From Podarcis liolepis (lineage: Eukaryota), in assembly GCA_965112155.1 (NCBI GenBank), contig OZ218104.1: a stretch of 64,000 nucleotides of DNA; one strand, given 5' to 3'. The notes under the pieces were generated by a model, which saw only the letters and a program-made list of their open reading frames with translations, was not told the origin of the DNA and searched no databases. The position numbers and the translations under genes are program-made. Below, in pieces: positions 1-64,000 of this stretch. The stretch's first letter is position 1. The number at the start of each line of letters is the position of its first letter.

Positions 1-1466
1 GTAGGCTTCAGCAGTATGTAATGGCCTCTTCTCAAGGTGAGGAAGCATAGAATGGCATGGGACACAGCCTTTAGCCATCTGTGCGCTGCCTACCCACTGG
101 TACAGCATCATGTTCTGCAAGGGTAGCTTGTGCAACCAAAGCAGTTGTCAAACATGGAGCCCCCTACATCCATCTTCCCCAAACAGAGGCTTGCCAAGTG
201 ATGTTGAACTACAACTCCCAGCGGCCTCAGCTGGCGTGGTCAATAGTTGTGGGCCAACAACATCTGGAAGGCCTGAAGCTGGGGGAAGCTGACCTACGTT
301 AACACGCATCCAAATCCCTCCCAGCCTCTCACACGAAAGGGTGGCCAACCCTGCAACCCAGCAGTGGCTTGCAAAATCATCCAGAAACATTCCACGAGAG
401 ATCAAGGATGCCGTATTTGCTAATGTTTATAAATATGAAAAAGGCCGATTTCAAGCCCTTCTCAAGCATGTGACATTTGAAACTTCCAATACATTTTGCT
501 ACTTGACTAAGAAAAGGCAAGTTCCACTCTAATTTCAGAAAGTTTTTAAAAAGAAAAGGAAGAAGTCATGATTTTTTAAAAATATACAATATATTCCATG
601 CCATCTGCTTCCTGAAGGCAACTTGTTTTAGTCTTTGCAGTTCCTGTTATATAGGACTAAATATGCACCAGAAAAAAGAGGTCTCAACGTTACAAGTTTT
701 TTGTTGTCCATCTTAAAAAAATTGTCTAAAAACTGTCCCCCTCTCTCAAAATGCAGCATATGCCATTTAAGAACTATACAATTTTTCTGCAGGATGATTT
801 AAAATTGGTCAGTAGTGATTCTGCATATTAAGTACATCCAAAAGACATAAGCAAAAAAACAAAAACAAAATCTCCCATAATGTGTCAGTTTCCTGCTAGG
901 ACAGTATTTTAAAGTTTCCTTTGTACAGAACACATGCACGCACAAGCACGCACTCTCTCTCAATCTCTCTCACCCACATGCACAGGCACACATTCTTGCT
1001 TCCTGTTCACTACCTACAAAGGCTGCTCCAATATTATCTCTTCCTTTGAAAAAGCCTATGAAACAGATCAGAACATACTATTTACAGCAGAACAGGAAGA
1101 GGGGGGGGCATTATCCATTCAAACGCTGGAGCTGTCCACGTCTAACGTGAGTCAGGGCACCCAGCTACAAGCAGGGGGTATTGCTGATTCATCTGAGGTA
1201 TAGTGTTTCCCCCCCCGCCGTTGTGATTTGATGGCACTTGACAGAAACTCCTTCCAATGAAATGCAACTTTTGGACAAGGCTCTCCCCACCCCTCTTTTG
1301 TTTCCCTGAAGAAGGTCATTTCCTGGATACGATCTGAAGGCAAATCTTAGACAAGCCTCAAAGGTTCCTCTTCAGCTCAGGAGAGAGCAACCAGCAAATG
1401 CCTCAAGTCATCAGCAACCTTCTCTGGCACATCTATCAGTGTTGGGGAGCGGGTTTTCTAAAAGAT

Positions 1467-1482
1467 TCATGGCCGATGAAAC
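1467..1482 (-). CDS. PHACTR4: PHACTR4 last coding exon (G TTT CAT CGG CCA TGA = ...R-F-H-R-P-stop), followed by the 3'UTR toward lower coordinates
   Basis: Minus strand ctcttgcag|GTTTCATCGGCCATGA. It completes the CG| codon of the previous exon and gives the PHACTR-family terminal R(F/Y)HRP*. Confidence 0.93.
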
Positions 1483-1955
1483 CTGCAAGAGAATCACATT
1501 GTGCTTGTGAGAATGGCAATGGGCTTGGACGCCTCCCCCCCCCCCTTTGGGTCTTGCATGCCGCATCCAGGTCATGCCCTCAGGACATGAGAACCACAAC
1601 TGTCAAGCTCTCACTGCTAGATGGTGCTGGCCAACCATCAAATACTATCAGCAAATGTCTGCCTGTGTTGATGTCTCCATTGCCCCTCACCCAGAGCATA
1701 CCCACTGCCTTCTTGGCTCCAGCCTGCCACACAACGTGCACCAAACATGGGTTTAGCAGGGGCATGCCCAAAGCTCACTAAAGATGGGGGCAAGTTTCTG
1801 CCCTCTCCCCACTCCAAGATATCACACACTAGAGAGGCGATGAGATGCTGGTTCAAACCTGACCATGGCAAGGAAGGCTAGTGGCAATGCTAGGAGCTAC
1901 TACAGTCCTACGAAAGAAGCATGGGAAGGAAAGTGGGCACCTCCCTCTTACACAC

Positions 1956-2032
1956 CGTGTGAACTGCTTGCTCTCTTCGTGGACTTCCATTTCAGAGCTC
2001 TTGAACTCGTTCAGCTCCTTCCGGATGGCAGC
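1956..2032 (-). CDS. PHACTR4: PHACTR4 penultimate exon, AAIRKELNEFKSSEMEVHEESKQFT(R), PP1-binding domain
   Basis: tttag|GCTGCCATC...ACACG|gtgtgt; 77 nt, phase 0 to 2; typical PHACTR C-terminal sequence. Confidence 0.96.
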
Positions 2033-3661
2033 CTAAATGGGGAGAAGTGGGGAGAAGGAGCCCCGTCAGTTCAGATCTGAGCACTTCCATCCCTGACAGG
2101 TGCTATCCAATCAGCAGGGTGTCCCAGCTGCGTATGTCTGCCTTATGTCTATTTCATCCTATCAGAAGCAACCCATCTTAGCCATTGTGATGCACTTCTT
2201 CTTTGGATGTTCTGACCAGTAGCCAGGATCAAAGCACGAAAGGAAAGAATCTGTCAGGAGACCAGAAGGGCCCTGGGTGGGGAGGTGGGGAAACAGCTGG
2301 CAGGAAACACAGGGTTTCTGGCAGCTTCATTACTTATGGGGGTTTCAGTATGGTTTATTTACTTACTTATTATTTTGGTTATGTAAGAATGCTTCCCCTG
2401 CTTTTCTAATGCATAAGCATCACTTAAGGCGGCTTCCAACAAACAGAACATTTCATATCACATTCCAGTATCAAGACAAAACACCCTGCGATATAGTGTA
2501 TAACACAGACAAGGAAGTGCAGATAGAATATTCACTTCCAACAGAACATTGTTGCACAGTTTTCATGCAGCCACCAAGAAGGCACTCACTCTTGCCCAGC
2601 AAACAAGCTCCCCTATCAAAGAGCCTCTTCAACAGATGGACCTATAAAATAGTGGCACTTCTTTGTGTAGGTGTATCAGACTGTTACTTATAACAAGCTC
2701 TATCAGACTATAATCAGTGCTTTTGTGGTCATCATGGCATTTGGTTCCCCCTTTGCAATATAGCACAGGAAACCTCCTTATGCAGAGGCGGGTGAACGGA
2801 TGGTGCTGCAAGAGGCATGAGACGCAGCTGGAAATGGAGGCAGCAAGGAGGATGTTCCTCACTGTCCAGAGGATGAGGAACAGAACAAACCCCTTGAAAG
2901 TTTGCACATAGGCAAGGCTCAACTTATAAGATAATGAAGAACGTGGTGGTGAAATATAGCACTCTCCCAAGTGTATGGCACTTTTGCAGAGCACAAGAGA
3001 GCAGGAGGTTCCTTGAGAAGTTTAAAATCTAGTATCTTGTATAGGTGAGCAAATAGAGAACTGCAAACAGACACAGGCAGGGGTGGAACGTGTATTTACT
3101 TCAGATGCACATACCTGAACCTAATTCAACATCCTGCTTTCATAGTGGCCGACCAGATGCCTATGGGAAGCCCATAAGCAGGATCTGAACTCAACTGTAC
3201 TCTCCCCTCTTTCGGTTTTCAGCATCTGGCATTCAGAAGCCTACTGCCTCTGACTGTGGAGCTTTGATGGGAAGTAGGGATGAGGAACCTGTCTCTCCAG
3301 ATGTTCTTGGGACTACAATTCCCATTATCCCTGATCACCAGCCACACTGTCTTGGTCTGATGGGGGCTGGAGTGCAACAACATCTTGAGATCCAAAGGTT
3401 CACCGGAACAGGAAGGCAGAGCAGAAGGCACACAGCCAGAAAACAAAGGGGGGTTTCATTACTGCAGGGACGAAAGACTTTGCAGAAAAGGTGGGTTTTG
3501 AAAGAAATGACAGGTAGTCATACGAGTATTCTGAAAGGCAGCCCCAGTCCGTAAGTCGTTTGAGAAGACAGGAGGCCTTGGACATCCGGGGGTGGCAGAG
3601 ATGCATTGGAAGAGGAGTGTGGAGAGACAGGCTGGGCAGAGAGAGCATTTGCCTTTCTCAC

Positions 3662-3799
3662 CTTGTCAGCAGGGGTTAATTTGGTCCATGGCTTGTCTGC
3701 TCGCCTGTCGTAGTCCTGGGCATCTGTTACCTCCACATATTCATTAAACCTCAGGATCTTCCTTGCTTGCAGTTCAGCCACAGTAGGCCTTTGACTAAG
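3662..3799 (-). CDS. PHACTR4: PHACTR4 exon [46 protein letters not shown] (last RPEL repeat plus PP1-docking string)
   Basis: ttttag|CTTAGT...GACAAG|gtgag; 138 nt, phase 0-0; RPxxxEL motif and [16 protein letters not shown]. Confidence 0.97.
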
Positions 3800-4305
3800 C
3801 TAAAAGGCAGAGAGAGAGAGAGAAAGAAATTGTGACTTGCAAGTGAGATCTGGTGGCCTGCTTCACAAGGCTAAAGTGGATCGTGACACAGGCGCTGCAC
3901 CAATCCAGTGTCACAAGTCCTAGTGTGGCAGCACTGCATATCCAGGTAGTTGCTCCAGTCCAGTGACTTGGAACAGTGTGGGTTGCCTTGGTGCATCTGT
4001 CTGGTGCAAAGCCTCCCAATAATCAGATATGGAAAGAGGAAGTGTGTTGTATGGTCAGGGTGGGTGAGTGGTTTTGTGAAGAGAAAACTCACTTAAGTCA
4101 ACAAAACCAAAGATGCCTCTTGCCTTGGTGCAACCTTGCAAAATAAGGGTTAACCCAAAATCCATGAGGAGCAAATGTCACCACCCAGGCATAATCCTGG
4201 TGGGCTGTCTGGCTTCCACTAGTGCAGCTGGTGCAGAAGGAAATGTGAACAAAGTCATTTGTTAGTCATTTGTTAGGGCAACTCAGTATGGTTGGGGGTT
4301 TTCCT

Positions 4306-4312
<7 letters not shown>

Positions 4313-4358
<46 letters not shown>
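4313..4358. repeat. Compound (TA)n(GA)n microsatellite
   Basis: Direct reading. Confidence 0.95.
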
Positions 4359-4360
<2 letters not shown>

Positions 4361-4800
4361 TTGGAGACCTGGATTAATTACATCTGGGGCATGGCTCTCT
4401 CCGATCACTTTATGCAGAGAAGAAGAGCTATTGGGGAGTCTCAAAAAGGGGTGGGTTTGAGATGGTCTGCTTTCTGCTTCAGAAATATGGGGCAGCCTAC
4501 TCTGTAGACTCTCCGGCTCCACTGTGCAGAGGCCAAGTGGGAGTCCGTGGAAAGTGGGGTAATGCATGAGGTGCAGGATCCGTGCCACAAGTTGACTCTT
4601 CACATGCAGGAGAGCAGTGTTTACAATATTACATTGGTGGATACTTTCCCCTGCTTCTGCGCTGTGCTTTGTATATGTTTGTAAATAAAATAACTTTGTG
4701 CAGTTTTCTTTGTTGTTTGTAATGTTTAATGAAACATTTTACTTAAAAAAATATTAATAAAGCAGTACAGAATTCCCAGCAGCCCATGATGCTCCAATAC

Positions 4801-4862
4801 CTTTCTGGTGAGCCTGCGCTTTATTTCCCTTTTTTCAGCTTGCCGGTCAGCCTCATTTTTTT
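4801..4862 (-). CDS. PHACTR4: PHACTR4 exon (Q)KNEADRQAEKREIKRRLTRK
   Basis: ttcacag|AAAAAAATGAG...AGAAAG|gtattg; 62 nt, phase 1 to 0. Confidence 0.95.
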
Positions 4863-5234
4863 CTGTGAAAGAGAAAAATGATTGATGATGTCTGAAACTT
4901 CTCTTTCCTTCCAACATAGTTTAGCATTAACAAATAAAATGTTGCAATTATTGCTCTATGAATGGTACACACCTGTCAATCAAGTGCTTCTACAGATTTG
5001 GTCTCTTGCATGAAGGAGGTATTAGGAACTTGGTGTGTATGTGTGTATTTGATACTATATAAAGGTAATACGGGTTCTCATCCACACCCAGCAAGATTCC
5101 TTATGACCCTCCATACAAAAGTCCGTTCCCTTGGAAACAATTCGATCCACTGATTTTACTTTATACCACTCATTCCCGGCATGAAACAGTTTATTAAATG
5201 ACTCTGGATAAATCCAAGCAGAGGAAATCAACTA

Positions 5235-5639
5235 CAGTGGTGCCCCGCAAGACGAATGCCTCACAAGACGGAAAACCCGCTAGACGAAAGGGTTTTCCGT
5301 TTTGGAGGTGCTTTGCAAAACGAATTTCCTATGGGCTTGCTTCGCAAGACGAAAATGTCTTGTGAGTTCCTGCAGGGTTTTTTCCTCGCCCCCCCCTTTC
5401 CCCAAGCCGCTAAGCCGCTTATCAGCTGATCCTAAGCCGCTTAACAGCTGATCCGCTAAGCCGCTTATCAGCTGATCCGCTAAGCTGCTAAACCGCTTAT
5501 CAGCTGATCCGCTAAGCCCGCTAAGCTGCTAATAGCGCTAATCCACTGATCCGCTAATGGGCTTGCTTCGCAAGACGAAAAAACCGCAAGACGAAGAGAC
5601 TCGCGGAACGGATTCTTTTCGTCTTGCGAGGCACCACTG
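5235..5639. mobile_element. Tc1/mariner-type MITE, family A (TIR CAGTGGTGCCYCGCAAGACGAA), with an internal minisatellite
   Basis: TA on both sides; TIRs; repeated subterminal GCAAGACGAAA motifs. Confidence 0.9.
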
Positions 5640-6527
5640 TAGATTTATGACCTGACAATCCCTCACTAGAATTGCGGAAGAAGAATAGCATTTATTGCCT
5701 TAGTCCACAGAACGTAGCAGCATGACATTACTGAAATGTTTCTTCTGCACAGGACCTGTCCCTGAAGACAGTTTAGAAACTTCAACTGGTGCAAAACATG
5801 GCAGTTTGATTTCCTGCTTGGCCCCACCCCACCCACCAGGAATCATGTTATTTCCACATCGCTGACAATCTAAATTGGCTGCCAGTGTGTTCCTGGATCC
5901 AGTTTACGGAGAGTTTGGAGTTTGTTTTACATTTAGAGTCCTATGACTTGGGCTCCGCCTTCTCCACATGTCCTCCTCCTTAGGTTATCTGGGGAAGACT
6001 CACTTGTGTGTGGCATCCCTCTTAGCTCAGGTTGGAAGGCCTTAGCAGGTAGGGCTTTTTCTATGGGGCTAGAGCCATGGCTGTGGATCTCTCAGCTCAG
6101 AACATGAATTTAAAAACAGATACAGCTAAAAAAAACCACCCACCCACCAGTTATAAATATTTTTTTAAAAGCAGGCCACCATATTAAAACAGCATGGCGT
6201 TATTAAAACAGCACTCTTCCTCCTCTTCCTACAACAAAAGGCGGTTCTACCACCTGCAGTTGCCAAGCGGGAAGAGCTTGCCCTGTGCGCTATTCATTAA
6301 TTGCAATCCAGATCACCTACTGCAGCACTGCTGGAAATTCAAATGAAACTTTCCATGCAAATCACAGGTACGGTAGCAAAAATGCTGCACGGCAGGAATA
6401 GCAAGCAACGCTGCAGCAGCACAGTGTTTGGGACAGCAACCAAGGGACAATGCCTTGGAGCCAGAGTGCTATAGAAATGATCTGAATACTCCTTAGAAAA
6501 CAAGCACATGGAGAAGCTTCTACTTAC

Positions 6528-6583
6528 GTTGAAGTATATTCCTTTGCTCCAATTCTTCTGCTGTTGGTCTCTGACTTAATCGC
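6528..6583 (-). CDS. PHACTR4: PHACTR4 exon RLSQRPTAEELEQRNILQ (RPEL repeat)
   Basis: aattag|GCGATTAAGT...CTTCAAC|gtaagt; 56 nt; canonical RPEL; too short for the ORF track. Confidence 0.96.
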
Positions 6584-7181
6584 CTAATTTAAGAGGAAGC
6601 AGGGGCAGAAAGGCAAATCACAATTGCATCCTTTTAGGACAAAAGCACAAAAGAAGACTCTGACACCGACTACAAGAAAACCTGTGGCTTTCCCCATCTT
6701 TCTTTACACTAAGGTAGTTTGCACGTAACCATGGTTTAGCACTATGTGGAGGAGCCGCAATGAGCCCGAGCAAAGTGTCAGGCTCACACACACTGCTCTT
6801 TTCCTGTACAGCTCTAGAACAGCAGAGATGGTTATATTTTATTCCTGTTTTACTGTGTTTTGTATTTCATTGCCTTGTATTTGCATTACTGCGGTTAGTG
6901 ACTTTTGTGTACCATTCGATGGAAAAGCAGGATATAAAACGCAAGAAATAAATGAATACTTAAACAGCAACATGTCTGAATAGCTTTGATTTCAGGAAGC
7001 AGAGAAAGTGTCCTCCTGCTTCCAGTGCTGGCAGGCCAGATGTGCAAGATCTGCCTAGGACTGCAGCTGGGTGCATGGCTCTGTTTAGTGCAAATTCAGA
7101 GAGGAAAACGGCCCCTACCTGGGACATTTCCCACACAATCCCTAACTGGGCCCTATTGCACACTTCCTGCTGCCTTCCTAC

Positions 7182-7341
7182 CTGATCAGTGTCGTCCCAA
7201 TCTGCTGGCGGATTTCCTGCCACTCTTCCTTGCTCTTCCGAGGAAACGTGGTGTTCTCTTCTGGTAGCTCCTGCCTGGGAGCCATGTTGCCCAGTTTCAT
7301 GGCTAGGGTATCTTTCCTCTTGACTTTGTTGGCTAGTGCAG
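7182..7341 (-). CDS. PHACTR4: PHACTR4 exon ALANKVKRKDTLAMKLGN...WQEIRQQIGTTLI(R) (degenerate RPEL)
   Basis: ttccaaag|CTGCACTA...ATCAG|gtagga; 160 nt, phase 1 to 2. Confidence 0.95.
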
Positions 7342-8152
7342 CTTTGGAAAGAGAGAAAGAAAAGGAGATCATGTCACAAAACAAGCAGAGTGGCTGACCC
7401 CCAGCCAGCTGTACCCTCACTTTCAGATCGCATTACCATTTTGCTGACAGTCACAGCATGGATAAGTCACAAAGCGGGAGGAATGTGCCACTGCAGCAAA
7501 GGAGCACCTGTCTCCTAATGCAAAGCATGTACAGATATAGGCCTTTTTGATCTTGCACCTCAGGGCCAAAGTAAATGTGACATAACATTTATGTATGTTG
7601 CTTAAACACACACACACAAACACAAGCACACACACTGCATTAGCTGCAGGGAGGGGCCCTGATCATTAATGGGGTCACAGCAAGTGTGGGGAAGGCGAGG
7701 TGCACTGTTTATTTTAGGCCTTGAAGAGGCTTCCAAAGAAATATATACAGGACTCAAAACATGAATTAAACCTCAAAAACACTTAAACCCCCTGGATATT
7801 TAATAACACCAGATTTTTTTAAAATAGCAGAGCAGCATTTTCAGGTGTCTGAAACTCAGCAAGGGCAGTGGCCTGTCTGACGTCTAGTGGGAAGGAGTTC
7901 CACAGAGTTGGGCCCACAGCACTGAAGGCAGGGCCTTTAACCTTTTCCTCTCCTGCTGTGGATGTGAGGTTAACATCCCCTTTGATGTTAGTGTTGGCAC
8001 TGGAGAAGAGGAAAAACACACAACGACATCAAAGAGGGGTTCCCTGCCCCCAAGGCAAATAGCACCTGTCCCAAAGAAGGGAAAGGGTTAAACTCTCCCC
8101 TGCATTTTAGTAGCTCTCTGGAGTTAGTTCTGTCCAAAAGTGAGAGCCTTAC

Positions 8153-8370
8153 TGTTATGGCTGTCATCTTCTTCATCCTCTTCCTCCTCCTCCTTGTACA
8201 GAATAGGTCCCTCAGAGTCTGAGTCGCTTGGACCCTCCTCTTCATCCTGTACTGTCTGGAGGCTGAGCCTGGGAATGACCGTAACAGTGGGAGACTCTCC
8301 AATGTAAACATGGGAATTGGAATGATGCACATCCTCTTGGACACCTTCCTCCTCTTCATCATCGTCTGGA
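8153..8370 (-). CDS. PHACTR4: PHACTR4 acidic exon PDDDEEEEG...SDSDSEGPILYKEEEEEDEEDDSHN
   Basis: ctgttag|TCCAGAC...AACA|gtaagg; 218 nt; SDSDSEGPILY is a PHACTR-type motif. Confidence 0.95.
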
Positions 8371-8829
8371 CTAACAGAAAGGCACACAATTGAGATTTTT
8401 AAAACAAAACACTCCAGGTCTGCCTTCTACAAGCATGCAATTCCATGCATCATGGTTTTTTTCTTCCCTTGGCCTTGATTCAGTAGAAACTTATGGTTAC
8501 ACTTCAGGACTCCTTTCTGACCTCGATACCTGAAGAGCAATTAACCGCCAGTGGCTTCTCCCAAACTGGTGCCCTCCAGATGTTTGGGACTGCAATTGTC
8601 ATTGGCACCAGCATGACCAAGGGTCAGGGCTGATGGAGGGAGGAGGGACAGCAAGCTGCCCACAGCTCTGGCAACCGTTTCCCCATGCAATGACTAGTCA
8701 ATGTGTATTACACAGAACATGCTTTACAGATTTCATTCTGCCTGCCAAGCTCTATTTTCAGGGCTCAGAGTGCTCAATATTAAAATCATGCCCCACTTGT
8801 GAACACCTTAATAAGCTGTTATAATTATA

Positions 8830-9071
8830 CAGTGGTACCTCGGGTTACATATGCTTCAGGTTACATTCGCTTCAGGTAACAGACTCCGCTAACCCAGAAA
8901 TAGTATCTCGGGTTAAGAAATTTGCTTCAGGATGAGAACAGAAATCGTGCTCCGGTGGCGCGGCAGCAGCAGGAGGCCACATTAGCTAAAGCAGTGCTTC
9001 GGGTTAAGAACAGTTTCAGGTTAAGAACGGACCTCCGGAACGAATTAAGTACTTAACCCGAGGTACCACTG
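8830..9071. mobile_element. Tc1/mariner-type MITE, family B (TIR CAGTGGTACCTCGGGTTA)
   Basis: TA TSD and TIRs; homologous to the 39215 and 56249 copies but in the opposite orientation. Confidence 0.9.
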
Positions 9072-9366
9072 TAATTAATTAACTGATTGATTGATTGATT
9101 AACTTTGCATAGCGCTCTTCATCCATAGATCCCAGGGCGATTCACAACATAAAATTACAATATAAAAACCACAAAATGCATAATAAAAATGAGAACTGCA
9201 ACCAATAATCCCCCTCCCACAACACTTTTAAAAGGGCATTGGATGTCAATCAGCCCAAGGCCTGGTTGAAGAGGCAGAAGGTATCCTTCATGCCACGTAA
9301 AACAAACATCCAGAAGCTGCTTAGGACTCAACAGCCCAAGAAAGACTATACCTAGGAAAGTTAATA

Positions 9367-9608
9367 CAATCGTACCTTGGTTCTCAAATGCCTTGGTACT
9401 CGTGCATTTTGGCTCCCGAACGCCGCAAACCTGGAAGCAAGTGTTCCGCTTTGCGAATGTTTTTCGGAAGCCGAACGTCCAACACGGCTTTCGCTTGAGT
9501 GCAGGAAGCTCCTGCAGCCAATTGGAAGTTGCGCCTTGGTTTTCAAATGGTTTCAGGAGTCAAAAGGACTCCCAGAACGGATTACGTTTGAGAACCAAGG
9601 TACCACTG
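9367..9608. mobile_element. Tc1/mariner-type MITE, family C (TIR CAGTGGTACCTTGGTTCTCAAA)
   Basis: TA|CAATCGTACCTTGGTTCTCAAA ... TTTGAGAACCAAGGTACCACTG|TA. Confidence 0.85.
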
Positions 9609-9610
9609 TA

Positions 9611-9863
9611 CAGTGGTGCCCCGCAAGACGAATGATTCGCAAGACGAAAAACTCAGTAGACGAAAGGGTTTTCCGTTTTTGCGTTGCTTCGCTAGACGAA
9701 TTTCCCTATGGGCTTGCTTTGCAAGACAAAAACATCTTGCGCTTTTTTTTTAAAGCCACTTGAAGAGGCGCAGTTGCGACAGACCGTGCTTCGCAAGACG
9801 AAAAACATGGCAAGACGAAAAGACTCGCGGAACGAATTCTTTTCGTCTTGCGAGGCACCACTG
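9611..9863. mobile_element. Tc1/mariner-type MITE, family A
   Basis: TA|CAGTGGTGCCCCGCAAGACGAA ... TTCGTCTTGCGAGGCACCACTG|TA. Confidence 0.9.
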
Positions 9864-10343
9864 TAATAAAATAATAATAATACCAAGTTGAGCATTAAGG
9901 ATTTTGGTGCTCATGATCACAAAGTTCTTTGTGTGCCTCCCCATTTGTGGTATGTCCTCCCCATGGAAGTTCTGCTGGCACCTTCATTATACATCTTTTG
10001 GCACCAGGCAAAAACCTTCCTTTTCAACCAGGCCTTCAGCTGATTAATATTCTACTGTCTTTTAAACGTGCTTGGGAGAGGGGAGTGGGGTTATTGTTTT
10101 ATTGTTTCTGTTTTAACTATTTATTTGTGCTTTTAACTTGCATTTTTATCTTGGGAACTGCCCTAAGATTTTTCGATGAAGGGCGGTATATAAATCTAAT
10201 AAATAAAAATAAGTAAATAAGAGTTCAGAAATAGCTTATCTCAATAAAGTGTTGGGCATGCAGCAGCTGAGACTTGGAGTGGGAAATAAAAGGACAAACG
10301 GACTGCACAGAGCTCCACACCAGCAATTTCAAGTGGGACTCAC

Positions 10344-10914
10344 ACTTTCAGCATCTCAATAGTAACTGGCAGTGACTTCGTTCTGCCCAGGGTCCCGTTG
10401 TCATCATAGGAGCCTTCATTCTCAAAGAGCAGCGAGTGTGCCCTGTGTGAGCCTTCTGCTGGCGGCGTTGATGGCAGGGGGCTAGTCAGCGCTTGCTGGA
10501 TGCGGATGTGGAGTGGGAGCGGGGGCAGCCGCGAAGGCATCCGAGGCTCTCCAAAGCCCTGCTCAGCCATCCTCTTTCCTGCATCTAGCATGGAGAGCCC
10601 TTCCTGCGGGGTTTCCACCCACAGTTCAGAGGGAAGGGGAGGCTCTGCCCCAGGGGTGGAGGAAGGCGAAGGGACATGGGCGGGTTCTGGAGGAATGTGC
10701 GAAGGCAGAGGTGGCGAAGGAGAAGGCGGCGGGTGAGGTGGCAGCATGTGCGCCGGTATCGAGGAAGGGTAGGACGACCTTTCATTAGGCGACTTGGGAG
10801 CAGCAGCCGATTCAAGGGATGAAGGCAAGTTTAATGGGATGCCTCTCTTGGGAGGCAAAGGCGGAGAAGGCTTAGACAAAGCTGTGCCACTACTGATCGC
10901 TTGAGTCAATTCAG
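10344..10914 (-). CDS. PHACTR4: PHACTR4 large proline-rich exon ELTQAISSG...PLPLHIRIQQALTSP...TKSLPVTIEMLK(V)
   Basis: ttctag|CTGAATTG...AAAGT|gtgagt; 571 nt, phase 1 to 2; lies within ORF 10340..10936. Confidence 0.95.
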
Positions 10915-11080
10915 CTAGAAGAGAAGAGAGGAACACTTGTTAGGTATGGTTACAGCAAGCACCCCAGATCACACAAAGGGGACCCAGACCAGGCAAATTC
11001 CGGAGAAAGGCAGGACCTTTCCATGCCTTCAGTCCTTACCCCAATGGAAAACAATTTGCCAGGTACCTACAGGCCATTGG

Positions 11081-11408
11081 GTGGCACTGTGGTCTAAACC
11101 ACTGAGCCTAGGGCTTGCCAATCAGAAGGTCGGTAGCTCCCGTTACTTGGTCCCAGCTCCTGCCAACCTAGCAGTTCGAAAGCACGTCAAAGTGCAAGTA
11201 GATAAATAGGTACCACTCTGGTGGGAAGGTAAACAGCATTTCTGTGCGCTGCTCTGGTTTCGCTAGAAGCAGCTTAGTCATGCTGACCACATGACCCGGA
11301 AAAACTGTCTGAGAACAAACGTCGGCTCCTTCGGCCAGTAAAGCGAGATGACCACCGCAACCCCAGAGTCGTTCGCGGCTGGACAGGGGTCCTTTACCTT
11401 TACCTTTT
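11081..11408 (+). mobile_element. Sauria-type SINE, slightly 5'-truncated
   Basis: GTGGCACTGTGGTCTAAACC head, GTGCAAGTAGATAAATAGGTACC core, (ACCTTT)n tail; TSD TACAGG(C/T)CATTGG. Confidence 0.88.
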
Positions 11409-14371
11409 TACAGGTCATTGGCAGACAAATGGGGCAGAGAGCCAGCAAGGTCAAACGGATAATGAATGGAATTGTAAAGTTTTGTTTTTCCTACTCATCC
11501 TTTTATTGATGGCTTTTTCCTCTTTTCTTGCCTCATATATTTAGGTGCTGCTGTTTACACTGTTAATTTACAGGGTTTGGCTGTTAATGTTTCGCTAGCT
11601 TAGTTAACCAAGCCATGATTTATTCAATGAGGGTTTCTTAAACTATGGTTTGTTTGATCAACTGAATGCTGCCCGGTGGCTTAATTATGTTTAATGCAAA
11701 CAAACCACAATCTAAAGTCATGTTTTCATTGTTGACTTGCAAACCTTAAGTTTACTTTAATGATGGCTTGGCACTAGATGCAAAACCACCACCCTTCAGT
11801 AACAATGGTTTGTTTGGCCACATGTGGGGTACCTCTGGCCCTCTGGATGCTGCTGAACTATAACCCCCATCATGCCTAGTCACTGGCCATGCCTGCTAGA
11901 GCTGATGGGAGATGTAGTTCAGAAACATCCAGAGGGCCAAAGGTTTCCCACATCTGACCCAGATGCTCACTCAACTATAAAGCCACAAGGGGCAGGTGAA
12001 GCTAGAAAACAAAAGAAACTTTGGAGATACAGGCTATGGTTTCTTTGATCATCTGTGGGGAAGCTCCTGATAAACTTGTGGTTTGTTAAGGAAATCATGG
12101 CCTTCCCCAACTTGCTGCTCTCCATCTGTTTTGGACTACAGCTCCAGCCAAAACAGCTAAGCTGCAATGTGACAGTTTTACTCTTAAAAAGTGGGGTGTA
12201 AAGGCATTTAATAAATAATAATAACCATTAGATTTAGATCTGTGATCAAACCCCTGCTATAATTTTGGGATGTCACTCTCTCAGCCTCAGTTCCTCAACT
12301 TACCCCCATCTCAAAAAAATAAGAGAAAGCAACAACCTTGTTTAGAAAAATGACAGCTTTAGATCACACTCATACACTGAATACTGGATTTTTACCTATT
12401 ATTCTACAGCAAGGTGATTTCCAGTCCACAGGCCAATTTTGGCCCACCACAGGTCCAATATTGGCCCACAATGCTGTTTTCCCCAAACCACATCCACCCA
12501 CCCATCAACTGAAGTGCCTTGTTACATCAGCTGATGGGCAGGATGACGGGATATAATTCGACATTGGATGTGAGAGCAGGGAACAAGATAATGCAGTCAA
12601 GGCTGCAGGATTTAATCCCTGCTCATCATTCATTCATAAATATTATCTTAGCCCTTTGTTTTCTGCCTCTCCTGGGGCTTTCTTGATCACATCAAGCTCT
12701 ATAGCAAAAGCTCAAATTGTGACATGTTCCTCCCTATGGCAGCCCAAACAGGTTCTAGGGGAAGGACAGGAAACACCCTACTACTCCTTACCCCCCCCCC
12801 TTTTACATATGTATTGACTTAACCAGAAGATTTCATACACACCTGATTCCCCACATCAATATTCTAACATGGATGCCTATATACTTCATATTAACATAGG
12901 AAGCTGGGTCACCTCCTTGCTTACTGTGTTGTCTGATGGCTCTGGTTTCTGCTTTTAGTAAAGAGTGTTTTCGTTCCCTAGAGTTTCATCCACAAGTGTG
13001 CCATGTTTATTTCCATGGGATGAGGCGAGTCCTCTCTGTATTACCTGAGTCAGTCGTCCCAAACTTCGTGCCTTCTAGATGTCGCTAGACTCCCACTCTT
13101 TCCGGTCCTGGTCAGCATGACCAATGGGCTGGGGTGTTAGAAGCTGGAGTCTAACAACATCTGGAGAGTCACATGCTTCAGGAAGCCTGATCAAAACTAT
13201 ACCTATAGACCAATCCATTTCTGTCTCTGAAGTTCTACTTCCATGCATCCCCCAACACACACACACCAATCCCAGGTGCTATCTGGCCAAGTCCCTTCTC
13301 ATCGCTTTCTATTTATGCTCTTCCCTTCATATGAGATTGTAAGGTAGGGCTCCGCAAGCGATACAGTATAGAATTTCCTGCTATCATTCCCTTGTTTGTC
13401 AGAAACAAAAAGCACACTACACCTTACAATGTGAGTACATGTGCATTCAGAGTAGGATTGTGAAATCTACCACACACTCCCACTGCGAATTCTCAGCAGG
13501 TGAGCAGGAACAGGTGCAGTCTTGGAAGATCTGTTTACGTTTCACCCCTCCTTCTCCCCACACCCTCAAACCGCAGGTGTTGCATAGCCCTTCCCTATAT
13601 ACTGCCAGGCTGTGAGTGCTACAGACATTCTTTCCAAAAAGCTTATGGCAACCTGCTCTTGTTGGTTACATTCCCTTGCCTTTCTTCCTTCGTGGCATTC
13701 CATTTCTAAACAGCTCAGGTGAGTGGCTTTGTTGATATACCTTTGAACTGTGTTAAGAGACACATTGGGAAATACAGCACTGGCTTGGGCCACATATTCT
13801 CCACCTATCCTTTACAATATATGAAGCGGCCACAAAAAAAACTTTGCTTCAGAAAACTAAGAGTCCTAAAACCTGACCAGCATCTAGAGGGGAGGAACAG
13901 CTAGAAATCCCATGAACAGCTGTAAATTGCAGGGTGAACACTACACAAGTACCCACACCTACAGGCATGCAGTACTGTCTTACTACATGTTCATGCTTGG
14001 CCTGTGATGAGCTGTGCTGTGTACACGGCACATTTCCACAGGCTTATACAATGGATCCTTGATGTTTGGAATGGGAAAGAGTTACCAGGAGCATTGCAGA
14101 AAAGGTAGGACAGTTAAGAGTCTAAGTCACAGAATAGTCCTGCTCATGGTGGCCATGACAAAAGAACAGCAAACTCCACAGCCAATTAAAGACCTATCTT
14201 ATTCCTGATGTTACCCTGGAGGGTAACCTATTGAATAACAGAGGCTTGAGAGTTTAGGACTGCCTGTCTCTTTCTCTCTCACACACAAACTTCTTTATGA
14301 TGGTCTTATATGCTCCAAGTTTTAGTGCTGTGTCTTTGGAAAAGTTTCCTAAGATACTTACAACAGAGGTA

Positions 14372-14665
14372 CAGTGGTACCTCGCAAGACGAATGCCTTG
14401 CAAGACGAAAAACTCGCAAGACGAAAGAGTTTTTCGGTTTTTGAGTTGCTTCGCAAGACGAATTTCCCTATGGGCTTGCTTCGCAAGACAAAAACATCTT
14501 GCAAGTTTGTTTCCTTTTTCTTAAAATCGTTAATACCCACGATGGTGGAATGTGTGTGACAGACCTCAATGCATTCCTATGGGAAACCGTGCTTCGCAAG
14601 ACGAAAAATTCGCAAGACAAAAAAACTCGCAGAACGAATTAATTTCGTCTTGCGAGGCACCACTG
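14372..14665. mobile_element. Tc1/mariner-type MITE, family A
   Basis: TA|CAGTGGTACCTCGCAAGACGAA ... TTCGTCTTGCGAGGCACCACTG|TA. Confidence 0.9.
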
Positions 14666-15116
14666 TATAAGGAGAAAGGAAAGTGGCATCAGGAGGCCTA
14701 GCAAAGCAAGAGAAAGGAATAAGAGGCTGTATAGAGCCTGAATGCAAACCAGATCCATTCAGAAAAATAAAAGATCCAGAGCATGTGTGCCATGATCCAC
14801 TCCCAATTGGTAACAAATAGACAAGAATGAAACAATTATTTCCTGTATCTCAGCATAACACTTCATGCATTTGATGAAGTAGCCCTTGTAGACTTATACC
14901 ACAACAAATGTGCTAATCTAAGGACAAGTACAGACATTAAAAAGCAAAAGAAAAATGTGGAAAACTGAGTAATTTTATATATATATGCCTGGTGCTTTGT
15001 CTTCAGACTTTGCCCCATCCACACTGAGCTCATATCAATTACAACTGCAGTAAAAATCAAGGAAGGGCCTGGAGATGGAACAAGGCACAGTGCATACACA
15101 AAGAAGAGCCACTTAC

Positions 15117-15494
15117 CTATTAAGGGGTTGCTATTCCTATTCATTGGCTTGGGAGGTGGAACAGGGGGCTGCTTGGCTGGTGCTGCTGTGGTAGCATTCG
15201 TAGCAGCAGTAGTGCGAGCATTTGTGAAAGCAGAGGGCACAGTCCTAGGGGCTGGGGAGGGAGCAGTGGAAAAATTGACCCCTTTTGCTGTGCTGGTGGC
15301 AGCCGCAACTGTGGAGGGAGGCATAGTCCTTGCGGTGCTGCTGGGAGGGCCAAGATCCCTCGCCTGCACATTGCTCGTTTCCTGAGAGGAGGATGACAAA
15401 GGTCGTTTCGGGGGAAGCAGAGGCTGTTTAGGAGCATGGGAATCATGATGGTGGTGGTGCTCCACTTCTGAATTGGGATGGCCGTCCAAGGTTC
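15117..15494 (-). CDS. PHACTR4: PHACTR4 exon (G)TLDGHPNSE...PKQPLLPPKRP...KQPPVPPPKPMNRNSNPLI
   Basis: ttgcag|GAACCTTG...ATAG|gtaagt; 378 nt, phase 1-1. Confidence 0.93.
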
Positions 15495-16903
15495 CTGCAA
15501 TGAAACGTATTTTGCTTTTGTTTTCAGTGACATTATTACAATACCTAGAAAAGAACATCTCATCTCAGGGTAGCTCACTGTTTGATCATTATAGGGAGCA
15601 TCATTAAAGGGAGCCATACCTTTTAAAAGTACTGTTCTCTGCCCACTTGACATAAACCCATGAGCTTCCTTACATACGTGAAGGAGAGGGTTGTGGCATC
15701 TTAGAGACTAATTCATCTTTCTGCCGAGTATGAAGGTTTGGACCACAACTTACTTCCTATATAACATGGACCTTCTGCCTCTAATGTAGCTTTCTCGCCT
15801 GGGATCCTCCGGATATTTTGGATTCCAACTCTCACCAGCCCCAGCAAGCGCAGCCAAAGCATCTAGCAGCCACCAGGCTGAGGGGAAAGATTAGTGCCCA
15901 CAAAAGCATTGGCTACTGTAAACCAGCTGGCCTTAAGGTGCCTCACACCACTCTCTTTGGGTGGCTACAAGCCAAGAGCATATCCAGACAGTATGCTTTG
16001 CACTCCTGATTGGACACAGCAGCTGAAGGTTCCTACCCACGACACCTCCAGCACAGGGAGCCTAAAAAACTACCATAGACTGCATAGATACCATAGTCCG
16101 TACTGGTTTCTGCCAGCCATTGCCAACCAGTAATCGTCAGTACAGTGTTTAAGACCTTGCATGCCTCTGTGTGTGATACAGATCAAAACCAGCAACAGTT
16201 TCCCAGTTCCTGTATTTACAGCAAGGAAACTGTGCCTCTCCATACATTGTTGGACTCCATGATCCCTGACCGTTGGCTATGTTGCCTGGGGATGATGGGA
16301 GAGGGAATCCATCAATATCTGGAGGGCCTGAAGCGTCTCCATCCCTGATTTAGAACTTTAGCAGGGATATCCTGAAATTTAAGCATTTATGAAAATCAGT
16401 GAGTAGTATTATTAATATGCTAACCGTAGCTATGCTTTGCTCTAGTGATAGCATCACCTCATAGCACCCCAGGAGTCTCTTCAGGCACTCCGTACATGCA
16501 TATATGAACACACACCCTGCCATCACCAACTGTTTTGTGGCATGTTTGTACATGGCACATTTTTTGGAATGTTTTTAGGTTTCGTGTTCAAAATTAAACT
16601 TGCTTGTAAGCTGCCATCATATGAGATGGAAAGGGCTTAAACTAATAAGTGCCTCCACTTATCGGAAAACAGGAAGCAACCTTAAGCTGATTCAGATCTT
16701 TGGTTCATCCAGTTCAGTATTGTCTACACTGGCTGGAAGTGGCTCTTCAGGGTTTCAGACAGGGGGTTTCTCCTATTTCTACCTGGAGAGGCCAGGGATT
16801 GAACTGGGGATCTTCTGCTTGCAAGGCAGATGTTCCACCACTGACCTGGGACCCTTCCCCAATGAAACAGCAATAGAATTAGGTGATTTTAAACTCTGGA
16901 TTA

Positions 16904-17252
16904 GGGATGCGGGTGGCACTGTGGGTTAAACTACAGAGCCTAGGACTTGCTGATCATAAAGTCGGCGGTTCGAATCCCCGCGATGGGGTGAGCTCCCGTT
17001 GCTTGGTCCCTGCTCCTGCCCACCTAGCAGTTCAAAAGCACATCAAAGTGCAAGTAGATAAATAGGTACCACTCTGGTGGGAAGGTAAACGGCGTTTCCG
17101 TGCGCTGCTCTTGTTTCGCCAGAAGCGGCTTAGTCGTGCTGGCCACATGACCCGGAAGCTGTATGCCGGCTCCCTCGGCCAATAAAGCGAGATGAGCGCC
17201 GCAACCCCAGAGTCGGTCATGAATGGACCTAATGGTCAGGGGTCCCTTTACC
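16904..17252 (+). mobile_element. Sauria-type SINE, full length
   Basis: GGGATGCGGGTGGC head with B-box GGTTCGAATCC; same core; CCTTTACC tail; 13-bp TSD TAAACTCTGGATT. Confidence 0.92.
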
Positions 17253-17935
17253 TAAACTCTGGATTTAGTTGCTTTATTGAGGGAGCCCGCTTTAAATGAC
17301 AATGCTCATTTCTTCAGAATCTAGTTAGCCAGACCTGCTGCATTTGGGGACCCTTCTGCTCATTCTGCTAAGTGAAGCACTGAACTTCTACCTCCTGCTC
17401 CAGCCCTGCCTTTATGGCACCACAGATTGAAGAGCATTCTAAAAGTGCTGAGTTTTTGCAAAGAGGGCCTCTTCCTAGTAGTCAGGAAAAGGATCCTATG
17501 CACTGTTCTCAATTTCCACCCAACAGTTCCAAAGAATTCTGATTAAGCATTAAACAATTGTCCCTGGAAAGGGGTGGGGAAGCTGCATTGGAAAGTCTTT
17601 ACAGTTATTTATGTGCTGTTTGTTGGAGGAAACTTAAAAGGTTTCTTCCAATTTCCAGACTAGAGTTCAAGGTGAAGGCTGGCACTCACCAGCAAAGCGT
17701 GGGCAGGAGGAGACAGAACGTCTGATAATAAGAGAGATAAATTGGGTGGGGCTAACCCCCTGGAAGTGAAGGTGTGAGTCGCTTGTGTTAGAAACTTGCG
17801 TGAGAATGAGGAAATCTTCATGGGTGGGTGTGCTCCACAGGAGAGACCCAAAACTGGTATTTTCACAGTGAAAGCCTGATAGTTAATGAAAAACACTTCT
17901 CAGAGAGCCACCACTCCTGCATCCCAGTTTCTCAC

Positions 17936-18100
17936 CTTGTGATTTCTTCAGCTCCTCTAATGGAACAGGCTTCTTAAGGCTTGTTCTTTTTCCAGTCTCT
18001 TCCTCCAAGTGTGCAAGGTTGACAATCCCAGAACCGTCAATGGGGATAGTGTGTCCATTTTTCAAGGCATCGTGGCTGAGTTTGTCTGGCTCCTCCTCAT
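17936..18100 (-). CDS. PHACTR4: PHACTR4 exon (D)EEEPDKLSHDALKNGHTIPI...LEELKKSQ
   Basis: aaaacag|ATGAGGAG...CAAG|gtgaga; 165 nt, phase 1-1; LKNGHT motif. Confidence 0.92.
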
Positions 18101-21100
18101 CTGTTTTGGTTGTGGGGGGAGATAGATTAAATAAATAAGAATTAAGGAAAGCACAGGCCTGAAGATCGAGGCAGGAAATTGGCCAGGAAGGAAAAGGTGC
18201 ACATACCATGTAGCAACAAGCCTGCCAGAAAAACACCGAGTCTGCAGGTGGTGGCTGAGGAATAAATATTGGTGGCTGGGATTTAAAGAAAGAAGGCACC
18301 TTTGAATATGCCTTAGCTGAGACTCCTGCACTGCAAGGGGTTGGACTAGATTACCCTTGAGCTCCCTTCCAACTCTACAATTCTATGATTCTGTGATAAT
18401 ATCTACAAGTAAAAAGGATTGATGAGTGGCGTTGTTAAGGTAAAATAACATCTGGTCCATTTGTCATGACACAGGTGGGGGAATCCCAAGTATAGCAGCT
18501 GGGGCAGCCCTTCTCGTTTTCTAGCACATTTTTCTTCAACACAGTCAAAAGGCTGAGGGCCCTATTTATTTAGACCTGACATGGGAAGCTTACAGAGGAA
18601 TGCAGTCACACTGCAACTGATGGAGCTATAGAGCCTAGGAGCTTTCATCTATTCTAATTAAACACCAGAGAAACTCAGAGACAGCAGCCAGCAACCCCAA
18701 AGAATTCATAATGTGCCTCTAGCCTTGACAAAGGTGGGAAGCTTTTCCCCACTGTCTGGGTTCAACAACTGGAGTCCAAAGCTTTCCCTGTTAGTGTTAT
18801 TCTCATTAGAAAAGAGCTAAGAGTCCCCTGGATAGCTACAATAAAGATCTATGATTCAAAGAGAATTTAATACAAAAGGTGGCATCCAATGTTAGCTATA
18901 CTCAGATTAGACCCATCAAAATTAATGAACATGGCTAACTTGGGTTCATTGATTTAAATAGGCCTACTCCGATTAGAACATAGTTAAATACAAAGCTAGC
19001 AGGATGCAGCCTATTGGTTATAATATCAAAGTGGTCCAAGATACAGGCATAAAGCATTATTTATTTTTAATTGACCTATTTGTGTTAAGGTTCAAGCATT
19101 TGTGCACAAATCCACAAGAGCCTTGCCAGGTATCTAATCTTTTCATCATTAATGGGGTCTAAACAGCAAGTGGTGGATAGATCAAAAGGCAAGCATCTGC
19201 CACCTCTTACTGGTTGGTTTGATAAAACATGGAAACTTTTAAGTTACGGGCAATATTTCAATCCAAATTAAAGGGATGTGTAACCTGCTCTGTTTCTAGA
19301 AAATTTTTTTCTATTTATTATGTACGTAGACTTGGCAAAAATATATATGCATAGAAGACCTTTGCATCCAAGTTCAATATTTATTTTGCACTGTGAAAGG
19401 AAATGGGGGGGGCAAAGGGAAATGCTAAAAGAAACTGCTCAAGAAATGTAAACTTTGCAGCTCTTGAACTTCAAATGTACAGGCAACAATGCTTCTCTAT
19501 TTTGTAGCCACTCTTAAAAAAAAACCTCTTAAAAATAAGTCAAACCAGGGGGGGGGGGGCAGGGAAAGAAGTGCAAGACCTTGAATGAACAGTCACATAA
19601 CACTGACTAGAAAAATACTTAATCTTATTCTGGTTTGGAGGGAACAAGTTTCCTCAATTGCTTTGCCAACTCATAAATTCACATTTTTTTTCATCCAATG
19701 ACACAGAATTGCACCCCAAAAGCACCTGCATACCCATCTGCCAGGGCCCTGTGTTGCAGGTCCCTTTAAACACGGTATTCTTAATGAAAGCACCCTGAGG
19801 GTTGTGCTAGGAAGTGATATAGAGAGAGACTTGAATAAATAACGTTCCACATCTTCCCATGTATTGTGCTTAATTCTTCTTGCACTGTCAGCATTTGGTG
19901 TAGCAGCCCAGGGCAAGGCCAGATCCAGAGGGTGGCAATGTCGGGCCTTTGCTAGAGCAGCAGAAGGTCTGCCACTCGTATCAGTGCTACCTTTTCCGAG
20001 AAAATCACACGCAGCCCCAACAGCCTAACTACACGTTGACATTAACACTGTGTGTTTTTAGAAAGGAGCCCAATTGTCATCAAGATTGCATCGCATGGGG
20101 AAGGGAGGTTTAAGCCTTCCCTCCTTGGCTATAATATATGTGAAAGTCACCACATTCACTCTCTGCCAATATGAGGGGCTGTTGTGTTTTCCCTAGCAGC
20201 AACTTTTGCACCTGGTAAGATCTCCTTCCTGCACTTAAAAAATAATAATAGCCAAAACTCACGCAGGAATTTTGCACATACCCCAAGCCAGAAAAATACA
20301 TATAAAAGAGGCAGTAAAGAGGAAGAGGAATAATAAAGTGTCAGTCATTCCCTCTAATGACAAGCGATATATTACTTTTTGAAGCACTGTTCTATTCACC
20401 TCTCTTCCTTGGATCTACTACTGTCTAATTATGTCAGCGAACGAGCAACGGCAGAAACAAGCCCCCAGTTCTCAAGGGGCTCCTCTTCTTACTCTACCTC
20501 CGATTTACCTCTTGACTCAATTTGTTCCAAGTTTGGTTTACTTTGGGCAACTGAGAGTGAGTTGTTGTGGTTTGCTTAAAAAAAATAATCTACGATAAAT
20601 TCAAGAAACAAACCCCCATTTAACATCGCTTGTGCCTGGAAGATTTTAAATGTTTTAAAATTGCCTGCCGTAGTTCAGCTTTATCTCTCAATGCACTTAT
20701 CACATTACACCAATGTACCCTTGAACCTCGCAAACATCAGTTGCTCAATCAACAGGTATACATACCATTAATTAGCAACAATTTTTGTCATATACTGTTC
20801 CGAGTTTTTGGTTTTCTGTGGGGGTTGATTTGGGCTTTTCTGCCACGCTACCCCCCACCCTGGTACTTTTTTCTGCTTCCAATTTCTCAGGATGCTTCAG
20901 TTTAAGGAGGAAATTAAGGCAGAAGTTCAGAGAATTATCCTGGCAACATATAAAGGCAATGGCTTTTGATGCAATGCCCTACAAAGGCAAAGCAAAAAGC
21001 CTCTGACATATGATGGCTTCTAAAACTGAAAGCTGATGAGAGAGAGTGAAGAAACGAGTCGTTTTTGTGAGGGGTGGTAGATGCAATGAAATATGTTCTT

Positions 21101-21494
21101 TGAAGACTAAAACCTATATGAATGGGATAAAGGAGCGTAGCAGTAACTAGGAAAAGGATCTGGAAGATAAGTTCAAGGTAGGAAGGTGCACAAACACCCT
21201 CCCACCTCTAAATTTGTGTGAATGTCCAAAGAACCCACATCTGGAATTAAAGTTCTCCAAGGGACAGACAGGAAGCACTAGCTCCTTCAAGCTCAATCAT
21301 TACAGTCCAGCCTTCTGCAACCTGGTGCCCTCTAGTTATTGGCAGACTCTGACTTGCATTAGCCCCAATCAGGATGCCCACTGGTCCAGGGACGTGTAGT
21401 AAGTCATTTAAAAAACTGTTCTGCATTGCTTTTTAAACTTTTTAAATGTTACTGTATGCCACCCTGATGTTTTGTGAGAGGGCTATATATAAAG

Positions 21495-21640
21495 GTGATG
21501 GACTCTCCTTCTTTGCTGGTTTTTAAGCAGAGGTTGGATGGCCATCTGTCATGGATGCTTTAGCTGAGATTCCTGCATTGCAGGGATTGGACTAGATGAC
21601 CCTCAGAGTCCCCTCCAACTATACAATTCTATGATTCTAA
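21495..21640 (+). mobile_element. CR1 3' fragment (shorter copy at ~18313-18396), nested inside a split palindromic MITE (~21308-21710)
   Basis: AAGCAGAGGTTGGATGGCCATCTG...TTGGACTAGATGACC...ATTCTATGATTCTA. Confidence 0.8.
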
Positions 21641-23477
21641 ATACTTAAATAACTAAATGGAAGTTGTAGGCCAACATCATCTGGAGGACACCAAGTTGGA
21701 GAAAGCTGCCTAGGTTTTATTTTTGCCAGCTGGGAGGGCTTCAAAAGCATGTTGCTGTCTCTCTTTCTTTCTAAAAATACACAGAGAGAGAGAGTTTATT
21801 CCTTCAGCAGAAAAATTAGTCCCTAAAACAAGGAGATTGAAACAAATCTGCGAAGCAGCTATATACTGTTCTTAACTCTAAATTGTAGAGGTTCAAAGTT
21901 ATTTTCAACCACCCATCAAGATATAAGAAGACTCATTCTAAAAATTTAGAAATTCCACTAAAATGGTTGTTCCCCTTCTACAGCTATCATCCTCCTCAAA
22001 CTGGATTACCAGAGGACACTCTGTGGTGCAGGAGGATAAGAGATTATGTGGATATGAAGTATAAAGGAAACTGGTCTTCTGTGGCTCCCACTTACAATTA
22101 GCCAGCTGTTGCCTAGGCACTCAAGTGTCTCTACCACAGGGCTGAGAGCAAAACAACCAGAATCAGCAGACTCTGTTCCAACAGCAAGGCTGATGTTATC
22201 TTTCTTCCCCTCCACCCATCTCTTTTAGAGTCAGAGGGGAGGGCTAGGAAAGGAAGGGGGACTAAGCTCTCATTCGATTGAGAACCTAAGAGGAAAGGGT
22301 ATTTCCTTTGCTATCTTTTCCTGTGGGCAGGGCTGGATTAACTATTATGCTAAGGCCTCTACAGAGTACGATTCAGTTTAATGGTTTGACTGCATGCAAA
22401 AAATGTGTCCAGCTTGCTCCTTGCAAAATTCCCCATAGCTGAGAACAGGGTGTCTTTCCCCACTAGCACAATGCAGAGGAGTACACTTCCTAGCTGGAAG
22501 AAAACAACACACTGAGCTTAGCCAGCCTGAACTTTTTCCTGCAGAAGACTGCAAGGGTGAGGTGCAGTGGCGTTAGGGAAGCTATGTTCATGGTGATGTA
22601 TTGGTCTGCACAAGTTTTTTTTTTAGTGTAAAAATCATGGCAGATGAGAGACAAAGATCTGCAAGCGTGAGAAAAAGACTCCTAGAACACGACTTTGCTT
22701 AGCCCCCCCTCCTGGGACTGTCCTTCAGCCTAGCCTAGAGGGGAGGAAGTCCGAGTTATTTGTACTCCAATTTGCTTCAGACCTTCCTGCCTCTAGTAAA
22801 AAGACAACCAATTATTGCCATGCCATACCCAAGCAGCCACACTTAAGCAGGGACTTGTCAGAGCATCTGCTTTAGAATATAAGAAGCTGCCTGATATTCC
22901 TGCTTGGTGATCCATCTAGCTTAGTATTTCCTACACTGACTGGCAGGAGCTATTCCAAAGTTTCAAACTCCCCACCCCACACACACTTCTGTTGAGCATT
23001 GATAAGCAATACATGCTCCTTTTGCCCAGACTTACCTGCAGATTTTCGGCATTGAACCTGGGACCTTCTTTATGCAAAGCCACTAGGCTATGCTTCTTTC
23101 TCTTTACCATATGCACATGAAATCCAAGAGAAAACCTTTACTACAGAGCTCACTACGTGAACTTTGGCAAGACACAACCTCCCAAGCTAAACTACCTCAT
23201 AGGAATGTGTTTGGGGCTAAAATGTCACACGGGGTCCCTTTGGGGAAGGGAACAAAATAAAACAGCTGTTCACCTCCAAGAATGAGCAATGTCTATAGTG
23301 GGAAAAGTTTAAAAGGCAGAACAAGGAGAAAGAATCACATGTAACTGATGGGGGTGGGGGTGGGGCAGAAATGGCAGGGTGGGGGGCTGCACACAGGAAT
23401 GGAATCCCAGAGGTGAGGTTTACTGGAGAGTCAGAATGGGCAGTGTAGGGTGGACAAAGGAAGACGGGTAAACTCAC

Positions 23478-23558
23478 CCTGTTCAAGGTCTTCCAACAGA
23501 ACCCCTCTTTTAATGAGCTCCTCTCTTGGCTTTCGCATTGAAATCTTTCGTTCTAAAA
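23478..23558 (-). CDS. PHACTR4: PHACTR4 exon (V)LERKISMRKPREELIKRGVLLEDLEQ (N-terminal RPEL)
   Basis: gtcag|TTTTAGAA...CAGG|gtgagt; 81 nt, phase 1-1. Confidence 0.96.
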
Positions 23559-24267
23559 CTGACATTACATTGGAGAAAAAAACCAGCACTCAGAATACAG
23601 GGCAAGTCGGAGATTTTGAAAAAAAAATCCTTTAAGACACCATATGTGGCCTAAGTGACTGTTTTTTTTTAGGGGTGAATGTTAAACTACTAGAGTCTCC
23701 AGACTGTTTGTGCTTATCTAAAACACTAGGAGGGACACAAACTATTTCCCCCAAACCATATCTCTGCAAGAAAAGGGGCTAGCAGCATCTTATTGCTAAA
23801 AGCACATAGCCTTTACTTTTCAGAAAAGTATTTCCCAAACGTCATTTCAAGGGAACCTCTGTCTGTGATTGTGCCTTGTTCAAGGCTTCAGTCCCTAATG
23901 TTTGACCAGTTTTGAGGGTTTCCCTAAATTTGTGAAAAGGAACATTTTCCATCCCACATCACCGTGTATGACATCTTTTACAGCTCCATTCCACCACCAT
24001 CACCACCAGCCTTCTCCAAACACTTAGGGGCCTCCATGACCATTATGTGATGAAGTACAACTTGAGAGAGACAGGTGCAGAAACAGCTGTTCCCTTGCAT
24101 GAGTGTAGATTACTTCTTAAATTTAAGTTTAAGATTTGATACGGGCCAATTCTGGAATTTTGCGAAAGCAGCTGAGAAAGGTGGGACCCAAGAAGGACAA
24201 ATCCATTCCATCGCAAAGAACCCTCATAGGCTTGGGAAGAAGGGGATACAAAAGTTTAGTGTATTAC

Positions 24268-24444
24268 CTTCCGAAGTCTCCTTAAACTTGCCACTGCTTT
24301 TCTTTTTTCTCCACTTCCAAGGTTTAAAGATCTTGCCAAAACCTGAAAACTTGCTTTTTCTCTTGGAAGGAGGTGTCGTGTCACCAGATTCCAGAACGTC
24401 AGCCCCCATTCCAGCATCTTGTGATGGCTGATCCACCTCCTCAG
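24268..24444 (-). CDS. PHACTR4: PHACTR4 exon (A)EEVDQPSQD...TPPSKRKSKFSGFGKIFKPWKWRKKKSSGKFKETSE (basic NLS-like region)
   Basis: tgtgtag|CTGAGGAG...GAAG|gtaata; 177 nt, phase 1-1; GKIFKPWKWRKKK is a PHACTR hallmark. Confidence 0.96.
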
Positions 24445-25194
24445 CTACACAGAAAGGAAATACAGAAATATTTAATTACCTGTACAGTGAAGAAATAAAT
24501 AAAGAAAAACTGTCTCTCTTGTTCTGTGTTAGGAAGATGCCTTATACCAGGTCAGACTATTTGTCCATCCAGACCACTATGATCTGGCAGCAGCTCTCCA
24601 GGATCTGAGACAGAAAGAGGTCTTTTGCATCACTGGCTACTTGAGCTTTTTAAGTAGAGATGTCAGAGACCTACTGCATACAAAGAATGACTTGCATACG
24701 AACCCATCTTTGTAGGCAAATCCACTTAGCTCAGCTGCTTTCTCTTAAAGGTTTTCTAGTGCTGCAGATCTAAAACTATTTTGCATTGCTTAATTCATAA
24801 TGGTCAGCTCTTGTCTTCAAACGTCTTTTAAAACAAAATATTTATTTTATTTCATTTATTTATTTTATAAGGACATTTATAAACTGCCAAGGAAAGGAAA
24901 GAATCATGGCGGTGTACCGTAAAATCATAAAAACATCATAATGGTGTAAAATCATTACATACAGAACAAAACGAGCAACACTTGGGGAAAAGCAAAAACT
25001 TTTTCAGCAGGTAAGGAAACATAATTGTAGGTGCCTGTTTGATTTCACTAGGAAGTGTTCCCAGTTATGGCACTGTATTTTACGTAAGCTGCCTTGCCTT
25101 AAAAGAAATGTTCTAAATAAATAAAACATTTTCAGATTCCATCTTTCCATCCTCAAAGCCAATCCTCCAACTGACCGACTAGCAGAAATTACCA

Positions 25195-25374
25195 GGCTAC
25201 ATAGACGCCATACATTTCAAATCACATTTAAAGCCCACATTTAAAGAACCCTGGGAACTGTAGTTTGTTAAGGGTACTGGGAACTGTAGTTCTGTGAGGG
25301 GCAAGCTACAGTCTCCAAGGTTCTCCTGAGGGTGTACTTTGAACATGCTTCAAATGTATGGTGTGTTCACAGCC
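25195..25374. mobile_element. PIF/Harbinger-like MITE
   Basis: GGCTACATAGACGCCATACATTT ... AAATGTATGGTGTGTTCACAGCC imperfect TIRs; internal CTGGGAACTGTAGTT repeats. Confidence 0.6.
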
Positions 25375-26188
25375 ATAATGTAAGTGGAAGGGAGAAACAG
25401 AGATACAAAGCCAGACAAGATGACTCTGAAACCTTCACATAGCCAGGCATTGTCAAACAAGAGCAGCAAGGAAAACAGTAGATATGCAAAGTCCAATATG
25501 TGTGTGCAATAGAAGGTAGAAATGTGTTCAGAAATCCATTATGTGACCTATGATTCACAAACAAAAATACTTTCCGTTGTACTGCTTTGCAGGATGATCT
25601 TTACATCAAACCAGCCAAAATTATCTACTTTCTCAGTAAAGTTACACTATTTGGTTTTTTCCTTCCTATTAAAAAAAGAAAGAAGGTGCTGATATCCTGG
25701 GCCAAGAGTAACAATCTCAGGAAAGCAACACAATAATCGCCTCCTACTCCACCTACTGTTCTGGCATTTTCCAAACATTTTCAAAAAGGAAAAGAGCTCA
25801 GGAGGGGAGAGTTGACTTGTGGGGAAAGAGTTCTGCAATTTGAAGCACCCAAATGAGTACAGCAATACAAACAGGACTTGGATATGAATCCTGAGCCCAG
25901 ATAGATTAGCCACTCATGCAGAATATTTATGTTTTCTGCAACCTTGGATTGATTGCCCAACTGTAGAATGAGGCGGATGGATGGGAAGGGGGAAGCTCCT
26001 GAAAAAACGGATCAACTGATGGTAAGGCTAGCTGCATAAATGCCTCGACTGGCAAGCAGATGCCCGTTTCATAGACCTCAGGTTCACCAATAGCTGCTCC
26101 TGCCTCTGTGTCCCTTTCGTTTTTTTATTACATTTCAAGCACACTTTGATCCTACTTTTTTCCAGTTGGAAAAACTTCCAAAACAGCT

Positions 26189-26277
26189 TTGTTGTTGTTG
26201 TTTAGTCGTGTCCGACTCTTCGTGACCCCATGGACCAGAGCATGCCAGGCACTCCTGTCTTCGACTGCTTCCCACAC
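26189..26277 (-). mobile_element. Bov-B/RTE-like LINE 3' fragment
   Basis: (CAA)n tail, GTCGTGTCCGACTCTTCGTGACCCCATGGAC terminus; 11-bp TSD CCAAAACAGCT. Confidence 0.8.
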
Positions 26278-26616
26278 CCAAAACAGCTACCAATGGTTAA
26301 AATATAATCAGTTAAAAGGTTAACAGAGGCAGCTAACCTTTTGTGGCCATAAGTCCATACTCACTCTTGGGCCAAACCTGTAGGGGGCTTTTTGCCAGTG
26401 GTGGGTGTGTTTACCCCACACTCTTGCTCTCTCACACACAGGTATACAGCCCCACCCATGCAAACCAGCTGAGGTGGGGGTTGTTCTCACCTCTTCCACT
26501 CATCAGATGATCAATCAATTGAATGAAGAGGGGCACTTTACATACCCATCAAGACACTGGGCTGGCTAACTGGTTTAAACCTCTCCACCCACCAGAGCAT
26601 CATGTATACTCTCCAG

Positions 26617-26789
26617 CAGGGGTAGTCAACCTTTTTATACCTACCGCCCACTAATGCATCTTTCTTGATGGTAAAATTCCCTTACCCCCACCAGTGCTCG
26701 ATGGAAGGATGCCTTAGAACCCCCTACCACCCACCTAGAATCCCGAAACACCCACTAGTGGGTGGTAGGCACCAGGTTGAAAACCCCTG
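26617..26789. mobile_element. hAT MITE
   Basis: CAGGGGTAGTCAACCT ... AGGTTGAAAACCCCTG; repeated CTACCRCCCAC motifs; TSD degraded. Confidence 0.72.
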
Positions 26790-27607
26790 CTCTATATTGT
26801 ATGTTATTTTTGCAGCCACAAATTTTGGTGAGGTCTTTGGTGTGCGGTATAAATACTGGCTTCATGTCCAGATGAGTCCCCCACCCCAAGAACACATTTG
26901 CCACTCCTAACACCGAATGAAAACCAAAAAGAAACAAATAAAAGAGAGGGTGGAAGGAAGGGGCCAACCAAACAATAATCAGCAGACATAATCAAAGAGC
27001 AAGTCTAGCCTTTGAAATATTATCCACCGAAAACAGGAGGAGGGGCACTCTTTCCTATTGTACTATTTCAGCCACTACATTTTTTGGATGATTTAGCTTT
27101 AATGTTGTGAAGTTTCATTTTACCTAAAAGTGAAAAAGGTATCCATTCCCAATAAATAAATCAGGATACTATAGAGTCCAAATGTCACGAGTCCCCTAGT
27201 TTAGGAGCTCAGAGCAAACATTATACCCTATGGGTGCAAAACCCTAGAAAGATAATAGCAGCACTATTTCATCATATTGTCACACTTTGCATACTATAAA
27301 ATATTCAGACAATCAAGAGGTGTTGGACACCATAAAGTGCTGTTACACAAATCCTTCCAGCTTGTTCAAGTTATTATACAGTGGTTTGTGATGCGCAGTG
27401 AAAGTAGAATGCAGTGGATAGGGTTTGAACATTATAAAATCAAGCTTCCAATCCCCATTTAAACCTCACTTAAATTCCTTGACTAAATCCTCCTCTCTCA
27501 GTGTTACTCAAAAGCATTTTTACAAGAACAGCAGTATGGTAAGGCACTCCGCACACTGAAAACCATAAAAACCTTAAGGAAAACCACTTTTAAAATAAAT
27601 ACATTTG

Positions 27608-27609
<2 letters not shown>

Positions 27610-27685
<76 letters not shown>

Positions 27686-27687
27686 AC
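27610..27687. repeat. Compound (TC)n(CA)n microsatellite
   Basis: Direct reading. Confidence 0.95.
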
Positions 27688-30600
27688 CCTGTATAGGATG
27701 TCTAACATCTTTGTGGCAAATACTAGGGAAGCTCAAACCAACAGGATACTAGATAAAGGACAATAAGACATTCCAGAAAAAGACTGAGCAAGGAAAGCAT
27801 GATTTCCACATCACATTTTACTCAGAGAACAACAATTCATCAGATTCCTTTGTCTAACTAAATGAATGCCATTAACTTCATTAAAATGTGCAGGAATAGC
27901 AAGGAGGTGATCAGGGAAACAGAAGCACTTCCAAGATGCACTGTCTCCCCTCCTTCTGCTATGACCTATAACATTAATCTGTAACGCAGATGCTGACAAC
28001 CTGGATCCAAACATGGATCAACTAAGTGCTCTGTGCAAAGCCTGCTTCTTTCCACACACAAGGGAAGAAGGGAGGGTACTACCAGAAGAAAGGAAGGAAA
28101 GAAAAATTCATTCTGAATCAGGGAGATGCCTGCCAGCAGTCAGAAACATTCAATTGCCAAGAAGTGTATTCACAATGCTCATTGGAGCATTCTGAACTTT
28201 TGTCTGGCAAGAAATGGTGAGCAAACATTTCCAAGCCTATTCATGGCCAGTAATGGTGCCATGCAAAACAGCAAACACCTATGTTGTGACAGAAGACCAG
28301 CTAAGTTGACCTCAAAATATATTTGGGATGCACTTCAAGTACTTTTTGAAACCCAGGATTTGATAGGACATTCTGGAGCAAAACTAGCTATGTTCCCTCC
28401 TTAAAATAAGTTTTCTGATCCTCTAATTAATGGGTGGCATGCAAAGTTGACCCGCCTGTCACTTCTTCACTTTTATATAAAAAGTTAGGAGGGTTTCTTT
28501 TTTCCCCTTCTGCAAAACCCTCTGGATGTCAAGATAGAGCACTAAACAAAATGATCAATTAGGCAGTTTACATGTCACAATTAAGCCTGCTTTTGTGTTT
28601 ATCACAGCTGAAATTCAATACAATGCCTGCATTGCCTAGAATGCACAATCAGTTTAACAATTCTGCTTTTTTACTCTTGGGCTTGTAACATTCAGAGACA
28701 TTGACAAATAACATGTAAGAAGCGAAAAACAACAACAGCATGGCAACAATTTAAAATAAAAAGATAAATGCATGGCCAAACCACCACTTAACCTAAGGCA
28801 TACAATAGTTTGCCATTTATTCTGGCTAGTTTATAATTAAGAACAGTTTTCCATCATCCTAAACAAGACTGACACAGAATTATGCTAAAATGCCCAATGA
28901 AGTCTAATAAAAACTTCTAGATGCTATTCTTATAGCTCAGAGTGAAAACAGATGTGACTTGGGAGATCTGGGGTTTTGATTTCCCGCCCCCTCCAAGTTA
29001 TTACCCAGCTGGAGAAAAATAACACAGATATGATACAGGTAACTGTCTTTTCCATCAGTAGGATTAATAACAGCAGGATTGGGGGAGGGGGAGAATGTAG
29101 GTAAAAGATTACTGCCTGTTCTAATCCATCACCACCATTGCAGCACACAGCTGCTTAAGTAAAAAAGAAGTCAAAACAGTTCATGGACCTCCCACCCACA
29201 CCACGTCTCTTTTGGCCTTTAAGAGTTTATTAACATTCACTTCCACTTATTCATTTATTTAGAGCATGTCTACAGTCACAAATGCTCCCAGAGTGGTTTA
29301 CATACAACCATTTGTAGCAAGACAGTCCCTGCCCACAGGCATATAATCTAAAAGCATGGCACAAGAGGAAAGGGGGACACGGAGGGAAGAGGAAGAAAAG
29401 GAAACAGTTCAGGGGCATGAGGTGCTTTCAGAAGAGCTGCTGGGATGAGTGGGATACCACTGACACAAACAGAAGAGCCACCAAAAGATCCACCTTATGA
29501 AGCAACAGTGTCTTCTGTTTGTTCTGTATGATTAATTAGTATGATTAATCAGCTGCACCCAGTATGCTTTAGGACTGAGGCATTTCAGGTAACTGCATTA
29601 CTCAGAGATGGCTTATGCACTGAGGTGATGAGGCGTGTGTTCCCTTGGATTCCCCCTGGAACAAATCTGCATCTCGGCAAGGGCAGAGATGAGGCACGTG
29701 ATAACCAAAGGAAACAACTGCACACTGGCATTTCATGTCCAGATTTGGAGTTCTTAAAAAAACAAAACAAAAAACAATAGAAGGGCTTGCATAAAAGCCC
29801 CTCTCGGTGCCGATCAATCTTTGTTGCTTAAGAAAGAGCTTCAGAGAGCACACACCAAATTCACGTCTGAGTCATGAAGTTGAGAAAAATAGACACATCA
29901 GTGCCTTCCGGAAGACACAGCAGGTGGAACTGAGAAATGGGAAGGCCTGCAGCTCAGCTTTCCCTGCCGATGGCCCCAGGTTCAGTTCTTTGCACTTCCA
30001 TCTCTAAAGGATCTCAGGTAGCAAGTGGTGGGAAAGACCTTTGTCTGAGATTCAAGAGAGTTGCTGCTAGTCAGTGTAGACATTACCAAACTAGGTAGGC
30101 CAGCTGTCTCACTCAGTAGAAGGCGGCCTCTCAATGTATGAAGTTATTCTCGTGTTGAGTAAAATAAAAACCACAAATGCAAACACTAATCAAAGTGGTT
30201 CACAAATCAAAACATATTCCAGGAAAACAGTATAAAACATTTAAAACTCTTGGAAGACACATATCCACAACATTACAACTATAACACATGTACTACAACA
30301 GATGAGCACTAAAATACCAGATCAATCACCTGAGGAAAATTTCCACCTTATAAGAAATTCTTATATTTATATACTGCCTTTCCTTCAAGGAGCTCAAGTA
30401 CATTGCCCTCCTTCATTTGATCTTCACAACCGCACCTTGTGAGGTAGGTCAGGCTAAGAGTATGTGACTAGCCCAAGATACAGTGAGAGTCAATGTTGGA
30501 TGGGGATTTATACCTTAACTCTAGTGTCCAAAGTATATGAAAATATCCAGTTCAATCACCCTAGCAATTACGGTAATTCTGATGCCAATTCAGCTATTTG

Positions 30601-30689
30601 ACTTTTTTGCCACAAAAATTCTTTGTGCAAGGTAGGAAGGAAACCCAAATAAAACAGATGTTTAAAAGTCAAGCAGAATAAATAACTAC

Positions 30690-31118
30690 GACCTAGGACC
30701 CACTTACCTACGGGACTGCCTCTCCTGGTATGCCCCACGGAGGACCTTAAGGTCCACAAATGACAACATTTTGGAGGTCCCAGGTTGCAAGGTGGTTAGA
30801 TTCATCTAAACTAGGGCCAGGGCCTTTTCAGTACTGGCCCCGACTTGGTGGAACGCTCTATCACAAGAGACTAGGGCCCTGCGGGACTTGACATCTTTCC
30901 GCAGGGCCTGCAAGACAGAGCTGTTCCGTCTGGCCTTTGGTTTGGACTCAGTCTGACCCTTTTGTTTCCCTCCACTTATGCATTTTAACCTGTATTTTAA
31001 ATTGTTTTTCTCTTTTACTATTATGTTTTTACTGTAATTTTACTGGTGTTAGCCACCCTGAGCCCGGCTCTGGCCAGGGAGGGCGGGGTATAAATAAAAT
31101 TTATCATTATTATTATTA
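30690..31118 (+). mobile_element. L2-clade LINE 3' fragment
   Basis: AGGGCCTTTTCAGT...TGGTGGAACGCTCT (RAFS...WWNAL-type RT C-terminus); GGGCGGGGTATAAATAAA and (TTA)n tail. Confidence 0.7.
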
Positions 31119-31750
31119 TGCATAATCTTGCTATAAATTTGGTCCCAAGGAATAAAGATACAGAGCAGGTAAGATCAGTTCTTATATCAGACCACTGTCT
31201 CCTTCCATTGGAATATTCAAGCTTTTGCACTGCACAGATTCTGAGAAAGGTGAGTAGAATATCACAATCTGCATCATATACTTTTTTTTTTAACAGTTCT
31301 ACTGTGCCTGTGATTCCCAGTAGGTGTGAACTTTTAAGTACATTTGGCAACAAGGTTACCAGAGCAGACAATCTAAGTAAGTGTACGTTTATAAATTCAT
31401 GACCATCTTTTAATCCCAAACAATTTCATACAGCAAATCAAACATTTTACTATGTTGGTACATATTCTGAACACAGATTTGTTTATTTGTTGTATTTATA
31501 ATCCACTTTCATAAAAGTATAACATGGTGGTATACAAAATACAAGATTATAATCAAACAAGTAAAAGCACCAGTAAAAACATCAATAAAAACACCAATAA
31601 AACATCAGTAAGTATTGGTTGGTTTAAAGGAAGGAGGAAGCATATTGCAACGACCTGCCTAAATAAAACAGTTTTCAGGAGATGTGTAAAAGAAGGTAGG
31701 AACGATTCCTGCCAAACCTCCACTGGCAAGGAGTTCCACAGGGCCGAGAC

Positions 31751-31751
<1 letters not shown>

Positions 31752-31810
<59 letters not shown>

Positions 31811-31925
31811 TTATTATTTATACCCCGCCCATCTGGCTGGGCCTCCCCAGCCACTCTGGGCGGCTTCCATAAAAACCAAAAATACAATAAAATATCACAC
31901 GTTAAAAACTTCCCTGAACAGGGAA
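31752..31925 (-). mobile_element. L2-like 3' end with a long (AAT)n tail, inserted in an older L2-like fragment
   Basis: About 20 AAT units followed by TTTATACCCCGCCCATCTGGCTGGG...CTCTGGGCGGCTT. Confidence 0.7.
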
Positions 31926-34297
31926 CAGACTGCCATACTAAAGGCCCTAGTAAAGGCGAAACAAATCTCAGGACAATGGGGAACCACTGGGGAAGTGCCC
32001 CATCAGAGGATCTGTGATTGAGAGTGGAGCACTTCAGCAGAGGTACAATGAAGCATCATAATTCTATAAGGATTTATTCACGTATGTCATCAGTGAGAGA
32101 CACACAAGACAAATGCGCCAACAATCACAATTACTGAGAGGCTGACACTTGGGTGACATGGCATTTCTGTTGAAGATTAATGCTCTTGCATATACCAATA
32201 AATATGAATTATGAACACTGTGAAGTGGGTCACTGGGACCTCAGCCACAGACCCCGAAGGCAATCTAAACCAAGGGGTGATTTTCATAAGCATGCCTCAC
32301 TGGATAGCAATTGCTGGATTTGGGAGACGAAGTTTCACCTACAGCGAAAGACATTTGACACAACACTGTTTCAGCATTATATGTGTAAAGAATAACCTAT
32401 CAGGACCTGCAACAAAATGTTGCAGTATATCCTCATTTTCCACATAGGTGTACTCCAGTGCAAGGTGCCAGGTAGCCTTAGTGTCACCCAGACACCACCA
32501 TAAGCATAGTTTCCTGTTCTCTTTTCCAACTGACCCTCAGCATTCCATGGCTGCTGAGTATGCTCGGTGCCAAAGATGATGTTTTGGTGGAAGGGTTGCC
32601 CGCTTGGCTTTGATTTTTAAAAGAAGTTGTGGGTTTTTTGGGGGTACTTCCACAGACCTTACTTAATGCTCCCTCAGTGGTCCTGTTTTTGGCTCCACTC
32701 CTGACACCACCTACTACCTGAATTTTTGCAGCAGCAACACATTTGATAGCTGACAGGAAGATAAATTTAGAGTACTGCAAATACCCACACACCAAAATAT
32801 TTTTTATCGAAGCCATATCAGTTGATCAAGATGAATTATTTTTAGAGTTCTATATAATATAAGGCACTACCATGGTATATTCGGTCTTAATACGAGAGAG
32901 AGATTTATTTTAATTGTTTCTAAGCTGCACAGTCAGATGGTACACCCATCTTGCTGAATCGAAACAAGTCTGAGTCTGATCAGTGCTCAGGTGGCAAGCT
33001 GCCTGAGAACCCCTTGACCTCAATGATGGAAGATATAATAAACAGAATAAAACAATGTGCCTTAAACACCTTCATATATTTTATTAAACAAGAAGCTGAA
33101 ACTTATGTGAACACCCACGGCTTTCACACCAAGGTACATTTTTCTATTGACAAGTTGCTTAAAATTACAATATTCAAGTATAGTACTAGGCAAAAAGGCA
33201 ATGGGAACATTGATATTCCACTGAATAGTGGTTCTAAAGGGGCAATTCATTGGAAACACACAATGGGATGGCACAGGTGTGTAGCGACGGCATTCAACCG
33301 CAAGTAGAGGGGAATGGAACAACAACAGTTAAATGCAGTAACCCTGATGAATCAAAGCACCACATATGGTCAAAGAAACTGGCTCACTCTTATTTTTAAG
33401 GATGTTATGAATGGCTGGATGACAGGGACTGATGCAGCTGAGATGCTCGTATCCCTTCACCATTCAAAGACTTTGTGAGCATGGGCTGTCTGGTTCTATC
33501 ACTATTTTACCTTCTTCTTCTTTTTAAAGCTTTCTTGTGTTATACATTACAGAAGGGTAGCAAGGTTAGTTACAACAAACACAGGAAGGAGTCCCATGGC
33601 ACCTTAGAAACTACCAGTTTTTATGAGGCACAAGCTTTTGTGGGCAAGTGTTCACTTCATCCAATACATTAACATCAGCAAGTAAATTAAACATACAAAT
33701 ATAGATATGCAAACAGATGTGTGTATGCACTCATAATTCAGGTAAAGGCAGCACTTCTTGCATCTGATGAAGTAAGCTCTAGCCCTTTTAAATCATATAG
33801 TATTTATTAAGCCACAGGGCTCTACTTTATATGACAAGTCGTATGTCCCCAAGTGATGAAAAAAGAAAAAGATTACAAGTGCAAAGCTATATAATTTGGT
33901 AAAAGTATGAAGCACACTTGCTCCATAGCAAGTGTATTTCTTTCAGGCCCAATACCAAGACCACAAAATTAGGTGTAAAATTAGCATATTGCATTGCACC
34001 AGCAGCAGGTGCCAACTCTGGACATAACACCAACACAGTCATCATGCGGCTGATGTCACCAAGCCAAGAAAACCCCATGATGACAGACACATCAGTGAAA
34101 ACCTGTTATGCAGCACAGTAAGCCAGTAGGCCTTGGAATAGGAACAAATACAATTCAACGACACTTCACCTTTGCATTTGCTCTCACCTGAAGCCAGCAA
34201 CAATTCTTCTGAGGTCAGTACAAAATAGCACACACTTTGCACCCTAAAATGCAGCAAAAGAGGTCTTACTCATACCAACCAACAGTGCAATAAAATC

Positions 34298-34526
34298 TAG
34301 GAACATTGGAAGCTTATACTGAGTCAGAACACTGGTCCATCTAAAAAAAAAAGGGGGGGGGAGAACACTGGTCCATCTAGGTCAGCATTCTCCGCACTGA
34401 CAGGCAGTAGCTCTCCAGAGTTTCAGGCAGGGGGTATTCCCAGCCCTACCTAGAGATGCTAGGGACTGAATTTGGGACCTTCTGCATGCAAAGCAGATGC
34501 TCCACCACTGAGCTATGGCCTTCCCC
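34298..34526 (-). mobile_element. tRNA(Ala-like)-derived SINE; other copies at ~16670-16860, 22875-23090, 24525-24700, 29940-30135, 51725-51906, 61590-61740
   Basis: Minus strand GGCCATAGCTCAGTGGTGGAGCATCTGCTTTGCATGCAGAAGGTCCC head; shared body CTGGAGAGCTRCTGCC...TAGATGGACCA. Confidence 0.8.
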
Positions 34527-35951
34527 ATGCAAGCCTTTTGTACTGTACTGATGTAGTAATATAAAGGCAGTGGTTTTTCCATTTTTGCTCTTTCATTAAG
34601 GAAGCCTTTTCACATGCCCTCGACATACCTTCTACCAAAAGTCATATTTCTCATTCAGAAACTGCAACTCCCATATGATTAAGAGTAGCAGTCAGTTTTG
34701 AGACACCTACTTCATTCAGGCATCTGAATGATTCACAGGGAACACTGCTCCCATTTTAGACATGTCTTGCCATCTACATGTACCATCTGAATACTTCCCT
34801 GTTTCTTGACAGCAAAATAATATTTTAGAATTTGTCATAATTATTTGCCTATACCAGAGGTTGGGAACCTGCGGACACTGTTAGGCTATGGTTTCCGTCA
34901 TCCCTGACTAGTGAGGTGGGTCTTCTGGAAAAATTCAAATTGGAAACCAATGCAAATTACTGGGTAATTTCCATAGGTTTGGGAATACGTCTAATGCCCT
35001 AAAGAGTGGTCTAATTTAGCATGTTTATTTTACTTGTACTTAGCAAACAAGTTAAAACAGTTTGAAACTGCCAAGATTGCCTAATAATGAATTTGCAATT
35101 GGCATTCATTCATTGTTACTAAAGAACTTATGAAAGAAAAAAATCCCCACGGAAAAACAAAGCAGTGGAAAAATTTCCACCGCCCATTACTGTCCCTGAC
35201 AGTTGCCATCCCAGATGGAGTTGGAAGTCCAGCAACTTCTGAAGGGCAACAGCTTCTCCACCCCCGGGCAATACCCAACTTTTCCAACACTACTCACACC
35301 ATTTCACAAACGATCAACTTTAAGTCAGATAAGATGTAATTATATGTCCTTTAAATGACTATACAGAAGTTATACCAAAATTCTGGCAGACAAATACATC
35401 ACGGGCAGTTAACATTCTTATTTCATAATGCTTTGTGAGCGCTGCAGCCTAGTAGGAAAAGGAAATCACTTGTTTCCACAGCTGCTTAATTATACTCTGA
35501 AGTTCAAGCTCAAACATGAGAATCAGTTTGGGTGGCACTTCTTTTCACAGGGAACCTAAGAACAAGTCAAGGATGAGTCTCTTACCTGAAAACTGGACTG
35601 CCTCACATTATGTTTGCTCAAATGTTTATACAGCTATCATGATCTGAGTGTGGGGAAGTTCATCCCCACTCCCATCAAAGGGAAAAAGGTTTTCTAATTA
35701 CTTGTGAAAGCACAACAGATATAACTATTTGTGTGCCACAGTAGACATGTAGAAGGTCACATATTTATCAAGCATTTGTTCTGATTTATTTTTATTTACA
35801 AACATTATGTGGGGGGTTAGATTACATTTGGCCTTTACAGAGTATTCAATCTGATTTGTTTGTGAACACTTTTCAATGCATTTCCCTGCCACCTTCTAGA
35901 GTGCACAAAGCCCAATGCTTTTTTTAAAGTGGTGTGCTAGAGCAAAGCAGT

Positions 35952-36100
35952 CATAGAATGGTAGAGCTGGAAGGGACCCTAAGGATCAGCTAGTTCAACC
36001 CCCTGCAATGCAGGAATATGCAGCTATCCCATATAAGAATCAAACCTGAAAGCTTGGCATTATCAGCATCGCACTCAGTCTAACCAATGGAGCTAGCCAC
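35952..36100 (-). mobile_element. tRNA-derived SINE with a CR1-like 3' tail (related partial copy at ~55650-55750)
   Basis: Minus strand TAGCTCCATTGGTTAGA head ... CCTGCATTGCAGGGGGTTGAACTAG ... TTCTATGA tail. Confidence 0.75.
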
Positions 36101-36231
36101 ACAGTTAAGTCCTTTATCCACTAACTATGCAAACCTAAAGTTCTTGTATATGCTTGAATACCTCCCAAAATACATTGGTAGCAGTCTGGAGGTACCCTTA
36201 GCTATAGCAAAAGCATGGCACACACACAAAT

Positions 36232-36370
36232 ATTGTGGCACAACCAGTTTTATTGCACCTTAAGCTTTCAGGAACTAGAGTCCACTTTATCAGCTGCCTC
36301 TGAGGAAGTGGGCTTCAGCCCACAAAAGGCAAAATATACCTACTAGCCTTTTAAAAGCCAAAAAACTCCT
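36232..36370. mobile_element. Penelope-like element termini in inverted arrangement (similar remnants at ~33585-33830, 14860-14925, 15685-15760)
   Basis: Back-to-back CTGA(T/G)(A/G)AAGTGG(A/G)C-stem motifs; the minus-strand copy continues GAAAGCTTA...AATAAA. This matches reptile PLE termini as I recall them. Confidence 0.62.
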
Positions 36371-37764
36371 CTTTAACTACCAATGTACCCCCCCCCATCA
36401 GCCAATGAAAATACAAATAAGGTGCTTACAAATAAATAGGTTAATACTAAATACAGCATGCTAAATACTAAATACTAAATACAGCCAATATGGTGCTTCC
36501 CAGATGTTGCTATAACTCTCATCACCCCTAACAACTGGCCGGAGTCCAATAACATCAGGAACACACCATGGTGGCTCCCCCTGATGCAGTACGTCCTTCC
36601 GCCTGCCCCCACAAAAAAGCATCTTAAAAATCAGATGAATCACACAGAAAGCTAGCCTACAACAGAAGCCATGTAACTCATACAAGTCAATCTAGAAAAT
36701 ATATTTAAAGTCCACAAGCCATCTGAATCAGTCGTCACCTCAACTAAAACCATCTGTAAAATATTTGCAGGGTCAGTTTAAGGAAAAACTAGTAATTTGG
36801 CTTGGGTTACTATGTAAATGTTTGTGGTAGATATACAGAAAGCCTCAACTGCCAAGCTCCCTTTATCCAGCCCTTATAGCAGGGAATGCCAGGCGACAGG
36901 GTGAGGCCCACCACGCGATCTGGGGAGCATTACAAATGGGATCTGAAGTTGCCAGCTCTAAGTAGGAGTGGGAAAAGACGACAACTGATGCCGCCCCACT
37001 GGAAGAATAGTGATAAGCCACATGGGAGATCTTGAAACAAAAAAAATCCCCAAATCAAAAACTCACTCTGCTTCCACTGGACATTACTGGCTGGAAGTTT
37101 TTCATTCAAATGCATTCTCCTCCTCAGCCCCTTTGGCAAAGTTAGGTAATCTTAGACTCTGGACTTTAAATGGTCTTACCAGCAGGGGGAGGGTGGGCTT
37201 CTCTAAATGGTAATGTGTTTTACTTCACCGCAGCCCTCCCCCAAATAAACTCTTGTACTTCCAGAACATCAGATCACAGATGCAATTTAGAGCCAACACA
37301 GATTAAAATATCCAACTAAAGATCAGTCATATCAGAGAGGTAAAAAGATAACTCAACACCTGATCCTTAGTATGAAATGCTTAATTCCAGCCCAACGCAC
37401 AACATGTTGCTATGCTTGCTGCTGAACTCTTTAAAGCCAGCTTTTCCCATCATCTGACCATTTTGGCAGGAAAAAGCGAGATCAAAAGGACTGGTTCTTA
37501 ACAATGTGGCACAGAAACTACAACCCCCCACCGCCGCCCACAGAGCAGCAAGTTAAACAGTAAAGTGTATTCCAACCCAAAGGCCTTTAATAAATAATAT
37601 TATTTTTCTGGATTAAGAAAACAATCCCTTTTTGTCACTTGTTGAGAACTGGAAGCCCCTCTGAGCTGAGTGCAGGTTACACAATCCTCACATTCTTTTT
37701 TGAACATGCTTCACCTGCAACTCTCGCCCTGCCTACAGCCGCAGCTAGACCCTCCATTACTCAC

Positions 37765-37810
37765 CTGAGGGAGCTGGATTTACCGGTCTTGAGTAGCGTG
37801 TCTGCCCCAT
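37765..37810 (-). CDS. PHACTR4: PHACTR4 alternative first coding exon MGQTRYSRPVNPAPS(A)
   Basis: cataATGGGGCAG (strong Kozak)...TCAG|gtgagt; 46 nt, phase 1, splices in frame to 24444. Resembles the mammalian PHACTR4 alternative N-terminus MGQxxxSRPVNP as I recall it. Confidence 0.88.
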
Positions 37811-38200
37811 TATGAGAGTCTTCGAGGTAGCTCAGGGAAGGAAGAGAAAGAAAAGAGAGTCTATTCTGGAAGCAGACATTAGCCTTCGGAAGATGACAAG
37901 CCAACTCCACAGGGTGAGAGCGACGGAATTGTCTGGAGTCCGGGGAGCAGAACAACAACAGCCAGAACTCAGGAAACGGCCAGGGTGTAGGTCGAAGCAC
38001 AAACCCCTCCTGTATTTCCTGTACCCCTGGGCCGGACACTTCACGATTCTCATAAATAAGCTCCCATGCCAGCTCCTTTCAAGGAGGAATGCCTGTCATT
38101 CCACAGTGCGAACTCTGTTTAGGGCTGGATCTCAGGAAGGGGGGCGGAGTCTTCCAACCCCAGAAGCCAAATAAATCAACACCCCTTGCTCTTTAAAAAG
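37811..38200 (-). promoter_or_regulatory. Putative internal promoter and 5'UTR of the MGQ isoform
   Basis: Locally elevated CpG directly upstream of an ATG exon; GC box GGGGCGGAGT 38141-38150; inverted GGAATG/CATTCC pair 38086-38102; several GGAA ETS-like cores. Confidence 0.55.
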
Positions 38201-39214
38201 CAGGAGTTTAAATGCTGTAAGGGAGTGGAGGAAGGATCAAGAGAGCTCAAAAGAGACTTCAAAGGCAGAACAGCTTCTACAAAAACAGCCCCACTACCTA
38301 ATTGCCACTGTTTTGCTCTTCGGAGAAGAAACCTGAGCTTCCCCAGCCCCGTTGAGGACAGATTAGAAGACCAGTAGACACAGATCCAAAATAAGGCTCT
38401 TATAAGGTGCTCTGTGTCGGTTTGATTCTGCAGAACAATAAATAAAGGCTTAATTAAACAAGAAAGCTGGGGTTTTATTGGGTGTAGGTGTGCTTAATTT
38501 CTTCTGTACCAGCATGGACGTGGGCACTGTGCTCCGCATGAAAAGGAAATGTGAGCTGAGGGTGACAGTGACTTTGCTAATACAGTATATCAATTGTGTG
38601 TGTCTCCTATGGGACTCATAAAGCTTGCAAAATGTGCAAACAATTAATTGGGCTAACCAAAGGGATAGTTTCGTTCTTATTTAGTATGTGTTGTCTTATT
38701 TAACGTAACATATGTTTTGTGTAAGACACATAGTATGTGAGAAACAGAATTCCCTCTAGTATCTGATTTAAAGCACTGTATGTGTCCATGATCTGCCAAT
38801 AATTTAATTCCCACCATTATGAAACACTGATATAAGCCCTGTGCATGCATCTGCCAGTGTACAAACTTTCAATTAAAGTGGTCCTTCCTAAGGAGATGGC
38901 ATTTGCTTTCATGGATTGCGGCAAGTTAGGCATAAGACAGAAAGTTAGTGTGGAAGAGAAATATCTGGGTGGGGGAGCAGGGGGGAATCCAACTCCTCTG
39001 GCTTCAACGCTTACTGCAGTTGTTGAGCTTGCTTTTCCTTCCAGTTGAGATTTCCAACCTAACAGATGGATAAAACCCGAACTATTCAAGATCCCAAGAC
39101 AGATTCAGCTGCACTGCACTTCACAAGACTTGGAATCTATATTATGGTCAATTAAAGAACTCAGCTTCATCAAGACACTTAATTTAAAGCTCAAGTTGTT
39201 TGTTTTGAAACATA

Positions 39215-39440
39215 CAGTGGTACCTCGGGTTAAGTACTTAATTCGTTCCGGAGGTCTGTTCTTAACCTGAAACTGTTCTTAACCTGAAGCACCACTTTAG
39301 CTAATGGGGCCTTCTGCTGCCGCCGCACCACCGGAACACAATTTCTGTTCTCATCCTGAAGCAAAGTTCTTAACCCGAGGTACTATTTCTGAGTTAGCGG
39401 AGTCTGTAACCTGAAGCGTATGTAACCCAAGGTACCACTG
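39215..39440. mobile_element. Tc1/mariner-type MITE, family B
   Basis: TA|CAGTGGTACCTCGGGTTAAG ... TAACCCAAGGTACCACTG|TA. Confidence 0.9.
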
Positions 39441-40267
39441 TACAAGAAATCACCCAGACACTAAGTACAAAGGTGCAAAGGTGGCAACATTGAGTCAGCA
39501 AAGAAAGAAGAGTTTGGGAGAATGGATTTCCTCAGCCAAAAGGGATGATAGATGAAATAGATTGATGATAGATCAGTAGACAGTTGTCTGGTGGCCCATT
39601 CTCAGAGAACACTGAGGCCTATTTAAAGCACTAGGTTTTCACTGTTAAGATACAGGTTAAATCCAACAGATGAATTCCAAAATGACCAATTCCATTTGTC
39701 ATTTAATTTTTTTAAGGGAAAAAAATATTTGTTTTCAATTTTTGTGATAGTGAGCTTCTTCTACATGCAATGTTTAATACTGAATCATCCTAGACTCAGT
39801 TGGAAGTATACTGCAAGTGGGATGAACTTCCAAGTGAATGTGCCTAGGATCGGGGGACAATTTGTATCTAGAAATATTTGGCTTGCCATAGGTCCTGTAA
39901 AATGGCTCACAACTTCCTGTGTTACCTGGCAAAAGGCTGGTTTGCACACAAAAGCAATGATGAATCCCACATTTCTACAGTAGCTAACTTTACTATATTT
40001 TGGTTAATGTCTGAAGGGCATTCATGTGTCTCAAAGCACTTAGTAAACATGCCCTAGGAGCCTGTGCTAATTGCTGCTGTTTGGGACACATTTACCACAC
40101 CTTTTCAGTCATGTTAATGCCTTTTGAGCATTCACAATGGAAATGAAGACTCTGCATTTTGCTGATATCTGAAGCAACCTTGACTGAAGTCAGATATTAC
40201 ACTTCTCCTGGCCCAATGTTTCAATAGGCCAAAGAGAAGCTGACCCTGTCAGATGTCAAAGCCTCAT

Positions 40268-41040
40268 TAGGGAGTGTATGGGGTGTTAGGGGAGGGATAG
40301 TACCTCTATAGTGGGGGACACACCATGCTCCTTCTGGGGTAGTTTGCCCACCTTTGGTCCCCACCCTGTAGTTAGCTCTCACCTGTGGCTCCTAGAAGCT
40401 GTCAGCATGTGACAGCGGCCACACCCCGGAAACAGCTTCGACTAGCCAGCTAAACCAGGTGAGGTAGCCAATGGGTCTCAAACCCTCAGTGAGTTAGTAT
40501 GTGAAATTAGCTTGAAAAAACATGCTCTGGCAGATTGAGCAGACAAGATCAATAGTGGGTCCAACGGTCAAGAAGGCAGCTTCTGCATGTGCTGTAGAGG
40601 GAAGAGAGGCAGCTGGTGTGTGTCAACCTGGGAAAGTAGCCCATCTAGGAGAAAGAAAACTCTGATCCTAACCCTCCACTACCTTGCAGGGTATCTATGG
40701 GGGAAGAAAGGGCTAAGAAGCAAATCCTACACAAATCTGGAGTGGAGTCCCTAAGATGGTTGGATGGCAGCTTATATGCCTCCTTCCAGCAACTCCTGCA
40801 GCCAAGTTGGTGCCAAACATATTGCTCTGCTTTCCTTTGGACCACATCAGCGTGGCTGAGATGGGGGTCTTGTTGTCTGGACAGTCCAGGACCTCCATAT
40901 ACACTGCCTGGGCTTGCACCTTGGGGAGGTCACTTTGGTGCTGCTATTGCAGCAGTTTGATTTCACCCCCAGAGTCACACTCCATTGTCTCTTGAGACAA
41001 GACAGGGGCCAACAATTAGGAAAGACAGTCTCATACATTA
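40268..41040 (+). mobile_element. Candidate non-autonomous retroposon (RTE-like 5' region), family uncertain
   Basis: GC-richer block bounded by CATTAGG on both sides; GCTCTCACCTGTGGCTCC and TAGGAGAAAGAAAACTCTGA motifs are reminiscent of RTE 5' regions. Confidence 0.4.
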
Positions 41041-41956
41041 GGAATCACTGAAATATTGAGTGGTCTCCCACAACTGCAGAACTGAAGGATAGAATTTCCA
41101 TTACCACCTCGAAAATTGTATCTTAAAATAATGAGGTTGAACTTCAGACTTCAAAGATAAGCAAATTTATTTCACGAAGAGCAGCAAGGTTAAATGTGGT
41201 CAATACAAGTAAATAGAGCAACAGCAGCTTTCTCTGCAGTGATAGTCAATCTTCAAAGCCCTTCAGCAAATTTTATTAAAACCAGTTTCAGCGGGGAAAC
41301 CTGCGTTCAAATCCGTACTGTGGCATAGATTTACTGAGGGGCTTTCCATGATCTCTGCATAGTTTTCTAATAAATGAGGAACTAAGATCTCCCTTTTAAA
41401 AAAGGTGTTATGAGGTTAAGAAAAATGTTGCTACTTGTCAAAAGCTGGAGGGAAAGGATGGGTTTCACCTTTAAGTCATCATCAAGATAAATTACTTCAT
41501 TAAAAAAAAGAACCTTATTTTCTTGAGCATATTGGGAATACTTCATTATTGTGTCACTGGGCTGCCCTCGAACACTATCCAGAGGCTATACTGAACACAG
41601 TTGTGCTTCCATCTCTTAGGAGACAAACTCCTTCCCGATATGTGATTAATACACTTAATCTACATTTCTGCCCAATAGCATAGTTCTCTAGATGGCTCAC
41701 AAAGATATAAAAATATAACAAACAATATTAAAAATATAATAAAAATAATTGCTGCAGAAACATTTGCAGCACAGGGACATCTAATTCCAAACTGACAATC
41801 AGTGGGATAGCAATCAGATTTTTTAAATAAGCCTTGTGGGGGGGGGGAGTCTTCATCTGACACTGAAATTACCTTTAAAAAGGTGTCAGGAGAGTCTCTC
41901 TTGAGGCTGGTACACTCTCTCTCTCTCTCTCACCCCCACACCCCCATGGTGTAGGG

Positions 41957-42500
41957 CAGGGGTAGGCAACCTAAGGCCCGGGGGCCGGATGAGGCCCAAT
42001 CGCCTTCTCAATCTGGACCGCGGACGGTCTGGAAATCAGCGTGTTTTTACATGAGTAGAATGTGTCCTTTTACCATATTTATTGCTCCATAAGATGCACC
42101 TGATCATAAGATGCACCTAGTTTTTAGAGGAGGAAAACACACACACAAACAAAAATATTCTGAATCAAATGTTATATAAACTATTTAAAGCAGCAAAGCG
42201 GGCAGCTCCTGTCCACTTTGCTGCTTTAAAGCGAGCCTCAGAGGAGGGAAGGAAGGAAAAAAGTGTTTCTTATGAAGCGAAAAATACGATATTTAAAATG
42301 CATCTCCGGGTTATTTGTGGGACCTGCCTGGTGTTTTTACACGAGAAGAATGTATGCTTTCATTTAAAATGCATCTCTGGGTTATTTGTGGGGCATAGGA
42401 ATTCATCTTTTTCTTTTTTCTTTCAAAATTTAGTCCAGCCCACCACATGGTCTGAGGGACGGTAGACCGGCCCATAGCTGAAAAAGGTTGCTGACCCCTG
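41957..42500. mobile_element. hAT MITE with an internal ~60-bp direct repeat, interrupted by a nested mariner-type MITE
   Basis: CAGGGGTAGGCAACCT ... AGGTTGCTGACCCCTG; TSD GTGTAGGG/GTGCAGGC (6/8). Confidence 0.85.
42073..42289. mobile_element. Tc1/mariner (pogo/Tigger-like) MITE nested in the hAT MITE
   Basis: TA|CCATATTTATTGCTCCATAAG ... CTTATGAAGCGAAAAATACGA|TA; the host repeat unit resumes after the TA. Confidence 0.8.
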
Positions 42501-45500
42501 GTGCAGGCGCAGTTTACAGATCCATATTCCAGCAGCCCTTTGTGGATCCTCACTTCTGCCTCTAGGCCTGAAATCCCACTTGGAAGTGGGTTAAAAATAC
42601 CTCCTTTACTCAGTAACAGTGTTCTTGATCATTGCCTTCAGCAGAGGTATACATATTTCAGGAAATGTTAAGTCATTCATATAGTCAGTACCAAAGAAAT
42701 GCCACAATAGCTGATCTGCAACTATTCTGAACCACCCATCAATAAGACAAGCTATTTATAGTCATTGGTCTCACTAGGCGGGAATCTGTATACAAAGCAA
42801 CTTTCCTAGAAGCAAGCATCTTAAGGTTTAAGGAAGTTTGTATTAAGCATTAATTACTTCTAAGGGTCTCCGGGTCTAACTGAGATATCCATCTTTACAG
42901 CACACATTCAATGGCCAAAGTCCAGTGGCAGCACTAACTCAGGGGCCTCCATATATCAAGGTGACTAGCTCTCATACCCCAGTTCACAATGTGCATATCA
43001 AGATATACCTATAGAATAAACAAGACCAGATTACTCACACATACCAAGCCATGAACGATAAGCAAAGGCAAACACCACCAAGCTGCCACCACTTATGGAA
43101 ATTAGAGCCTTGAAGAACACAAAAAACATGTGCCTTCCAACATTTCACAGGAAAAACAGGGAGACTTTAAAAAACAGTTTTTACTGTCTGAACCCACCAT
43201 TGCTGAAGGCTCTTATTTCCCTGTTGTATCTCAAAACTCTTATGTGACTAGCCAGTGTTAGGAACTCAAGATATATAAGCTAGGCTCCAAATGGCTCCTT
43301 AAGCCAAGGCTGCATTCGCCACAACGGAATGTATAGTTGACATTTCTGGGCAAGATGGCTCTAAATCTTATTTTTCAAATGATGGGCTGACTGTGATTGA
43401 TTTCCAGTTAAGCATCTGGCTAGTTCAGATGACAACCTTGGGCTAGGTTAAGAACTTTGAGAACTGAAGAAGGAAAGTCACTTGATCCAGGGATAGTCCA
43501 CATATATATTGGACTATTCTGACTTATTTTTCTTAATGGTGACTGCTCTTGCTCAGGCTGCACAGAAAAAGTGATTTGGTTCCAGAAATTCATTCTGATT
43601 GTGCAGATATTATATAACTGATAGATATACCCTACATATGGGGCATTAGTTTGTGAAAGCAGTCCAGATCCAATGATCCCAAGGTGGTGATGGCAGGTGC
43701 CATCCTGGTGCCAAGGCATCTTCATTTGTTGTTGCTGTTCTTGTTATATCCCACCTTTTCCCCTGACAGGGACTCAAGGCAGCTTAGAGCTACAATTCCA
43801 TTTATCTGTTGAAGATGCTGTACACAATCCCTTTCCTCACACACTTTTTCTTTACAACAACACTGCAATATAGTAAGGCTGAGAGGTTGAAACTGGCTCA
43901 AGGTGACCGATGTTGATGTGTATATGACATCTATGTGTGCAGGAGATCAAACATGGGAGAAGCTTCCTGATGTAGAATATGTTGTCCCTATTTTCAACTG
44001 AGAAATGTTGAGGGGTATGCGCTCATATTTAACATGAGACCTAGGAGAAAGCTAAATACTGAAGAACTCAAGTGGACAGATATCAACTCTGGCAATATTT
44101 TTAAAGGGCATCTGCAAATTCTTTCCAAAAAGAAAAAATGGTGCTATAAAATAAAAGAGAGAGAGGATACTAGAAAAATTGGGGCTGTCCCTATAAATAG
44201 GAAAAGTTATAACATTTACATATTGAAGAAAAAATAATGTTAGTACCTCATACCTTCTAAGAAAAAGAAACTGCAACCAACCCTTTCAACAGAGTTCAAG
44301 AAAAATTAGAGAGACTTAATTGCAAAAGTAGTACCTACAGAAAGTTGCAAAAAGTTATCTCGTTTGTAATTTTGTAAATTAAAAAATAGCTTTTTATTGG
44401 TTCTGGGGTATTGGTTCTTCTAGGTATTTTGGCTAATACCTGGGACCCACAGGATCAAACTCTTACACATATCCATAGCCTGCTGAGGTTGTACATCTTC
44501 CTCTCACATCCTCAGTGAGCCCTTGGTCATGGCCCCAAGTGGTTGCTCACACTTGGCACCCAACACTTGCTTCTCTAGCAAGCTACCTAGTTGTGCTTAA
44601 AGACTGGATCCATTGGCCCTGACTGGCAAAGTTTAACCCGCATTTGAAAAAAGAGAAAATGTGAACCAGTACCAATCCCTCCATTCTCTTCAAAATCCTC
44701 CCATTAATGTCACAAAAAGGAATTCAACACTTAATTGCACTTGAAGCTAGAAGTTGCTTTGAGACCCCCTGGAGCCATCTGGAGGCCCACAGGATACAAC
44801 AATAAGGAATGACTAACATTCTTTGCCTTCACTATTGCAACACAAACATTTTCAGTGACTCAGATACATCAGATGTTAACATGGGAGGATCCTTTTGCCA
44901 GTCCTGAACTGTCAGTTCAGGATCAACAACGATGGAGCAATTGCTTTACAACTATCTCGGCAACAGGGACCCCACAGATTAGATAGGAGATCCAAATTGA
45001 GGAAAGATTTTTTAAAAAGATTCTTATTGTCCGATGAATGCATCACTACTGGATTTATAAACATTCCTGGAGGGAGCTCAAGGCGGGGAGAGGTGGAAAC
45101 AAATAGCATTCTGAACATTCTTAAATAGTTTTACTCTGTTTCATCAGGTTCTCCCCTCACACTCTCCCCCTTTCCAAGTGCCCACTTTGAAGGGCTTTTA
45201 ACCTGCTTGTTGGATTTTCCTCTTGGCTTTCATATTTTGCTAGACCAAGCATGTGACACCTGTGGCCCTTCGGATGTTGCAGAACTACAGCTTCTATTAT
45301 CCCTGACCATTGGTCATGCTGGTTGGGGTAGATGACAGTTGGAGTCCAAGAACATCTGGATGACCACAGGTTCTCCATCCCTGACAACTGAAGCCCTGCT
45401 TTCTCATGTTCAAGATTTGGACGCCCACACCTTAAATCTCAAAAGAAGGGCCAGCCAATGTGGCATCTTCAAATACTGTTGGGCTCCAACTCCCACCAGC

Positions 45501-45921
45501 CCCTGCCTGCAGCATGGCCAACAGGTGAGGGATGATGGACGCTGTAGTCCAACAGCATTTGGCCACCCCAACTTCTTAAATAGTATGTGAAATGGAAAAT
45601 GAGAATATAGCACTTGCACTCATTTTCCCACATAATATACTACATCTGAACAAATTTCCACTTAACAGTATTTGAATTCCCCTAACTCTTGAGGAAATAA
45701 GGCTGCCACCGTATGTGTGTGTGTTTGTATGTGTGTGCGCACACTTTTTATGCAATTGGTAACAATTAATACAACCACATTGCAAAAGCTCAAGAAGAAC
45801 ATTTTTCATTTTGTTTTTTGACAAATCCCAAAGGAAAAGAATCATAGAATCATAGAATCATAGAGTTGGAAGAGACCACAAGGGCCATCGAGTCCAACCC
45901 CCTGCCAAGCAGGAAACAGCA

Positions 45922-48837
45922 TCAGAGCACTCCTGACATATGGTTGTCAAGCCTCTGCTTAAAGACCTCCAAAGTAGGAGACTCCACCACACTCCTTGGC
46001 AGCAAATTCCACTGTCGAACAGCTCTTACTGTCAGGAAGTTCTTCCTAATGTTTAGGTGGAATCTTCTTTCTTGTAGTTTGGATCCATTGCTCCGTGTCC
46101 GCTTCTCTGGAGCAGCAGAAAACAACCTTTCTCCTCCTCTATGTGACATCCTTTTATATATTTGAACATGGCTATCATATCACCCCTTAACCTCCTCTTC
46201 TCCAGGCTAAACATGCCCAGCTCCCTTAGCCGTTCCTCATAAGGCATCGTTTCCAGGCCTTTGACCATTTTGGTTGCCCTCCTCTGGACACGTTCCAGTT
46301 TGTCAGTGTCCTTCTTGAATTGTGGTGCCCAGAACTGGACACAGTACTCCAGGTGTGGTCTGACCAGAGCAGAATACAGTGGCACTATTACTTCCCTTGA
46401 TCTAGATGCTATACTCCTATTGATGCAGCCCAGAATTGCATTGGCTTTTTTAGCTGCCGCGTCACACTGTTGGCTCATGTCAAGTTTGTGGTCAACCAAG
46501 ACTCCTAGATCCTTTTCACATGTACTGCTCTCAAGCCAGGTGTCCCCCATCTTGTATTTGTGCCTCTCATTTTTTTTGCCCAAGTGCAATACTTTACATT
46601 TCTCCCTGTTAAAATTCATCTTGTTTGTTTTTGCCCAGTTCTCTAATCTGTCAAGGTCGTTTTGAAGTGTGATCCTGTCCTCTGGGGTGTTAGCCACCCC
46701 TCCCAGTTTGGTGTCATCTGCAAATTTGATCAGGATGCCCTTGAGTCCATCATCCAAGTCGTTGATAAAGATGTTGAATAAGACCGGGCCCAAGACAGAA
46801 CCCTGTGGCACCCCACTAGTCACTCTTCTCCAGGATGAAGAGGAACCATTGATGAGCACCCTTTGGGTTTGGTCAGTCAGCCAGTTACAAATCCACTGAG
46901 TGGTAGCATAGTCAAGACCGCATTTTACCAGCTTCTTTACAAGAATATCATGGGGCACCTTGTCAAATGCCTTGCTGAAATCAAGGTAGGCTACATCCAC
47001 TGCATTCCCTTCATCTACCAGGCTTGTAATTCTGTCAAAAAACGAGATCAGGTTAGTCTGACATGACTTATTTTTCAGAAATCCATGCTGACTCTTGGTG
47101 ATCACAGCATTCCTTTCTAGGTGCTCACAGACTGCTTAATGATCTGCTCCAGAATCTTCCCTGCTATTGATGTCAGACTGACTGGGCGGTAATTATTTGG
47201 GTCCTCTCTTTTCCCCTTTTTGAAAATAGGGACAACATTTGCCCTCCTCCAGTCTGCCGGGACTTCGCCTGTTCTCCAGGAATTCTCAAAGATGACTGCC
47301 AGTGGTTCTGAGATCACATCTGCCAGTTCTTTTAATACTCTTGGATGCAGTTCATCTGGCCCTGGAGACTTGAATACATCTAAACTAGCCAAATATTCTT
47401 GTACTATCTCCTTAGTTATTCTGGGCTGTGTTTCCTTTGCTGAATCATTTGCTCCAAATTCTTCAGGTCGGGCATTGTTTTCTTTATCGGAGAAGACTGA
47501 GGCAAAGAAGGCATTGAGGAGTTCAGCCCTTTCTGTGTCCCCTGTTTGCATTTCACCATCTTCTCCTCTGAGTGACCCCACTGTTTCTTTGTTCTTCCTT
47601 TTGCTACGAACATACCCATAAAAGCCTTTTTTGTTGCTTTTAACCTCTCTAGCAAGCCTGAGTTCATTCTGTGCTTTAGCTTTTCTGACTTTGTGTCTAC
47701 ACGTGCTGGCTATTTGTTTGAATTCCTCTTTGGTGGTTTCCCCCCTTTTCCATTTTTTGTACACATCCTTTTTTAATCTTAACTCAGTTAAAAGTTCTTT
47801 AGATAGCCACCGTGGCTTCTTTAAGCACCTTCCATGTTTCCGTCTCATTGGTATTGCCTGACGTTGTGCTTTTACTATCTCCCTCTTAACAAACTCCCAG
47901 CCATCATGAACTCCCTTTCCTTTTAGTATTACTGTCCATGGGATCTCACCCAGCACTTCCCTAAGTTTTATGAAGTCGGCTTTCTTAAAGTCAAGAAATT
48001 GAGTCCTAGTATGCTTGGCTGCTCCTTTCCGCTGTATAGTAAACTTCAGAAGAGCATGATCACTCGCGCCTAATGATCCTTCCACTTCTACCCCACTAAC
48101 CAGGTCATCAACATTGGTTAGGACCAGATCTAAAATGGCTGTTCCTCTTGTTGCTTCTCCCACTTTCTGGACAATGAAGTTGTCTGCAAGGCCAGTGAGG
48201 AATCTGTTTGACCTTAAGCTCTTGGCTGAGTTTGAATTCCAACAAATATCCGGGTAATTGAAGTCCCCCATTACTACTATCTCCCTTCCTTTTGCATGCT
48301 TGGCCATCTGTTCCAGGAAGGCATCATCTATGTCCTCCGTTTGGCTTGGGGATCTATAGTAAACTCCCACAATGAGGTCTCTGTTATTCTTCTCTCCCTT
48401 AATTTTGACCCAAATGCTCTCACTTTGGCTTTGAGGTTCTAAATCTTGGATCTCTTCACAGGTATACACATCCCTGACATATAACGCCACTCCTCCTCCT
48501 TTCTTGTCTGGTCTGTTTCTCTGAAATAGATTGTATCCCAATCGTGGGACTTATCCCACCAGGTTTCAGTGATGCCTATTATGTCATATTTAGTTTGCTG
48601 TACCAAGAGCTCAAGCTCATCTTGTTTATTTCCCATGCTTTGTGCATTAGTGTACAGACATTGAAGTCCATTAATCATTCCCCCGTGTCTCTTATTTAAG
48701 GATTTTTTCCTCCCACCACTAGGTCCACGTGCTGTTTGCTCCATTTGGTCTATGACATTTGGATGATCATCTTCATTAATTGATAGACTCCTACCTTCAG
48801 GAGCACTGTCTCCCTCCCCCACATTAGTCAGTTTAAA
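45922..48837 (-). pseudogene. CR1 ORF2 (APE endonuclease plus reverse transcriptase) broken by three frameshifts
   Basis: Four ORF-track segments join across frameshifts near 48541, 47130 and 46135; ends HMSGVL*. Confidence 0.93.
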
Positions 48838-49760
48838 GCCCTCCTGATGAGGTTTCTGAGATTTTTGGCAAAAACATTTCTCCCAACCGTTGTGAGGTGC
48901 AGCCCATCACTTGCCAGAAGTCCATCTTCAAGAAACTGCAGTCCATGATCTAAGAATCCAAACCGTTCCTGTTTACACCATTTGCGAAGCCAGCTGTTCA
49001 CTTCCACTATTTTCCCCTCTCTCCCTGGGCCACGTCGTTCAACTGGGAGGACAGACAAGATGACAATTTGTGCATTTAGTTGCTTCAATTTCCTGCCGAG
49101 AGCCTCGTAGTCTCTTTTGATCTTCTGGAGGCTATTGCTTGCAGTGTCATTGGTTCCCACATGAACCAAGAGGAAGGGGTATTTGTCAGTGGGTTTTATG
49201 ATTCCTTGCAGTCGTTCAGTTACATCTTGGATCTTAGCCCCGGGGAGACAGCACACTTCCCGAGACATCTTGTCAGGCCCACAGATCACTGCTTCTGTTC
49301 CCCTCAGTAGGGAATCCCCTATCACCACTACACGCCTCCTCTTGGGTTTGGTCGGGGTTCTTCCGTGAGCTGTCCGTTCCAAGGTCGCCTGCACATTCCC
49401 TGAGGACTGACTTTGCTGCTCGTCTTCATATACCTGATCGACTGTAATGAGGGAGAGATCCTCAAATGGAGTCTGCTCTTCATCTTCCATGCTAGGGGAG
49501 AGGACCTCAAAGCGATTGTGTATTTCTAAACAATCAGAGTGAACCCTGGGCCTCCTACTTCTTTGAGTCACGTTTCTCCATATATCTGGCTCCTGTGTTG
49601 GTGAACTATCCTCCTTCTCAGGGGAGTCCCCTGTCTCCTCCTTGGTGGGGACGGTGTGCTCTGTTGCTTCCAAGAAGAGCTCCAGCTCTCTAATTCTTTG
49701 GAGCGTAGCTACATGTTCCTCCAGTTGCTGGACTTTGTCTTTTAAAAGGGCAATCAACAT
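48828..49760 (-). CDS. CR1 ORF1 remainder: coiled coil plus SGNH/GDSL esterase domain, N-terminus missing
   Basis: 310 open codons; blocks IGDSLLR, LPGA, HVGTND and DGLHL match the SGNH catalytic blocks; ends RRALN*. Confidence 0.9.
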   Translation of the reverse strand: MLIALLKDKVQQLEEHVATLQRIRELELFLEATEHTVPTKEETGDSPEKEDSSPTQEPDIWRNVTQRSRRPRVHSDCLEIHNRFEVLSPSMEDEEQTPFEDLSLITVDQVYEDEQQSQSSGNVQATLERTAHGRTPTKPKRRRVVVIGDSLLRGTEAVICGPDKMSREVCCLPGAKIQDVTERLQGIIKPTDKYPFLLVHVGTNDTASNSLQKIKRDYEALGRKLKQLNAQIVILSVLPVERRGPGREGKIVEVNSWLRKWCKQERFGFLDHGLQFLEDGLLASDGLHLTTVGRNVFAKNLRNLIRRALN

Positions 49761-51724
49761 GCAATGACAACTTCTTAATTTAGCAAAAGGGAGCTTTTAG
49801 GTACCGCCCCAAAGGCAGTATTTAATATTTCCCCATCGAACTTGGCAAAGAAAACATTCCAAATTACAGTAATGCAATAAAGAAAAAAATGACTTCTAAA
49901 AAACAAACAAGCTCAAGACCTATTTGCATTATGAAAGAAGATGCTGATTTGGAGACACTGACTTCATTGGTATCACACCCCTTAAAATATTAAAGACTGC
50001 AATGTTAGAACCAAGACCACTAACTACCACAAGCTTACCGAATGAATTCAAAACTCCAGTCTCTACCAACAGCTTCCATTGTCCAATAAATCCAAAATTC
50101 CATCAGAATGGCTCAACTGCAACCAGAAATTCAACATGAAAGGGAGCCAAATTCACTTTGGGTTCACTCAAACACACTGTTCATATTATTCCAATTACTA
50201 GAGAGCTCTGAAGGACACACAGGTGTCTAAATTTCACAGTCCTTAAACAAGCTTGACAGCTTTCATCTTTCAATGCCAGGAAGTGACAGTCAAACACAGA
50301 CAGAATAAGGTTGTGCCAATAAGTATTCAGACTGGTTGGCTGAATTCATGCACTCTGCTTCATTAAGAAAAAAATAGAATAAACCCAACAGAACTGCTAG
50401 GTCTGAACATGAACTATGGTCAGTCACAGTTTGCAAGATACACTAATGATTAAAATCAAATCAGTCAATTTTAATGTCCCAACTATTTCAACTTGATTTG
50501 AAATCTTATTTGACAATTTCACGGCTGGCTTTTAAATCCAACTCTGTTTATGATTTTCTTCCCCTCCCCCTGCCACCCCCAAATCAAGGGTGTTACTTCT
50601 CCCTGCCCCCACCTTTTTATTTCACTTTTAGGCACTTTTTCAACAGTACCTTCCTCCAGATACCTGGTTTTTAAAAGAATAATATCCCTCAAAACCAGAT
50701 ATCTGGAGGAAGGTACTGTTGAAGAAGTGCCAAAATTCGTTTGGCAGCTGTGAGCCCATAACTAAACAGGAAATAGAAAGACTTCCCCAAATCTACTGGA
50801 GGGGTAATATATGCCAAACAAAATCATACCCACAAGACTTTAATGAAAGTAGAGAATACAAAGTTTTAGTTTTAGTTTTAGTTTTAGTTTCTGGGAACAC
50901 ATCTGGGAGGCAGAATGCACAGCACAGACCAACTTTCCCTAACTTGGTTTGCTCCAGATGTTTTGCTGCAACTCCCATCAGCCCAAGATGGGAGTCATAG
51001 ATCAACATCAGAGGGTGGGCATCAAGTTGGGGAAAGGCTTGCATAGGCAGATGTAGCTAACTTCACTAGGTCAAGGAATAAAATGGTGGATGGCAAGCAA
51101 TGTGCAAAAAATAATAATAATTAAACAAGCCAAAGTCTTCAAAACAGGGAACTAATCCAACCTTAAACAAGTAAGTTCAGGCTTATGTGGAACTTCCTAA
51201 AGATCTGAAAATTGAGCCAAAAACCACAGAAACATAGTAGACGGGAAAGGGCAGTGATGCAGAAGCCAGGTGACAGAGCTATCTAGGAGCATCTAAAAGC
51301 AAAAGGCAACCGGACAAAACAGCATGTTTTTGGAGGGAAGCATATTAACCATAGTTTGCACCAGTCTGCACACAACTGAAATAATTCCTAATGTAAGGAA
51401 CACAATGAAAAGATGAGAAAGGAGTGATCATGCATTCACAAGACTGTCCCTCTTTGCAAACCATAGTTTCCTAGCAGTCTCCAATATACCTGGCACCAGG
51501 TTTTCCCTCTATTACTTATGCAGGCAGTGATCATTTTGCACATGTCCGTATTGACGTACCCACACCGGCAGGGGCAGGGCAGGCTGACGTATGACCGCTA
51601 ACGTGCGAATGACCTAGAACACAACCCCCGTGCAAATGGGGAGCTTCCTGTACCAATATGACTCCAATTCAATGTTTTCACGATTGGGTCCAAGAAGCTT
51701 TCGAATATGAGAATAATAAACAAA

Positions 51725-51906
51725 GAGCATAGCTTAGAGGAAGGGCATTTGCTGTGCATGCAGAAGGTTCCAGTTTCAATCCCTAACTAGAGCTGGGAAT
51801 GTCCTCTGTCGGAAACCCTGGAGAGCTGCTGCCAGTCAGTATAGACAACACTGAGCTGAGATGGACCAAGGGTCTGACTCAGTCTGAGGAAGCTTTCCAT
51901 ATTCCT
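51725..51906 (+). mobile_element. tRNA(Ala-like)-derived SINE
   Basis: TGCATGCAGAAGGTTCCAG...CTGGAGAGCTGCTGCCAGTCAGT...ATGGACCAAGGGTCTGACTCAG. Confidence 0.75.
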
Positions 51907-52569
51907 GCTACTAGCAGTGTTTGCTCTTTTGGCTTAGCTATATAACGCCAAATAAAAGCTCTTTGATTTAGCTTTTGGGAAGCAACCAATATTTACAGGC
52001 ACCTGCCCTATTTTACTTTCTAACTGGACTAGAAGCTTATTAAAATGCGAAGAAAGTTCAGCATATGCAAGCTCAGCAGCTGATCACTTTGGGAAGACTT
52101 TGGCCACCCCTGGTAAGTAATTGAAAGGAACTTTCAAACAAGAGACTGGTTAAACTCTTTCATTTTGAAGAGATAAGTTCAGGAGCAAAAATGCTCTTTC
52201 ACATTTCATTCTGCAATCACTAAAACTTTCTTGACTTCCACAGTAGTTCACTTATTTGTCACAGATACACACAAGCTGCTTTTTGCTAGGCTTTCCTAAT
52301 TGCATGAATCTAACCATAATTACAGGTTTAGCCTCCTTGTATATTGCACCAATATACCTTTTGAAATGATTTATGAATAAATAGTTCCCCAAAGACAGGA
52401 TCAGAGCAGAAGAAACCCTTCCAGTTTAACAGCCTTGTGATTCAGGTTACTACAAGCCCAACAACACATCTGCCCAAGAAATATGAACATCACTAAGCAG
52501 TGCCATCTCAGAGATGATCTGGTTGCTTGCTTAGCATCCCAAGCTACTTCCCCATGCCAATTGCCAAGC

Positions 52570-52870
52570 TCCACTAGAACCTTATTCTCCATGAATTCGT
52601 CTAATCCCCTTTTAAAGCACTCCAAACCAGCAGCCATATCTACATCTTGTGGTAACAAATTCCAGTTTAACTACACACTGTGTGAAGCACATAATTCTGT
52701 TTGTTTTGAATTTTCCTACTATTGTGCTTCAATGGATGTATGAAAGAGAGAGAGAAGCATTTCCCTTTCCACTTTCTCCAGACCATGCATAATTTTATCC
52801 ACCTGTATCATGTGTCTCCCGCCCCGACTTGATTTTTCCCTAAGCTAAAAAGACCTGAACTTTGTAGCTG
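52570..52870 (-). mobile_element. Old CR1-like LINE 3' coding fragment
   Basis: Minus-strand translation WNLLPQDV...FKRGLDEFM resembles the CR1 ORF2 C-terminus. Confidence 0.65.
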
Positions 52871-52920
52871 CTTTTCATAAGACAGAATGCAAATAAACAG
52901 GGCAGCAAAACTACTCCATC

Positions 52921-52923
<3 letters not shown>

Positions 52924-52970
<47 letters not shown>
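52924..52970. repeat. (GA)n microsatellite
   Basis: Direct reading. Confidence 0.95.
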
Positions 52971-52976
<6 letters not shown>

Positions 52977-55818
52977 CCAGGTGACAAATCAGTCCAATCC
53001 AAAGGCCAGATGAAATAAGATAGCCTTAGTGGTCCAGTCACAGGCAAACAGCATAGGGGCCACACAAACATTCCTTGGGACAGGGGCACAATCTCAGCCC
53101 CAATGTCAAAGTGGCTGTGTCCTGTGCAGTCACATTTACAAATTCTTCCTCTGTACAAAAAAAACAAAACAAAAAAAAATTCTACGCAACTTGAAAGAGA
53201 TCTCCTGGTCACCCCGGTAAAACAAGACAAAAGTGTTTTGCTTACTTAAATTAACCCCAGAGCCAAATACAGAAATCTGATGCCTAACCCAATTTAATGA
53301 GGATCAGTCAAGCATGCTGGCAATGCGGGGGAGGACAACAAAGATCCTGCATAATGCGGGTCCAGCCCTACTGACACAATGAAATAACAGCTGCTTACAA
53401 TGGAAAGGCCATTCTGCAGGGCGGGATGGGAGAGGGGGTGGAAACTGGCAAGTGGTGATAACAGGGACTGAAAAACAGATAGGTGCAGCACTCCAGCATT
53501 ATGAAAGAAACAGCTGCAAAAACGTTATCCTTCTCCAGATATGATCTTTTACACTTCCTGAGATACGTGGCTTTTCTCTAGACACAACCCCCCCCCCCGC
53601 ACCTTCCATCTCACACTTTCAGTTCTACAAGAACAAGATGCACACATTTGGTTTCAAGAGGTTAGCAAATGGGGGGGGGGTGTCCCGCTTTGTGTGGGCT
53701 TTCTAGACTTTGCTCCAGCTTGCAGGTATAGGCAGCCTGTGGTTGAAGTGAATAAGCAGTTAACTTCTGAATCCTGTAGTGATCAGACTATTATTTATGC
53801 ACACAAACACACATTGAATGTATGAAGCTGGTATTTGGGAAGGGTCTTCATTTTTATCTTCACAAGCTCTCCTACCAAAATCATAAATGTAAGAACTAGA
53901 AATCATAGGCAAACGCATAGCAGGTATGGAGTCCCACAAAAAGTTGCTAGAATGAGAGACCCAATTGAGTTTGGAAGCAAGAGCAATTGGGGGCATTTCA
54001 AGCTGTCAGGCATCATTATGGACTGGCAGCCCAGAGTGCCTGGCTGAGCAGACAAGCAAGTTGCGCAGAAGGCTAAAAATTGAAGCTTGATCTCACCTCC
54101 TCAGTCATGAACTCCCAAGGCAGTCTTGTGCAAGCTACTATCTTTCAGCACCCTAGTTCACCCCCATCTGTGGCACGGCGCAAAGAACACAGGAAGTTGC
54201 CTTATACCGTGGCTTACATACAATGGATGGATTGACTAACACCCAGGTTTTGGAATGTTTTGGAATGTTTTGTCCCAGGAGATTCTGTTAGCATTCTCTT
54301 TGATGAATTCCTGGCATTTAAAAAAAAGTCATATTTGTGGCAAGAAGCATTTTAAAGATCTATGTGGCTGATTTGTCATATCTGTCATTGGTCTTACCTA
54401 TACCTATTTCCAGCACAGCCTTTGGAAATGTCACACTTGGATCAACCGAGATATGCCTGGTGGGTGTCAAACCTTCTGGGCAGCACTACAAAGAGCAGCA
54501 AGAATTATTTGCTTCTCACCTTTTCCTTAATATGGAACTGTAACACTGGAAAGCCAAAGGAAACAAAAGGAAAGCTTGATTTCATCACAGACATGTTGAT
54601 TTTTCTATGGTAGTATTTTTCAAGTCAGAATTGCACCCTGTGCATGCAAAGCAGCAGAAAACAGGCACGGCTGCAATTTCTGGCATCTGCGCAAACATAA
54701 TTTCCGGTGTTGGCATCAGAGCATGCACAGATGCAATTTCCAGCACCGCGGAAGCGAGCCCCTGTGCCGCACCGCAGGGACTCGCCGAGCAGGCGGCTCA
54801 GTTCGGGGGCAGCTCAGGGGTTGGTTAAACGACCCCCATGGGCCGCTTGTGGCCCATGGGTCTTAGGTTGCCTACCCCTGAGTCAGGCTAACATGGGACT
54901 AATATGCCTTAAGGCTCCTAAAAGAAGAGCCCCGGGAAGTCAAAAGACTGTGGGTTTCAAAACAAGCCAGGATGAGTATGCAAACCTCATAAGAGCAGCA
55001 ATAATGAATCAAGCCAAATGCCTTTAGTCCAGCATTCTGTGGCCACCAGAAAGTAACGAGGCGCCCAACAGCCCATCATGAAGGCAACAACAATCCTCTC
55101 TCAGCAACTAGTATTCAGGTAGCTTTTGAAGGCAGAAAAAAACCAGGGCTGCAGCAATCCAGAGAAATGCTCACCTCACCCAGCTGTTGCCTGAATCTCC
55201 TCAAAAGGCCAGTCTTGGGCTGGATTCACACATGAAATCAGCAACATGGGAGTCAGGGTGCATGGATACAGGTGTGTTTGCAGAGCACAGGGACTCCGCA
55301 CAGGGACTCCGCACCATAGAGAAAGGCTGCCTGCAACCTTGGAGGCCCAATGCCCAAAACTGAATTAAGAATCTGCAGATAACACTGAGCACCAAATGTC
55401 ATGTATCTGTAGAACTGAAGGAGACAGTCGGCCTTAAGTATGATCATCCTTATTTTTATTTTTTTTAATGTAGATGTTCTGATGTGAATGGGGCATCAAG
55501 TGCCAGAGGGGAAGGCTTCACTTACATCAAAGGTGCAGGCCATTTTAAAGGTTTGTTTATGACTTTCAGCAGATGTATTTAAAAGGGGGGGGGGGAAACC
55601 TCCCAAAAATTACTCTCCGAAGATAGAGGTGAACACTCTATTCCAAGATTCACAGAATTGTAGAGTTGGGACACCCTGACAATCATCTAGCCCAACACCC
55701 TTGCAATGCAGGAATATGCAGTTGTCCAATACAGGGATTAAACCTGCATGGCAAAAAGAGTAGGAAGGGGGGAGCGAATGGCTGCCCTCCGTTGCCACCT
55801 CCACTGGAGCCATATAGC

Positions 55819-56170
55819 CAGGGGCCGAGGAAGCCTCTCCAGCACCCACTGGCGGAGGAAGAGGAGTGTGTGGGGAGCGCACTGCACCCGGCAGCGTGAT
55901 CCTGGTGGGGTGCCATCGAGGCTGCCCCCCCACCCGCGCTGGGTGCCACGCCCCCAAGATGCATGTCACGCCCCTGTGGGCGGTGTGCCACACCCCCGGG
56001 ACGCGTGGCAGCCCCATCCCCGCCTGCTCTCCGCCCCCCGGTGCTGGAGCATGAAGCTCTGCCACTCTCAGCACCCAGGGCGGGGCACGTACGAACGCCA
56101 CACACACACATACCCCCCAGGGTGGCACCTGGGGTGAGCCTCCCTCTCACCCCCTCTTTGTATGCCCTTG
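55819..56170. mobile_element. GC-rich hAT-like MITE
   Basis: 8-bp TSD CATATAGC/CATACAGC; degenerate CAGGGGC.../...GCCCTTG termini; internal GTGCCACRCCCCC repeats. Confidence 0.75.
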
Positions 56171-56248
56171 CATACAGCACCCATTGTAAACAGCAGATGG
56201 AGAGATCTGATCATCTCAGATTTATAACTTAGAGGATTCTTCTATGTA

Positions 56249-56445
56249 CAGTGGTACCTTGGGTTAAGAACTTAATTCATTCTGGAGGTCCGTTCTCTGA
56301 AGTATCACTTTAGCTAATGTGGCCTCCTGCTGCCACCGCTGTGCAATTTCTGTTCTCATTCTGAAGCAAAGTTCTTAACCCGAGGTACTATTTCTGGGTT
56401 AGCGGAGTCTGTAACCTGAAGCGTCTGTAACCCGAGGTACCACTG
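56249..56445. mobile_element. Tc1/mariner-type MITE, family B (internally shorter)
   Basis: TA|CAGTGGTACCTTGGGTTAAG ... TAACCCGAGGTACCACTG|TA. Confidence 0.88.
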
Positions 56446-57154
56446 TATTCTTATTTTGAACTGCTTTGTTAAATTGTTTTATACAAGTTTAAGTTTTGCT
56501 TGTCACCTAGAACATATAAATTTAAAATAAATGAATAATGCCAGGTTACCAAGGTGCAGACATGTGCTCAGCCCACTAGAAGCGCCTTTCTGTAAGCCCC
56601 TTACTGTGCCTCTGCTGCAACAACAGTCCCAGAAGACAAATAACTGAAGAATGAGACCAAAGGAAGGGCCATTGTGAGTTTAGTCCTTATATGAGAACCA
56701 CCACCGCCCACATAAAATAGGGTGTTGATATTGCTACACACACAAGAACAGTAAACGAACATGAAATAAATTTGGAGCTAACGGAAATAGCTTCCCACAC
56801 AGCACCATTCGAAACTGCTGAAATGCACAGTTGACTCCCACCGGCCTGATGCCCTTTTGAGAGAGATGTAGCACCTCACAGTGTTTCAGCAATTTGCTAA
56901 GAGTCAGTGTTTTTTATGCCAATTACAAGGATAGATTTTGCATTAAGGAAGAAAAATTACTTAGGTCCCCCCACCTAGCTCACTAAAACATTAAATTTGA
57001 AGCTCCATCCCTGCAACACGCAGAGAGACACTTAAGTTTAAGACAACACCAAACCACCTCGTCAAGTGTCAAATTTCTATTGTTTCATAAAGAATGGAAC
57101 ACAGAGCAATTTCACATGTAATTTCAGTAAAAAGCCCATGGAAGCCCTTTACAC

Positions 57155-57296
57155 CAGGGATAGGGAACCAGTGGCCTTTCAGGTGTTGTTAGACTTCAGT
57201 TCCCGTCATCCTGGACCACTGGCTATGCTGGCTGGGGCTCATGAGTGTTTGGGGTCCAGCAACACTTGGAAGGGCCATATAGGTTCCTCAGCCCTG
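57155..57296. mobile_element. Short palindromic hAT-like MITE, high-copy family (also ~190-290, 3275-3400, 8550-8685, 11819-11956, 13055-13170, 45248-45385, 45450-45575, 50927-51042, 57880-57995)
   Basis: Shared palindromic body of the form CCAGATGTT..GGACTACAACTCCCATCA...TGATGGGAGTTGTAGTCC..AACATCTGG. Confidence 0.7.
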
Positions 57297-60200
57297 CTTT
57301 GCCTCATGGGTAGAGAAGCTGCAGCCCTTTAGATGCTGTTGGGCTATGACTCCTATAATGTATTTATTATTTTACTCACTATATTTATATTCCACCCATC
57401 AACCCAACTTTTATAACAAGATTTATCCCGTATCAGCTTGTCCATACACTGAAGATCCTTCTGAGAGGCCCTGCACTTTGTGACCCCACCAACACCCATA
57501 TCGTAGATTATCATGCTGGTCAGAGTCTTTTCAACACTGGCATAAAAACTGGAGCTTCCTTCCAAAGGAGGTCCATCTCATTCCATCTTCATTAGTCTAC
57601 CGCTATTACATGGAGGGGTTTCCCTGCCTTTTGGAGTTAATTGCTGAATGACTGACGTTGCTATAATTCTATTGTCTATTTTGTTGTTGCTGTTGCTGAG
57701 ATGTGCCTTGTATCTTAGCCATGATGCTTTAAAACAATGTACTAAAACAATCAGTATTTTCATAGTTGCTTCATGGAACCACAAATTGAAAGGATGTGGA
57801 AAAAACATTTTAACAAACAACTGTAAACAAAAAAGTTCTCATGAATGAATGCTGACGTTATACCTTTGCACTGAGATATAGTGCCTTCTAGATGATGTCT
57901 GACTCCCATTTCCATCAACCCCTGTCAGCATTGCCAATGGTAAAATATGAAGAGAGTTGGAATCCAACAACACTAGGAGGGCACTACAATGACTATTCCT
58001 AGTTTAACACTTGGAAGCTGTGTATAAGGTAAAATCTTCCATTAGAATTCTAAAAACAACTAATTACAAACAAGAAGCAGGTATTTTTTTGCCACACAGC
58101 TAGAAAGCTCAAAGTGAAGCCTGCCATCTAGTGTCTTGAGAGCGGAAGAGCCTGACTACACAACACATAACATGAGGCACTTATATAATTGGAGCAACCA
58201 GAAAAATTGGGCATGAATGCCAAGTTGAGGCTTGTCAGACAGGCAAGTGCAACAGGAACAACAACATTCTGACCAACATGCCTGCAAATCTTGAACTGAA
58301 ATAATAAGGGTGAATTATAGCCAGCAGTAAATTTTGTTTACAACTGCCACAGATAAGGCATTTGCCAAATATGAAGACTCTGTGCAAAAGGCAGCAAATC
58401 TATTTTAATCCATTTTATTCCATTTTTAAAACGTGTATGCCATGTCCTTGCCATCATCATTACTATTCAGAGAGGCTTAACAAGATCTCATTAAACACTG
58501 CCCTGCCTTTTATATTTATGGGACTGGTCTTAAGAATAAGAAGTGAATATTGGGAGACATTCCTTTCACTTTCAGCTCACCTCCCTATTGACCTCCCAAC
58601 TCCCACCATCCCAATGTTATTTTTCTCACAGGTGAGCTTGCTTATAGGATCAGAGCTCAGTTGGGAGGAAAAGTGAAGCTGGTGCTGCATAGAAACAGAC
58701 AAGCTGGGCTCAACCCACCTTGAGGGTGTGTTTCAGGAAGAGAGAAGCAGGGCAAACACTGAAGCAAACACTGACACAAGCACAGTCCATGTCCCCAAGA
58801 AGCCTGCCATCTAAAATCCTGGAGGCTTTATCAACAAAATAGAAATTAGTGTTGCCAGCACGTCAGTGCAATACAATTACAATGCTGCATAGTAACATTA
58901 AATGCATTTCAAAGGCCTGGTTCACATGTAACATGAAGTCAAAGTGTGGCTTAGCAAGCCAGTAATATCCAAGGGGGAAATTGCAGTCTCTTCACCTCTT
59001 CCCTGGTCCTGCTGCTGCTCCAGCACCACCCAGAGGTAAGCAATGGTTAGGTTTAGAAATACATCTGAAACCAGGTCCATGGTCGCTTAAAGAGAACCAA
59101 ATCATGAGCCTGACTTTGGACAACACAAGTCAAGGCTTGCTGCTCCTGGCACAACTAAAAGTAGAGGAGGAATGAACCAGGGATTGTTGTGCATCAAAAC
59201 TCTGCTCATTTGCATTAAGTCATAGCTAACCATTAACTAAGACTTAATGTGACATTTGAACACAGCTGCAAAAGATTTACAAATATACCATTTCCTCTAG
59301 TGCTGTGTCCTCCAAATCAAATCCATTCTGTAAAATTTGCCCCGTTTTCAGTTATGCAAGGAAGGGAAAATAAAAACATATGACTTCAGAATGCTGCTGT
59401 AAGAATAAAAAGTTTTCTAGGAAAGCAAGAATGACACAGCAAGCTTTTAATAGAGACCTGCACCAAAAAGGCATTGCTATGCTGATTCACATTAATCCTC
59501 ACTGCATCATAAAACCCAGACAACTATTATGTATCCTCCTCTGGAGGGTTTAATATCCACAAAAATTAATTAATTAATTAAAAAAATTAATTAATCTTTT
59601 CATGAGAACACAAGGCAAAACAAAAGCTCAATCTAATAGATTTTATCTTATTATCAGCCATATTACTCCATAAGGCAGCAGATTAGCTGCAGCAACCAAG
59701 CAGAAACTGCTTCTTCCTCACAGTTTCTTCAAAAAGCAGCCAGGGGAAAACTTTCCTTGGGATCCCCTCGTGGCCAACAAGGTGCACAACAATGCTACTC
59801 AGAAGACTCACAAGGTCTTCTAATCTAAATAGCTAAGCACCTATTGTGCAAGCAGTAAACAAACAAATGGCAAAGGGCAGAAATCAGTCCAGCCACCTGG
59901 TTGGGAAATACATGTAAGTAAATAAAAGATGGGGAGGAAAGTGCTGAAGTCAACAGAGCTGGTCTCAAAAGACCTGGACTGCAAAGCTCTGCTTCATGGC
60001 CACTCTGGCCTCTGCCCAGAGCCCTATTTGCAGTAGGTAAACTGATACTTGGTGGGAGGGAAGTAGCCCCATCGTCCCCCAAGCTACATGCATTAAATTT
60101 AATGTACACATAGAGTCTACAAAGATGCAACTATCTGCATGCAAAATTCTCTTCCAGGATTCCTAATTACACAGGGAGAACCCTAGGCTGGAACAGCTGC

Positions 60201-60518
60201 AAGTACACAGACTCCATGCAGGCACACAATACTCCCTATGTTCACTCTATGTTGTGAGTACAAGGCTACAGAGATCTTAAATAGTTACTTGGGAAGATAA
60301 AACAGCAACATGCTGCATCAATTGCTCCTAGCAACTGAAATCTAGCATTGCCAAGCTGGGCTGTTTGTGGGGAGGGGGGCAGTGTTAAACCCTCTGATTC
60401 AAAAGTCGCAGGAATTTTGGCTTTAGCTGCATTAACTCAGCCATGAAAAGTTTGCAGATTTGATCACTGCACCATGAAGGCATAGATTACTATGGGGGGA
60501 ATATTAAATACATCTGAG

Positions 60519-60663
60519 CAGCGCCTTTTTTCTCAAAAAATGTTTAGAGGTTCTCTCATTTTCCTACGCATCTTGAAATACTGCCCCTCAATGAGGCCAA
60601 ACTTAGATTCACAAAATGTTTAGGGGTGTGCGTACCCCTGCATACCCCCAGAAAAAAGCGCTG
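60519..60663. mobile_element. hAT-like MITE
   Basis: CAGCGCCTTTTTTCT ... AGAAAAAAGCGCTG; TSD CATCTGAG/CATCTAAA. Confidence 0.75.
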
Positions 60664-62317
60664 CATCTAAAAATAGAACCTTTACAACAATTATCACTTA
60701 GATTATCCAAAGAGCATTCTGCAGTACAGCATAGCTTGCATCAAATCTCAAGGGAAAAGAAATGGGGCAGTAACACTAGTGAAACATCCAATTAAAGGAA
60801 CAATTACAGCACATAATAGTAGCTCTGCTGTCATCAGGAGCACCAACACGAAGACATTTCAGTCACGGACTCCAGCATAGACAGGAAGCTGCAGTCATGC
60901 CAACCAAGTCATTAGGGCCTTGGAGACCGATTTCTGCTGTGTCCCAAGCTGGCCTTTCCATAACTAATCCCTGTCATTACGGGCACTGGGACAATGCATG
61001 ACAGAACAGTGCCTCCTGGTTCCCAAGTCTTGGACTACAAAAAATAAAAATATAAATCAATGGCCACTGTGCAGATTTTGGGTCACAAACTTTTTAAAAG
61101 GCTGCAACAATAAAACTAAGTCAGAAAATCTCTTTGCCATATCACTTAGGGGGGAGGAGTCTTTTTAAAAGGACACAATGTATAGTCTATACCATCCTCA
61201 AAGCAAATAGTTTCTTACAATTATCTCTAATAGATCAGGCAACACCAGAAATGTCAAAAGGCAGGTGGATCACTTGCAAAAGTAATTGCCTTTGCTGCAC
61301 ATTATGTATTGTTAAGAATTTTGGCAAAAAAAAAAAAAATCAAATGGAAAAGAGTTTACCACATCTTACTGGCAGCTTTGCACAAATTTTGAAACTTGCC
61401 AAATCCTTTTTATGCCATCAATTAAAGTCACTTACATAGGTTAATTTGACCTGGAAAAGTCATATAGCACAGACAACTGTTTTTAATTCCATAATCCTTT
61501 CCTTCACACACAACAAATGGCATAATGCCATGCACAAATAAATTAGAGAAGTGCTTCTGAACCCAAATAAATCATTTTCCTTCTCCATTGGTACACCACA
61601 ACCATTGGTCCATTTAGCTCAGTACTATCTACTCAGAATGAAAGTAGCTCCCCAGGTTTTCAAACAGCAGCTTTTCCTAGCCTTACATGGAGATGTTGGG
61701 GACGCAACTTGGGACCTTCTGCCTGGAAAGCATTTTTGAATTCTACCGACCTATAACCTCTCAACCGCAGAACTGTCATTGTGACCCAGAAGCTGTTTTG
61801 AGAAGAGCTTCTGGCATCATAACTGCTTTTCACAGAAATTTTTGAAAAAGCTGAGTGTACATAAGATCACATACTTGCAAATTTTTCAAACCAAGAGAGA
61901 AAATGTCTTCCAGGTCTAAAACTCATTCAGGTCAAAATCTTAAACTAACAGCAAACTCAGAGCTCTTTATGTACTTGTATGTAGGGTCAGGCATTTGTCT
62001 GGTGAAGGACTGATCAAATTCTGTCAAATAATCAGATATACTTCAGGAATTAACTTTATAAATTTAACTTTAGAATTCGAAGCACAGTGACTGCAATCTT
62101 ATGCATAAACCAGCTCAATATTTGACTGTGGTCAAATAAGATACAGTCAGTGCATAATATCAGACTAGTCAACTGACCACTGTACCAATGCCATTTGTGC
62201 CAGTGTGCCAATGCCACAATTAAGACTAAAAGCGAACTTTAAAAAATGAAAATTTAGAACAATTGGGGACAGAAGGGATTGCAAACATTGATTTTGGATA
62301 ACCAGAAGAGCACTTAC

Positions 62318-62345
62318 CAATGCTGTCTTCCATTTCCTGTGACAT
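62318..62345 (-). CDS. PHACTR4: PHACTR4 start-codon exon, coding part (MSQE)MEDSI(A); full exon 62318-62364
   Basis: Polypyrimidine tract ttctcttttcttttgcaag|ATTTG...ATGTCACAGGAAATGGAAGACAGCATTG|gtaagt; phase 1, in frame with 24444; resembles mammalian MEDPF|E. Confidence 0.88.
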
Positions 62346-63286
62346 GCCTGGTTTTTTAGCAAATCTTGCAAAAGAAAAGAGAAATTAGAAATTATATTAA
62401 ATCATGGATCTGTTGAACACCAGAAGCTTTGACATCCAAGCAAAAGAAAAACATCTCCAGTCAAAAACACAAACTCATATACAATATGGTCAAAGAGTGT
62501 TCCTAGGAACTTTAGGATTTCCTTCTTACATGCAAAGTTCAAACTTAACGAGAAGGTTGGTGGTTCAAGCACACCCAGGAACAGCTGTGGGAAGGATTCC
62601 TGCATTGCAGAGGGTTGGACTACATGACCAACACACTACAAAACTCCATTGAACATAATGGGACTTACTTCCAAATAAAAATTGTGTTGAAGAACAAGAT
62701 CAGGGTTCTGGTGACAACACATTATGTCGCTACCAATGCCAGACAAAATGCGTGGACCCCAAATTACATTTAAACTTTAAAATCATATTATTTTCACTCT
62801 GTAGGACAAATCTTTAACCCAGATCAAAACAGAACTTCTGCACATCAGTAATAACCCTAATAACACATCAGTCCATTTCTCTCTGGGGTCATTCCACGTC
62901 AGTTCAATGCGGTCATGCCACCCACTGTCTCAAATTTTGATGAAACTTGGTGTACACCCTTCCCTTATGGTTGAAAGAAACCCCCTTTCTTGGAGGAAAA
63001 AAATAAAATGTACACAAGGCCGAGGATCTCAAGAGGGACAGAAACGCAGATTTCATGAAACTTTGGAGTGCTATAAAATCAAAACCGTTTGTGATAGAGG
63101 GGGAAAAAATTTAAGGGGGTTTCTTTCAACCAAAGGCAAATCAGTCACATGAGCACCAAACTGCAGTCTGAAGTGGTACTTCCTAAAAGAGAGGTTAACA
63201 TTTAATTACCCAAGTTTGGGAAACCCTGTCTTATTGCAACATTTGATTTTCTAGATAGGTTATGATTTCATGTGTACCCTTAAGAA

Positions 63287-63589
63287 CAGGCGTCGGCAAC
63301 CTGTGGCCCATGGGGGCCATTTAACTGGCCCATGGACCCCGCCGCCCACTTGGTCAGCTTCCGTGCACTGTGCTGAACCGGTGTGGAGCAGACAGGGGAC
63401 CACCTTCTGCGACGCTGGCCAGCTTCCCATTGGCTGCAGGAAGCTCCTGCAGCCAATGGGAAGCTGTGCACGTCTCCTCCGTGTCGGAAGGTGTATCGAA
63501 AATAGCATTTGTGCATGCGTGCGCCCGCCCACTCCGGCGTCTGTGGGACCATGAACCGGCCCAAGCCACAAAAACCTTGCCGACCCCTG
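63287..63589. mobile_element. hAT (Charlie-like) MITE
   Basis: TIR CAGG(C/G)GTCGGCAA; perfect 8-bp TSD CTTAAGAA on both sides. Confidence 0.92.
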
Positions 63590-64000
63590 CTTAAGAACCA
63601 TTCACAAATGAAGTTGCATATTAAGCTATTTTTAACCTGGTCTGCAGCATCATTTTCTATGCTTCCAGTTTAGCTCTACAGTACTGACAAACCAAGTGGG
63701 TGGAAGTTTTAAGTAGAAATGTATCCTTTGGGCGAAACAAGAGAGGCTACTCATCTAGCTCTTCCTTGACCTGAAGGAAAGGCAGCAGAAAGGAAAGGAG
63801 GCTTGTAGAAATCACACTGGGCTATAGGTTTATTGCTAGTCTCAAGGTGTGTGGGTGAGATGACAAAGAAGTAGCAATCCTCTGAAAACCAAAGGTTTGG
63901 TCTCCAGCAGCATTAACACACAAACTGTAATGCAATTAGACAGTGAAAAGTTTTCATCTCCTAAGAAATAGCTCTCATGTTGGGAAGTGATACTAGGTAG

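Follow-up and report, generated by a model that had tools for sequence, protein, structure and literature searches.

A slippery heptamer conserved at the ORF1 stop codon of CR1 retrotransposons points to expression of ORF2 by programmed -1 frameshifting

The CR1 LINE family represented by a decayed copy in the lizard Podarcis liolepis, together with the CR1 elements of birds and turtles, probably expresses ORF2 through programmed -1 ribosomal frameshifting, as a fusion of the ORF1 and ORF2 proteins (ORF1p and ORF2p). We assign this reading a probability of roughly three in four. An earlier note on a stretch of 64,000 nucleotides of contig OZ218104.1 (hereafter, the window) had proposed such a fusion, rather than L1-style re-initiation. 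Our comparison with related elements supports this proposal at the sequence level, and the mechanism itself is one that we infer.

The ORF1-ORF2 junction of a decayed lacertid copy

The copy in the window is a dead, 5'-truncated and decayed lacertid CR1 LINE, and the frameshift signal described here is a property of its family. Based on Pfam and tblastn, the copy extends over positions 45838-49766 on the minus strand, as do all features given below, and consists of an ORF1 remnant, ORF2 in four pieces and a 3' microsatellite. The ORF1 remnant (48831-49766) comprises a coiled-coil region and an SGNH/GDSL esterase (PF13472, 4.5e-10), has the C-terminus ...IRRALN and is 95-96% identical to SGNH hydrolase proteins of Podarcis muralis. 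Its open reading frame runs from 49760 to 48828. In the tblastn match, homology to the Podarcis ORF1 begins only at residue 49 (window position 49766), so that the ATG at 49760 encodes an internal methionine.

In addition to the GDSL esterase in ORF1, Pfam identifies an APE endonuclease and a reverse transcriptase (RT) across the ORF2 pieces. These pieces are in differing frames, which implies at least three frame breaks. The first is the open stretch in the -1 frame (48439-48906, by frame reading), which overlaps ORF1 by 23 codons and then covers the linker and the N-terminal portion of the endonuclease. It is followed by a piece with the remainder of the APE endonuclease and the sequence leading to the RT (47117-48541; PF14529 and PF03372), the RT itself (46053-47105; PF00078, 3.5e-27) and, in yet another frame, the C-terminal CR1 domain (45922-46149). 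The 3' terminus, read directly from the sequence, is an 8-nt microsatellite, (ATGATTCT)n, at 45838-45864, which is typical of amniote CR1. The element thus has the features of the CR1 clade, i.e., an esterase-type ORF1, an ORF2 with APE and RT, and an 8-nt microsatellite instead of poly(A) at the 3' end.

Read alignments show that at the first ORF2 break (48537-48538) the copy is missing 16 nt of family sequence, and adding these nucleotides reconnects the frame of 48906-48439 with that of 48541-47117. Among family-level reads (contigs of three organisms and RNA reads), no indel or variant is present at 10% or more between the heptamer and 48538, and no indel reaches 10% of family copies within 48538-48840. 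The first break is a 16-nt loss that is private to the copy in the window.

The 3' end of ORF1 reads AGG GCT TTA AAC TGA. As the earlier note had stated, and as we confirmed by re-reading the minus strand, the slippery heptamer T_TTA_AAC (48831-48837) is in the X_XXY_YYZ phase of ORF1 and directly adjoins the stop codon TGA (48828-48830). The -1 frame at the junction encodes FKLTNVGEGD... and, as also claimed, continues without a stop into ORF2; its open stretch starts 23 codons before the heptamer, at 48906, and extends to 48439. After a linker of 59 codons, it contains the first endonuclease motif, CLYTNAQS, with the catalytic Asn (48637-48660). The note's description of the nearby start codons was also accurate. 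The ATG two codons past the ORF1 stop (48824) is in the ORF1 frame, not that of ORF2, and opens a short ORF of 24 codons (48750-48824), while the first ATG in the -1 frame lies 31 codons past the heptamer, close to the 30 codons originally estimated. The -1 frame also has a GTG at +8. We counted a single occurrence of the 21-nt junction in the window, against 0 expected. Beyond this count, it is the comparative conservation of the junction that makes a chance origin untenable.

Conservation of the heptamer and of the -1 frame

Our junction set consists of 57 bird-type CR1 junctions from metagenome contigs and the lizard junction, in 13 sequence groups. Most of the DNA junctions come from one host-contaminated metagenome. 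The evidence at the DNA level covers a lizard and bird-type hosts only. Scans of genome-contig and viral-contig collections yielded no relatives.

The sequence CTTTAAAC is invariant in all 13 groups, a property shared by just 2 of the 28 columns before it. Among the last three ORF1 codons of the 57 copies, Ala is always encoded by GCT (51 of 51), TTA is present in 56 of 57 cases and AAC in 51 of 53. By comparison, other conserved Leu, Ala and Gly codons within the last 30 codons of ORF1 use three to six synonyms. Across ten representative lineages, codons for identical residues match about half the time, and the last three match always. Even where residue -3 has been replaced, the third base of its codon is still T (ACT in L059; TCT in L015, L014 and L064; GAT in L025), and the codon before TTA invariably ends in T. 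Background usage (TTA for 10% of Leu, AAC for 45% of Asn and NNT for 23% of codons) predicts this combination in about 1% of lineages that are free to vary. The stop codon that follows is TAG in 46 relatives, TGA in 10 and TAA in one. Conservation of a heptamer at synonymous positions in diverged relatives is a property expected of a frameshift signal, and the fixation of GCT-TTA-AAC with ORF2 in the -1 frame, which the earlier note had suggested checking, is indeed found in the compared junction groups. We also sought the observations that it had named as contrary evidence, namely synonymous variation that destroys the heptamer and relatives with ORF2 in the 0 or +1 frame, and found neither.

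At the protein level, we compared 120 ORF1 relatives, drawn from squamates, turtles, birds, frogs and rays. LN forms the last two residues in 90 of them, and for 88 of these 90 an NNT codon could specify residue -3. In this comparison, frogs and rays are represented by the LN protein end only, turtles by proteins only and snakes likewise by their protein ends. The RALN* ends of bird and turtle ORF1s, which the earlier note had mentioned, are present among these proteins.

It might be proposed that the heptamer and the -1 layout have no function and were simply inherited, their conservation reflecting low divergence or chance. The dominance of a single host-contaminated metagenome among the DNA junctions is consistent with this idea, as is the fact that copies within a subfamily are recent relatives. 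However, lizard and bird-type ORF1 proteins share only 33-52% identity (best tblastn segment), and synonymous sites elsewhere have diverged about as far as codon bias permits. Moreover, the linkers vary between groups in both length and sequence, and the LN end is retained from rays to birds despite variable neighboring residues. We consider this explanation highly improbable.

All sequence groups have ORF2 in the -1 frame, with linkers of 35-93 codons. In the groups whose linkers have 35, 62, 74 and 93 codons, the -1 frame leads to the YTNA motif with 0 stops in between. This frame opens just 2 codons before the heptamer in the commonest bird group, so that a slip there would be productive over only ~10 nt. 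Among the 31 copies with an open -1 linker, 12 have no ATG before YTNA. These copies include all open ones of the group with the 62-codon linker and one of the two in the group with the 74-codon linker, where the other copy has just one ATG, at codon 3. In gene models of Mycteria, Theristicus, Grus and Limosa, ..FKL..GEGD.. is found in frame with CLYTNARS. In turtles, the protein P0121 (..SPGEGDQSPEV..YLKCLYTNAQS) and the read-through protein P0019 (ALN-K-VHQGKETRA) can be derived from one DNA sequence only if their offset is -1, and we conclude from these proteins that turtle CR1 probably also has ORF2 in the -1 frame. Two other gene models initially suggested different arrangements and were rejected. 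P0033, from Natator, could be read as ORF2 in the +1 frame, but it reflects a 1-nt loss in a decayed copy and converges with P0121 at ...PEV.... P0084 could be read as an in-frame fusion, but it is a decayed copy in which the stop has mutated.

Downstream sequence and other routes to ORF2

The only conserved feature downstream of the heptamer is a G-rich tract, GGGGGAGGGAGA (48809-48820). The earlier note placed it about 8 nt past the heptamer; the correct distance is exactly 10 nt (48820). The first run of at least three Gs is at +10 in 48 of 58 copies, and alignment A3 shows no variation in columns G26-28 and G30. The tract is a candidate linear stimulator of frameshifting, and/or it may be maintained for the peptide that it encodes, as its conservation could lie at the level of the GEGD residues in the -1 frame.

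With tools that predict structures other than pseudoknots, we found no canonical stimulatory stem-loop 5-9 nt downstream. Single-sequence folds of 100 nt from seven lineages gave z-scores from +1.1 to -1.4, i.e., nothing thermodynamically unusual, and RNAalifold predicted 0 conserved pairs over 14 junctions; both results apply to structures other than pseudoknots. Several candidate structures were considered and rejected. A hairpin of 7-9 bp located ~27 nt downstream occurs in some bird groups (e.g., CCAGGCT...AGCCTGG in group B), but group C and the lizard lack it, and in the commonest group it is imperfect. As to G-quadruplexes, no copy has a three-tier motif, and a two-tier motif seen in many bird copies was discarded, as it begins 2 nt past the heptamer and is not present in the lizard.

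These results count against frameshifting in two respects: no canonical RNA structure was detected downstream, and the G tract, at 10 nt, is beyond the usual 5-9 nt. A third point is that the -1 frame of many lineages has an ATG, GTG or TTG shortly past the stop. In the ERZ-derived groups this is an ATG two codons after it, and the lizard has the GTG at +8 and the ATG 31 codons on. Because of these codons, independent initiation of ORF2 is possible in such lineages.

The main rival to frameshifting is reinitiation, in which ribosomes terminate at the ORF1 stop and start again nearby in the -1 frame, either through termination-reinitiation of the kind known from silkworm SART1 or through the unconventional, AUG-independent route of human L1. 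The heptamer would then be kept for another reason, e.g., as part of a reinitiation-promoting sequence or for the ORF1p C-terminus. Both routes have precedents (PMC3708506 for SART1; PMC5009743 for L1), and the failure to find a strong downstream structure also favors this reading. In addition, the -1 codon just 5' of the G tract is often NTG (ATG in L015, L048 and L063; GTG in the lizard and group D; TTG in some copies of groups A and B), and in many lineages an ATG 15-30 codons before YTNA would yield an N-terminus similar to the one found in the L1 endonuclease. However, a conserved ORF2 start near the ORF1 stop was not found. The nearby ATG in the window is in frame 0, the -1 codon near the stop can be ATG, GTG, TTG, TGG, TCG or GGG in relatives (TCG in the commonest bird group), and the ATG positions differ among lineages. 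Copies of the groups with 62- and 74-codon linkers have no ATG before the catalytic Asn, although their -1 frame is open for 62-74 codons from the heptamer onward. Reinitiation also leaves unexplained why the third positions of the heptamer are fixed as T, A and C while other synonymous sites vary, and why the T is retained when residue -3 changes. We therefore regard it as distinctly unlikely.

Another conceivable route to ORF2 is that transcriptional slippage or RNA editing at TTTAAA brings it in frame on some transcripts. Nothing beyond the short T3A3 run suggests this, and known slippage-prone homopolymers are far longer than runs of three. RNA-seq reads over the junction, at a depth of ~30-50, contain no indel at 10% or more, and we give this route practically no weight.

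Proposed mechanism, precedents and implications

Under programmed frameshifting, a ribosome at the end of ORF1 would have UUA in its P site, paired with tRNA-Leu, and AAC in its A site, paired with tRNA-Asn. In a minority of cases it would slip back by one base, onto UUU and AAA, thereby bypassing the stop codon that abuts the heptamer, and would read on in the -1 frame, crossing the 35-93-codon linker to reach the APE endonuclease and the RT. This would yield a fusion of ORF1p (esterase), linker and ORF2p with the junction ...ALN-L...; for the lizard family, the predicted junction is ...RRALN-LTNVGEGD... and the predicted transframe tryptic peptide is ALNLTNVGEGDSAPEGR. The majority of ribosomes would terminate and yield ORF1p alone, so that the slip rate would set an excess of ORF1p over ORF2p like that of Gag over Gag-Pol. 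That ribosomes slip at the heptamer, at whatever rate, is inferred from sequence comparison, and the conserved G tract, rather than an RNA helix, may help them to do so. Because CR1 encodes no protease, the fusion protein would need to function unprocessed, which is a further point against this model.

The ORF1a/1b site of coronaviruses and arteriviruses has the identical U_UUA_AAC in the same phase, with a polymerase-containing ORF in the -1 frame as in CR1. However, these are RNA viruses and CR1 is a cellular LINE. The viral sites have a pseudoknot at 5-7 nt and a 0-frame stop further on, whereas in CR1 structure is undetected, the stop abuts the heptamer and the G tract is at 10 nt. In its abutting stop, CR1 appears to resemble sites of the luteovirus and dianthovirus type. 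The heptamers of those viruses are GGGUUUU or GGAUUUU, and the viral sites depend on adjacent and long-range RNA structures. In protein-stimulated -1 frameshifting, the stimulator lies 10-14 nt downstream, and is a C-rich motif in arterivirus nsp2TF and a stem-loop bound by 2A in cardioviruses. The motif of the arterivirus PRRSV is linear and unstructured, and in both position and linearity the CR1 G tract may be analogous to it, although the CR1 tract is G-rich rather than C-rich and a factor that binds it is hypothetical. Gag-Pol of retroviruses and LTR retrotransposons likewise joins an upstream nucleic-acid-binding or structural ORF to an RT ORF in the -1 frame at a heptanucleotide, with the first protein in excess (PMC5009743); CR1 differs in being non-LTR, in lacking a protease and in having an esterase-type ORF1 rather than Gag. 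L1, with unconventional reinitiation, and SART1, with a UAAUG stop-start, share with CR1 a bicistronic LINE RNA, a need for very little ORF2p and coupling of ORF2 to the end of ORF1 (PMC3708506, PMC5009743). Unlike in CR1, their ORF2p is a separate protein, and they have no conserved slippery heptamer and no fixed -1 relation.

A full-text literature search found no description of a CR1 frameshift site, though a mention in Haas 1997, Kajikawa 1997, Kapitonov and Jurka 2003, Khazina 2009 or Burch 1993 is possible. The site is not mentioned in a 2016 review of frameshifting (PMC5009743) or a 2026 survey of CR1-group elements (PMC13343379), and a search of the supplement of Suh 2014 for the junction sequence found only an unrelated GFKL motif near the 3' end of ORF2.

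A broader conjecture, which we consider rather unlikely, is that U_UUA_AAC, the stop codon, 10 nt and the G tract form an ancient recoding signal of all CR1 elements with an esterase ORF1. Judging by the invariant LN end, the signal would then be present in cartilaginous fishes and frogs as well as in birds. In place of an RNA helix, its stimulator would be a factor on the linear G tract, either a host G-tract-binding protein or ORF1p. The ratio of ORF1p to ORF2p would then be self-regulated, with one fusion molecule per ORF1p multimer.

How LINE ORF2 is translated from a bicistronic RNA is a long-standing question with differing answers, i.e., unconventional reinitiation in L1 and stop-start coupling in SART1. 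Among the retrotransposons of birds, crocodilians, turtles and many squamates, CR1 predominates. If our main reading is true, CR1 would gain an expression strategy like that of Gag-Pol, with an unprocessed esterase-APE-RT fusion, which would account for the rarity of ORF2p and for its tethering to ORF1p and its RNA. Annotations would be corrected where gene models now begin ORF2 at an arbitrary internal Met or invent introns that span the junction, and the heptamer with ORF2 in the -1 frame would provide a new criterion for the intactness of CR1 copies. Among the conserved frameshift signals of vertebrate genomes, this one would also rank with the oldest.

The lizard element and its ORF junction

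On the minus strand, the window carries an ORF1 remnant of 310 codons (49760..48828, from the ORF listing); past it are three or four shorter ORFs that lie in different frames. Pfam matches assign a GDSL/SGNH esterase to the first ORF, and an APE endonuclease and a reverse transcriptase to the later ones. The element ends in a 3' (ATGATTCT)n microsatellite (45838-45864, minus strand), and Podarcis muralis proteins named 'SGNH hydrolase' are 95-96% identical to the window's ORF1 protein. These domains, the terminal microsatellite and the P. muralis identity mark the element as a CR1 LINE from the genome of a lacertid lizard. The copy is 5'-truncated, because its homology begins only at Podarcis ORF1 residue 49 (window 49766), and its ORF2 lies in pieces of differing frames (48906..48439, 48541..47117, 47105..46053 and 46149..45922, minus strand, from the ORF listing); this copy is dead.

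ORF1 ends AGG GCT TTA AAC TGA. As the earlier note had proposed, the heptamer T_TTA_AAC (48837-48831, minus strand) is in X_XXY_YYZ phase and adjoins the stop, and the -1 frame leads into ORF2 without a stop: it is open from 48906 to 48439, reads ...EG FKL TNVGEGD... and passes through the endonuclease motif CLYTNAQS (48660-48637, minus strand). The ATG two codons past the stop is indeed in the ORF1 frame and its reading frame closes after 24 codons, and the earliest ATG in the -1 frame, expected about 30 codons on, is 31 codons past the heptamer. The G tract that had been placed about 8 nt after the heptamer is present, but starts at 10 nt (48820).

To characterize the family, Logan contigs (three organisms) and raw RNA-seq reads (a fourth organism) were aligned to window positions 48300-49300, where they indicate a very high copy number. 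Among these contigs and reads, no substitution reaches at least 10% within 48807-48866, and no insertion or deletion reaches at least 10% from 48538 to the heptamer. The single reported indel is at 48537/48538, where the window copy lacks 16 nt (CCTCCATTATTACATT, plus strand) that are present in family RNA reads and contig ends; this is exactly the length that brings ORF2 pieces 1 and 2 into the same frame. A private 16-nt deletion therefore causes the copy's first ORF2 frame break and, since no other such indel intervenes, the -1 offset of the endonuclease relative to ORF1 is a property of the family. At 13-37 per bin, RNA reads on both strands cover the junction; no indel at TTTAAA reaches 10% in them, and transcriptional slippage at this site is therefore disfavoured as the source of the frame change. 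Of the aligned RNA-seq material from the related organism, 44% continues into sequence that does not match, suggesting that many junction reads come from copies inside other transcripts and not from element-driven transcription.

Conservation of the ORF1 terminus

A word-index protein search with ORF1 as query returned 197 relatives, of which 120 were listed. Their hosts are lizards, a snake, many turtles, alligator, birds, frogs (Dendrobates, Ranitomeya and Xenopus) and cartilaginous fishes (Narcine, Pristis and Stegostoma). An exact LN terminus occurs in 90 of the 120 matches listed, and 4 more have ...ALN followed by read-through; the others are models that are truncated or spliced, or variants with a single substitution. 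This bears out the earlier note's suggestion that bird and turtle CR1 ORF1s end in RALN*, and extends the LN end beyond these hosts. Both L309 and N310 are invariant across an alignment of 18 sequences, while the preceding residues differ (RRALN, KRALN, EEYLN, EECLN, GEDLN, RCGLN, EQLLN). Residue -3 in LN-ending relatives is A (64), T (9), G (5), Y (4), C (2), S (2), L (1), D (1) or E (2), and every type except E can be encoded by NNT. Several of these esterases have misleading database names (P0045, P0080, P0057, P0051 and P0028). One, deposited as 'SGNH/GDSL hydrolase family protein [Klebsiella pneumoniae]', likely reflects a bacterial assembly contaminated by its host, and Varanus entries include 'Replicase polyprotein 1a', 'Beta-parvin' and 'HAUS augmin-like complex subunit 7', among others.

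Junction DNA was obtained by scanning metagenome contigs with the ORF1 alignment, which gave 80 loci. Most of these lie in a single host-contaminated sample, with a few in three further samples, and the proteins nearest to their ORF1s are those of cranes and other birds (as much as 76% with Grus). Among 57 junctions, the final three codons are GCT in 51/51 cases of Ala, TTA in 56/57 and AAC in 51/53, and the stop that follows is TAG, TGA or TAA. When residue -3 differs, T is kept as its third base (ACT in L059; TCT in L014, L015 and L064; GAT in L025). Over the 27 codons before the final three, between three and six codons are used at conserved Leu sites, and conserved Ala and Gly sites also vary. 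The heptamer is thus fixed at its synonymous positions, as predicted, where other synonymous sites vary. With the junctions grouped at 72% identity, CTTTAAAC is invariant in 13/13 groups, versus 2/28 of the preceding columns. Background usage in these ORF1s is TTA for 10% of Leu, AAC for 45% of Asn and NNT for 23% of codons, and NNT-TTA-AAC is therefore expected in only about 1% of unconstrained lineages. Retention by chance or descent is also disfavoured by a comparison of ten representative lineages: the same codon is used at only about half of identical residues, but the last three codons never differ.

In one bird-type locus (L003:3490-3545) the junction is tandemly duplicated (..TTTAAACTGAAGGA TTTTAAACTGAAGG..), giving two heptamer-plus-stop units in series. 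Separately, GGCTTTAAACTAA, the same 11 letters as the junction, encodes the C-terminal ORF2 motif ..NGFKLK.. of bird and crocodilian CR1 (PMC4316615, Supplement 2), and the homologous site of the lizard copy reads GSKLQE; this recurrence is probably a coincidence.

Frame and start codons of ORF2 in relatives

C[LVI]YTNA[RH]S lies in the -1 frame in every junction group, with no stop between heptamer and motif except in single decayed copies. The linker between them is 35, 62, 74 or 93 codons by group, and 59 in the lizard. In the commonest group a TGA in the -1 frame lies two codons before the heptamer, and a productive shift is therefore confined to about 10 nt, i.e., the heptamer itself. A second word-index search, with the linker/APE part of a turtle fusion model as query, found bird gene models (Mycteria, Theristicus, Grus and Limosa) with ...[GS]FKL..KGEGD... 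in frame with CLYTNARS, which represents the heptamer read in the -1 frame. In turtles, the Lepidochelys ORF2 model P0121 has ...SPGEGDQSPEV... continuous with YLKCLYTNAQS, and the Caretta ORF1 read-through P0019 gives ALN-K-VHQGKETRA in frame 0; one DNA can encode both peptides only with ORF2 at a -1 offset. An apparent +1 ORF2 in Natator (P0033, FTGGRRPKPEV) meets P0121 at PEV; loss of 1 nt from the Natator copy accounts for the apparent shift. We sought ORF2 in frame 0 or +1 among these DNA groups and bird and turtle models and found no such lineage; the proposed -1 relation holds in all groups.

The main rival is that termination-reinitiation gives ORF2. Several lineages have an ATG, GTG or TTG in the -1 frame right before the G tract, and several have an ATG 15-30 codons before YTNA. 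However, these candidate starts are not conserved, and copies of two groups lack any. No ATG precedes YTNA in 12 of the 31 copies with an open linker, including every open copy of the 62-codon group and one of two in the 74-codon group, the other having a single ATG at codon 3. YTNA holds the catalytic Asn of APE-type endonucleases, so a start at the Met just after it would lose that residue. Reinitiation also leaves the fixed third-codon bases of the heptamer unexplained. In the -1 frame, the codon just 5' of the G tract (window 48821-48823) most often has the form NTG. Three ERZ-derived copies have ATG here, the lizard and group D have GTG, and the others have TTG, TGG or TCG; this codon may be the remnant of an ORF2 start or an alternative to one.

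Downstream RNA and the proposed frameshift

The downstream structure considered in the earlier note did not emerge with the pseudoknot-free folding tools used: the 100 nt past the heptamer gave z-scores of +1.1 to -1.4 in seven lineages, and RNAalifold predicted no pair in 14 junctions. Canonical G-quadruplex motifs are absent from the junction copies. A 7-9-bp hairpin about 27 nt past the heptamer occurs in several bird-type groups, e.g., CCAGGCT..11 nt..AGCCTGG (L008:3924-3948, with homologous places in L015, L019, L048 and L004); it is imperfect in the commonest group and is not found in group C or the lizard.

The G-rich tract, which reads GGGGGAAGGGGA in most of the bird groups and GGGGGAGGGAGA in the lizard, is the one downstream feature that is conserved. 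The first run of at least three Gs begins exactly 10 nt past the heptamer in 48/58 copies, and the turtle peptides imply the same tract at 10-11 nt. Its -1-frame product is G-E-G-D in most groups, and GGEG, GGRL or GGGG in group C. Because group C keeps the position of the run despite its altered peptide, a constraint at the RNA level is favoured, though not proven.

Our literature search found no paper that ties a slippery heptamer to CR1 or to any non-LTR element with two ORFs; the founding CR1 papers lay outside it, and an early remark on the -1 frame is possible. A 2016 review of frameshifting covers LTR elements, HeT-A, TART and L1 and does not discuss CR1 (PMC5009743), Suh 2014 describes CR1 only as having 'two ORFs' (PMC4316615), and a 2026 survey of CR1-group elements in 101 vertebrates lacks the terms frameshift, overlap, slippery and stop codon (PMC13343379).

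The lack of strong structure is compatible with a low rate of slippage, and we infer that a low rate would be enough for a LINE. The junctions compared here fit a programmed -1 frameshift at U_UUA_AAC, which would give an ORF1p-ORF2p fusion.
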